A DNA stretch of 64,000 nt, from assembly GCA_010405405.1 (NCBI GenBank), contig MU004235.1, forward strand, positions 14,538-78,537. The letters run 5' to 3'. Positions 1 through 64,000 of this stretch are shown here, in pieces. This DNA is from Microthyrium microscopicum (Eukaryota). Both the position numbers and the translations under genes were made by a program. Under the pieces are notes generated by a model. The model was given only the letters and a program-made list of their open reading frames with translations. It searched no databases and was not told the DNA's origin. Numbering within the stretch: position 1 is the first letter of the stretch; each line of letters starts with the position of its first letter.

Positions 1-3000
1 ACTATAGCCTACCTCTTTAAAATTAAGTAAAATATAAATACTTATAATATAAACTTAATTTATACTCTCTAAGAAAAAGCTCTTAAAGCTTAAGAAGAGA
101 TATAAAACTTAACTAAAACTAATAATAAACGTATAAAGTAAATTACTTACCTTAAAGTATAAATTTAAAATAATACTATTACTTTTAAGAAAGTAGTAAC
201 TACTTACTAAAAGGTATAAAAACTATAATATAATAATAATTTACTTAAAGAAGTATTTACTACTTATATTAATAAGATTAGTAAATACTATAAGGCTCTA
301 TAAAAGAAGATAAATAAAGCTACTATTCTTTAAGCTTAGGTTAATACCTTTTAAAAGAAACTCTTAGCTACTAAAGTAGCTAATCCCTATCTTAATTATA
401 ATAAGTTAGTAAATAATAATCTATTCTACTAGACCTCCTTAGCTTAAGATATAAATTAATTTAACTTAAATATACTTTTAAGAGCATTAGACTTATATTA
501 AACTACTTTCTTTTCTAATCTTAACTTAGTTAGTAGCGCCTCTCTTCTTAAAGTATAAGATAATAAGTCTTTACTCTTTTCTAAAAAGGATAAATAAAAG
601 TATTATACTTAGAAAGATAAGATACTAAACTACTTAAATAATAATACTTAAGTCTATCTTATTAAAGCCTCTAAGATCTAAGTTATTTAAGGAATAATAA
701 AGAACTAAGTATTTAGTACTATTAATAAGTAGAGTAACTATAAGTTAACTAATTTATACTTATCTATTATAGAAATATAGTCTAATTTAGATTATAAGTA
801 TAGTATTAAGAATAGCTATATTACTACTAAAACCTAGCTTAAGAGTTAAGAAGCTATAATAAAGCTTACTAAGAAACTTAAAGAGTTTCTAGCCTACTTC
901 TTAGAGAATTTACGTAAAGCTAAGCTAAGTAATTAAGATAAGATTATTAAAATATAACTCCTCTTATTTCTAAAGTTTATAAAGAAAGTACTCTTTATAA
1001 AATTAAAAACTTTTACTAACTTCTTAGAAAGCCTATATACTATAGCCTATTATATTAAATACATCTTCTTTATAAATCTATATAGCTATAATAATAATAA
1101 TTACCTAGTAGCTAAAGGTAGTAAATAAAAGCCTAAATATAACTATCTTTTAGAAATTTATAATACGTTAAAGATAGATAATTACTATATAAAATATAGT
1201 AAAAAGAGTTATAGTTACTAGTAAAATAAAGTATTATATAAAGATAGAGACGCCTTATTAAACGCTAAGATATAACTAAAGGTTATAGCTATTATTATAA
1301 AGTTTACTACTATCTATAATTAAATTACTACTTAATCTTCTTAGTTTCTAACTATAGAGAATAATTATAATAAGTATAATTATAATAATAACATAAAAAA
1401 CTAAAAGCTTCTCTATAGAGACGTATAAAGGAGCTAAATAAGTAAGAAGCGTATAATTAGTAATAGAAGAAAGATAAACTTAACCTTAAGCTAGTTCTCT
1501 TTAAAGAACAAATCTAATATAAGGTTAATAAGACTATCTAATACTTAGAAGATAATCTTTAATAAGTATTATTCCTAGAGCTTATTATATTTAATAATAC
1601 TAAACTAGCTATTATTAAGATATCCCTTACCTCTATAGTATATAATTTTTATTCTTAAGAAGTAGCTACTATATTTATAGTAAGTAATTAGTAAACTACT
1701 TATAATATTATATTTTCTTTAAAGTAAGGCTACTATTTAAAAATTAATATTCTTATAGATACTAGGAGTAGAGTAATAAAAATTATTTACCCTAACTTTA
1801 TTAAATAATATAGAATCCTTATTATTAATCTCTCTACTCCTTAAATTATATAATTAGCTAATAGTAAGACTATTATAAAGGTTAATAAAGCTACTATAGT
1901 TAATATTTATTTAGGAGGATATATTAAATAAATCTACTACTTTATTATAAATATTACTAGCTATAACCTTATTCTTAGTAATCTATAAATTAACCTCTAT
2001 AAAGTTACTCTTAAAGAAAAAAAGAAATAAATTCTTTTTAATTTAGACTACTACCTAATATATTACTTACTAGCTAGTTATCTAATCTTAATAGATTATA
2101 AAGGCTACTTAGTTAACCTAACTAATTCTTACTTTAAGAATATTACTATAGTTAGTACTACTACCTTTATTAAGTTACTTAAATAAGGCTAGTAATTTAG
2201 TAAAATCTAGCCTAATAACTTTAAAGATAAGAAAGATAAGAAACCTCTAAATCTAAATCTTATACTAAAAGAAGATATTACTATTAACTTAGGTAAAATC
2301 TTATCTAAAGACTTTAAGAAGTAGTAAGAGAAATATAATAAGCCTCCTCTTTTATAAAAAGAGATTCTTAAATACTTACTAAAAGAATATTATTATTATA
2401 TAGATATCTTTAATCTAAAGTTAGGTAATAAACTTATACTATACTATAGTAAATAAAATTACTTTATTAATATTATCTTAAATACTACTATTCCTAAATA
2501 TTATTATAATAGCCTAGGTTACTAGGAATTCCTTATAGTTAAATAATATATTAATTAGATACTTAGCTAAGACTAAGTTTAAGCTAGTAAATTATATTAC
2601 GCTATATTAATATTATATATATATAAGCTAGGAAAAAGAATTTAAGTTTATATTAACTACTATAGACTTAATAAGATTATATAGAAGAATTATAATATTC
2701 CTTTATAGCTACTAAAAACTTTAACCTATATCTATTATATAAAATACTTTTCTAAGTTTAATGTTATTACTACTTTTATATATATTTATATTAAACCTAG
2801 TAATAAATATAAAACTATATTCTTAACTTATTATAAGTTATATAAATTTAAAGTTATACCCTTTAGCCTTACTAAAGCTTTAAGAACCTTCTAAGCTTAT
2901 CTTAACTATATCTTAATTAATTACCTAGATAACTTTATTATAGGCTATATAGATAATTTATTAGTCTTTAATAATACTAAAGCTAGCTATATTACTTATA

Positions 3001-6000
3001 TCTACCTAGTCTTAGAAGTAATAAATAAAGTAGAATTATACTTAGATATTTAGAAGTATAAATTTAATACTTAATAGGTTAAATACCTTAGCTTAATTAT
3101 TACTACTAAAGGTATTAAAATAGACCTAAAGAAGGTTTAAAGCATAGTTAACTAGTAACGTCTTTTTTTAGTAAAAGATATTTAAGCTTTCCTTAGCTTT
3201 ACTAATTTTTATTACTAATTTATTCTTAAATATTTAAAGACTATAGCACTACTAATAATACTTATAAAGAAAAATACTATAGTAATCTTCTCTTAGGACC
3301 CTAATAGGCTAAAGGAACGTACCTTTAAAAAGCTAAAGTAAGACTTTATATCTACTAAGATATTATATTACTTTAACTATATAAAAGAAACCTAGCTAAA
3401 GATAAATGCCTTAAATTAGGTTTATACTATAGTCTTCTCTTAAAAAAGTAATAATAGGAAGTTTTATCTAGTTATATATCTCTTAAAGAAGATAACCCTA
3501 GTAGAATATAATTATAATATTTATAATAAAGAGCTCTTAGCTATTATCTATATATTTAAAAAGTAGAAACTAAAGCTATTTAGTTTTATTAATCCTATTT
3601 AAGTATTCTTTAATTACTATAACCTTTAAACGTTTATAATAACGAAATATTTTTCTTAATAATAAGCTAGATAGGCTAAGTTCTTCTCCTAGTTTTACTT
3701 TAAAATAAAGTACTATTTAGGTATAACTAATAAAAAGGTAAATATTCTTACTTATTAGTTATAAAATATCTTATAAAGTAATAACAACCTTTACGTCTTT
3801 TAATAAGTCTAACCTTTACTATTCCTATATTAATTTAATATAAAGTACGCAATAAAGCTAGCTATATTATTTATTAAACCTACCTATCTCTTAATACTAT
3901 ACTTAGCTACTATTACTTAAGATAAGTTAAATATTTTTAATCCTATAAGTAAGCTACTTAATTTTATAGAAAAGTCTCTTAATAATAATAAGGCACCTAA
4001 GAATAAGCTACTTAATTCTTTAAGAAATAATCTATTTCTAGATTTTAATAGTAACTAGTTCCTATAAAATATTATAAATATAGTAGAGTATAATAAAATA
4101 ATAATTACTATTTACTATACTAAAACTAACTACTAGCTCTTCTTACCTTTTAGTACTCTAAAATAAGAGTAGATTAAGCTTAGAGACTATATAATAGCTA
4201 CTAATAAGATAATCCTTTACTATAACTAAATCTTTATCTCTTAAGGTAAGCTTTAGTATTATACTATATAGAGTATATATAGCTATAAAGCTATAAGCTA
4301 TAGTAGAGTAGTAATAACTTACTACTACCTATAGAAAGATTACTAGTAGCCTAAGATATTATAAGACGTTAAAAGCTTTATTAAAAGCTATAAATATATA
4401 TTTACTAAACCTATTTACTAAAAGAAGTAAAGCTTTCTATATTAATTCCCTCTTCCTAAGTATATATAGTCTAATATTTCTATTAACTTTATTATCTTAC
4501 TATCTTACTATTTATACTAAGGTATAATCTACTAATATATTATAGTAGTTATTAACTAATATATATAGACCTAATATTTTATTCTACTACTAAATCTATT
4601 TATAGACTTAATAGTATTAGCCTTTATTAACTATATATAGAAGCTTATTAGCTAGTTATTAATAATTCTTTTAAACTATAGTAGCTAATTTACCTCTATA
4701 TTTTAAAAGTACTTATATAAATATATAGGCATAATACTTTATCTTAGTATAGTATTTTACTCTAAAACTAATAATATAATAGAAATCTTAGTTACTATAC
4801 TTAAGTAGTTTTTATATATATTTATTAACTAGGATTAAGATAACTAGATAGCCTTTCTACTCTTTACTAAATTTATAATTAATTCTACTATAAACGCTAC
4901 TATAAGAGTTATATCTTTTAAAGCTTAAAATAGATTTAATCTTTATTTAAGCTTTAAGTCCTTATATTATCTTCTAAAACTTATAAATGCCTCTATAGCT
5001 ACTAATAAGGAAGCTATTAATATAGATATAATATAAAAAGGTTATACTAAGATATATAATTACTTAATAGAGTAATTAATCTAGATATAAGCTTAGTAAG
5101 TAAAATACGCTAACTACTATTACTATATAGCTCTAAACTTATTACTAAGTAACTAGGTTTACTTAGATATATAGAACTACCCTACTTTATATCTTTTAAA
5201 GACTCTAGATAATAAGAATATAAGTCTCTTTTATATAATTAAGAAGATTAATATTATTACTTATAAACTTAATCTTTTCTTTTCTATAAAAATATATAAT
5301 ATCTTTTATACCTAGGTCCTTTACTATATTATAGATAACGCTAAGCTACTTAAGTACGCTAATCTACTACTAGCAATTATTAGAAAAACTATAAATAATA
5401 ATAAATAGTCTATTAATACTATTATTAATAGCTACTTTACTAGTTAATATAAGAAACTATAATATAAGATTAAGTATACTAGTTATAATAAAGCTAAATA
5501 GTATAATTAGATAGCTACTAAGAATATACTAGAGCTTATTACTAAGTTTTATACTTAATATCCTAGCAAGCTAAGCCTATATCCTACCTAGATACTACTA
5601 ATACTAAAGCCTACTAGCAATAGTATTAATTATAACTCTAATAGCGTTTCTACTAATTAAGAAAAGTAAATAATTATACTACTAATTCCTTTATACTAAT
5701 AGGATTACTAACTACTAGACTACTAGGACTTAAGAACTAGAGTATTCTAAGAATATCTTAAGGTTTATTAATACTTCTTAATAGTTACCTTAGTAGGCTA
5801 GAGATTAAGATACTCTAAACGACTAATAAGGTTAGTATTATACTATAGAAGGATTAAAATATTATTTATTACTAAAAAGTTTATTAAACTAGACTAGACT
5901 AGACTAGACTAGACTAGACTAGACTAAATTAAAATAGAATAAATTAGGAAAGTAATTATAATTAGTAATCTATAGCCTAGAGAGCTATACTAAAAGAAGG

Positions 6001-6232
6001 AGTTATATAATAATTCCTCTTTATAGGCTTTATAGTAGTATTATAAAAAAGATCTTATTATAAAATTGCGCGCTAGACCTAAGGAGGTTAGTACGCCTAA
6101 GAATCTACTAAGTAGACTTATATTCCTTATAGATCTATAGCTCTTCTAGATCTTCTTCTCTTTCTCTCTTATTTATAGATTCTAGAATATAATCTAATTA
6201 TCTACTTACTCTAAGTTCCGCAGCTTGTTATA
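1..6232 (+). mobile_element. RIP-degenerated Ty3/Gypsy (chromovirus) LTR retrotransposon; 5' end lies outside the window
   Basis: Motifs recoverable by reversing C>T/G>A changes, in Gypsy order: protease IDTG-like (ata gat act agg, ~1755), RT VMPFGLT (gtt ata ccc ttt agc ctt act, ~2853) and GYIDD (ggc tat ata gat aat, ~2943), RNase H ETDAS (~3400) and YDIYDKELLAI (~3512-3545), integrase WSDISIDFI (~4468), chromodomain-like segment (~5405-5560). These are followed by a purine tract (~5991-6003) and an LTR. Many TAA/TAG stops. Confidence 0.9.
6006..6232 (+). repeat. 3' LTR, copy 1 (227 bp)
   Basis: Starts tataata and ends tgttata, consistent with RIP-altered TGTAACA...TGTTACA inverted ends. 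Preceded by a polypurine tract and nearly identical to 6586-6812. Confidence 0.8.
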
Positions 6233-6812
6233 TTAATTAGGAGGAGTAAAATAATTATATTACTAATTTCCTTATATTAATAGGATTACTAACTATTAGA
6301 CTACTAGGACTTAAGAACTAAAGTATTCTAAGGATATCTTAGGGTTTATTAATACTTCTTAATAGTTACCTTAGTAGGCTAGAGGTTAAGATACTTTAAA
6401 TAACTAGTAAAGTTAGTATTATATTATAGAAGAATTAAAATATTATTTATTACTAAAAGTTTATTAGACTAGACTAGACTAGACTAGACTAGACTAGACT
6501 AGACTAGATTAGAATAGAATAGATTAGGAAAGTAGATATAATTAGTAGTCTATAGCCTAGAGAGTTATACTAAAGGAAGAAGTTATATAATAATTCCTCT
6601 TTATAAGCTTTATAGTAGTATTATAAGAGAGATCTTATTATAAAATTACGTACTAGACCTAAGAGGGTTAGTGCGCCTAAGGATCTACTAAGTAGACTTA
6701 CTTTTCTTATAGATCTATAACTTTTCTAAATCTTCTTCTCTCTCTCTCCTATTTATAGATTCTAGAATATAATCTAATTATCTATTTGCTCTAAGTTCCG
6801 TAGCTTGTTATA
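6233..6812 (+). repeat. Tandem duplicate of the retroelement 3'UTR + PPT + LTR (580-bp unit; second LTR at 6586-6812)
   Basis: Matches ~5653-6232 at a ~580-bp offset, including the (GACTA)n tract, PPT and LTR. Differences are mostly transitions. Confidence 0.85.
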
Positions 6813-9370
6813 ACTTATAAATAAAGCTTAAGGTAGTCTTTAGCTACTTCTTTAACTAGTTAGGAGTATAGACGTATTTATTAATATAATTACTTAACTT
6901 AACTATAAAGGTAATATATAGCTTACTTAATAGAGTATAAAATATAAGAATAGTACTATCTTAACTAGAAAGAAAAGGTTATTACTTCTTAGTAATTATT
7001 TTAGTAACTACTAAGTTTTTAAATATAACTCTAGCTTTATATAGTATTTTTTAACTATATTAATTATAAAGAAATCTCTTTTATTATCTTAAAAGAAAAG
7101 CTTATATAAAATACTACTAAAATAACTAAGAAAATATTTACTTACTTAATATCTTTACTATATTACTTAAGTATTCTTACTTAGTTTAATAGCTATATAA
7201 TAGTATTTCTATTAGACTAGGAATAGTAAATAAATCTTTAACTCTACTAGTTATATAAAGAAGTAAGTAGTACTAAATAATTAAAATAATAACTAAGCTA
7301 CTTTTAGCTTAATTTATATACTACTTACTATTACTTTTATTATTATAATTAACTAATATATTACTAAAAGTACTATTACTTTACTTACTCTTAATATTAT
7401 TACTACTTTATTTAAGTACTAGATATTTCTAAATATATTAAAAGTTACTAATAAGTAATATTTTAATATATAATAAAAACTACTAAATAATATATAGTAT
7501 TAAGAGTTATAAAGCTTTATATAGAATTTTTAGAGTATATATTATAAGTATAATTAAATATACTAAATAGATTTACTACTATAGATACTAGTTATTACTC
7601 TAAGTATTTAATTTACTTATCTATAAATAAAGCTTAAGGTAGTCTTTTCTTTATTATATTACTTAAGTATTCTTACTTAGTTTTATAGCTTATTAAAGGT
7701 ATTTATAAAGGCTTATAGTATATTAAATATTTCTTTTTATTATTAAGTAGAATTATACTAAAAATATATTTTACTTAGTAAATTTTTTAGACTTTAAATC
7801 TAATATATATATAAACTACTAGAGTTAAGAACGCTACTAGAAGCTTCTTAAGTCTAGCTTAATAGACTATATAATAGTACTAAATATAAAATTTTTTAAA
7901 GAAAACTCTTTTATTTCTATAAAAAAGATAATTTAAGAAAAAAAGAAATTAATAGCGCTTTTTAAGTAGTATAAGGTAGAAAAGACTTCTTTAGTATATT
8001 ATAACTAGTTTTTAATACTAATTTTTATTAGACTAAGAATAGTAAATAAATCTCTAGCTTTACTAATTATATAAAGAGATAAGTAGTACTAGATAATTAA
8101 AATAATAACTAAGCTACTTTTAGCTTAATTTATATACTACTTACTATTACTCTTATTATTATAGTTAACTAATATATTACTAAAAGTATTATTACTTTAC
8201 TTACTCTTAATATTATTACTACTTTATATAAGTACTAAATATTTCTAAATATATTAGAAGTTATTAATAAGTAATATTTTAATATATAGTAATAACTATT
8301 AAATAATATATAGTATTAAGAGTTATAAAGCTTTATATAGAATTTTTAGAGTATATACTATAAGTATAATTAGATATACTAAATAAATTTACTACTATAA
8401 GTACTAGTTATTACTCTAAGTATTTAATTTACTTACTTATAAATAGAGCTTAAGGTAGTTCTTTCTTTATTATATTACTTAAGTATCTTTACTTAGTTTA
8501 ATAGCTTATTAAAGATATTTATAAAAGCTTTTAATATATTAAATATTTTTTCTTATTATTAAGTAAAATTATACTAGAAATATATTTTACTTAGTAAATT
8601 CTTTAGACTTTAAATCTAATATATATATAAACTACTAAAGTTAAGAATATTATTAAAAGTCCTTTAAGTTTAGCTTAATGAATTATATAATAGTACTAAA
8701 TATAGAAAGTTTTAAAAAAAACTCTTTTATTTTTATAAAAAAGATAATTTAAGAAAGAAAGAAGTTAATAATACTTTTTAAGTAGTATAGAGTAAAAAAG
8801 ACTTTTTTAGTATATTATAACTAGTCTTTAATACTAATCTTTATTAGACTAAAAATAGTAAATAAATTTCTAACTCTACTAGTTATATAAAGAGATAAGT
8901 AGTATTATATAATTAAAATAATAATTAAGCTACTTTTAGCTTAATTTATATACTACTTACTATTACTCTTATTATTATAATTAACTAATATACTACTAAA
9001 GATACTATTATTTTATCTACTTTTAATATTATTATTACTTTATTTAAGTATTAGATATATTTAGATATATTAAAGGTTACTAGTAAGTAATATTTCTATA
9101 TATAGTAATAACTTTTAAATAATTATTATTACTCTAAGTATTTAATTTATTTATTTATAAATAAAGCTTAAGGTAGTTCTTAGCTACTTCTTTAACTAGT
9201 TAAAAGTATAGATATATTTATTAATATAATTACTTAATTTAACTATAAAGATAATATATAGCTTACTTAGTAGAGTATAAGATATAGAAATAGTACTATC
9301 TTAACTAGAAAGAAAAGATTATTACTTCTTAGTAACTACTTTAGTAACTACTAAGTTCTTAAATACCTTA
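6813..9370. repeat. RIP-degenerated tandem array, about 3 units of ~816 bp
   Basis: Anchor attagact..aatagtaaataaat recurs at ~7211, ~8027 and ~8843. Anchor ataaagcttaaggtagt recurs at ~6821, ~7626, ~8441 and ~9161. Confidence 0.75.
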
Positions 9371-9783
9371 TTAGTTAGTTATAATAAATATAAGAGATAT
9401 ATTTTTTTACTAAGTTTAGAAGATAAAAGCCTAGTTATATATTCTACTTATAACCTACTAGAACTAGAATAATATTAAAAGCTAATTAAAATATTTAGAA
9501 AAGATAGACTATAAAAGTAATATATAGCTTACTTAGAATATAAGATATAGAAATAGTATTATTTTAACTAATTAGAAAAGATTATTATATCTTAGTAGCT
9601 AGTTATATAGTAATCTTTTTTTTTTCTAAAAATTAGATTTTCTATTAAAAGATTATAACTACTTTATCTAAGTACTAGATATATTTAGATATATAGAAAG
9701 TTACTAATAAGTATTATTTATATCTTATTATATATATTCTCTAGCTATAATAAATCTACTTAAGTATAGTATAAATTATACTT

Positions 9784-10230
9784 AAATAACTATAATATAC
9801 TTAATAAGTTTAAAATATTTTAAATAGTTTTATAATATTTCTAATAAAGTATATATTATCTTATATATATTTAATATCTTTATAATAAGTCTTAAATAAT
9901 TATAATATACTTAATAAGTTTAAAATATTTTAAATAGTTTTATAATATTTTTAATAAAGTATATAGTATTATCTTATATATATTTAATATTTTTATAATA
10001 AGTTTAAAATAACTATAATATACTTAATAAGTTTAAAATATTTTAAATAGTTTTATAATATTTCTAATAAAGTATATATTATTTTATATATATCTAATAT
10101 TTTTATAATAAGTTTAAAATAACTATAATATATTTAATAAGTTTTAAATATTTTAAATACTTTTATAATATTTTTAATAAAGTAAGTAGTTATTTTATAT
10201 ATATTTAATATCTTTATAATAAGTTAAATA
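9784..10230. repeat. AT-rich minisatellite, about 4 units of 110-113 bp
   Basis: Unit starting aaataactataatatacttaataagtttaaaatattttaaatag recurs at ~9784, ~9894, ~10007 and ~10117. Confidence 0.85.
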
Positions 10231-12170
10231 TAACTTTTCTAGTATAATACGTAGTCTTATTTATAATATATAATAATTTTTTTATAATATAAAAAGAATT
10301 CTAATTTTTCTAAATAGTTTATAGAATTAAATTAATTAATAAGTTCTATAAAAATAACTTCTAAGCTCTTAAAGCTCTTTATTAACTATATTATCTTCCT
10401 AGTACTATAGTGTTTTATTCTAGGTAGGCGTTTAGTACTTAAAAATATTTAAGAAAGTAAAAAGTTATTATTAGTATCTTTATTATAAAGATAAATTAAA
10501 AGCTTTTTAGTTTAGCTATTAGAATATCTACTTTCTAAATACTAGATTTTTTAAAATTTTAAGCTTATATAAATATTCTTATAAAGTAAATAGTTAAAAA
10601 TTCTAATATTATAAAGTATTTACTATATATTTTATATTAAATAATAATCTAAATTAAAGTAAAGTTATTTTATATAATATACTTTACTATCTTATATACT
10701 TATAAATATAATTAAAGAGTATATTCTATTTAATATTAGCTTTTATATTATTATTACTACTTTTATTTTTAGCTTATAGTTACTTCTTATTCTCTAGACT
10801 ACTAGTACTTTTAAAATCTTAAGCTTTATAGTATTATTCTTTAGAATTAAAGCTACTACTCTCTTTTAGAAGAATATCTTAATTACTTCTAGTTTCTAAA
10901 GTAAATAAGCTATACTATATACTTAAGCCTAGAAATTTTATTATTATAAACTTATTAATTCTAGATTTAGTAGCTAAAAAGTTAGATATAAATAATATTT
11001 TAGTATATTAGAAAACTTATTTAAGTTACTAGCTCTATATATGTATTATACTAAAATACTAGTATTATAGCCTTATTTAGTAGAATTAAAGTTAAAGTCT
11101 TATTTAGTCTTATAAGCTAATTTTAAGCTGTCTTAGTTTTAATTTTTAAAAGATATAAATTTTAAGTTAGATTTTTTTTTCTAATTACTAAATAAGAAGC
11201 TAAGGTTAGTTTTTAAAAGAAAATATTATTTTCTTATATAAGATTTATACTTATTAAGCTTACTAGTATATAAATATTTTATTTATATTATATTTATAAG
11301 TTATAGTAAAAGATTAAGTAATTATTAAATATCTTATAAAATAGTTTCTAGACTAATAAATAGAATTAATAAAAGTAGTTTAAATAAATTTTTTTATTAT
11401 ATTAGATAAGATACTTTATAGCTTTATTAGTTTAGATATTAGATATAATTCTCTATTAATATTAAGTTTATAACGTAAAGAATCTAAATCTTATTAGACT
11501 TACTTTCTATTACTTTAATTTATATAGAACTTTACTAAAAAGTAATATATTTTAAATAAATATAATTTAATAACTAATAACTAAAATTAAATATTATTTA
11601 AAATTCCTTATACTATATTTCTATAGCTTTTAAGTAGTTATAGTAATAAGGTCTATAATTCTTAAAAAGATAAGTAGAAGAAAATTTAAAAGAATCTATA
11701 GTAAAGTAACTAAAAATATCTTAATAATAATAAGGTAATATATAGCAAAAGCTATATTATTATATAGCTCTTTCTCTTAGGATTCTAGAAATATAATAAA
11801 ATTTATATAAATATTAAGAATAAAGCCTCTAAAAGTAATAAATAGTTTTTAAAAAGAATAATATAAAGAATTATAAATAACTTCTTAAGTTAGTATAAAT
11901 ATTAGACTTTCTTTAGTATTTTAGAATCTAGAGAATAAGGCCTATCTAATAATATAACTTTCGTTCTATAATATTTAGTTATTTAAAAGATATTTTTAGT
12001 TAGTTTACTATAAGGGTTTTTTAACCTTTAATTTTAAGTTAATAAGGTATAATACTTTAGTAAAAACCTAATAGCTTAAGAGATCTATCTTAGACTTATA
12101 AGCTCTTAAAATATTTAATAATTCTATCGTAAGGTAGTTAAGTATTAAATATCTAAAAAGAGCTATTTAG
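10230..12170. other. RIP-degenerated AT-rich sequence of unidentified origin, with an abrupt boundary to normal composition at ~12170
   Basis: Near absence of CpA/TpG, excess TpA, and no ORFs in the track. Confidence 0.7.
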
Positions 12171-12222
12171 GGTGTAGAAGGGGTAACGAGAAGTGGGTCT
12201 GACGGGATCTAGGTCCTCTACG

Positions 12223-12585
12223 TTAAGCATCACTACCCTGGAGGTCTATACCGTACTTCTCGCCGGTAGTGAGATCAACAACCTTCCAAATGCCATCCCA
12301 AAGTTTATATTTGTACTCATGTCCCTCGGGGAGATCCAACGTGTAGCTCTTCGTTCCATTGCGAAGCTCAATTGTGTTCCCATTGCGAGGATTCACATAT
12401 ATCTCACAGTACTTGTGTGGTTTCTTGGCTCCATCATGACACTTTCTGGAATTTTCTTGCCGCTTGCTGGACTCTCCATGACGAGTTTTGGAACTTTCAG
12501 CTCGCTGACTGGATTCTTGCTGCTTCTTTGATCCCTCGGGTCGCTGAATAGCCTCTTGATGTTGCTCCATTTTGTACCTAAGCAC
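12223..12585 (-). CDS. Hypothetical 120-aa protein with short ESS(Q/K) repeats
   Basis: ATG-started ORF with repeated QQESSQR/AESSKT/GESSKR/QENSRK units and a globular-looking C-terminus. No recognisable family. Confidence 0.4.
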   Translation of the reverse strand: MLRYKMEQHQEAIQRPEGSKKQQESSQRAESSKTRHGESSKRQENSRKCHDGAKKPHKYCEIYVNPRNGNTIELRNGTKSYTLDLPEGHEYKYKLWDGIWKVVDLTTGEKYGIDLQGSDA

Positions 12586-13077
12586 TTCTTCACTCCTTTG
12601 CGCTGTTTTGGTTTTTGACGAGTTAAGAACGACTTGTGGGCCTGTAGTTGCTCGGATGGTCTATGTATTCGTGAGTCTGAAATGCGTTGGAACAGGTGGT
12701 TGGGTGGTTGGATGGTTAATGGTGTGGATGGAATAGCGTTTCGCAGTATGTGCCCGTGTGTTTATTGATGATAGAAAGATATTGTAATGGCTTAAATGGC
12801 AGAGTTGCACTAGTATTAAAGACGACCAAGGAAGAATTGTAGTAGGCTAGTGATGGCTGTATCAGGCGATAGAGCTTGTGAGCTCTATTCAGTAGAAACA
12901 CTTTGACTTCACTTGTAGTTTGGTAATGCTCCGTCAGTTATCATTTGGTGATTGTGATACGTTGAGCTCAAGTGAGTTCGCGGTCATTTTCGCCAGCATG
13001 TCACTTATATCGTGGCCTTTAACAAAACAGTCCTGTACTTGATGAAGATAGAACAATCGTTGGCGGGTCATTTGAGA

Positions 13078-13825
13078 TTAACAATTATCATTTGCAATAG
13101 TTTCTAATCCACCATTCACTTTAACGTTGTGCACCACTATTTGCTTCTGATTGGCACACTTTAGTCTGATACTGACTTTGTCAGCTCCAGTTCCTGATGA
13201 TAATTGGAAGTAGTTGTGAGGCTGACGCTTGGTTTGCGTCCACGAGGAACCTTCATTCGTAGAAATCTCCAAAGCCTGAATGGGACGATTCGCATTCAAG
13301 ACCTGCATTGAGAACCTAGAAACTATCAGCGAAATCTATACCTGTGATTGTTTCAACGAATTCAACTAACCAATGCTTCGAAGCACCCTCTTTCGTCCGC
13401 AGTCGAATAGGAGTGCTAATTCCACATTCCACAACCTCCCAGCTGATATCAAGGATACTAGCATTTGGATTTCCAAGCTCTGCAAATGCATTCTTGAATA
13501 GATCCAATTGATGAGTCTTACACTCGGGGCACTGATCAACTACCTGAGAGGACTTTAGACAAAAACAAAATAGTAAAGCTGTAAGTGAACTAACCATAGC
13601 TTTGATCCTATTGCCTTTCGGGCCAGTGACTTCAACACAAGAGCCACATATCTCGCTATCCGCCCAGCTCTGGCCGGTTATCGCAGTCCCATATATCCCT
13701 GGCGGTAAAGTGTATGTCGAAAAACTACAAGCGCCGCCATGGAGATTTCCACCGTAATGAGTGGCTTGCCCTCGAAGTGCTTCGTAGAAATACACCAGAA
13801 AAGTGAGCAAGAACAGAAACTTCAT
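13078..13825 (-). CDS. Secreted expansin-like protein (DPBB + CBM63 type, EXLX-like), 2 introns
   Basis: Signal peptide MKFLFLLTFLV, followed by GQATHYGG..GGACSF, CGSCVEVTGP, VVDQCPEC, LDLF..AF, and C-terminal VLNANRPIQALEIST...W...R..HNYF. GT-AG introns near 13545-13594 and 13316-13369. Confidence 0.9.
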
Positions 13826-14409
13826 CTCGACTATGATTCCACGCTAAGTACATCCATTTAGCCTCGCGAGCTCACTGATTATCTAAGTACTGATTAGTAG
13901 ATGGCTTTGTTTCCGCTATCAAACTTGAAGGTCTAGTGGGATATCGGGGGTTGCTTGCGACGGTTGAAGACTGGTTGTATCATGTATATTATTACAGGCG
14001 CTACCTACGACGGTCAACGAAGACTTAACAAACACATTTGCTACAATGAAATTGGACACTATGCTCCTCGCAGCATGATGCCTTCATTGATCCTCAGTAG
14101 AAAGGGACTGGATTTGCAGCTCTTAGATTATGCCTAGAATCAAGCGACAGTTGTTGGAAGTTGGACATCCTGAAGCTAAGCCCGTACGGACTGCCCCTGT
14201 TGTATATAAACATCTCGATCAAAGAGTCTCTCGACTCTTCTTTCTCGTTTCAAGTTACCTTCCTGTTTGGCAGGCTCAAAGTATACTTGTCTCATCGTTA
14301 TTCAACCCATAACACCAATTCTACCTCCAGCAGCTCCAAATGTTGCAGTAGCGCCAACAAACCCGCTCCAATCTCTCCCAGCTTCCGTCGCTGCGGTTCA
14401 GCATGCCCG

Positions 14410-14621
14410 CAAGGGGGTCCACAAAATAAAGGCGCGCTCCCAACGAGTGGATAGCTCCCATGCAAGACGATCTGCTATCGAGTGCTTTATTTGCCATAGA
14501 GCACGTTCAGACTTCGATTATTTCTCGAATGCGATGGGAAATATAACACGTTTGAATTAACAACGTTCGTGGGAGCCATCGACGCTGATGGGAGAACGCC
14601 AGTTATTTTGTCCATCCGTTG
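14410..14621 (+). mobile_element. MITE-like element, family A
   Basis: Inverted ends caa...acaaaataaaggcg / cgccagttattttgt...ttg. Highly similar to 39741-39953. Confidence 0.75.
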
Positions 14622-14989
14622 GCCCCAACCCAACCTCTCCCAGTTGCTCCCGCTCCCGCCCATCGCCCTCGACATTTCAACGGTTTCTGTGAGGTGAGTT
14701 TCTATTTGTAAACAGCTCTGAGATTTTGGCTAATTTCTTCTAGATTTCCAATGTGGTCGACAAGGCCATTAAGCGCGCAATTGTCGGTCGGATCGTAAAA
14801 AGCACATGAAGTGCAATCACTGCGGTAAAGATAGCTTACATCGCAAAGGAATGTCGAAAGCGTATCGCAGATGATGCGACGGCTGCCAAAGGAGGTATTA
14901 TCAAACAGCCTCCTCGCTCTGGTGGTGGTAATAGCCACCTTCCCGGCTTAGGCAATGACGATCAGGGCCACAAGCACTATTACTTTCAT
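14622..14989 (-). pseudogene. Possible pseudogenised small secreted protein
   Basis: ATG at 14989 reads MKVIVLVALIVIA*AGKVA..., a signal-peptide-like start broken by TAA at 14950-14948. The frame continues into a Cys-containing ORF, and the downstream part abuts a MITE. Confidence 0.35.
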
Positions 14990-15510
14990 TAGAATCTCTA
15001 TTGAATGAATTCTCCTTTGCTCTTGAAATGACCATTATGGGTGGCAAACTTTGTAAGTACGGAATTATATCTAAGGGCGTTCGACTTGCTGTTCATTCTT
15101 AGCTTCTTCGTTAATAAGCCTCTCGCCAGATAGTATCTAAATTATTAAAGCGTGCTAGTATTACTGCATTAGATTTTATGGGACGTATCTACAAATATAG
15201 AGGCAAGTTTTAGATATTTGAGAGAGCGGGCGCAAGAAATGCAGAAGACTGGCTTCCGAGATCAACCAGAGCCCATGTATTCATACTAGTAGCCATTACG
15301 CATAGAGGACTAGAAGTTATGAATGTGGCCCCGATCACGTATCAGGAACCCTATTCCATTGTCAACGGCTTAATACCTCAAGCCCAGCACTCCTTTACAA
15401 GTCAATGATTTGCTTGAATAAACAATACCAATAATCCTCATTTCTCATCTATCATAGCATACAAAACCAATAGTCCACACAACCAATAGCCAACGACCTT
15501 AGCCTCTTAT

Positions 15511-18500
15511 TCAAAGCACAATCAGATTATCAACTCTAGTCCCTTGGCTCTCGTACCACCACTTGCGCCTCACAGCCACACCCTTCGCCCTCTTCAAATA
15601 CTCCATTGCCGCCTCCCCATCTTCCACTAGGACCATTGGGATTGGATTTGCGCGCACGATTCCTGCTGGTGTGAGTTGAGGGGCGTGGAGATGTGGTTGG
15701 ATGGGCACAATCCGATTCCCAATGCGTCTAGAGCCCTGATTTCGCTCAATGGCTTGTTCTGTGTTTAGTGAGAGGTCTGTGGTGTGCCCTTCCATGTCTG
15801 GTGCTGGTTGGGTGGCACTGGTAGCCCATGCACGTGAACCGACGCGTAGGTTGGAAAGTACGATGACGAGTTGTAGCGAGGAGGAGGATGGTGGGAAGGA
15901 GGGGATATGTTGGAGTTTGGTGGCGAAGGAGCAGTCACCTCTAGGGACTACGATGATTGTGTGTGTTCTTGGGATTGAGGCGTCTAGGACTGTGGTGCAG
16001 AGATTATGCGGTGAGAAATAGATGGTCCGCCATATTAAAGGCGAGTCGACTGCGTTCTCGCCCAACGTGGGAGGGTCATTGTCGAGTGTGGGAACGGGAG
16101 CGGCGCCAGGTCCGGCTGATATGCCAGCGATGAGAATACGCCTGCGGAGAATGGGTGATTTGGGAGCGGGTGGGATGGTCGGTTCTGGAGAGTCTCCGAG
16201 GAGAAATTGAAATGATTGGACAAGTGAGGAGAGGAAGTTGGAGTCCGAGTCGTCCTTAGCGGGAATACCTGGCAGATGGATGGGGAAGTGTGTTGCGCTG
16301 GGTGAGTCGTTATATAAATCGTCTGCGAGTTTATCGGCCTCGCTTGCTACTGGGTTTGTTTCGTAGTCAATGAGAAGATCAAGAACCTGGCCATCACGGA
16401 CTCTAGTGAAATAGGGATCGAGTGGGTTGAATGTGGCCACCATAGCTCTCGACATAAAAACCTTTTCGTCTCGGCCTAGCAGTGTGGTCTGAAGAGAATA
16501 GATTCGAAAGTTCTCTCCTAGGTGGTCATTTTCCCTGACCATCGCAAGTTTCATGCCACTGAGAGTGTTGAGCATTATTCCTTCCGTGACGCGATACATG
16601 CTGGTGAAGCTGTTGACGCTGTCTTCGTAAGTGGGAAATACCAAATCAAAAGTGCTACCTGATTTCAATTCAGCACAAACTCCGTTGGCTGGAATGTATG
16701 ATGCGGGTATAGTCCAGGGGAAGAAATGAATGGCATTAGTATGGGCGACTGAGTCGTTAGCTGCACCCCATAGTATTTCTTCCATATTCTCTTGACTGAT
16801 TGAGGCACGGTCAATGGGAAGCTCAAGGCGAGCTAAAGTTGCAGCGTGAAAGATATCTCGGCGAGCAGCCACTGGTGAGATGGTCAATGGTAGCAACTTA
16901 GGAGGTGCAGGACAAGTAGCTGTTGACCAGTCTTCAGTGTGAAGGTCAGTCTCCTCGGAAATGGGATACCATAATGCCTTTTCCGTAGTCTGTCCAGTCT
17001 TGTGTCGCGGAACTATGAGAGGATGGCCTTCAGTGGTGAAGACAAAAGGGGCATCCAAAGTATTGAGAGGATGAGTGTCATCAAACAACAAGTATAAATA
17101 CTTAGCCGTCTCTCCAAGGAAGAAGCTTTCCATTCGATCGCTTAGTTCCCCAGTTTTAACATCTTGCAGACCAGCCCAGCCACATCGAGTCCAGCATCTT
17201 CGTTGGATATCGGCAAGGGCCATTTCGCCAACATGTAAGTACCAAGGATCTTTAGTTGCTCTGTAGAGATACCATGAACTTTCAATGAATTCTGGTCGGC
17301 CTCCCCACCACCGAAGACCCTGTTCTATGTCTCCGGTATATGTGGACCAACGCTCAGGGAGTGCAGAGTATTTACTCCAAAGTGCGGTATATAGCATGTG
17401 AGTTGCCGTCGCCTCCTCTAGTTCGCCAGAAAGGGTAAGAAGTCCAGGATAGTATGCACCCAAACTATCAACCCAGAATGCTCGAGCTGCGCCAGTATAA
17501 AGATCTGATTGAATATAATGAGGATGTTGAAATACTTCGCTTCGATAAACATGTCTCTTGATGGCGGAATGAGCTTGTTTCCATGCACTCAAAAAGGCCT
17601 CTGGTGAATGTAATGATGACTCGTTACGATCATAAGATAGGCCAGAGAGTAGAATGTGAGACTTGAAGGCATATTCAAAGAAGCTGTCAATTCCAGCGCC
17701 AACGCCAGTATAGGCATTAATCCATTGTCCAGATTCGGCATCAATACCAGCTCCAATGAGATCGATTGAGCTTCGACGTTTCCATACTGCCCAGAATGCT
17801 TTTTTGGCGGCGACTTCGAATCGATCATCTCCAAGAAGGCGGCTTAGCGTGGTAAATTCCAGTACCAAACTTCCTGCTCCAGCACTGCAGGTTTCTGTGA
17901 TTTCCACTGTAGCATCATTAGGACATTGACCCGTTTCCGCATTAGCGTTCAGAGGCGAGTTGCGGTACATCTGCACGCCGGATCTAAGGTTGACTCTCGG
18001 ATACGGTAGATTCGTCGGCGTTACAAACGCAGGAAGTAGTCGCTCCGCAAGGTCTTTCGCCAATCGCAGAAACTGCCCATCATACACAAATCCGTTCTCC
18101 CAATGAATCCCTTCATCTTTAATCCACTCTGGCTTGTACCCTCGAATCGGCAATTCCCCAACCGCAAACAAATGCGCACTTAATAACCCGCCAACACCTC
18201 TTATAACCGTCTCAAAAACCTGAACCTTTGAATCCAAATCAAACCCTCTCGCTCTTTTGCCCTGCCCTTTCGGCCCATCCGTACCATCACCATAGTACTC
18301 CACCAACAACTGCACGCCATCCTGAAAGTCGCGCAACGGACACCTCTCGTTCTCACTCGACGTGTCATTCGCCACGCAACCACTCTGGTCCGAGGCCAAA
18401 ATCGCCAACGTACTCAAACTATCAATGAGTGTAAGACTGTAGTTCCCCAACACATCATTCAATTCTATATGCTTTGGATTGGCACGATCTCTCGTCAACG

Positions 18501-19017
18501 GGCCGCAGGTCAGTGGTCGTAGTTCATCTTCCGGGAAGGCGTATTGCAGATAGTTATCGTAGCCGTGATAGAACAGGTCCACTGTTTGCGCGCGAAGGTT
18601 GTTGCGATATGCGTTTGACATGCATGACACTGGTGTCAATAGGAATAGAAGGAGGACACATAGTGTGATTATGTTTGTGGCTATATGGGAGCGGATAAGA
18701 GGACGTGTGTTTGTGTTGCAGCAGGCCGCCTCAGAGCGTCGGCGGAGCGAATGCATTCCCAACGAGAGCTGGTGGAGGGAGACATGGGCGACGGAAGAAG
18801 AAGCGATGGCTTTCTGTTTGGATGGGGACGTGGAAGCGAGGGAATCGCCTCTAGCGTTGGGGGATGCTATCTTTGCGATTGGGCGTTGGGGACGATAGAC
18901 TATGAATGGTTGTTGTGGTGGTAGTGAAAGAGAAATGGTTGGGGATTCGGTTCCGATGTTGATGTGAGGATGAGACCAAGTTGCTCCAATTCTGGGAAGG
19001 TACATTTGACCAATCAC
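15511..19017 (-). CDS. mnl1: ER degradation-enhancing alpha-1,2-mannosidase-like protein (GH47, EDEM/Htm1-Mnl1) with C-terminal PA-like domain; true start may be the downstream Met at ~18756
   Basis: FYHGYDNYLQYAFPEDELRPLTC, LTLIDSLSTL, VQVFETVIR, GAGIDSFFEY, RPEFIES, DRMESFFLGETAKYLYLLF, FTTEGHP, and PA-like VPRGDCSFATK. Intronless ORF. Confidence 0.93.
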   Translation of the reverse strand: MIGQMYLPRIGATWSHPHINIGTESPTISLSLPPQQPFIVYRPQRPIAKIASPNARGDSLASTSPSKQKAIASSSVAHVSLHQLSLGMHSLRRRSEAACCNTNTRPLIRSHIATNIITLCVLLLFLLTPVSCMSNAYRNNLRAQTVDLFYHGYDNYLQYAFPEDELRPLTCGPLTRDRANPKHIELNDVLGNYSLTLIDSLSTLAILASDQSGCVANDTSSENERCPLRDFQDGVQLLVEYYGDGTDGPKGQGKRARGFDLDSKVQVFETVIRGVGGLLSAHLFAVGELPIRGYKPEWIKDEGIHWENGFVYDGQFLRLAKDLAERLLPAFVTPTNLPYPRVNLRSGVQMYRNSPLNANAETGQCPNDATVEITETCSAGAGSLVLEFTTLSRLLGDDRFEVAAKKAFWAVWKRRSSIDLIGAGIDAESGQWINAYTGVGAGIDSFFEYAFKSHILLSGLSYDRNESSLHSPEAFLSAWKQAHSAIKRHVYRSEVFQHPHYIQSDLYTGAARAFWVDSLGAYYPGLLTLSGELEEATATHMLYTALWSKYSALPERWSTYTGDIEQGLRWWGGRPEFIESSWYLYRATKDPWYLHVGEMALADIQRRCWTRCGWAGLQDVKTGELSDRMESFFLGETAKYLYLLFDDTHPLNTLDAPFVFTTEGHPLIVPRHKTGQTTEKALWYPISEETDLHTEDWSTATCPAPPKLLPLTISPVAARRDIFHAATLARLELPIDRASISQENMEEILWGAANDSVAHTNAIHFFPWTIPASYIPANGVCAELKSGSTFDLVFPTYEDSVNSFTSMYRVTEGIMLNTLSGMKLAMVRENDHLGENFRIYSLQTTLLGRDEKVFMSRAMVATFNPLDPYFTRVRDGQVLDLLIDYETNPVASEADKLADDLYNDSPSATHFPIHLPGIPAKDDSDSNFLSSLVQSFQFLLGDSPEPTIPPAPKSPILRRRILIAGISAGPGAAPVPTLDNDPPTLGENAVDSPLIWRTIYFSPHNLCTTVLDASIPRTHTIIVVPRGDCSFATKLQHIPSFPPSSSSLQLVIVLSNLRVGSRAWATSATQPAPDMEGHTTDLSLNTEQAIERNQGSRRIGNRIVPIQPHLHAPQLTPAGIVRANPIPMVLVEDGEAAMEYLKRAKGVAVRRKWWYESQGTRVDNLIVL

Positions 19018-19317
19018 ATGGCCTTCCTTGCTTTAATCAATTTTATAGCACGATTAGTATTCATACCATTCGCAATGATGATCGTACAATCAATATATTA
19101 TGATCGATAGCCTTGTATACTCTGGAATCATCCATCAAGGGGCTAATATTTCAGTTTTTCCATTCAAATTTGCGCAATGTTATCGATTCATACAAGGCTT
19201 CAGCCTTGTGGCCTCGCCCTATTTCCAGATCCATTTTGATACAGACCCCAAAGCACAACCAGCAATCCCTATCATACAAATCAATTCTTACTCATGTTCA
19301 TATGTCCCATAAGCTCC

Positions 19318-19949
19318 CTACCCACTAGCCTTCAAGCTCAAATATATATTCCACGCAACCCCCGCAACACTCCCAAAAATCACCCTCCTCTCCACCGGCA
19401 CCGCCGCAAAGCTAATCAAGCTCACCGCCGGCCACAGCTTCGCACCCGCCAAATAAATCGGCATAAAGTCCTCCTTCACAGTCCCCACAATATCCGCCAC
19501 ACTCTGCCCCTTACAGAGCCCAATAACTGCCAAAAACAACGGAATGTTCACTGCCGCACCAACGGTTTGATCCAATGCAAATTTGGCGAGTGTGTTGGTG
19601 ATGTTGAGTCCGCCTTTGCCTGTCTTGACTTTGACCTCGACTTTTTTGTCGCCCTTCTTCTCGACGGTGGGTGGCTCGACGATGGAGGAGGGGAAGGTGG
19701 ATTCGAGGAGGTCTTGCCAGATTACGTTGATGGGGACGTTGATGATGGTGTAGATTATAAAGTGCGTGATGGGCGTTATGTCGAAGGCGAAGAGATCGGT
19801 CTATGGATATGTTAGTGGGGACTGAGGAGGAGGAGAATGGAGAAGGAGGGTTTAAGTACTTTTGCTTGATATGCGGCGATCATTTGCGCGAGGATGTTGG
19901 ATACCACGCTTAGGACGGTGCTTTGGAGGATGGTATCGAGGAGTGCCAT
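19318..19949 (-). CDS. Mpv17/PMP22-family membrane protein, 1 intron (19801-19859)
   Basis: Exon 1 MALLDTILQSTVLSVVSNILAQ; exon 2 contains NTLAKFALDQTVGA, AGAKLWPAVSLISFAAVPVERRVIFGSVAGVAWNIYLSL. Confidence 0.85.
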
Positions 19950-20980
19950 CGGCAAGGTACTTATCCGCTAGGATGAATCGCCTGCTCAGTATGGGAGTTG
20001 GGGAATCGATTGGGAGTTGGAGTTACGCTTCAAACTACTTGTTCAAAGCTCTATGAAAGTTTAGGTATGAAGGAGCAAGTAAGTTGAATTGTCAATGCTT
20101 GCGGGAAGAATGTGGTAATGGTGGTGGATGAGACCGTGCTCAAACTCAAACAAGCCACGACGCAACTTCTCCCATGTTACAGCCTTACAGAATGTACCTG
20201 CAGGGGGTATACTCACTGCAATTGCTCATTATGGTACTGCCCTGAGTGTAAGCTTGGCAGATATACCAATAGATTGGATTCAGATGTAAAGTTTGAAGAA
20301 GAGACTAACTACGTAGAGCACTTGGAGCTTAGGTGTAAAAATGACCACATAAGCATTCTTGCCTAACAACCTGCTATAAAAAATAGACAGAGCACCTTTA
20401 CAAGTAACTTCGAGTCACACAGTGGAATACTTGAGCACAGTAAAACCTCTAATACAGGATGAACTTTGTGTTCAGATGTCGGCATGTCATGAGACTCAAA
20501 GATCCACGAAATCAGAACCTCCAAGTCAATTAAACAAGCACAATCAATCTCGGAACTCTTGAGGGCCACGGATATCAGACATTGAAAGTCAATTCCGGGC
20601 GTGACAATACTCGTTCCTACAGCACCAGCCACCAGCATCACTATCACTATCACTATCACCAATGCCATCCTGTGGCTGCGATCAGCAGCTATTGATGAAA
20701 AATAATAATGGTTTGCTAAATAACATCTCAGGCATCGTAAGAGAAGTAATGCCCCGAAACAATCAAGTTTCTAGAACCGTGCAAGAAAGTTAAAGAAAGC
20801 CTGGAATGTCCTGCGTTCGCCAAGTGTGACCCGTTCAAAATAAAGAAAAACTCCAGTGGCCTTGGTGTCAGATGTTTACCTGTACAATGGTGGCTCAACA
20901 TGCTCCCAGTATTTCCGTTAAACGCCTTGATAATCCTCGATCCTCCGCGACGCAGAAGGACGTCGAACCTGATTGCAGGT

Positions 20981-22443
20981 TTACTTGCGAGACATCCACC
21001 AAGACCCGCTGAGCATAGCAATAAGAATGACAGTCGTAAGAATTCCCGCGCCAGCCCGATCACTTGTCGTAATGGCATTCAAGCTCACCGTCTTTGCTTG
21101 ACTTCCACCAGCACTTGGATCACTCTTAGAAGTACCACCCGTATTCGCTGTGACCGGTGGCGGTGCGCCAGTTATAAGATTTGCTTGAATGACCTGTAGA
21201 ACAGACATTTGTTCGCCAACGCCGCCGTTACCGTCATAGGTCCCTGTAGTCCATTTTTCTCCGCACATGCTTTGGCTTGCGCCAGCCGTGCATGTTTTGA
21301 CGGCTTGGGTAGCCGAGGATGTCAGGAGAGGAAGAATAGTAGCAGCAGTGAAAGGCGCGACTTTGGTGGTGGCGGCCATCCAGCGGGAGAGATGGGCTTT
21401 AAAGGAGACTTGATCAGTGTCGCAGTTGCCAGCGTCTTCGCAGGCTACTTCTTTCATTACGCCATTGACGAAGAAGATGCTGGCGGTCTTGAGGATTGTA
21501 GTAATGCGGGTCTGCCATTTAGCGTCTTGAGTCTGAGGTAGCTGATTAGTATATCGTCTTCGTGAATCATGTCAATACTGTTGAAACTTACTGCATTCCA
21601 CATCATTGCAGCACCGTATAGATAAACACCGGTGTTGTAAGTCCACTCAATGTGATTAACTTGAGTACAGTTAATCGTGTCGTCAGTACCATCATAGAAA
21701 TGATAATCTGGGCTTGCAAGTCCGATAGCTTCGACCCAGTTCCATGTCTTATCAGCCCAGTCCAGATAAGTCTGATTTCCAGTATATCTTCCAAGGCGGG
21801 CTGCCATATTGAAGAAACAACCATTCGAAATCGCGTTCTTGTAGTTGTAACCGTTGTTGAACTGGAAAATCTGCCACCTTAAGCCACCATTACATGTTGT
21901 AGTATCCCACCTGGGAGCTTGTGTATTAAAAACTGCTTGACCTAACGCAAGCCAGCCAGGTTGACCAGATGGTGGATCAGGGAACTTGGCTTCTGCTGCT
22001 GATAGAACAGCCATACCCCAGAATCCTTGATCATCGTTACCCTCATCTTTTGTTTGGTTGGGAGGCATGTAATCTGCGCTAGGGCCGACTTGGAATTGTA
22101 GCGCCGTTGTGACAAGGTCGTTGTATGTGGTGTCGCCAGTGTAGTACCAGTAGTCGATCAAAGATCCGAACATTGCTCCAGCCTCCCACCAGAAATAAGG
22201 TCCAGGAAGAAGACCTGGGGTTCCGCCGGGTTTGTCACCAGAGTAAAAAGTCATCATGTCTTTCGCAACACTTGAGGCGGCTGCTTTGATAGAATCTACG
22301 AGATGTTATCAGTATAGAATGTATGGGAGACATAATGTTGTTGCGCCATTACCTGTAGAGCTTGTGTCAAGTGTTATTGCTGCTTCGACAGTGGTAGCCA
22401 ACAAGCCGGAGCAAGCCGCATAGGCTAGGCTTGAGAATCTCAT
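20981..22443 (-). CDS. dcw1: GH76 mannan endo-1,6-alpha-mannosidase, Dcw1/Dfg5 type, GPI-anchored, 2 introns
   Basis: Signal peptide [15 protein letters not shown], then [39 protein letters not shown], and a C-terminal GPI-signal-like DRAGAGILT..hydrophobic tail. Confidence 0.92.
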
Positions 22444-24778
22444 ATTGTTTGTGTTGTGCTATTCGATTGGTGTAAGACGTGTAACCCGCGTGTGAAGAGT
22501 GCGCGGCAGATGAAGGGATAGAGGAAGCGGCGCTATATGTTGCAGCAGTTCGTATGGAAGGATATCGCAAGGCAGAAGGTGAAAGAGTTGTAAATGGATA
22601 TGGAGCGTCGAGTGAATGGATGATGATGTGGTGGAGCAAGGGCGGGTGTCAGCGTTAAGGGCCTTCGCGATTCGCAGATGGCGGAGGAGCCGACAACAAG
22701 TGAGAGTTGCAGCAGTGATTCAACAATTATTGATTAATAGAAACGGGCAGGCCAAACAAGTAGTGTGTATAGACTCAAGAGACAAAGCGAAGGTGAGGTT
22801 GGTGGTTAAGATTGCGGAGTGTAGTGGTGGTGGTGAAAGAGGTAGGAGCGTTGCAGGCTTGAAGTTGAGGCAGGTTTTGGCAGGCACAAGGAGGGAGAGC
22901 CACCAAGTTGGCAAGAGCAGCCAGTATGATTGGAAGGGGCGACCGCTGGCCACAACGCTAGGTAGACTACTAGGCCCATCGAGGCTCAGCAACAAACTGT
23001 GCAGCAAGTGTCCCAGCCAACCACCCAAACCGACCTGTTCATCGTTCAATTATCCACTCTTTCACTGCTCTTCTGCTTAGCAAGGCAAGATTTTCGGAGC
23101 CATCAAGTTCCATAGGCCCAAAATTCGGATGTTTCACCATTGCTCCACTGTTTGAAGGCCGCGTTTACTCAAGCGCTTGCCGAGTTTGTGAACTGAAAAT
23201 ATTATGGAGCATTTTTCACTGTTCAGCATCAAAAATTATATCGAGGGTTTAAATGTAATTTTATGTTTACCAATATACGCCCGTCCATAGCAACAACCCC
23301 ATCATCAGCCTTGTTTATATTGCTGTGAGGGCTGGCACGGCTCGCTTTGACCTGATTGATTCATACAATGTTAATATATTATGTACCAGCTCTAACCCAG
23401 GACAATTATATTTCTGTTGGGAAATTTGCTTGGACAGAGTTGACATCTTTATGGGCTGAAGAAGTCTCTCAAAGTATTTCACAACTGGGTTATTGTGAGA
23501 GTTCACGAGATATTCATACAGCCAATACGCTTACGAGTAGCACTGCCCTGCGCAACACGAATAGCAACCATGCGACGATGCATATTGCCCAGGATGCAAT
23601 GATATCAATAACGCTGATCAGCGTCATACCAGTAGGGTATTGTACACAACTTGTTCACAGCAGCGGAAGGTGTCGATCTTGATTTAGACGTACCTGAATC
23701 AGGGTCCATAACAATTCGTACCAAATGGGAAGTGAGGAGCTCTCTTTTGGAATGCGGAGTATTCTCCATTTTGTTTCGATATTTGCGGGAAATTATCAGA
23801 ACAGTTTTCTGTAAGCTGACTGGCTCCAAAGAAAAACATTGAGCGGAGCCTCCAAAGCCGCGTACGCTCCAACACCAAATGTCTGGAGTGTTGCATCAGT
23901 GACCCTGGCCTGAATTTGCAGCTGTGATTTGCTGGTTTGCTGTATTTTCTGCTGTTAGTGAGGGATCCAGCTGATAGGTTTGGATCCTGGACGATATAAT
24001 GAAGAAAAAGGCAGGACATTGTCTTGGGCATAGGACTGTCTTTAAGGATGCTGAAAAGTGTCCTCCATAAGAAGAAAGGATATGCAGACGTGAAAAGATG
24101 GCAAACACGATTGTTTCTCTCAGGCACGACAGTTGGAACATGTAGAGACCACGCGCAAACACTGCATATTGATCATTGCATCGAACAAGGCACTCTTAGT
24201 AGATTCCTCCAGATGTTCAGTGGTCAAGCAGGATGTTGCGGTACCAAGACAGTTCCAACTTCCAAGTTGGGCCAAGCATGCACTTTCCTCATTCAAGTAG
24301 GAAATCCTAAATAGGTCATAAAATACATTACCAGCACGTGTTAGAATTGCTTTTATTAGCAACAGGTTGCTTATGTCACCTTGCATTTCAGCTTAGACTG
24401 CGGCTGGGGATTCATTGCAGGAGGGTGTGCTTGGGTGCTTCCTTCCTTGCAACGAGCGACCGACCGCTCTATCCGCTACCACTCTACAAACCATCGCTCC
24501 ATCATCATCTCCATCACTCATCCAACCTTCAACCATCACCAATAACTCACCCATCCCGCATACCTTTCACCTTACCAGTATCAACCGCTATTACCATTCA
24601 CAACTGAACAAACACCTCACATCTATCTTCCTTGCGCAATAACTCTCTCAGTCAGCTCGTCGCAAGCAACGAACCCGCCAACCACCCAGATCTAGGCTTC
24701 CAACCACCACCACCAAAACCCATCTCTCTGCGTTCTTCCTCCTTCACGGTCGTCTACATCTCTTTATACATCGCTACA

Positions 24779-25495
24779 ATGGCTTCTCACACTGAACCTT
24801 ATGACCCCTATATTCCCAACAATGGCGCCAACCCTGCTGGAAGTGCCGGTGCTGCTGGCCAAGGCGGCAATGCGAGGACCGCTGCTCTACAAGCGGTACG
24901 TAACATCACTCCTTTATGATTGCAATCTTTGAGAGGGTATTTCTTGTGCCAAGTGGAGGACTTCAAAGGACAGAATGTGTTTGCGATGCCCCTTTCACCT
25001 TCCGCCCCAAGCCTAGCGCCACCGGGGCGAAAATGGCCATGGATGAACTTGGATATTCACAAACACGTACTCTTACTTGGCACAAGAATTGAGCTTTCTA
25101 GTCTATTAGTAGACTTTGAACTGCGTGGATATCGGATTCCGCATACTCAAGTGAAGATGTTACTTCCAGGTCAAATGCTAATTTCAATTATAGGAAATCG
25201 ACAGCACAGTCGGCATCATGAGAGACAACATCAACAAAGTATCAGAACGTGGCGAACGACTAGACTCGCTGCAAGACAAGACAGATAACCTTCAACGGTC
25301 GGCTCAAGGCTTCCGCAGGGGAGCGAATCGAGTGCGAAAAGCCATGTGGTGGAAGGACATGAAGATGAGAATGTGCATCATTGGTGCCATTATCGCTATC
25401 ATTCTAATCGCAATCATTGTTCCTCGTAAGTTACCTAAATTTCTCTAAGTTGTGCTGATGTCTAATATTCGAGTGCAGTTGCTACGAAGAAATAG
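24779..25495 (+). CDS. snc1: Synaptobrevin/VAMP v-SNARE (Snc1/Snc2 homologue), introns 24896-25193 and ~25426-25478
   Basis: [40 protein letters not shown]...[20 protein letters not shown] followed by a transmembrane segment. Confidence 0.95.
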
Positions 25496-26628
25496 AGTTC
25501 TGATCCATCCTCATCGACCAGCATCGCTCCTGTATCTAGTTCCATTGGACACTCGGATCTAATTGAGTCACCTGATTCATCTGAGATGACAGATTCAAAG
25601 AAGGTCGCTGCGGCTTGGAGGCCTTTCCACCTCTGCTTCCGGGGAATCTGTGTCCGAGCGTTGTCATTATTTCACGAATCGTTACAAAGAACAATGTTCT
25701 CCCATTCCCTCGTCCCTCGATCCTCGTTCGCCGGGCAATGAATTACTTTGGCGTCTCTAGGCGATTTGGCAATTGATTTGTTTTCATGCTTTCTTTTGCT
25801 ATATCCACTTGGTGTTGTTGTTCTGTATGAAGTGTGTAAGTTAGAAGATAGGGATGTGCAATTGAATGGGGTGTGTTTGCAAGCAGTTTAAGTATTCCAA
25901 TTGTGATGGGTGAAAGAAATGTAATCCATAAGCACTGTCGACAAGTAACTAGTAGAGTATTGAATAACTGTATACTTATTCCTGCCATGTGGTAAGTTGA
26001 AATTATATGACGTTGAGCTCAATATAGAGGCACGCGGGGCATCGGATGGTGCAATGTATGAAGGATTGCGACAACAAACACCATACCTCGACCAGAAGAG
26101 CAGGAATTTTCTGCTCAATGTAAAAATCGAACAGGTCAGTATTCAGGGCAATGGGAAATGGTGTGCGTGTGGGGCAAACGGTTGTTCAGCGTTTCTGGGG
26201 TATTGATGTGGGATGATCACGCAGCGTCAAAATGTTGCAAGAAAAAAATTCCTTGACTTTGGCTGCTTGAATTTTTCCCTCCTCCAAGCAAAGCAAGCAA
26301 AGCACATCAACTCTCCACTTGCTGCAAATTACTCTACCTGGCGACATTATCCTAGTAGTCCACGAAAAATATTCGACTCAAATTTTTCTTTACTTTTATT
26401 GTCTTCTTGTCTGTGACCTGCTCCTTCTCTTCAAGAACTCAGTCATTGTTGTTCCTTCCTACCCCTCTCCGCTCTCGCCAACTCGCCATGCTCCCCGATT
26501 GAATTTCAACCACTTCATTTCCTTGTCTTATCCCATTGCCTCACACTGCCTGCTTTTAGCTACATCCACCAGGCACTATTGTGTCGCGAGACACGGAATC
26601 TGTCTCTTTCTACCAATTGCAGTAATAA

Positions 26629-29555
<2,927 letters not shown>

Positions 29556-30244
29556 TTACGTCTAGCTGGGTTGAAGTCTCCGTCTAGAAAGTTGCAGTAA
29601 GATGAAAAAATTATCGGGAGTAGAGGATGTGTGGTTTGGACCTTCACGGGTTATTATAGTGCCAGATGTTATGGACTGATGTCTGCATATATCGGCATTG
29701 GGCGTTTTTTGGGGCGGATGGGTCATTTTATTAGCTTAGTGCAATTAGAGTTCGTTGATTGTTATTCCCTTTCTTTACTGTTCCTACTTGCTCATCACTT
29801 GGAGGCTTTACTTATCACATTCTTGCAGCTTTATCACTATCCACAGCCATATCGCGGTTCAGAATAGCCTGTCGTCTTCAACAAAACGAGCCTCGCTATG
29901 CGACCACAGACGTCCATGCGTCCCTTCCCAAGGCTCGGCCCGCAATATACCCTTTGGTAGGGCAGCAATATATCAGGCTTGTAGGTCCTTTGGTAAAGTT
30001 CTCATACTTCTTTTTAATCTCTGCGGAATAACTTGTCCTGCGAAATGATTAGTGCGGTATTTGTTTGGTGGGTGGTGGACAAAATCGACTTCAACTGGCG
30101 ATAACCGCTTCGTCACTGCATGTTTTTAGGCTCAATTAGCCCGCCACGTTCGTTTTATTGAGGTTGTTAGGTCTCTGGTACGCGTCTACTTACTGTATAT
30201 TGATCGTAGGATCCTCCGTCCTTCGACTTCGGAATTGTGGGACA

Positions 30245-31727
30245 ATGGGCGCAATAGCACTATTCGTTGTCCTGCTCGGCTTGTTAGGTGGCCAAGGCGG
30301 ATTGGTAGATGCGAATGCAAATGGATATATACGAATTCCCGCTGCTGAAGCTGCGGGACTTAAAGTCTTTAGACGGGAAGCTGTGAGGTTCGCGGAGGGA
30401 AGTGGTGATGCTGGTACGTTGATTGCAATGTGAATCGTGCGTCTACTGATGGCAGATAGTCGCACCACATATCCTTCCTCTTCATACCTACGCGGGTGTC
30501 TCACCGAGTAGACGGTATCTGAACTTCCTCACCACCTCTCCCTCTGATGATCCAGGCCCAGCCGCCTCCACCATCGGCACTCCCTCGGCCTCCCTCCAGA
30601 ACTTCCAAGACTACGTCTATCTTGTCCCCATAACATTCGCATCCCAAACTTTCCTCGCAACCCTCGACACCGGCTCCGCAGATACTTGGCTTGCCACTTC
30701 GCCCTTCACCTGCCTCACGGCATCGAAAAACTGCGGTTTTGGACCGGGGTACAAAGCTTCTGCTTCCATGTCAACTATTGCTGGCGCGCGCATGGATGTA
30801 GCGTATACGACTGGTGAACAACTACAAGGCAAACTTGCCCACGAAACTGTCACGCTCGCTGGCATCAAGGTAGAGAAGCAGGTAGTTGGTCTGATGAGTA
30901 GAGGAAATTGGCACGGCGACGGAACGAGCAGTGGATTGGTTGGCATGGCCTTTCCCAACGATACGAATGCGTTTACCGGTAGTGAGGCGAACCCGATACG
31001 ATATGCATACGATTCGATATTTAGCTCCATGCATAAGAAGGGCTTGGTCAAGCCAGTCTTCAGTATTGCACTAGGCCGACCAGGAGAGGCGATGGGCGTG
31101 TTGGCATTAGGTGGTCTTCCTGATACAAAGGATGTCCAGACGACAGGCGAATGGGCACGAGAAAAATTGGTATATCTGCATTACGATGACGGAAAGCCTA
31201 TGAAACCGGCTGGCGTATACAATCTATACATGATCAACGTCAAGGGAATCACGACAAACACTACTGGTTCCACTGCCAACATTTCACCCAGTCCAGGTTC
31301 CAAAAACAGCAATTCGACGAGCCATCCCGAACATTTCGATGCCGTTCTCGACACTGGCTCCCCGCTGGTGTATCTGCCGAAAACGCTGGCACGTATCGTC
31401 AATGCGGGCTGGAGTCCGGCGGCGCAATTCGATATGGATGCGAATCTGTGGACTGTCGCTTGTGATGCGAGTGCTCCGACGTTGGATTTTGGTATAGGAG
31501 GCATGAAGGTTGGCGTTGATGCCGCTAGTATGGTGACGAAAGGTGGTGTTGGGACACTGCCGAAGGTTCCAAAGGGTCGGTGTTTGAGTGCAGTGCAGGA
31601 GAGTGGGCCATTAGCATTTGGGGTTCATATCATTGGTGCGCCGTTTTTGCAGAGCGTTGTTGCGGTTTTTGATGTTGGTGCTGCGGAGATGAGGTTTGCT
31701 AGGAGGGTCAATGGCATGGCAAAATAA
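30245..31727 (+). CDS. Secreted pepsin-family (A1) aspartic protease, 1 intron (~30414-30459)
   Basis: Signal peptide MGAIALFVVLLGLL; two catalytic motifs LDTGSADTW (~30663) and LDTGSPL (~31347); IIGAPFLQSVVAVFD. Confidence 0.9.
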
Positions 31728-31921
31728 ATGGTGTACTCCCATGAACTCTAATGGCGCCCATTAGCGCTGCTACTCATAAGGTGCTTCAATTCCTATCGTA
31801 TCTGCTAGATGTTCTTTATCCAAACGGTTCTTATGGCAATTAAAACACTCGATAACAGAGCCTAGCGTTTGGGCGTCATCAGAGTTGGTAGGAGTACGCC
31901 ATTTATTTTGCTATGCCGTTG
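31709..31921 (-). mobile_element. MITE-like element, family A, reverse orientation, overlapping the protease stop codon
   Basis: 31-bp near-perfect terminal inverted repeat caatggcatggcaaaataaatggtgtactcc / ggagtacgccatttattttgctatgccgttg. The interior matches the reverse complement of 14410-14621. Confidence 0.75.
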
Positions 31922-31960
31922 GCTGCCTTGGCCTCCACCGATTGACGTAGCCTCCTCTCC

Positions 31961-32174
31961 CAAACTGAAGACAGAATAAACGGAGCGCTCCCATCAGCTT
32001 CGTTGGCTCCCATGCGCTTCTTTTTGGTATGAACTACTTTATTTCCCAACGACGGCGAAGACATAGTTAAGACATAACGGATACGGTGGGATCTAGAGAG
32101 TCTGATATATAAACGGGAGTGATCGTAGACATCGCACTCGCTGGGAGGCGCCGTTTTATTTTGTTATATTGTTG
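31961..32174 (-). mobile_element. MITE-like element, family A, diverged reverse copy
   Basis: Left end acagaataaacggagcgctcccatcagcttcgttggctccca and right end catcgcactcgctgggaggcgccgttttattttgt match the reverse-complemented ends of the 14410 and 39741 copies. Confidence 0.65.
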
Positions 32175-32911
32175 GGTAGCAAAATAATAAATCCTCCAGG
32201 CTACCTGAGAGTAGTGTGGAAATTATAGGTAGTGACAATTCTAGTCAGCTGATACCATGCCTTATGACACTTTCTCTCCAAGGTGAGAGCGCCATGCGAA
32301 TGTCTTGCACAACTTGCATCATTATCTTTTTCACGGCCGACAAATCCATCAGCCATAAGTAGCTTCATCTAGCCAGTCACTGCCTAAATCCGGGAATGCT
32401 CGCGTCCATATTCTGTCACAGAAAACTTCTGCAGAAACCCATCTATACTGCTGTGTTGAGCCTTCAGAAATCGGATTTGCATCCACTCTGCAGACCTATT
32501 TTTGCAAAACGGTTCCCAAAACTCACTGCATCCACACTACCCCCTTCCACTACGCCCAAAGCTTCAAATTCAACCTGTTGTCCAACACTTTGATATATCC
32601 TCCAATATCATCCTCTTACATCGGCTCACCAATTCAGAACATTTGCTACTGGCTCAAATAACAAACACAACCACGGTCCACGAACACTCAGCCTGATGAC
32701 TGAAGTTGTTCAACCAATCGGCAGTCACGCCATGCCTTCTTGGGCTAAGCGTACAAGCGGACCCATGTCCTTTCGCACGTGCACGCTACCTACGATCCCC
32801 AGAAAATTCCCAACTTCAAATTCGAAAATATTCAAACCTTCTGCAACACTTACCAAAAACCGAACCTCTCCCTATCGCCGAATTCCCTACAGTCCGCCCT
32901 CCTTCGAAAAA

Positions 32912-33806
32912 ATGGCTCGTGGCCTCCGCTCTAATCGTCTCAAGAAAAACAACACGAAGCTACGCGCCAACGTCTTCGGCCCCGTCATCGATGCCCGCAC
33001 CGAACGCCTTGCTTCTAAGCAGGCAGAGGTAGTCGCAACTCCTCTTCCCGAACGGGAGCCTCCTAAAGAGGTCGAACCAGAGGTAGAAGACGCATCCAAG
33101 GCTGAAGGTATGTTGCAGAATATCTCCCTAGTTCAATCCCTTCATGCAACCTCATCCCGCTCCAATGTCCTGCACAACCCACTGGAACCAAAGGAACAGG
33201 ACTACCCTGCCAAGCAGACGATTCTTTCCGTGAATAGTGGTGCGGGAGAACCTCCAGATTGGCGCAAAATGGCACGCGCTCACTATACAGAGGATTCGCT
33301 ACCTCCCAAGCCCCTCGGCGATAACACAATCCGTACCGATAACCTGTTGTCCATAGCCGGAGATGGCAACCTTGAGTTCGAGGAATGGCAGCTCATACCT
33401 GGCCTTCAGACCGCCCTCGGATTCGCTACTTCCATAGCCGAGGACCACGAAACTGGCGATGTTCATTTCCGGCGTCCATATGACGAAGTCGAGGAGCCGG
33501 ATGATGACTTTTACACCAGCCTAGCCCTCTCTGGACTCCATGGATTTGAATTCACCTCCAATGGCATGGAGTTCCAACTTCCTGCATCTTTTATGTACTA
33601 GCAAGCTCTTGCATGACCGTTCTTGCTGACTTAACAATGCAGCTATGGATTTAGATGTCACTTCTGAATCAGTAAAGGGTTCTTCCAAGAAGCGCCCCAC
33701 GAGAAAAGAAGCGCGCAAAATCAAGAAGGATAGTCATCGCAAACCTCGAAACTTGATTGCATTCAAGACAAAGCCAAAGTCAAAACGACGACAACCTCGT
33801 ATATGA
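32912..33806 (+). CDS. DUF2423 (YBL028C-like) small basic protein, spliced form with intron 33108-33642
   Basis: MARGLRSNRLKKNNTKLRANVFGPVIDARTERLASK N-terminus. Donor G|GTATGT, branch GCTGAC, acceptor TGCAG. Exon 2 is Lys/Arg-rich: AMDLD...KKDSHRKPRNLIAF...RI*. Confidence 0.8.
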
Positions 33807-34367
33807 CCTGGGAATTAGTATTGGCAGGAAACTGACTGGACGATTGTGACGGCACACATTGACGACAGTATGAATCACATCATTGGGCGGGTTACACTGA
33901 TTTATTTGTAACTCTTTGTGTATTAGCAAGGCGCTGGGATTATTTATATAGCATTTCGATGCAGTACAGCGAGATTCCAATCATGTTGTTCTCATCCACA
34001 ATAAAAGCATCATTGTGATATCTCATTTCACCTTTAACCACTGTGAAGTGTTTTCCTTGGCCTGTGATCTAATTTCTGAGGCTGTAAGAGCTGGGCAGAA
34101 TGGACTGGACGCTAAAACACAGCGATACTTTGAACAGGCGGTATAATTCAAAGCGTCGTTATTGTGCTGTTGGCAAGTGTTAGCTTGACAGTCATCAGGT
34201 CGGCCAAATCGAAGGCGTGGAACAAGGCTCCCTAATGCTGTGCTCTTTTATCGAGTTATATGCCATGAAGGATGTTCAGATTCGCATGATTTATCCAATA
34301 CAATTCGAAAATATAGCAGTTCACGAATCCTTCAAATCAATATATTGTATCAAATCCCTATGCTTTT

Positions 34368-34960
34368 CTACACATAATGCTTATGCCTATTTAGCCGCCC
34401 CATCTGCACACTATTCGCCACTACAACTCCAATTCGACCCACATACTCCGTATGCTTTCTATTGCAGATCCGTCAGTTTCACTCTAAGATTCTTCAGTGC
34501 TCGCGCACTATCAATACCCGACAATGTGCTTCCATCGTCCGGCAACCCAAGATGCGCATTGTCTCATCTCATAGACGACACGTAGCCAAAAACGTCCGGC
34601 GCCACGGGATTGGCCTGCAACGAAATGCTAAAGACTGCAGTGCAGAAGAGGATAATGCTTGTGATTATATCAAGCACAAGCCAGTGAATCGAAAGATGAT
34701 ATCCAGGGGTAGGTAGCTCCGCACCCATGGCCGACTTTCCAGTTGCTGAGATTCTTTCCTTGGATGAGTTCAGGAGCGTGGTTGCGTTATAACTTGTCAT
34801 TCTTCCGACCTTAGACGCGGTAAGGCAGATTTTGACGAGTCGCGCAAGACCAGTGGACAAATCGAGGTTAGGATAGAGCGTATGTTCGTTCCAGTCTCCG
34901 ATATCCCAGACTGGATAGCCAGTTTTGTTAACATACCAAGTTTGCGCGCCGACGTTGTTC
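34368..34960 (-). pseudogene. 3' fragment of a fungal hypothetical membrane-protein gene, carrying nonsense and frameshift lesions
   Basis: A transmembrane segment is followed by APDVFGYVSSMR*DNAHLGLPDDGSTLSGIDSARALKNLRVKLTDLQ*, then GRIGVV...RLNRHKHYV* in another frame. This resembles a C-terminal motif I recall from uncharacterised Pezizomycotina membrane proteins. Confidence 0.55.
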
Positions 34961-35146
34961 AGGACATTGCACTGCCATAATACTACTTAAAGAGCGACTG
35001 CTTTGACTACCATCAGATCCGTAAAACTTACATCCGGTTATCGAATACGATGGTAGTTAAAGCAGTTACTCCTTAAGAAGTGTTATGGCAGCCATCGTAA
35101 TCGATGGGAGCTCCATCCAAAAGGCTCACTTATTTTGTCCTCACAG
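34950..35146 (+). repeat. Dispersed ~200-bp repeat (MITE-like family B), copy 1
   Basis: ctgccataa..cttaaag..ctgcttt..ctaccatc and tatggcagcc..cgtaatcgatggga..ggctcact..ttttgtcctcacag are shared with 37507-37733. Confidence 0.6.
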
Positions 35147-35639
35147 AGGTCTGAGAAAAGCAAGACCAAACCTGGCGTGTTAAAAGCCTCTCGTGTTTTC
35201 TTTCGGGGCCTCTTGCTATAGCACTGCGTCCTCCTTCCGCGTGCGGGAGGATACACTGCGGGAGGATACGCTTTCACTCCGCGGCGTCTCCGCCAAAAAT
35301 TGCACAACAATCCCTCCGTAATTCAGACTCAACTTTCTCACCAACCATCACTCACCAACCATCACTCAACAGCCCCAATCTACTCGGCATACGTTGGGCA
35401 AACCCGGCAAACCATGAATCTCAATAACCTCAGCCTACGCCCTCATGGACAGGGTCGGGATGCGCAGGGATTTCCGCTTGCTACACTCCGCCGCCGCAAT
35501 AGTCTGCCAGATTTGACTGCAGCAGCATTTCAGGCTCCACAGCGCGCTCCTCTTACTGCCCACCCAAGCATGAAACTCTCTTTTACACCTGTTTGACCAA
35601 GAATCGCAGCAAGCGAGTTTTTCAATCTTTTAGACCATT

Positions 35640-35861
35640 CCCAGAATCAAGCACCAGTCCCAGCTCCAGGATCCCAGATGCTAAGCTGTTTTATCAGTGC
35701 TTTAATCATCATGAAGGCCGTTAAGACTCGAATGATTTATCGAAGTTAAGACTTGAATGATTTATCGAACTAATTGGTATATGTAGCACCTCTTGCTTAG
35801 TGGCGTTGGTGGAAACCATTAGAGTTGATGGTAGAATGCTATTTATTTTGCTATGCCGTTG
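35640..35861 (+). mobile_element. Degenerate family A MITE-like copy with an internal 25-bp tandem duplication
   Basis: Right end atttattttgctatgccgttg is identical to the 31921 terminus. Interior tatcagtgcttta..gttaagact.gaatgatttatcgaa (twice) resembles the family core. Left end is unclear. Confidence 0.5.
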
Positions 35862-36087
35862 TGGTCTTGGTGCGATGATAAACATAGGATGTGGTATGGA
35901 TTCAGTGCTATGATGTCAAGGTCTGAGTCTAAGCACAAGAGCTCAAGAGGTTAGGATTCGTATATGGCATCTAGACTTGGTTCATTATCGGATTCATTTT
36001 TATTGAGTAAGTTATGGCCTCTCTCATTAGGTCTACAGAGAATTCAGTCTATCCAACCAAAGCATCGTACACATCTTTCGGCAACCA

Positions 36088-36732
36088 TCAAATCTCACTA
36101 TCCCTATCGCAACTGTTGTCCAAGCATACTTCAATCTCTGCAAGGGTAAGCTGCTTTTGGTCGAGCTGTCGCTGAGCCATGTGAAGAGATTCTTTATGAG
36201 CCTTTAGAGCTACTCCTAAACAACGGATACGCTCCTCAGCTGCTCGCTTGGTGGCTGCCGCTTCATCACGCTTCTTGACTGCAATCTGGACTTCCTTCAT
36301 GAGTTGTTCCACTGGCATAAGGAGAGAATCTGACTCGGCCGAAGGAGCTTTGCGTTTTGCTGGAATGACTGCTTCAGGTGAAACTTGTATCTTCAAGGGA
36401 ACAGCTGCTCTCGTGGGAGCCATAGTATGCGGTGGGACAACTGGAGCTGGGGCTCTGTCTGAAAGCGTCTCGGCGAGTATATCAGCAATTGAAATTCTAG
36501 GGTCAAAAGCGGGGATTATGGCTGTTTCTGTTGGCGTCAAAGGTGAAAATGGAGGGTTTTCGATGGCAGGGGCAATTGTTGTAGCTCGTTCCGGAGTGTC
36601 GTAGCGATCGCGTTGAGAGGACGACGGTCGAAAATTGAAAGGATGAAGGTTATATTTGGTTCTCTTCAGGCTCTTCATCTTATGACCGGAGCCTTGTTCA
36701 GGGTCTTTGTACGTAATAGAATGTGGAGGCAT
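36088..36732 (-). CDS. Hypothetical 214-aa protein, Pro-rich with a C-terminal coiled coil
   Basis: ATG-started ORF, basic NLS-like PAKRKAP, heptad-like C-terminus. No family recognised. Confidence 0.5.
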   Translation of the reverse strand: MPPHSITYKDPEQGSGHKMKSLKRTKYNLHPFNFRPSSSQRDRYDTPERATTIAPAIENPPFSPLTPTETAIIPAFDPRISIADILAETLSDRAPAPVVPPHTMAPTRAAVPLKIQVSPEAVIPAKRKAPSAESDSLLMPVEQLMKEVQIAVKKRDEAAATKRAAEERIRCLGVALKAHKESLHMAQRQLDQKQLTLAEIEVCLDNSCDRDSEI

Positions 36733-37506
36733 CTTGTTTTCACGCGCTGCTGATGATGATGAAGTCTGGAGAGGTCAGTCAGTAAGACCAAATCACAGGA
36801 ATGGAGAGTTCTTACGGCAAAAGGATTCTGACTATATGAGAACAGCAGGTTCCCGTTGTCTTTACGGGTCAGTGAGATCCATATTCTGGCACCGGTAGAT
36901 TGTTCTTTCGAGGCGAGCTGAGGCATCGAATTTTTTTCAAATGATGAACTGAGAGCTTTTTGTTGTTCTTTTCATTGTGGGCTTAAATAGAACTCCAATC
37001 ATATTTGTCAGGCACGAGCACTCGGGTGATGGAATGAGGAAAGAACGTTGGTTTTACTTGGGAAGGCACGCTGGGTGCTTGCTTCCTAGGATGGTAGGGA
37101 CGCACCGAAGCGGAAAAAGGGGTAATATTTACAAGCTCTAAGGAGTCGATAAAATAAAGGAATGGCTTCCATCATCGAGTGCGATGTCTACAACCGTACT
37201 TTATGTAGAGCATGACCTCTAAGTCTCATCATGTTCGATATTTCGCATCCTCTCCTATGCGCTCAGTGGGAAAGAGAGTAATCGATGACAGAATGTAGCC
37301 GCTGGAAGTTAATGAGGCTATTGGGGACAAATCACTTGTTCAGTCTTATAAAGTAGAAATCCACGGGTTGATATGCCATATACTAATGTGTTTAGCATGA
37401 TTTGGCATCAGGAACTTTGATGTGTCAATTTTCGTCTCGATACAAGTCTTGTTTACATACAGGAATTTCTGTCATGACTCTGAATATTGCGCTTATGTGC
37501 CCTCTT

Positions 37507-37733
37507 CGTGAAAAGATAGATGAGCCGTTTCGATGACTATTCCCGTTGACGAGGATGTCTGCCATAACACTTCTTAAAGGGTGGCTGCTTTAGCTACCAT
37601 CGTTCTCGATAACTTGGTGTAGACTTTACCACGTTGATGGGATTTCAAGCAGTGTCTCTTTGAGGATGCTATGGTAGCCAAACGTAATCGATGGGAATAG
37701 TCGTCGTGAGGGCTCACTTTTTGTCCTCACAGT
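37507..37733 (+). repeat. MITE-like family B, copy 2, with long imperfect inverted ends
   Basis: Left gtga..gagcc..cgatgactattccc..ctgccataa pairs with right tatggtagcc..gggaatagtcgtcg..ggctcac..tcac. Similar to 34950-35146. Confidence 0.6.
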
Positions 37734-39740
37734 GCAGACATTAAATAGATTCATGATAATAATAGTAATCCTCGGCACATCCCACTTCGACTGTTTTCTC
37801 TGAAAACCGCTTTATGATCGATGAAGCCAATGCTGTCTGGGACCCTATTGCTAAGAAACTGGAAGCATTCTCAGGAATGTCCAAGTTCCAGTCCAAGGCA
37901 TACAGTCTGCCCAATTGTGAAGCGTTTTATTCTCACACATACCGATCCATGGTTGAGAAATTGACGTAGCGAAACCAAAGATTCAGAAACGACATGGTCC
38001 TCAGGGAACGGGTGCTGGCCCACCAACTCGCGGACTCGTTTCCATGGACGGTCCACTCCTGACTGCTGACCATCGAAGGATTTCAAGGCTAATTGAGCAT
38101 CTCAAGCCGTCTAAACGAAGTTGGTCTGTAATCATGGTAGTGCCCATAGACAAACACGGTGATGGATCAAAGGCATCTACGCACCCTGACTAGCAAAAGG
38201 CCATCTGCTTGTCAGCCAGTATCAAGAAGGGAACTCCTGGTGCCGACGCACTACGTACATATGCCCCTGAAATGGATATATACGTTAACGAAGTGAGTGA
38301 ATGATTTCTTCGCCGACGAGAGTGGTAATGCTAACTCTGAACAGGCTTTGTACCTAGGACCCAACTATTTAAGATAGTTTCTGGGGTCTAATTCACCCAG
38401 ATTTTTCAGAGCCAGAGGCCACATACGATGACAACAACATTTTTGGGGCTACGCCTGGGATCAACGCAGACCATTTGCAAGTCGCGAATGGTCATCTTTG
38501 CAAGCCTTCCTCGAGCAGTGCCAAAGCCGTCTCAACATTCTCTCCCCATACAGACAACGAAACTTCAGCAGAAATTGCAAAGAACCAATCATGGTCAATC
38601 CCAAAATCTATCTTTCGAATGATTCCATTCCGTATTTAACCTACCTTTAAGCGAGCAAGTAACAAGAACGAACATTACCTTTGCCATCACCGAATCCACA
38701 CTCACATACTTGTTTGTTTGTCTGTCAGTAAGGCATGGTCTGTATGTATAATCTGATCGATCGAGTGCAGTCAGATTTAATTCCGTCAAACAACATCTCA
38801 GATATTCTTAGCTCTTGCCATCACCCTCAACTTCCTTCGGACGATTCTTACCGCCGTGAATATATCAGCCGCCCCAGGGGACTATTTCAAGAGAAAAGGG
38901 GCCAATAGCTACGCGAGAAAAATAACAATTCCTATTCGCACACTGATAAATAACTTCGCAAGCAATTCCCTTACGATGCGTAACAATGCGAATTACAGCA
39001 GGGACTAGCTATATCTCAGATCGTCATATACACCAGGGATGTCGAGTATCTTATAGTCGGCCCCCTATACCGACCTGCCGGATTATCAAACATGAAGCTT
39101 AACCAGTAAACAGCTCTTTGAAATCTCGGTAGAGGCTCACATTCTCCTTTTGGGAGGTCGTTCCAGCCTTGAGACAGTAGGACAGGCAAGACAAGGACAG
39201 GCCGTTCGGAAAGCGAGGGAAAGCCCTAAAAGATGGACGATTGCGATTGTACGCCAGGCAATCCAACAATGTCAAAAAGTGGTCCAGTTGGTGCAACCTC
39301 GGGCTCAATATAATGTGACGCGTTTCTGGCGACCTGGTTACACAGCGCACTAGTAAACGGCTATATTTGTATTGTGGCGATCCACGGAATCAACATATCG
39401 CATGTCCAAAGAGATAAACAGACGATGAGGAATTGAGCGGTCGATGTTGAGCATTCGAACTACCAAGTTCCGCGATGTTATGATGCGCACGTTGAAAAGT
39501 CCCGTGGCTTGAACACAAAACACTAGCTTCCATGTCGTCATGTCAAGATCCACAACTAGAGAAATCATGGATCGTGCGCTTCTAAAGAAGCTTCTGGCGG
39601 CATTCCATTGTGGATCTTGGAGAATTATTGCCGGATCCAGCAGAAACGTGGAAGGTTGTTATTGTTGGTAATCTCGGACGTGGACCGTGTGTACGATTGC
39701 AGTCAATTAATGGTACGCTAGATGAAGTGTTGATAGAGAC

Positions 39741-39953
39741 CAAGGGGTCGACAAAATAAATGGCGCGCTCCTAACGAGTGCGATGGCTCCCATACAGGAC
39801 GATCCGCTATTGAGTGCTTTATTTGCCATAGTGTGCATTCAGACTTCGATTATTTATCGAATGCGATAGGAAATATAACACGTTTGAATTAACAACGTTC
39901 GTGGGAGCAAACGACGCTGATGGGAGAAGGCCAGTTATTTTGTCCATCGGTTG
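39741..39953 (+). mobile_element. MITE-like element, family A, with an apparent 6-bp target-site duplication (AGAGAC)
   Basis: Near-colinear with 14410-14621; agagac lies immediately on both sides. Confidence 0.78.
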
Positions 39954-41937
39954 AGAGACATGAAATGTCCAAAATCATCCTAAATTGGATGGAATGTTTC
40001 GTGTCCGTGGTCCGTTGGCCAGCGAGAGCAAGCAATTGGGTGCTGTATAAGGTCCTTGCGGTGAGCCGATTGGTATGGCTGACTCGCAACGAGGTGGGAT
40101 TCCAATATGCTGGTATGGAGTATGAACGAAGTGGTGGGCTGGAGAAAAGTGTATGGAAACGATAGTCGCTCCTTTACTTGAGTAGAAAATCTGCAAGCAT
40201 AGAATTAGGAGGCAATGAAGTACTCCACAAGGTAGTAGATATGCTTCCAGCTGTCGTAAAATGCCAGTCTCACAAGCAGCATATCTTATGCAGGTACAAA
40301 AGTTAATCGTTAAAGCTGAAAGCAGGAACCAGGGGTTATAGTGATCGACATATCAGCATTAGATGCAAAGTATATCAATGTTGCTGTAAGGCCTAAACAT
40401 CGATAACCCAGCAAATCCAGCCAAGTGTTGATGGATCAATGCCTGCGGTCTCGATTCCGCAGACGAATCTGACATGATCGATCCTGCGAGCTATCAAGCG
40501 AAATAAGACATTCAAGATTAGTGTCTTTCTGGGTGATATCTTGGCACTTCCAGGGCAGTGGTACAAACCTTTAAAAGCTTCCGATTTATGGGAGGCAAAA
40601 GGCAAACGTGGGTTCCTTGCTGTCCGTCACCTCGTGTTGACGGTTGTGTGGATTTTCGATATAATATGCGAACGGTTTTTAGTGAATGAGATCATGCGTA
40701 AGCAGGCTTTCCTGAGAATAACAGGCTTCGTTATCGCATGGCGAACAGGCTTCTTTGGCGTGAAAGAGGGTAGACCGGGATCGCAAGTTCGGATCACACC
40801 CTATCTCTCTCTTCAGGCTTGTTTGCAAACCAACTCAGCAGATGATGAGTGCCTCTCCCTTTTGACTGCTTTCCACTGGAGGAGTGCATGAAGAGCGTTC
40901 AGCCGATGCCTGCATCTCAAGAGCCACTCGAAATGAAAAAGAGTCTGCCGATGCCACGATTGGTCGCTTCTCCTGTACCTCAGCCTAAAGCATGCTGAAG
41001 ATTGCTGTAGGCTGAAAGCAAGAGCTGTAAGAGTAAAGCAAAGGTTGTTTCCGCGATCATCAAACAGGCACATGGGAATGTGATCCGACGAAATTTAGGA
41101 GTAGCGGAACAAGTTGCCAGCCTTGCCTTGTCTTTCCGCCGGTTGCTTGCTGGTCTTGGTTGTCGACGCCCCAGCACACCGTGCGCGCCATGTTAGTACT
41201 TGTACTCGGTGATGGCATTTTCTTTGAATCCGTTGGCATCCCTTTTCGAGTCTTTGCTTTGCTCTGCACTGTTCATGTTTATATCCTAACTTTGCCAACT
41301 TTTTCCCCCAGATCTGGGACGGTCATTCCTTATCATACAGCACATATCCAACCTTTTCGCCCTGGCCTTTGGACCCAGATACTCGCCAACTGACAACAAG
41401 TCTAAAAGCGCATTTATTAAATCTTAATTGAAGGAAGCACCGTCCACAGTCGGTCCCAGCATACTGGATATCAAGCATCCCAATTCTGGAGTTTCCACCA
41501 GGATTGAGGAAAACCGAGAACCTCCGAAGCAGATCGCATTGCTGCTGCATTGAGGCCAACAGCTGCAGCCTCGGCGAGAGACTACAGAAGTACATTGAAG
41601 ACTATTCTGAAGAGATTCTCGACCTTCTTGATCAGGACTCTGCCACTCTGGAGCGCAAAGTTTGAGAGGGAGGTGCAAAATAGCAAAGGTTCCAGAGGAT
41701 CGACCCAACTCAAACTCAACTTCAAGCCGGCAACGGATGCGAAGCAGGCCAAGCACCGCAAGAGTTGAGAGAGCAAGGAGAAATAATTTCTTTTGGGCGC
41801 AAGAGTCAGGAATCTTCAAAAATTAGGGAGTAGAAGAGGGACCTGGAGGTTGCGGTGATTGGCTGAGCCTATGGCCACACAGTCGCGCTACTGGCTTTTG
41901 TCGTAGCGCCTTCCGAGCCTCAGCGCTCTTCAGTCGA

Positions 41938-43253
41938 ATGTCAAACGACAACCCAGACTCTCCTCCACTTTCACGACATGGCCAAATACTCGACTCCCAG
42001 ATATCTCCCCCTCTTCCATCATCACCAATATCTCCTCAATCTCGCCCACGTCGTTCTAGCTGGCGGCCTTTTCAAATCAACTCGCCCTTTACTCCCGCTG
42101 CCATAGGCCGTCCAGTAACCCCTAGACGGCCCCCTGCTGCGCGTCTTTGGAATCCCCAGAACTTTTCTCCACGCAGCCCTGCGGTTCCCAACGTGCCTGT
42201 CACCCCGCTACCTGTCGACGCACATCGAAATCCTCGCGACGAACATCCCCTGTTGACTCTGCCCGAGCAGCGTCGTAGTCGCCAGAGCTTTCAAAGTCTA
42301 CGCCTATCGCCGAGCACCTCGCTCGTCGTTGAGCACGAATCCTCCAACGACCGCAGCGGTAGCGACACTGTTCCCGTCCCATCTACAGTTCACAAAGGGA
42401 AAGAACCCGCTGCAGGCCAGGGGTCGCCTAATACAGGAATCGGTGCCCAGCAAGTCGCAAATATGCCACCTAATGAATCAAAACCAGACATGCCATACCC
42501 AATTGGGCTTTCGGATGTAGAGGCTGTCCCAGATCAACGATTACGACATACACCTTCCAAGGTTTCACTACCGATGCTACAAGCAGACACAGGCGCACAA
42601 CAGCAAGACGGCGACAGACAGTCGAATGATGGCGAATCTGCAATCGAGTGGGGTCCAGCTCATCCCTGCTATCCACACATGAACCCCCATGTACCTACAA
42701 CATCACCGCTATACTCGTCTACTCGCATAATAAGGATACCTCGCGATTGGATGATGGTGGGCGACCTGGCTCCTACGTTTGCCAACGTATACCCTGAAGT
42801 CTTGGATAATCTCTTTTCGGAAGAGGAATTTCGCAAGGTTTTACGGCATGTAAATGAAGTGCTCATGTCTGCTTTCAATCCGTTTGGCGCGCGAGCATGG
42901 CTGGATACAATTTTGGGTGTGGCTACTTTTTGGCTCTGGGATGATCTGGGCATGACAGGAGTCAAGAGCCAGTTAAAGAAGTTGGAGCAATGGATTGAAT
43001 CATGGAATCGTGATATCGGGGCCAAGGATGGAGTACAAATAATACCATTGCGGAGGACTGGATATATGTCGGTATGTTTCTGTTTAATAAGAACAAAGGC
43101 CTTGACTAACCAGACTAGATGGACATTCAAATACCCGATCCTCAAATATCTCAAGATCCAGTCTCACGGCCTGCCACAGCACTTACAGATTTCAACCCAC
43201 CTTCACCCTATGGACTCGAGAATATTCCACCCCGAGTCGCAGCCGCCGCATAA
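41938..43253 (+). CDS. Golgin A7/Erf4-domain protein (palmitoyltransferase accessory subunit-like), 1 intron (~43072-43118)
   Basis: WGPAHPCYPHMNPHVP..SPLYSSTRIIRIPRDW...DLAPTFANVYPEVL, AFNPFGARAWLD..LGVAT.WLWDD, IIPLRRTGYMS|.DIQIPDP. Confidence 0.85.
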
Positions 43254-44094
43254 TGATCAGCTAATACACCTTCATCGGTCTCTAATATAGCCCGGGACAC
43301 ATTCTGGGACATCGTGTATCCAATTTGGCGTTTTGATATTTGAGCGAGCGTATTGAATGTTTGGCGTTCGGACCAGCTTCAATCATCATGGCAGACATGG
43401 CATGCACCAAAAGTCAGCTTTATATAATTGCCGTAACCGAATCGAGACGGCGCTGTCAATTTTACTTCAGCGAGACAGTTCATTGTGTTATTTTGTGTAT
43501 CCACGAGTTTTGTTTGACCTTTTGTACCTTTGGATCTTGCATGGCATGGGCACATTTCGGATACCCCCGGTTAGACAGATGGAAGAGGCTGCAGATGCTT
43601 AGAATCGCGACCATAGTGGAGGGCAAGATGTACTGCGATAGTACGAAGATTACTAGTAATGAATTTTGAAAGACATGTATGCTCAATGGCGTTGTTTCAT
43701 CAAAGGGTTTGCGGGTGAAGACTGCCGATATCAAAATCAATTGAGTAATGTCTGCCACTTTGCGTTGGATGATGGCCTGACTTTTATAGATTAGCACAGC
43801 GTTATGCTCAAAGGTCTAAAACAATCAATTAAAGAGTGGGTATCAGGCTACATATGTAAAGTCAGCTTGTCAGCTCACTACCTGTAGAAGCTCCACGGAA
43901 GACATTGTGGTGCAGAATTAACTTGAAGAGGAAAATAGACCTCGGCGGCGAATTGGGCCAGAATCGCTCCTCGGCAACTCCAGCCCCGCAAACTCTACTC
44001 CAATCCATGCACCTTGAAACAGCTTCCTCTTGTCTTTTTCTTTGCTCATTGAAGAGTATCTCTTCGGTCAATTCATTCATATTCCTCATACAAC

Positions 44095-45601
44095 ATGTCT
44101 AAGAACAGAAATCTCAGTGCTTCCCAGCGGATTCCCCCGCTCGTTGCCCATCTCGTGAGCGACCGCGCGAAGAAGGCTCTCGATGTCGTATGTTTACTGA
44201 TCTCTACAACTTCCTATAGCCTCTACATATCTAACATTGAATACAGGTCGAGAAGTTTGTCGAGGAAGACTGTATCCCGACCGAGGGAGTATGGCAAACC
44301 CAGCTCGGAACCACCACTGAGCAACGCTTCAACACTCATCCTCATGTCATGGAAGAGCTAAAGGACAAGGCAAAGAAGCTTGGTCTCTGGAACATGTTCT
44401 TGCCCAAGAACCACTTCAAGGAGGGCGCCGGTTTCAGCAACATCGAGTATGGTCTTATGGCTGAAGTCCTTGCACGAAGTGGTCTTGCTTCAGAGGCTAC
44501 CAACTGCGCTGCCCCAGATACTGGCAACATGGAAGTCCTCGCCAAGTACGGAACGGACGCGCAAAAGAAGCAGTGGCTCGCACCACTCCTCAATGGCGAG
44601 ATCCGCTCTGCCTTCTTGATGACTGAGCCAGATATTGCGTCTTCAGATGCCACCAACATCAACCTCCGAATCGTCAAGGAAGGCAACTCCTGGGTTCTCA
44701 ATGGCTCGGTATAAACATTCCTCTTCCCCAATGCCACCAGTGTAACTAACAATCGCCCTAGAAATGGTGGTCATCCGGCGCCGGCGACCCACGCTGCAAA
44801 GTCTACATCGTAATGGGCAAAAACGACCCCGACAACAAAAATCCCTACCTCCAACAATCCGTCATCCTTGTCCCCGCCTCCACCCCCGGCATCACCATCC
44901 ACCGCATGCTTTCTGTCTTCGGCTACGACGACGCACCCCACGGCCACGGACACATCACTTTCGAAAACGTCCGCGTGCCCCTCGACCACATCGTCCTAGG
45001 CCCCGGCAAAGGTTTCGAGATCATCCAAGGCCGTCTCGGACCTGGTCGTATTCACCACGCCATGCGCTCCATCGGTGCCGCAGAGAAGGCACTAGACTAC
45101 TTCATCGCCCGCATCAACGACCCAAAGAAAACCACATTCGGCAAGCCCCTCCACGAGCACGAAATCATGGTCGAGCGTCTCGCAAAGTCACGTATCGAAA
45201 TTGATGCTGCAAGACTCATTGTGCTAAACGCAGCCCTCGCCATTGACAACGGCAACGCTGCCACAGCCAAGAAGGAGATCGCACAAGCCAAAGTTCTCGT
45301 CCCTGAAGCACTCGCCAACACACTCGACCGCGCGATCCAAGCCTGGGGCGCAGCTGGTGTATGCCAAGACACACCGTTGGCAAACATGTGGGCGCATGCC
45401 CGCACAATGCGTATTGTAGATGGACCGGATGAGGTGCATCTTCTTCAACTCGGAAAGAACGAGAACAAGCGTGCTCAAGTAGTGATTGAGAAGCTGGAGA
45501 AGCAGAGCAAGGCGAAAGCGGCAGCACTTAGTGCGAAGGGTTTAGAGAAGAAGGATATCTTGTACATTGGAAAGTCGACGGGACCCGGATCTAAGTTGTA
45601 A
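44095..45601 (+). CDS. Peroxisomal acyl-CoA dehydrogenase (ACAD10/11-like), 2 introns
   Basis: LGLWNMFLP, NCAAPDTGNMEVL, SAFLMTEPDIASSDATNI, KWWSSGAGDP, QGRLGPGRIHHAMR, RIVDGPDEVH; C-terminal PTS1 SKL. Confidence 0.95.
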
Positions 45602-45856
45602 ATACTGTACCTGGGTTTACTAAAAAGATCTTGGATATGTAAATTTGGGCAATGTCAAGATTGGATTTTGGTCATGATATTGAACTTTATCTATGATGAT
45701 CCAAACGAGCGTTATCTGGCTCCATCCTTGATACTCTGGGAAGTATATATTCCTATCCAATACCTCTCCAGTTGTCCAGGAGCCACCAAGACCAATAACT
45801 ATTAACGATTGTTGCAGGCTTATATGCCTCTATGTTTCCCTCCCCAGTTTGCCCCT

Positions 45857-46528
45857 TCACTTTTTGCTAGTTGAAAAGTTCAATCCCGGAATAGGATTCC
45901 ACGTCTTTCCCTGCCCTTCTTCAGTGACTACATTACTATCATGGCGCTCCTCGCCCTCGTGCTGTTCGTGGTGCTCGCCATTCTGCTGTTCATGCATTTC
46001 CTGGCTGTCGTAGTCTTCTGGAACTTCTTTCGAGCGATTCTTGCGCTTACGCATTACCCTATAGGAGCGTCAGCGACCGGAATCGACGTATGGAAAAGAG
46101 ATACGAGGTATATTGCAAGGGGACACTTTTGGGAATGGGGATGTGGTGAAGACTTACACACAAACAACAATACATAATATCACCAATACTAGAACGACGA
46201 GAAAGGCAATGAGGATGAATTTGCCGACGCGGGCGAAGAAGGATTTGTGGGGGGCTTTTGAGGCTAGGTTTGTGGCTGCGGCGGCGGCGTTGCCTGCTTT
46301 TGTTGCGGCGGTTGCTAGACCTTTTGATGCGGTTGTTGCTAGTGTGCTTGCTGGACTGGAGGGAGGTTAGTATGGATGGACTTGATATGGAGGTGGAGGT
46401 AAGGTCTATTGGCAACTTGGTGAAGGGAGGGTGTGGACTGACTGGCTGGTTCCTGTTGCGGCGTGGGTCGCTTGTGAGGAGGCTGTTGAGGCGGTGGTTG
46501 CTCGCGGGAAGAGTAGTTGTGTTGACAT
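45857..46528 (-). CDS. Small single-pass membrane protein, 3 exons, unknown family
   Basis: Spliced model with consistent intron phases: Ala/Thr-rich N-terminus, TM FILIAFLVVLVLVILCIVVCVV, basic MRKRKNRSK, and an acidic/His-rich tail. Confidence 0.65.
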
Positions 46529-47708
46529 TCTGTTGGATGTGAAGTTGTTGTGATAGAAGGTGGTATGATAGAGATATGGTGGTGGTGAATACGGTCTTTG
46601 CTGTCTGGTGTTTTCTAGATTGCTTCTTGGAGAATGTTTTGGCACTCAGGGGTACGTTTATACTACTGTTGAGGAATTGAGATTGAAATGAAAAGGTACC
46701 TACTTTACAGTCGGCTCAGGAGGATATTAAATATGAAAAGCCTATACGATCCCAATCATGCCATCAACACTCTCCACCATCCAGCCATCCTCTCAGCCCA
46801 CTTGGGACGACTAGCTAGACCAACAACTGCAACCAGACGAGAGAAAACTCAGCATTCTTGCATGGGCAAGGGGTGAAGATATAGTGCTCCTAGATCCTTT
46901 GAATCCCACGATGGCTAACGATTGGTGTGCTTGGCGGAGGGGGGAGCACCATGGAAGGACTACTATATATCGTGGGATCTATAATAGAGTTGTGATATTG
47001 CCGGAAGGTGGCTAAGGTGGCTCATGCTGTGTTTGTTTATCCGTGGTTCCAAACTCTGGGTAGATCATGGGAAGTGATTCCTCCTACTGTACTATCTGAC
47101 TGCCTAAGACTCGGGGCAAGGATCTTGAATCATTGTAACTTCTGCGATTACAATTCTCCCAGAGATTTCTGTTCGTTGAGAGCTGAAAAGAGGCCAGTTG
47201 AGGGATCATTATCATCTACGGAGTAGAGCCCTATTGGTGCTTGAGATCGATCCTCAATCCAAGGTTTCTTTTTGGCAGTTCCATATGTTTCACTTGCGCA
47301 CTTTTCAAGTATTTGATACTACTCATTCTAAAGGGTCGTGGATATTGAGAATTCTTAGGTACACGACTATGCTTGATAGTACATGTTAGCTCTGGAATTC
47401 GCAGCTCCAGGGCGATATTGCAGCTCATCCATATCAACACTGTACGTTTGCTTAAGGCACGCAATGAAATTGACATTGATCGTTTGCTCAATTTTATATG
47501 ATTTGCTGCGGAATACCGGTTCATCAAGTGCTTTTTAGTTTTCTCATACTTCGGATTCTGATTGTTGAAGTCTACGTCCCTTCGAAGTCTTCCTCGCTAG
47601 ATAGGAACGTTTGGTACTAATTTTTAGCAAACTTAAGAGCCAAGGAATCTTGATGATGGGATCGATGTTAAAAAGACAGTATCGCAAATCATACTTTCGC
47701 CCAAATCA

Positions 47709-47715
47709 TGACTCA
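47709..47715 (+). promoter_or_regulatory. Candidate Gcn4/CpcA (cross-pathway control) site TGACTCA
   Basis: Exact consensus ~440 bp upstream of the thr1-purM ATG. A 7-mer can occur by chance. Confidence 0.3.
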
Positions 47716-48149
47716 CTTCATGTCTTATTTGTGCTTCGGCAGATGTCGTTCTTCCGATAACGAGCACTCTGGCAGGATCGTAGTGGCGATAGATAGGGAA
47801 CTTCGCATATGAATTATAAATCGAAGCAAATCCTGGATTTCCATTTGTTATAAGATGATGTTTCAAAATCCTTTGAATACTAGTAGTGAAAAGAGCTCAA
47901 GTAACGAGGCACTACACACCCAAGGGTAAAAATATTGACCATCCAATTTCGGTCCCCGCAATCGGAACTGTGGAACCAACTCAAATTTCCATTCATGGAC
48001 CTTCCTGAAAAAAAATATCAAACTTGCTGGAGCCGCATGTGATAGTTCGAGCTACAATACTTCTAGGAATCTAAAACCACAAATTCCATCTGGGCATCAC
48101 ACCATACTTATTGCCCTTTTAAGCGCAGCTGCGCAAGTTGTCTGCAGAA

Positions 48150-50565
48150 ATGGCTACAATATCGATAAAAGTGCCTTGCAGCTCCGCCAACATAGGCCCA
48201 GGCTTCGATGTCGTAAGTTTGTCTTCAAGTATTGTCTAAGGCTTCTAGTTGCTCTCTGTCATCGAAAATTTTCCTTTCCATCATGCGTGATGAGAAATGA
48301 AATCGTGATAGATAGCCAACGTCGTTATTGCAACAAGTTTGCCATTTCACTTCTAGCTACCGACTCTAACGAATTTCCATAGATTGGCCTGGCGTTATCG
48401 ATGTACTTGGAGCTGCGCATAACCACCGACCCTTCAAACACAGGCTATGCGCAAAACTGCAAACTCACATATGAAGGCGATCGGGCGGACGAAGTCAGTC
48501 TGGATGCAGACAGTAATTTGATATCGCGCACAACCTTATATGTGCTGAGATGTCATGGTCAACGGTCCTTTCCAGAAGGCACGCATGTGCATATCATCAA
48601 TCCAATCCCTCTAGGGCGAGGATTGGGCTCATCTGGAGCGGCAGTTGTAGGTGGTGTAGCGCTGGCGAATGTGGTTGGAAACCTGGATCTGCCCAAGTCA
48701 AGGATGCTAGATTATTGTCTTATGATTGAACGACATCCGGACAAGTAAGTTTCATTCAAGATGCGCATGTAATGGGAACTGACCAATTGATCAGTGTGGC
48801 TGCTGCGCTGTATGGTGGTTTCGTGGGTACATATCTCAACGACCTCAATGAGGAAGATCTGAGACGGAAAGAGATCCCACTCAGCGAGGTATTGCCAGAG
48901 CCCGCTGGTGGAGTTGATACTGGATTGAAACCTCCTGAGCCACCTATGAATATCGGTCACTATAAAAAGTTCAGATGGGCCAAGGATATCAAGTGCATAG
49001 TCATCATTCCGGATTTCGAAGTCTCTACAGCATCGGCCAGAGAAGTACTACCAACAACATATTCGAGAGCCGATTTAGTGTTCAATATGCAGAGAGTGGC
49101 TCTGCTGGCTACTGCTCTTGGCGATTCACCACCTGATCCGGATATGATATACGAAGCGATGCAAGATAAAGTTCATCAACCATATCGGAAAACACTAATA
49201 CCCGCCTTGCCACAAATCCTCAAATCTATGACACCAAAATCTACTCCAGGTCTCCTAGGCATATGTTTATCAGGAGCTGGCCCAACAAGTAAGTCAACCT
49301 GCCAACCGATCATCCGTCATCAATCTCTAGACTCTTCTTCTAACGCCAGTATAGTTCTCGCCCTCGCCACCCACAACTTTGAAACCATCGCCGAGACAAT
49401 CCTCTCTCACTTCTCCCAAGAAAACATCAAATGCGAATGGAAACTCCTACAACCCGCCGAAGACGGCATGACTGTCACCCGTCCTTCCACCACCACCGCA
49501 CCTGACGCCGCCATGACATATGCATCCGCAGGCGTCTCCATTGACGCTGGCAACCAACTCGTCCAGCGCATCAAAGCTGCTGTCGCCACGACGAAACGAC
49601 CCGGCGCAGATGCTGAGATTGGCGGCTTCGGCGGGGCGCTGGATCTCAAAGCAGCCGGCTACGACGAAGCACCTATATTAGTCCAAGCCATCGATGGCGT
49701 TGGCACGAAACTGAAAATTGCATTCGCCATGAATAAGCATGATACCGTCGGCATAGATCTCGTCGCCATGAACGTCAATGATCTAGTTGTACAAGGTGCT
49801 GAGCCTTTAAGCTTCCTCGACTACTACGCCTGCGGTGCGCTCGACGTCGACACAGCAGCTTCCTTTGTGGAGGGCGTGGCGGAGGGCTGTAGACAAAGCG
49901 GATGTGCACTGGTTGGTGGCGAGACGGCAGAGATGCCGGGCATGTATAGCGAGGGCGAATATGATGCGGGCGGACAAGCGACGGGTGCATTGAGACAGGG
50001 GCAGAAATTGTTGCCTGACAAGGAGAGTATGATGGAAGGCGATATCCTGCTGGGTTTGGCGTCGAACGGGCTGCATTCCAACGGCTTTTCGCTGGTGCGT
50101 AAGATATTGGAGAAAGCCTCCCTAGGCTATCAAGATGCGGCGCCCTGGGACCAGAGTACGTTGGTGGGCACGAGTTTGTTGACGCCGACGCGGATATATG
50201 TCAAGAGCTGTCTGGAAGTTTCGAACAAGGGGTTGGTCAAGGGAATGGCGCATATCACTGGCGGAGGACTATTGGAGAACATCCCGAGAATGTTGCCAAA
50301 GACTTTGGTGGCGGAAGTGGATGTTAGTACGTGGGAAGTACCGCCGGCGATGGAGTGGTTGAGGAAGGCGGGCAATATCTCCGGAACAGAGTTTGCGAGA
50401 GTGTGGAATACGGGTATTGGCATGGTTCTCGTAGTGTCGACAGATAAAGTCGAGGAGACTGTTTCGGTGCTGAGGGCAGCTGGCGAGACGGTCGCGACGA
50501 TGGGTCGATTGACGAAGAAGTCTGGGGAGGACTGCGTATTGACAAAGCTCGAAGTATGGTCGTAG
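48150..50565 (+). CDS. thr1-purM: Fused homoserine kinase (Thr1, GHMP kinase) - phosphoribosylformylglycinamidine cyclo-ligase (AIR synthetase, PurM); introns ~48213-48381, ~48745-48794 and 49289-49354
   Basis: Kinase part: KVPCSSANIGPGFDV, NPIPLGRGLGSSGAA, IERHPDN, MQDKVHQPYR, ICLSGAGPT. It continues without a stop into TYASAGVSIDAGN, IGGFGG, DGVGTKL, DLVAMNVNDL, LVGGETAEMPG, GLHSNGFSLVRK, AHITGGGLLENIPR. Confidence 0.92.
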
Positions 50566-50629
50566 ATGTCTTAGAGGCGTTAGAGGCGGCAGGTCCCACT
50601 GGCTACTTCACCGAATACATTTGTTATCA

Positions 50630-51741
50630 TCATAGTTTAGCCAGCTTCTTCTTCGCCTCCCTCTGTCTCTGCGCGCTCTTCAGCAACGCGTATAGACTTT
50701 GCAATCGTGGCATCTCAACAGCATGCCTCTTCGCAATCCTTACTGGATTTCCCAGTATAACCTCCAACTCCATCGGCCTCCCACTCTCCCAATCAACCAA
50801 CATACTCGGCCTCCCACCCGTATTGCGCTCCGTACTCTTGAGGATAAGCTCCGGCTTCGCCAACTTCTCCGGAAACGGCTTGCCTAGTATCTTCGGCGCC
50901 GCATCAAACACCTCTTCCATACACGCCTTTAGATGCTCCCGCAGATCCGGATCCAACGACATCTCCGAATTGCCTATACCACCCGCTAGGACGGCAGACG
51001 GATTCATCGAAGCATTAATACAGATCTTATGCCACCTTACAATTTGTAAGTCGACTTCAGAATATGCTTCCGCATCTTTGATATCGCCTACGGTCTTCCA
51101 TAAATTTACGAGCGCGTTGACTGCCTCATCGCCTCGTTTGCATAGGGCCAAAGCGGCAGACGTCTTCCCACCAAGCCCATCCGAATACGCACCACAGCTA
51201 ATCCTCGTCCACCGATTCTGCCTCACAGTGCCCTGCGAAATCTGCTCCGCACTGATAATCGTCACTGCGCTCACAATCGGGTTCTTCGGAAACCGTTTTC
51301 TATGCGGTTCTTCCACACCGACGCCGTTCTGTATCAAAACAATCGCACTCTTGCCATCCCCACCTGCTTCTACGAGGGGCGCAATGTCCTCTGAATCATC
51401 AGTCACGTCCGGTAGCGCTTTGGTAGTCACGACTATGTAGTCCCAGCCGCCTTCTGGTGCTTTGGATGCGGCGTCGGCGATGCTGGAGTAGACGGCGGAA
51501 GGAGTGAATGTGTAGTTGCCGAAGGAGTGGGTTTGGAGATGCACGCCAGATGAGGCTATGGCGGTGTAGTTGGAGCGGCAGACGAGGGAAACGTGAATGT
51601 TTTGGGCGGGGGAGTGCAGGCGGGAGGCGTAGAAGCAGCCTACTGCGCCGGCGCCTACGAAGAGGATCTGAATTGGTCTGGTGGATGTCAGTCGTGGTTT
51701 GGAAGATGATAGGGAAGAACTTACTTGGTGGGCGCTGCCAT
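50630..51741 (-). CDS. Ketopantoate reductase (PanE/ApbA)-family oxidoreductase, 1 intron near the 5' end
   Basis: MAAPTK|ILFVGAGAVGCFYASRL, DYIVVTTKALP, VLIQNGVGVE, RWHKICINASMNP, PSMLVDWESGRPMELEVILGNPVRIA. Confidence 0.9.
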
Positions 51742-51905
51742 TGTTGGAAGAAGTAGTGTGGTTGTTGAGAGTAAGGGACGTTCAATTGATCATGACTGAA
51801 GGAGAAAGTGTTTATTATGGAGGGTACTAGTATATACAAATGTAAAAACACGAAGTTGAAGATGATAACCGAAGTTGTCCAGCTTCAATGTCGATAGTCG
51901 GAGTA

Positions 51906-53737
51906 ACGTGCCCCACCCCCTTCTGCGCCAACCCACTTCTGCGCCAGACCCATCAAATAATTTAGATCAATTTTAAACCACCATAACTCTCTCAATTTTA
52001 ATTCTTTTAAAATGCGCTTTTAATAGCGAACTCCTAGGATCTAGATAATATAGTAAATATATTTTTAAACTAGGAATACTCATCGTTACGAAATTATGCT
52101 AAGGCATTTAGAATCTCTCGCGATACTCTAAGCCATAGATTAAAAGGAATTAAATTATACTCTATAGCCTATTCTAGTGCCTAAAAATTATCTAAGGTAG
52201 AAGAGGATTAAGTAGTTAAATAGATCCTTTATAAAGAGATTACTAGTAACTCTCCTAGCTATAGTAGAATAAGAGAATTTGCTAAAGGAATTTTATGCCT
52301 TAAGAACCCTAAAATAGATCCTCTACTATTCCTAAGCGTAAACTAGATCTATAGATTTAAACGTTAAAATCCTAACGTTATTTCAATAGAGCGTAAAAAG
52401 ATAGAAAGCTCTTAATTTAACGATTTTAATAAACTAGCTATTAAGGAGTTTTATAATTATTTAAATCGTACAATTATAACTTATTCTATTAAGCTATTAA
52501 ATATCTACAATATAGACAAAACTAGTATATGCCTATTATTAAATAGCAAAGAGATCATTATAGTTAGTAGGCAAACTATTAAATATAAAAAGAACAAGTT
52601 TCTAAATACAAATAATAATTAAGAAAATACTTTAATTCTTAAGATAGTTTCTACGATAGGAACCTATATACCTTTTTTTGCAATCTATAAAGGACTAGCC
52701 GTTCTTAACTACTAGTTTCCTATAAATTGTAAGGAAGAATTAGAATCTACTAGCTATTAATTTGTAGCTATAGTTAACGGCTAGACGTTAAATAAGCTTA
52801 GCGAAGAATAGCTTTAAAAGATCTTTATTCCTTTTACTAAAATACTACTTAATCTACTTATAAATAAGTTAGAATAGTAAATTTTGGTTTATAATAACTA
52901 TAGTAGTTATTATATGCCTAAATTTCGCTATATTTATATTATTAATAATATATAATTAATATATTTACCGCCTTATTTATCTTACAAAACTTAACCTTTG
53001 GACGTTAGTTACTTCTCTCCTTTAAAGCGTAAATTTACTACTATTTTATGCCGTTCTAGACTTAATTTAATATCTACTCCTATTTAGAAGAGAATCTTTA
53101 TTTAGATCTATCTTTAGGCTTACAAATAAGCTTTTACTAAGTTAAATATCTAAAATTCCTTCGCTATAACTAGCATTTATCTATTTAAACTATATTATTT
53201 ATTATCTTACTTTTTAATAACCAAAAATGCTTTAGAGGAAATTCCTATATAAATTACTAAAGCTATTACTTCTTCTACTTTAGTAGAAATTTCGAAATTA
53301 ATTAATGTTTTATTATTAACTCCTTATTTAAAGAGGGTAGTTAAACGAGTAATTCTAAGATAGGCTTCAGAAGCCTTAGTATAATATTTAATTTAATAAT
53401 AAACAATTATTACGCTTTAAGAATAGGTTAAAATATTGTCTATAGTTCTAGAATTACGTAAAAGAAAGAAGAGAGATTATAATACTAAAATAGACGATAA
53501 AGAGAAGATATTTAGAGATTTTATAACGAATAGTTTAGCTTTAGCTTAAAATATACTTAAGCGACTTAAGAAAAAGTAGAGAGAAGGAATTAGTAGCTTA
53601 AAGATTAAGCTTAATTTTGTACTTTAAATGAATTAAAAATATTGTGTTTTGATTGAATTATCTTGCAGTGTTTAATTGCTATTTATCTTGATCTAATGGC
53701 GCAGAAGTGGGTTGGCGCAGAAGTGGGTAGGGCACGT
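51906..53737 (+). mobile_element. Full-length RIP-inactivated Tc1/mariner-superfamily (Fot1/pogo) DNA transposon
   Basis: TA target duplication on both sides. ~40-bp TIRs acgtgccc...ttctgcgcca with an internal direct repeat. Transposase relics: HTH region, NIYNMDETG-like (~52500), DGHGSH-like (~52890), QPLDV..FSPLK (~52990-53025). AT-rich interior with stops. Confidence 0.92.
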
Positions 53738-53946
53738 TAAGCCGGAGGAAACTTTTTGGTGGTTGATCCAAAGATGGTTCCGGTGTACCAAAACTCCAAC
53801 CTCCACAAACTTACAGTCACTTATCCCTAACTTCCCCTCATCATCAATGCCATGTCCATCGATGCAAGAAACAACAATCCGGGATATAATAGAATAGTCA
53901 TCATTTGGAGCTCTGCCACAGCTGGTGTTGGAAGGCTTCACGTGAC

Positions 53947-53992
53947 TGCGCGTTAGCCACATCTCGCGTCCCCGCTCAACCACGTCGCGTCC
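53947..53992. promoter_or_regulatory. Cluster of three MCB-like (ACGCG) boxes upstream of smc5
   Basis: CGCGT at 53949, 53965 and 53986, 60-105 bp before the ATG. Such boxes are typical of MBF-regulated replication and repair genes. Confidence 0.5.
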
Positions 53993-54053
53993 TTGAATTC
54001 TAGAATTTTGATCCTCATCTTTGTTCTATCACTCTTCATCATCAATTTCAACC

Positions 54054-57000
54054 ATGCCGGGACTCGTCTATCCAGATCGGCGGGGGGGCCGACGGCCGCG
54101 ACCCTCTGAATTGGAAACGGCGGAACCCGAATCGCCAGAACCTGTCACAAATGGTCGCATCTCAAATGGTTCTTCCTCGTCAGAGGTACATGTATGCTCT
54201 TTGCTGATAAACTCAATTACTGACAACGACCTAGTCCTCTATACAATCAGCACCCCCTCGCAACGCGCTTCCCAATGGAATTACTCGCGAAGAGCATCAA
54301 CCCGGCGCTATCGTGCGCATAAAAATGACAAACTTCGTCACATACTCTTCCGCCGAATTCAAATGCGGACCAAGTCTCAACATGATCATCGGCCCTAACG
54401 GCACGGGAAAGAGCACTTTAGTTTGCGCGATCTGCCTTGGATTAGGCTGGCCACCCAGTTGCCTTGGACGCGCCAAAGAAGTCGGTGAATTCGTCAAGCA
54501 TGGCAGTCGCGAGGCTGAGATTGAGGTTGAGCTCAAAGGCCATCCACGAAACATTATAGTCAAACGCATCATCAAGCGCGATGGTAACTCCTCAGTCTGG
54601 GAACTCAATGGGAGCCGCGTGCCACATAAGCAGATCAAAGAGACTATGCAGCGACTTCATATTCAGGTTGACAATCTCTGTCAATTCCTGCCGCAGGACA
54701 AGGTTGTTGAGTTTGCTCAGATGACACCAATTCAACTTCTCGAGCAGACCCAAAAAGCTGTTGCCGATGAAGAAGTCACGCGATGGCATGAGATCTTGAA
54801 AGGCCTTGGTGCGGACAAGAAGGCGTGCATACAAGAAAAAGAATCCAAGACTGAGGAGCTGACTCAGACTACAACTCGCCAAAGTCACCAGCGGGCAGAC
54901 GTTGAACGCATGCAAGAGCGTGAAGCTTATGAGAAGAAGCGAGATTTGCTCGTTAGTTTTCGCCCGATGGTCGCATACTTGGGTAAGCAAGCAGAGTATA
55001 AAGCTGCGAAAGCGGAATGGGTGGCAGGCAAGCAGGATTTTCAAAATTTGTCCGCAGAGTTGGAGCCATCGCGACGCGAAATCGAACAAAAAGAACAATA
55101 TGCGTCCAGTGTGCACTTGGAGTCTCAGCAGCAGCAGGACTTATTCAACCGAGCGAAACGGAGTACCCAAGCTATTGCTAGCGAGATAGCCAAGCTCAAA
55201 ACATCAATCAACGACTGCAACACAAAAATCGATGTTGAGGTGAAAGGACAGGATGGAGCTAAACAGAAGATCGCTCAGCATAGACAAAAACTTACGAGAT
55301 TTGAGCAGCTTGCAACAGAACCAGCTCCAGAGTTTGATTCTGCGGCATTCAATGCTCGAATTCGGGAAGCTGAATCGCAATTGCAGGAGAAGAGAGATGA
55401 AGATAACGATATTAAGCTGGCAGCAGGAGAGAAGGCTAGGCGAACGAAAGAAATGGAACAACGGTATGGGCAAATGGAAGAAGAAGAGAAGGGGATGACA
55501 TCCAACAGCGGTCTCAAGCTGCGTGCCCTCAAGAAACGCTCCAACGACTCTTGGAGAGCCGCACAGTGGCTTGAGCAAAATCAACGCCGATTCAGGGGCG
55601 AAGTTTATGGGCCTTCCATGCTCTCCTGTTCAGTGAAGAATCCCAAGATGGCTAGTGCTTTCGAAAGCTATCTTCAAAGAGGCGATCACCTCGCGTTTAC
55701 TACCACCTGCAAGGAAGATACCGATATCTTGCAGACAGAACTTGTTGGTGCAGGCAAGATGAGTCTTGCTGATATCACAATCCGGCAATGCAACAAGCGT
55801 CTGTCAGATTACCCACGGCCCGCTGTCGATCCTACCGAGCTTAAAGATCTGGGCTTTGAGTCTTGGCTCATTGATGAAGTTGAAGGGCCGGAGCCGGTTC
55901 TGGCGATGCTGTGCGATACCAGAAGAATCAACATGACAGCCATCTCTGCTCGAGAGCATAGCGAAGCCGAGTATGATCGAATTGCAGCCAGTCCAATCAA
56001 TTCCTGGATAGCCAAGGATTCGATATATCAACAAACTCATCGAAGGGAGTACAATCAGTCGGGCACCACTCAAAGATCTGTTGCTCCTGCAACAATATAT
56101 AATCAACAGGGCGTGGATACCGCCGCGCTGAGTGAGCTACAGCGTCGTATGTCAGAGTTGAGAGAAGAAATTGCCGGAATCAAGGCGACTGGGGCATCCG
56201 CTGTAGAGCAACACAAGGTCTTTCTACAGGAAATCGATGAATTGACTGAAGTAGTTGTATGTTTAACGATATTTGTTCGCACCTTGAACCAGCTAACCTT
56301 CTTTAGAAAAATCGGCAGAAAGAGAAAATAGAAGCGCAAACCATCAAGTCCAACTATGATCGGCTTCCTCGCTCAATTGGTAAGAGGATCTTTTCAACAC
56401 CATTGGCTGGTGCTAACCCTGGACAGAAAGCGAGAGGCAGAAAATTGAAGACATACAGAATAAACAGCGAGACCATCGTACTCGTGTTGCCTCCATTGAG
56501 CGTGAAAAGGAGCAGCATGCCTTGAAGCGAGCAGAACATGCTATTCAACTGTCGGTAGGTATTTCACGAGAATTCCACCTGGCTTTTCACTAACACCACT
56601 CAGCTGGCATTATCTCAAGTCAAAGCCACTCTCCGAAGCTCCCTCGATGCTCAGCTTCGCTTCATAGAAGCTGAATCCGACGTCGATTCCTTGAAAGAGC
56701 GCAATCAAGAAGTTGAGCGGCAATTAAGGGTGCTTAGACAGATGGTCAAAGTTCTCGAAGAAACCAAGATCAGACTGCACGCAGAAGCACACGCCTTGAA
56801 ACAAGCTTCGGTCGATGTGTTTGCCTCACTAGAGCAAGAAGAAAAGGAAGTGTACGAGGGCTATGCAGAAAGGACGCAAAACGGCGAGTTCAATAGGGCT
56901 GATCTTGATCGCGAGATCACAACACTAGATCAGCGACTCGAACTTGTTCAGTCTGGCAACCCTCGTATTATCGAGGAATATCACCGAAGAGCCGAGACAA

Positions 57001-57599
57001 TTAAAACGCTCACAGAGTCGATTGAGGAACTCAACAAGAAGGTTCAGATGCTCGACACCAGCATCCAGAAAGTCAGAGAAAAGTGGGAACCAACACTGGA
57101 TGCACTGGTCGCTGATATCAGCACCGCTTTTAGCTACAACTTTGAGCAGATCGGTTGCGCTGGCCAAGTTGACGTCCACAAAGAGGAGGATTTCAGTCAA
57201 TGGGCTATTCGCATCCACGTCAAATTTCGTGAAAATGAAACCCTCTCTGTCCTGGACTCTCATCGCCAATCTGGCGGCGAACGCGCCGTCTCCACCATCT
57301 TCTACCTCATGGCTCTCCAATCAATGGCACGATCACCTTTCAGAGTCGTGGATGAGATCAATCAAGGAATGGATCCACGAAACGAACGCATGGTCCATGG
57401 CCGTATGGTCGATATCGCCTGCTCCGAAAACACCAGCCAGTATTTCCTCATCACACCCAAACTCCTGCCAGGTCTTCAATATCATGAACGCATGGTGATC
57501 CATACCATCTACAGTGGAGAGACCATGCCAGAGGATAACTCAAAGCTAGATATGCGAAAACTGGCTGCTCGAGCTTTGCAGATTCGATTGAAGGCTTAG
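54054..57599 (+). CDS. smc5: Structural maintenance of chromosomes protein 5, about 4 introns
   Basis: NFVTY, Walker A IIGPNGTGKS, IQVDNLCQFLPQDKV, long coiled coils with hinge, RQSGGERAVSTIFYL, FRVVDEINQGMDPRNER, QYFLITPKLL. Confidence 0.96.
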
Positions 57600-58047
57600 T
57601 GGAGTCGTTGATTGCGTTGTGCTTTTACAAATTCACAAATGTACTTATTATGATCACAGTTTATGTGTTAGATGCTTACCATGCCAACCACTTTCAAAAA
57701 GATTTTGCTACTATCCACTAGTACTTACTGATAGGTACCCCAGATTTTGCTAACCCCACACGTTCCATCGGCATATTTTTCTTCGACAAGCCCGACTTTA
57801 GCTTACCCCTGGACATGATGCTGGCGATCTACTTCGTGGTGTTGCGGGGCTGGCAGGACGACCAATGAGACGCGCACCACCTGCCGCTTTCGCAAGCCCG
57901 AGGTTAATTACTGCTTTCTAGTGAGAAGTGTAGGATTGTATTATAGTCTGGTACTCTGCTTCTAGTTGTGCTACGCTTTGCTGTTGGAGGAGTGCTTTGG
58001 TTGTTGATTGCACATTCAGGCTATCGAAAGCGTCGTTGTCTACAAGT

Positions 58048-60358
58048 ATGGCTCTGAGTAAGTCTGCCCCTAACACTCCGGCATCGTTAGATTTTGTAGG
58101 CGGTCTAGGAAGTGCATGTAGAATGTGGATGCTGTGGAGGAGGTCCACTATCCACATGTATTGAACTTGTGGTGCTGTTGTGAAACTCGAGATCCTTTGA
58201 AACTAACAGTCTTATAGTTCCTGCTATTGCTGGCACGGCGGCAGTGTCTGCGTATCTCAACGCCAAATACCACATTGCGAAAGATGTGAGACAAATCATA
58301 AATCTCAAGCTTGGAGAGCGGCGGGTGATAGAGGCTGGTGAGTTGATATGCACTTCCAAATCACACAATTGCTCATAGTATCGTAGTGAAAAAGGACAAA
58401 GTCTCCATGTGGCCATACTTTGAAGATCAAGTCAACCGCCTTCCCGAGAACGACACCTGTCTCTGGTCCCGAACAGGCGTCTACACCTGGCGCGAAACCT
58501 GGGCCCAGTCAAACCGCTACTCGCAATTCCTGCTCGACCAAGGAGTCCAGAAATTGACACTGGTTGGCTTCTACCTCACCAATAGCCCCGAGTTCATCTT
58601 CGCCCAGTTAGGGACGTGGGCCATTGGTTGTGCGCCTGCACTCATAAACCATAATCTTTCTAACGAGGCTCTCGTGCACTGCGTCAAATTGTCAGCCACC
58701 AAGATCCTGATTGTTGACTGGGAGGAGGAATGCGTTGCTCGTATCGAAGGATCACGGGCCGCACTGGAAGCTCTAGGCGTGAAAATCATCATCCTGGATG
58801 ACGCAACTAGACAATCCATCAACAGCTCTGCGCCTATTCGACCCCCGGACGAACTAAGGAGTAAAATCCCACCCTCATTCCCCCAATCCCTCATCTACAC
58901 CTCCGGCTCTACCGGCTACCCTAAAGCCGTCCCCTACTCCTGTGGCCGCACCCTCCCATTCGCCAACAGACGGAAATCACACATTGGCATAAAAGCTGGT
59001 CCCAACGGCGACAGATACTATGTGTGTATGCCTATGTATCACGGCACTGGCGGTATTGTCGCCAACAGCTGTATGATAAGCGGCATAACGCTATGTATCG
59101 GCAAGAAGTTTAGCACAACGAAGTTCTGGGATGATATACGGGATAGTGAGGCCACAGCATTTGTGTATGTTGGCGAAGCGGCGAGATATTTGCTGGCTCA
59201 ACCGCCCAGCCCACGGGATAGGGATCATAAAGTCCATTTGATGTTTGGGAATGGGCTGAGGCCGGATGTGTGGAAGAAGTTTCAGGATCGCTTTGGGATT
59301 GAGACTGTTGCGGAGTTTTTCAATAGCTCGGAGGGCGTGTTTGGGACTCTTAACGTGTCGAAAGGTATGGCAACGTGATTTTACGGGATACTGCTCCGGA
59401 GCTAATTTCGTGCAGGAGGATATCTTCAGGCTTCAGTTGGACATCATGGTCTGATCATGAGGCAATATCTAAAAGACTATTACGCAACTGCCAAAGTTGA
59501 TCTGGATACTGGCGATCTGTACCGGGATCCAAGTACTACGCTGGGTGTTCGGACACCGCTGGAGGAGGGAGGCGAGGTTATTGTTGCTGTGCCGGATCCC
59601 AGTATATTTCCCGGATATTGGCAGAACAGTGAAGCAACAAACAAGAAATTTGCGAGAAACTTGTTCAAGGACGGAGATCTGTGGTATCGTACAGGCGATG
59701 CACTAAGACGAACTCCAGATGGACACTGGCATTTCATGGACAGGTAGGACATTCTAATATTTCGCGTATTTACTATAGTCGTTAACCTTGTCACAGACTT
59801 GGAGATACATATCGCTGGAAATCAGAAAATGTCGCGACAATGGAAGTAGCCCAAACGCTAGGCCATATGCCTGGCATCGCCGAAGCAGCAGTCTACGGCG
59901 TGCTCGTGCCCGGCCATGATGGTAACTTTCTACAATCCACCCCATCTCGCTGATCCCGTACTAACGAGCCGTAAGGTCGCGCTGGTTGTGCCGCAATCCA
60001 CCTGAACAGCAGTCAACAACTCACACCACACTTTCTAACCGACTTACTACGGTATAGCAATAAACAGCTGCCCAAGTATGCTGTGCCAGTATTCATCAGA
60101 GTCATGAGAGAGATCAAGCCAATGCACAACCAGAAGCAAAACAAGATTCCATTGAAGAAAGATGGTATCAGTCTGGATGCTGTGTATGGAATTGGGAAGG
60201 ATGTAAAGGATGCGGAAATGGAGGGCAAGGATCTATTGTTCTGGTATCCGGGTGCTTTGGGACTACAAGTAGCGGGCCTAGCGGCTGATCGATATGTTCC
60301 GCTGACGAGGTCAGATTGGGAGGGTATTGTGAGAGGAGGAAAGGAGGCGAGGTTATAG
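58048..60358 (+). CDS. Fatty-acid transport protein / very-long-chain acyl-CoA synthetase (Fat1/CefD1-like), about 5 introns
   Basis: AYLNAKYHI.KD, AMP-binding LIYTSGSTGYPKA, YVGEAARYLL, GNGLRPDVW, WYRTGDAL, DRLGDTYRWKSENV, PGHDGRAGCA; C-terminal PTS1-like ARL. Confidence 0.92.
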
Positions 60359-60854
60359 GCAGCGTAGAATCTGGGGCTATCGAGAGTAGTCTATAACCAG
60401 TGAAGTGAGATTATTGAAGCTAATGGAATACATGATGCTAACTCTGATCTGAATATACAACGCCAACAGACACAATGCAAGTATTTCTTCTCAATGCCTT
60501 TGTACTCGTTAACGTTATGGAGGAGCGTACACAGTTTTGGCCTCCTTGTTGTCACCCTTGTCCGATCTTGAAATAACCATATTGATGAGCAAACAAAGAA
60601 CATCTGCCTGTGAGACTAGGAACTTTTCTCGGGGTTTCTTTGAATTGGCTCGTCTAGTCTCGCTTCAAAGGGCTTTATGGCTTTACAATAGTCCTTGTTA
60701 CATACGCGGAATATCGTTAGAATACATTGGATATCAGAATATATCCGCCCTCGTATGTCTGAAGTACCGGCCTCTTCATATCTCAGACTCTCCTGCCTTT
60801 AGAAAGTCATTGTCTACTATTAGCAAGCGCGTCCTGGAGACCGTTTGTTTCGTT

Positions 60855-62000
60855 ATGGCTTCTCATGTAAATACTCCACCTCACAAACAGGGAGCTACCC
60901 GTGGTCGTGCTCTATGCGATCTAGAAAACACTCTTGGGAAAGATAAAATGGCCGAGTTTGGAATCACGGAGCCTCTGAATTGGCGGTTTCGTGATTTCAA
61001 CGATATTGACCTTCCTCCATGCAATCACCCATTGTTGGCATATACACCGGGTAGTACTGGGCCTTTCTGGCACGCTCCTGCTCCTGGTGTTATGAAATTT
61101 AGACAGGCCTTTGATTTGGGTCTTCGACTAGCCAGTTATCTGTTGGATACAGACGAGGTCCTCAGCTTCTACACTAAAGCTAGTGAGGGTAATTTTATCA
61201 CAACAGGTACCGGTGCGAATAGAAGAGTACATGTTGAGGATGTTAACATGACGCCCCAGCTTATCAAACGAACGAAGGATTATATCAAATCAAGGCTTTT
61301 CATGCAGCGTCTTCATTTTTCTATGGAAGGCCACAATGAACACTTCACCCGCTTTGGTCAGGTTCTCAAGGATACTGGCAACCTTGCTGCCACAGGTTCT
61401 ATCAAGAAGAACCTGGAGATGTGGGAAGCTACAACATTTAAGGTAGGTATAGCATTTCATCCCGACTACGCGGCCTATGCTGCAAAGTATCATCCACTCA
61501 TAGCGGGCCAGTCCCTGGCTACAAGAAGTGAGCATCTTCGCATCAACTTTGACTTTGCTGTAGTATTGTTACATGAGATTTGTCACATATTCGAATACAT
61601 CAGAAGTCCATTTGCAAACAATCGACCCGCTGACGATTTCTCCGACCTTGGGTCTATACACATGGACCAGCTCAAGAAATCCGACGAGTGGGGCGATGGA
61701 TTCGAACAAACACTTTTCGGAGGGTATCATGCCCCCGGTAAGTCCACAGACATAAGACTACCCAAGGACGGGCTATGCTTGCTAAGAGAACTGACTGATG
61801 GTGACTTTATTGTTCAAATTGTTCCTATGGACAGGCTACAATATTGGTTCTCCCTCAAACACCTCAAAGAACGCTTTGAAGAAGGTAAGGAGTGGCCTGA
61901 TGAGGTGGACCCGATGATAATGATGTATTCGCCGACACTTGGGCGTTGTAAGCTATTAAGAGGAGATGATGCCACTATGATTATGTTGTTAATAGTCTAG
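60855..62000 (+). CDS. Hypothetical protein with a zincin-like HExxH motif
   Basis: Long open frame with VVLLHEICHIF and downstream DEWGDGFEQTLFGG. No signal peptide. Confidence 0.65.
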   Translation: MASHVNTPPHKQGATRGRALCDLENTLGKDKMAEFGITEPLNWRFRDFNDIDLPPCNHPLLAYTPGSTGPFWHAPAPGVMKFRQAFDLGLRLASYLLDTDEVLSFYTKASEGNFITTGTGANRRVHVEDVNMTPQLIKRTKDYIKSRLFMQRLHFSMEGHNEHFTRFGQVLKDTGNLAATGSIKKNLEMWEATTFKVGIAFHPDYAAYAAKYHPLIAGQSLATRSEHLRINFDFAVVLLHEICHIFEYIRSPFANNRPADDFSDLGSIHMDQLKKSDEWGDGFEQTLFGGYHAPGKSTDIRLPKDGLCLLRELTDGDFIVQIVPMDRLQYWFSLKHLKERFEEGKEWPDEVDPMIMMYSPTLGRCKLLRGDDATMIMLLIV

Positions 62001-62433
62001 GTTCTATAGAACTTACCCAAATACGATGTTTACTCCATGGACCATGTCCACACTCAATACTCATCTTAAATGTGCGTCCATGTCAACAGAATAGTGGACA
62101 TAGCTGATTGCACGTCTAATGAGAAAGGGAAAGAGTTATTATTTCACGATAGGTATTCCAGGTTACCTGATGCAGTGGACACAGACAAAGAACTAAGATA
62201 TTCAAGCATTGATACACTATCTTTGAAAGAACAAAGAGAGCTGACAAAGAGATACAGAAAACTCCATCGCTGACATTTCATTTAGAAGGTCCATGCTAGG
62301 GACAAATATACCTAAGTACCTAATGTATGATACAAGTGATGAAAAATAAGCTCAGTGACCACATCGTGAGCTGAGTTACATGTTCAATAGTGTTACAACA
62401 TTGTCAGCAGCTGAAAGCTGAGACCGTGAGTGC

Positions 62434-63600
62434 TTACCACCGCCAGAAGCGATTAGCACGGATTCCTCGCTTGGTGATAACACCAGCGTTACAAACTGTA
62501 CCAGGAGCCAAAGCTTGAGTGACATAAGATCCGTGATCGCAGATACCAAAGCCGGTGGCGCCAACGCAAACTACCGCGCCATTAACGGGACAGCTTGTCT
62601 TGCCGGCAGGTACTGCTGCTGGAGCTGCTGGTGCAACCACATTGGGCGTAGCTGGTGGTGGGCCTGCAACTGACGAAGCAACTGGGACAACAGAAAGGGT
62701 GGATGAGGACGCAGCTGATGATGCTGCCGCGGTGGTGGTGAGGGTCTGAGTTGAAGTGGACGTTGGTGCGGCGGCCGATGAAGCTGAAGATGCGGGCGCA
62801 CTGCTGACGGAAGCAGCAGCGCCGGCCGGTGCTGGCGCTTGAGCGGAGCCTGCTTTGCAAGTACCAAGCGCAGCTGGAGAAGGAGCGTCGCCGGCGGCGG
62901 TGGAGTGTTCAACTTCTGCTCCTGGGTTGGGAATATCCAAGACGCCCTCAGTAGTGGTGCAGGTATTGCCGCCAAGATTTGCAACGAAGATGCCTGGAAG
63001 ACCGTTGTAGAATGTTTCGTCGTTGGCACCACCAGTGATGGAGATAGGAGCACAATTCATGTACATCTCTCTGTTGCCAATTTTGTTGAACCACGTCCAG
63101 GCATAAACGAAGTTGCCACTAGGCAGCTTGCTATCAATCTTGACTTGGTATTGCTTGACACATTCAGTTTGGCTAGCGGAAGTACATTGGGCTCCGTTGG
63201 GTCGTTGATCAGCGTCTGCGCCAACAGTGTTGACATTTCCAGCGGCAGTGGCTGGACATCCACCTATGATGGTCTTGATAACCTTCCAATCGTTGGGGTC
63301 ATCGGAGACCTTGTTGTCGGCGCCCAGCTTGAATAGGGAAACTTGACATGAACCACCACCATGAACAGCAGATCCGGTAAATGACATGTTTGTGTTTTGG
63401 CCAGCGGCAACCGGAGCGAAAGGGCCAGTTCCATAATTGCCAGCAACACCTTGCTGACAAGGGAACTGGGCGCCACTGATAGGACTAGTACTGACAGTGT
63501 GAGGGAGATATGGCACAGGATTGGCCATTATCATGTGGGCGTCTACTCCATCGAGTGTAGCGAGGAGTGCAATAGCACCTAGAAAAAAAGAGGAAGACAT
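62434..63600 (-). CDS. Secreted lytic polysaccharide monooxygenase, family AA11, with Ser/Thr/Ala linker and a C-terminal Cys module (X278-like)
   Basis: Signal peptide ending VDA then N-terminal His (HMIMANPVPY), SAVHGGGSCQVS, WTWFNKIGNREMYMNCA, and C-terminal SCP..GAVVC...GFGICDHG...GTVC. Confidence 0.92.
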   Translation of the reverse strand: MSSSFFLGAIALLATLDGVDAHMIMANPVPYLPHTVSTSPISGAQFPCQQGVAGNYGTGPFAPVAAGQNTNMSFTGSAVHGGGSCQVSLFKLGADNKVSDDPNDWKVIKTIIGGCPATAAGNVNTVGADADQRPNGAQCTSASQTECVKQYQVKIDSKLPSGNFVYAWTWFNKIGNREMYMNCAPISITGGANDETFYNGLPGIFVANLGGNTCTTTEGVLDIPNPGAEVEHSTAAGDAPSPAALGTCKAGSAQAPAPAGAAASVSSAPASSASSAAAPTSTSTQTLTTTAAASSAASSSTLSVVPVASSVAGPPPATPNVVAPAAPAAVPAGKTSCPVNGAVVCVGATGFGICDHGSYVTQALAPGTVCNAGVITKRGIRANRFWRW

Positions 63601-64000
63601 GTTCTTAGAGTTGAATATCGTGTATGCTGCCAGAGCCGTAGTTTTCGATATGTCGATATGAATTCTGTTGGTGGAAGGAGGTTTGTGTTGGAACAGGATA
63701 ATGTATTAAGTATGTCGGATTCTTCAAGGGGAATTGAATTGGCAATCAAACTCTTAAATAGCAATATGCTTTGATCTCTTTCACGTTGGAGCATGGGAAC
63801 AATGACTACAAGGGGGAACACTGTGAGCTTTATTGCTTGGCTTTGTCTAACACAATACATTGTCTGACCTACTCATTTTTCAGTTGTAGTGATGAATAAA
63901 GGTCATAGGATAGGGAGCGCTTACTGTAACCCGCGCTTTCAGCGGCGATGTAGTCCCGCGGTAACCAAGCTCGACACTCACGCGCCCTGTCCTATCACCA

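Follow-up and report, generated by a model that had tools for sequence, protein, structure and literature searches.

The systems closest to the locus described here are exitrons, fungal intron retention and introner-like elements. Exitrons are said to be introns with coding potential that lie inside a protein-coding exon, a definition attributed to Marquez et al. in 2015; when exitrons in fungi were sought, the literature among the matches listed concerned plants and animals. Retained fungal introns are usually short and without coding statistics, and introner-like elements are highly structured. Three papers report retained introns from filamentous fungi, some of which give isoforms with an alternative C-terminus and others of which are coupled to nonsense-mediated decay (PMC6315744, PMC9118705, PMC3577648). 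Introner-like elements are defined by many near-identical copies in unrelated genes (PMC4457414).

The two-exon gene at 32912-33806 on the forward strand of a 64-kb stretch of contig MU004235.1 (hereafter the window) of Microthyrium microscopicum is a member of the YBL028C/LLPH family. The proteins of this family are small (about 105-120 aa) and carry a basic tail. Excerpts of two papers describe yeast Ybl028c as a non-essential factor that is found on pre-60S particles and released in the cytoplasm, and name LLPH as its human counterpart (PMC13732680, PMC10068337). The Pfam family PF10338 ('YBL028C ribosome biogenesis factor, N-terminal domain') matches residues 1-42 of exon 1 with an E-value of 4.2e-16 and a score of 59.3 bits, against a gathering score of 28.2. 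The exon 1 peptide has two relatives in the PDB, both of them chains of solved pre-60S particles: 8i9t_CO, a 'DUF2423 domain-containing protein' of 120 aa (E 3.7e-7), and 8esq_z, the Schizosaccharomyces pombe protein C32H8.05 of 117 aa (E 2.7e-5). The spliced product of 119 aa (65 + 1 + 53 residues), which consists of the YBL028C_N domain, an acidic linker and a basic tail, fits the length of these solved homologues. Judged by its sequence, the gene is an ordinary member of this family of pre-60S ribosome-assembly factors. Its basic exon 2 tail (P0003) has no Pfam family at E <= 1 and no PDB match at E <= 10. No orthologue of the gene was found among the length-matched protein candidates (269 of near lengths and 15 shorter ones for P0001, and 2 for residues 1-65), and metagenome scans with P0001 and P0004 matched 200 and 591 pattern stretches, 0 of which were confirmed by tblastn. 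The species belongs to the Dothideomycetes (Microthyriales), and no paper on this gene in M. microscopicum was found, the literature on the species among the matches listed being taxonomy and surveys. An aspartyl protease gene (PF00026, E 4e-36) lies upstream. The coordinates of the features are collected in Table 1.

Table 1. Features of the YBL028C/LLPH-family gene and of its intron, in positions of the window
Feature	Position	Strand	Basis or remark
Minimum 5' UTR of the gene	32847-32911	+	within RNA-like contig 32847-33105; codon score without coding signal
Start ATG of the gene	32912-32914	+	context aaaaATGg
Exon 1, 65 codons + 1 base (phase 1), YBL028C_N domain and acidic linker	32912-33107	+	
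Spliceosomal intron, 535 nt	33108-33642	+	donor GTATGT, branch-like CTGAC, TTAAC, acceptor CAG
Intron donor GTATGT	33108-33113	+	sequence
Reading frame continuous with exon 1, 163 sense codons + TAG (peptide P0002)	33110-33601	+	translation; 20/20000 shuffles
Core with protein-coding statistics	33185-33598 (left edge approximate)	+	cumulative codon log-odds
Intron-bearing contig of X1, 473 nt	33198-33670	.	depth 41.4, 0 mismatches, 0 gaps, 28 nt into exon 2
In-frame ATG, context caaaATGg, possible start of nested 110-codon ORF	33269-33271	+	resembles true start aaaaATGg
Branch-point-like CTGAC, then TTAAC	33626-33630, then 33631-33635	+	sequence
Acceptor CAG	33640-33642	+	sequence
Exon 2, 2 bases completing split Ala codon, 53 codons, TGA stop (33804-33806)	33643-33806	+	

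The sole intron of the gene has GT..AG ends, a fungal donor and a branch-point consensus, so that the canonical donor, branch point and acceptor of the original prediction can all be read in the sequence as GTATGT, CTGAC and CAG. Its 535 nt would far exceed the 50-70 nt usual for fungal introns. Two motif-plus-ORF heuristics applied to the window gave 15 and 28 candidates, among them four of 49-53 nt plus many spurious long ones, which makes the lists unusable as a survey of intron length. The intron had been predicted to stay open in the frame of exon 1 for about 164 codons, to a stop at 33601. This holds: reading through from exon 1 gives a Gly codon (33107-33109), 163 codons (33110-33598) and TAG at 33599-33601, 25 nt ahead of the CTGAC motif, and 41 nt separate this stop from the acceptor. 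A stop-free run of this kind is improbable by chance, as had been supposed, since only 20 of 20000 shuffled versions of the intron, with dinucleotides preserved, have at least 163 codons open in the exon 1 frame (analytic estimate 0.0013) and the other five frames contain 4-10 stops each. The read-through product would be 229 aa long with an acidic tail of 164 residues. The two tails also differ in charge in the direction foreseen, the exon 2 peptide having a net charge of +15 over 53 aa and the intron peptide (P0002) one of -16 over 163 aa. The 'two similar blocks' reported in the acidic tail, on the other hand, do not hold up. They share 3 of 23 residues in ungapped comparison, a self-blastp of the peptide has no off-diagonal match at E <= 100, and the best local alignment of its N-terminal with its C-terminal part is equalled by 378 of 500 shuffles. 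The earlier observation of a long in-frame open intron with a flip of charge is thus partly confirmed and largely holds.

Splicing of the open frame onto exon 2 through a short 3' intron was considered and rejected. GT occurs there at 33488 in phase 0 and at 33571 and 33595 in phase 2, but phase 1 is required; since there is no phase-1 GT near its end, the frame cannot be spliced onto exon 2. Read-through of a retained intron from the normal ATG, or a start inside the intron, would then be the only ways to express it.

By analysis of codon usage it became apparent that the intron frame is coding-like as well as open. Eight long ORFs of the window served to train the codon model. When stops are counted, the intron frame scores 0.285 bits per codon, compared with 0.225 +/- 0.075 for in-frame 163-codon ORF windows (n 133) and -0.36 +/- 0.16, with a maximum of 0.032, for out-of-frame windows. 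In a second score stop codons were excluded, so that openness gives no advantage; here the intron frame reaches 0.223 against -0.053 +/- 0.052 for shuffles (z 5.3), a value attained by 0 of 5000 shuffles, and the two other frames of the intron score -0.18 and -0.17. The chi-square test of nucleotide by codon position reveals a three-base periodicity in the intron frame (p 6e-5), and four intergenic controls of equal length give best-frame scores of -0.04 to 0.005 and periodicity p-values of 0.24-0.94. GC content by codon position is 0.61/0.41/0.55 in the intron frame and 0.56/0.46/0.50 in the training ORFs, and overall the intron has 52-56% GC, compared with 39-45% for the intergenic sequence on both sides. 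Because the intron had been picked for its openness and not for its codon usage, the codon and periodicity tests are independent of that choice, and they reject chance.

The coding signal is not evenly distributed along the intron. Cumulative codon log-odds are flat from 33110 to about 33185 (about 25 codons) and then rise from 21 to 58 bits by 33598; the stretch 33200-33268 contributes a gain of 4.3 bits, with a z of only 1.44. Intron codons 54-163 have a z of 5.17, with 0 of 3000 shuffles as high and a periodicity p of 1e-4. For codons 1-53 the z is 1.77, 104 of 3000 shuffles are as high and periodicity is absent; the true exon 2, which also has 53 codons, has a z of only 1.37, which indicates low power at such a length. 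Exon 1 has a z of 4.76. On the explanation favoured below, some 400 nt of the intron (roughly 33185-33598) would be, or would until very recently have been, translated in the frame of exon 1.

RNA evidence comes from a single public run of one study (X1), which contains 0.84 of the sampled words, is RNA by guess and has unstranded contigs; none of the runs listed as containing such words is on record as RNA. In X1, a contig covers 32847-33105 and then skips 535 nt in a joint from 33105 to 33641, with GT..AG ends (cut +2) and a depth of 454.1. The presence of such a GT..AG joint argues for X1 being RNA. The exon 1 contig passes the donor unbranched into this spliced joint, and the contig over exon 2 (33641-33939) has a depth of 484.5. 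The junction 33108-33642 is used, and the spliced transcript is the major form. Disuse of this junction had been named as an outcome that would speak against the original prediction; it did not occur, the skip in the X1 contig being exactly 535 nt with GT..AG ends.

Among the X1 contigs listed, a single one bears intron sequence. It begins at 33198, contains the last 445 nt of the intron and continues past the 3' splice site, with the exon 1 side unbridged, so RNA-like sequence that joins the 3' part of the intron to exon 2 does exist. The other outcome named as adverse was orthologous introns full of stops and frameshifts together with an absence of retained transcripts; on the side of the transcripts, RNA-like sequence at 33198-33670 runs across the 3' splice site, and continuity between exon 1 and the intron is absent from the contigs listed. 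The depths of 454 and 41 add up to a value close to 485, which gives a rough intron-bearing level of about one tenth from contig means only. The bins over 32169-32836 are uncovered, as is 33171-33197 by calculation from the bin 33171-33337 (34.7 = 41.4 x 140/167), and an uncovered part is not evidence; contigs show presence, not absence, and cannot show where an RNA starts or ends. At its left end, the intron-bearing contig coincides with an AG (33198-33199). Such an end would fit an alternative acceptor (33199|33200) or, equally, an internal 5' end, and for neither is there a joint in the contigs. The alternative acceptor would give a 92-nt intron, out of the frame of the ORF, with a stop after 12 codons. 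Three possibilities can be listed for the intron-bearing RNA: full retention of the intron, an internal 5' end, or the use of AG 33198-33199 as an alternative acceptor.

When the intron peptide was compared by phmmer with 1.84 billion representative proteins, two matches had E <= 0.001. The first is a low-complexity repeat protein and was read as spurious. The second (P0005) is an 'acid protease' of 733 aa from M. microscopicum itself, in a singleton cluster, and its last 163 residues are 100% identical to the intron peptide. The corresponding public model, KAF2668908.1 ('acid protease'), is a chimera of the upstream aspartyl protease, the 5' UTR, exon 1 and the intron frame, and the intact 119-aa ribosome-assembly protein was not found in the protein collection searched. 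P0005 shows only that an ab initio gene finder, too, scored the frame as coding; it reflects the codon statistics described above and adds no independent evidence. The intron peptide has no Pfam family at E <= 1 and no PDB match at E <= 10, and its best ESM Atlas score of 0.76 (recognition 1761) is below the usable range. Orthologous introns would be absent from a protein library in any case. AlphaFold2, run on the single sequence P0001, gave a mean pLDDT of 39, a pTM of 0.15 and a pLDDT of 27-37 in the tail, which is uninformative and lends no support to a fold.

An origin of the intron by duplication was considered separately and rejected. Searches of the window with the intron as query (blastn and tblastn) returned only matches of 12-16 nt or with E > 1, and a repeat search of the window gave only short two-copy families. 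The best local score of the 5' region against the intron is reached by 34 of 300 shuffles, and that of the exon 1 peptide against the intron peptide by 61 of 500.

The explanation that we favour, tentatively and at somewhat less than an even chance, is a retention isoform, in which a minority of transcripts would keep the intron and encode an acidic-tailed protein of 229 aa. The 535-nt stretch is a genuine spliceosomal intron, and most transcripts lose it, the main product being the 119-aa spliced protein. In the minority of transcripts the intron would remain continuous with exon 1, and a ribosome starting at the normal ATG would read through the donor into the intron and stop at TAG 33599. 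The predicted product would have the same N-terminal domain, putatively pre-60S-binding, with a 164-residue acidic tail (net -16) replacing the basic tail (net +15). A regulated choice between the two forms and a change of localisation, as originally proposed, are speculation, and the earlier interpretation, in which retention gives two tails of opposite charge, is partly supported.

Retention is favoured because under it neither the continuity of the frame with exon 1 nor the 53 open codons ahead of ATG 33269 needs a coincidence. If the intron held a nested gene or a relic, the match to the exon 1 frame would be a 1 in 3 event and 53 open codons would have a chance of about 0.12 (stop probability 0.040), jointly about 0.04. 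In addition, the sole intron contig listed has no internal gap, and with no phase-1 GT there is no other splice route to expression. Against retention, the cumulative codon score gains nothing over 33110-33185, the first 25 or so codons of the intron, and the intron peptide has no relatives among the 1.84 billion representatives beyond the chimeric model of this genome, so that conservation is unsupported. Slow splicing of a long intron would also be expected to leave a tenth as much unspliced as spliced RNA, without any function.

The next explanation, which we consider to be on the unlikely side but a serious competitor, is a nested gene: an independent ORF of 110 codons, from ATG 33269 to TAG 33599, whose RNA would have its 5' end inside the intron and share the 3' end of the host, the frame match being coincidental and the 229-aa fusion never being made in meaningful amounts. 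The concentration of the coding signal in codons 54-163, with the first 25 or so codons flat, would be accounted for in this way. The ATG at 33269 is the first in any frame downstream of 33198, and its context is almost the same as that of the true start. With only 41 nt from the stop to the acceptor, a transcript of this kind must share exon 2 and the 3' end of the host, and the listed intron-bearing contig does continue into exon 2. The joint coincidence calculated above counts against a nested gene, as does the cumulative codon score, which climbs from about 33185, ahead of the ATG, though with a z of only 1.44 over 33200-33268. The start of the RNA is not readable from the contigs. To our knowledge, it is rare for a compact fungal genome to have a gene nested in an intron on the same strand.

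A relic or passenger, here judged slightly less likely than a nested gene, would be young former coding DNA that entered the intron, by insertion into an ancestral short intron or by capture of a fragment, and has not yet decayed; the intron RNA would then be ordinary unspliced or mis-spliced precursor, giving no protein of consequence. The peptide without relatives or any Pfam, PDB or Atlas match is consistent with such an origin, as are the non-coding appearance of the donor-side flank, the dominance of the spliced form in contig depth and the family-typical length of the spliced 119-aa protein (120 and 117 aa in the homologues). If, however, a fragment had been captured from a gene of the same genome, its parent would be expected to turn up. 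The recovery of P0005 shows that the library includes the proteins of this genome, yet no second protein matched at E <= 0.001 beyond the spurious repeat protein, and the 64-kb window contains neither a copy nor a duplication. Moreover, an unselected frame of 136-163 codons soon loses its openness, so that a very recent event and a coincidence of frame would both be needed.

It is very improbable that the length of the intron has an RNA reason, whether the intron hosts a snoRNA or another structured RNA or is itself a mobile, introner-like one, with the open frame incidental. Ribosome-related genes often host intronic snoRNAs, which counts in favour of this explanation. Rfam nevertheless gave no match at E <= 1 over 31500-34400 on both strands, no tRNA was found, and the intron folds no better than its shuffles (z -0.36; equalled by 34 of 100 shuffles). 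Dothideomycetes are known to have introner-like elements (PMC4457414), but the window holds no second copy of the intron, and an RNA reason leaves the codon periodicity unexplained. Chance, by which an ordinary long intron is open in frame by accident, has hardly any likelihood left: with thousands of introns per genome a 1-in-1000 event will occur somewhere, and this intron was picked for its openness, but codon usage and periodicity, which were not selection criteria, both reject chance (0 of 5000 shuffles; p 6e-5), and the GC content, 52-56% in the intron and 39-45% in the intergenic flanks, also speaks against it.

What stands out at this locus is that a conserved housekeeping gene carries, in its only intron, an orphan sequence of 136-163 codons with full codon periodicity. 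One possible but doubtful account of its meaning is that a lineage-restricted coding sequence was born in, or captured by, the intron and has been kept in frame by selection. The gene would then encode two proteins that share the N-terminal domain and have opposite tails, and the acidic form could act off the nucleolus or be a competitor of the canonical one. The intron ORF might also be read alone from ATG 33269. P0002 contains two acidic-aromatic motifs, one from Trp and one from Tyr, which we take to resemble Atg8-interacting motifs. If the frame is translated, the locus would be a natural case of a new coding sequence living in a spliceosomal intron of a conserved housekeeping gene, in which splicing would decide which of two oppositely charged C-termini is made; it would bear on the birth of orphan protein sequences and on protein diversification by intron retention in compact fungal genomes. 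If it is not translated, the locus is a long intron of odd composition in a little-studied leaf-litter fungus and of minor interest. That the public gene model for the locus is chimeric is a practical point for annotation.

Among known systems, the YBL028C/LLPH family itself shares with this gene the N-terminal domain and, in the spliced form, the length of about 119 aa, whereas an acidic alternative tail of 164 residues is seen in no family member examined. Introner-like elements resemble the present intron in that they occur in the same fungal class and in its unusual length; they differ in that this intron has no copy in the 64-kb window and no excess of RNA structure. The locus resembles exitrons in that a spliceosomal intron here has exon-like composition and codon statistics (z 5.3; p 6e-5), and its retention is predicted to be translated and not merely to trigger decay. 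The differences are that its length is not a multiple of three (535 = 3 x 178 + 1), that it contains the in-frame TAG at 33599-33601, that exon 2 lies in another frame and that the first 25 or so codons look non-coding. Because of the in-frame stop and the length, the intron falls outside the exitron definition, and its retention would swap the C-terminus and insert no segment. Fungal intron retention provides the layout that fits, since a retained intron with an internal stop is the standard arrangement there; what sets this locus apart is that the retained part, a sequence without relatives, would add 164 residues with full codon periodicity.

KAF2668908.1, the public gene model at this locus (P0005, 733 aa, 'acid protease'; 30450-33601, plus strand), is a chimeric protein model. 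It begins with the aspartyl protease, truncated a few residues short of its natural end, and passes through an invented intron into the 5' UTR of the YBL028C/LLPH-family gene, then through exon 1 into the intron frame, in which the reading frame of exon 1 continues into the intron. The true 119-aa YBL028C/LLPH-family protein was not among the entries that homologue searches recovered from the protein collection.

The 106 codons 5' of the start ATG (32594-32911, plus strand) are free of stops in the frame of the YBL028C/LLPH-family gene, and because they are also open, the stop-to-stop frame amounts to 335 codons. A coding signal is absent in this segment (codon score z 0.57; periodicity p 0.32). 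TAG and TGA are rare there because it is poor in G (GC skew -0.3 to -0.5), and its openness is probably a matter of chance.

Among the contigs of X1, a public sequencing run taken by guess to be RNA, the left end of the intron-bearing one (33198) coincides with an AG at 33198-33199; the exon-2 contig likewise begins 2 nt ahead of where the true acceptor ends. The start at 33198 could represent a minor alternative acceptor, giving a 92-nt intron (33108-33199) whose use would shift the frame and lead to a stop after 12 codons. It could just as well be an RNA 5' end lying inside the intron. Neither the acceptor at 33199 nor such an end is backed by a joint in the X1 contigs.

Between the protease stop and the YBL028C/LLPH-family gene, X1 contig depth is very high at 31668-32168, reaching a maximum of 1852 (bin 31835-32001), and the contigs carry odd joints there (32013->32125 and 32009->34256). 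Rfam and tRNA searches of this stretch gave no match. The abundant sequence may derive from another organism or a repeat.

Minor features of the locus (window coordinates)
Feature	Position	Strand	Remark
86-codon frame	31903-32163	minus	without Pfam match
Acidic-aromatic stretch around the Trp of P0002, the acidic intron peptide	33374-33397		acidic tail
Acidic-aromatic stretch around the Asp-Asp-Asp-Phe-Tyr run	33500-33523		acidic tail

Short linear motifs of the Atg8-binding type commonly occur by chance. The two acidic-aromatic stretches of P0002 may resemble such interaction motifs, as putative examples.
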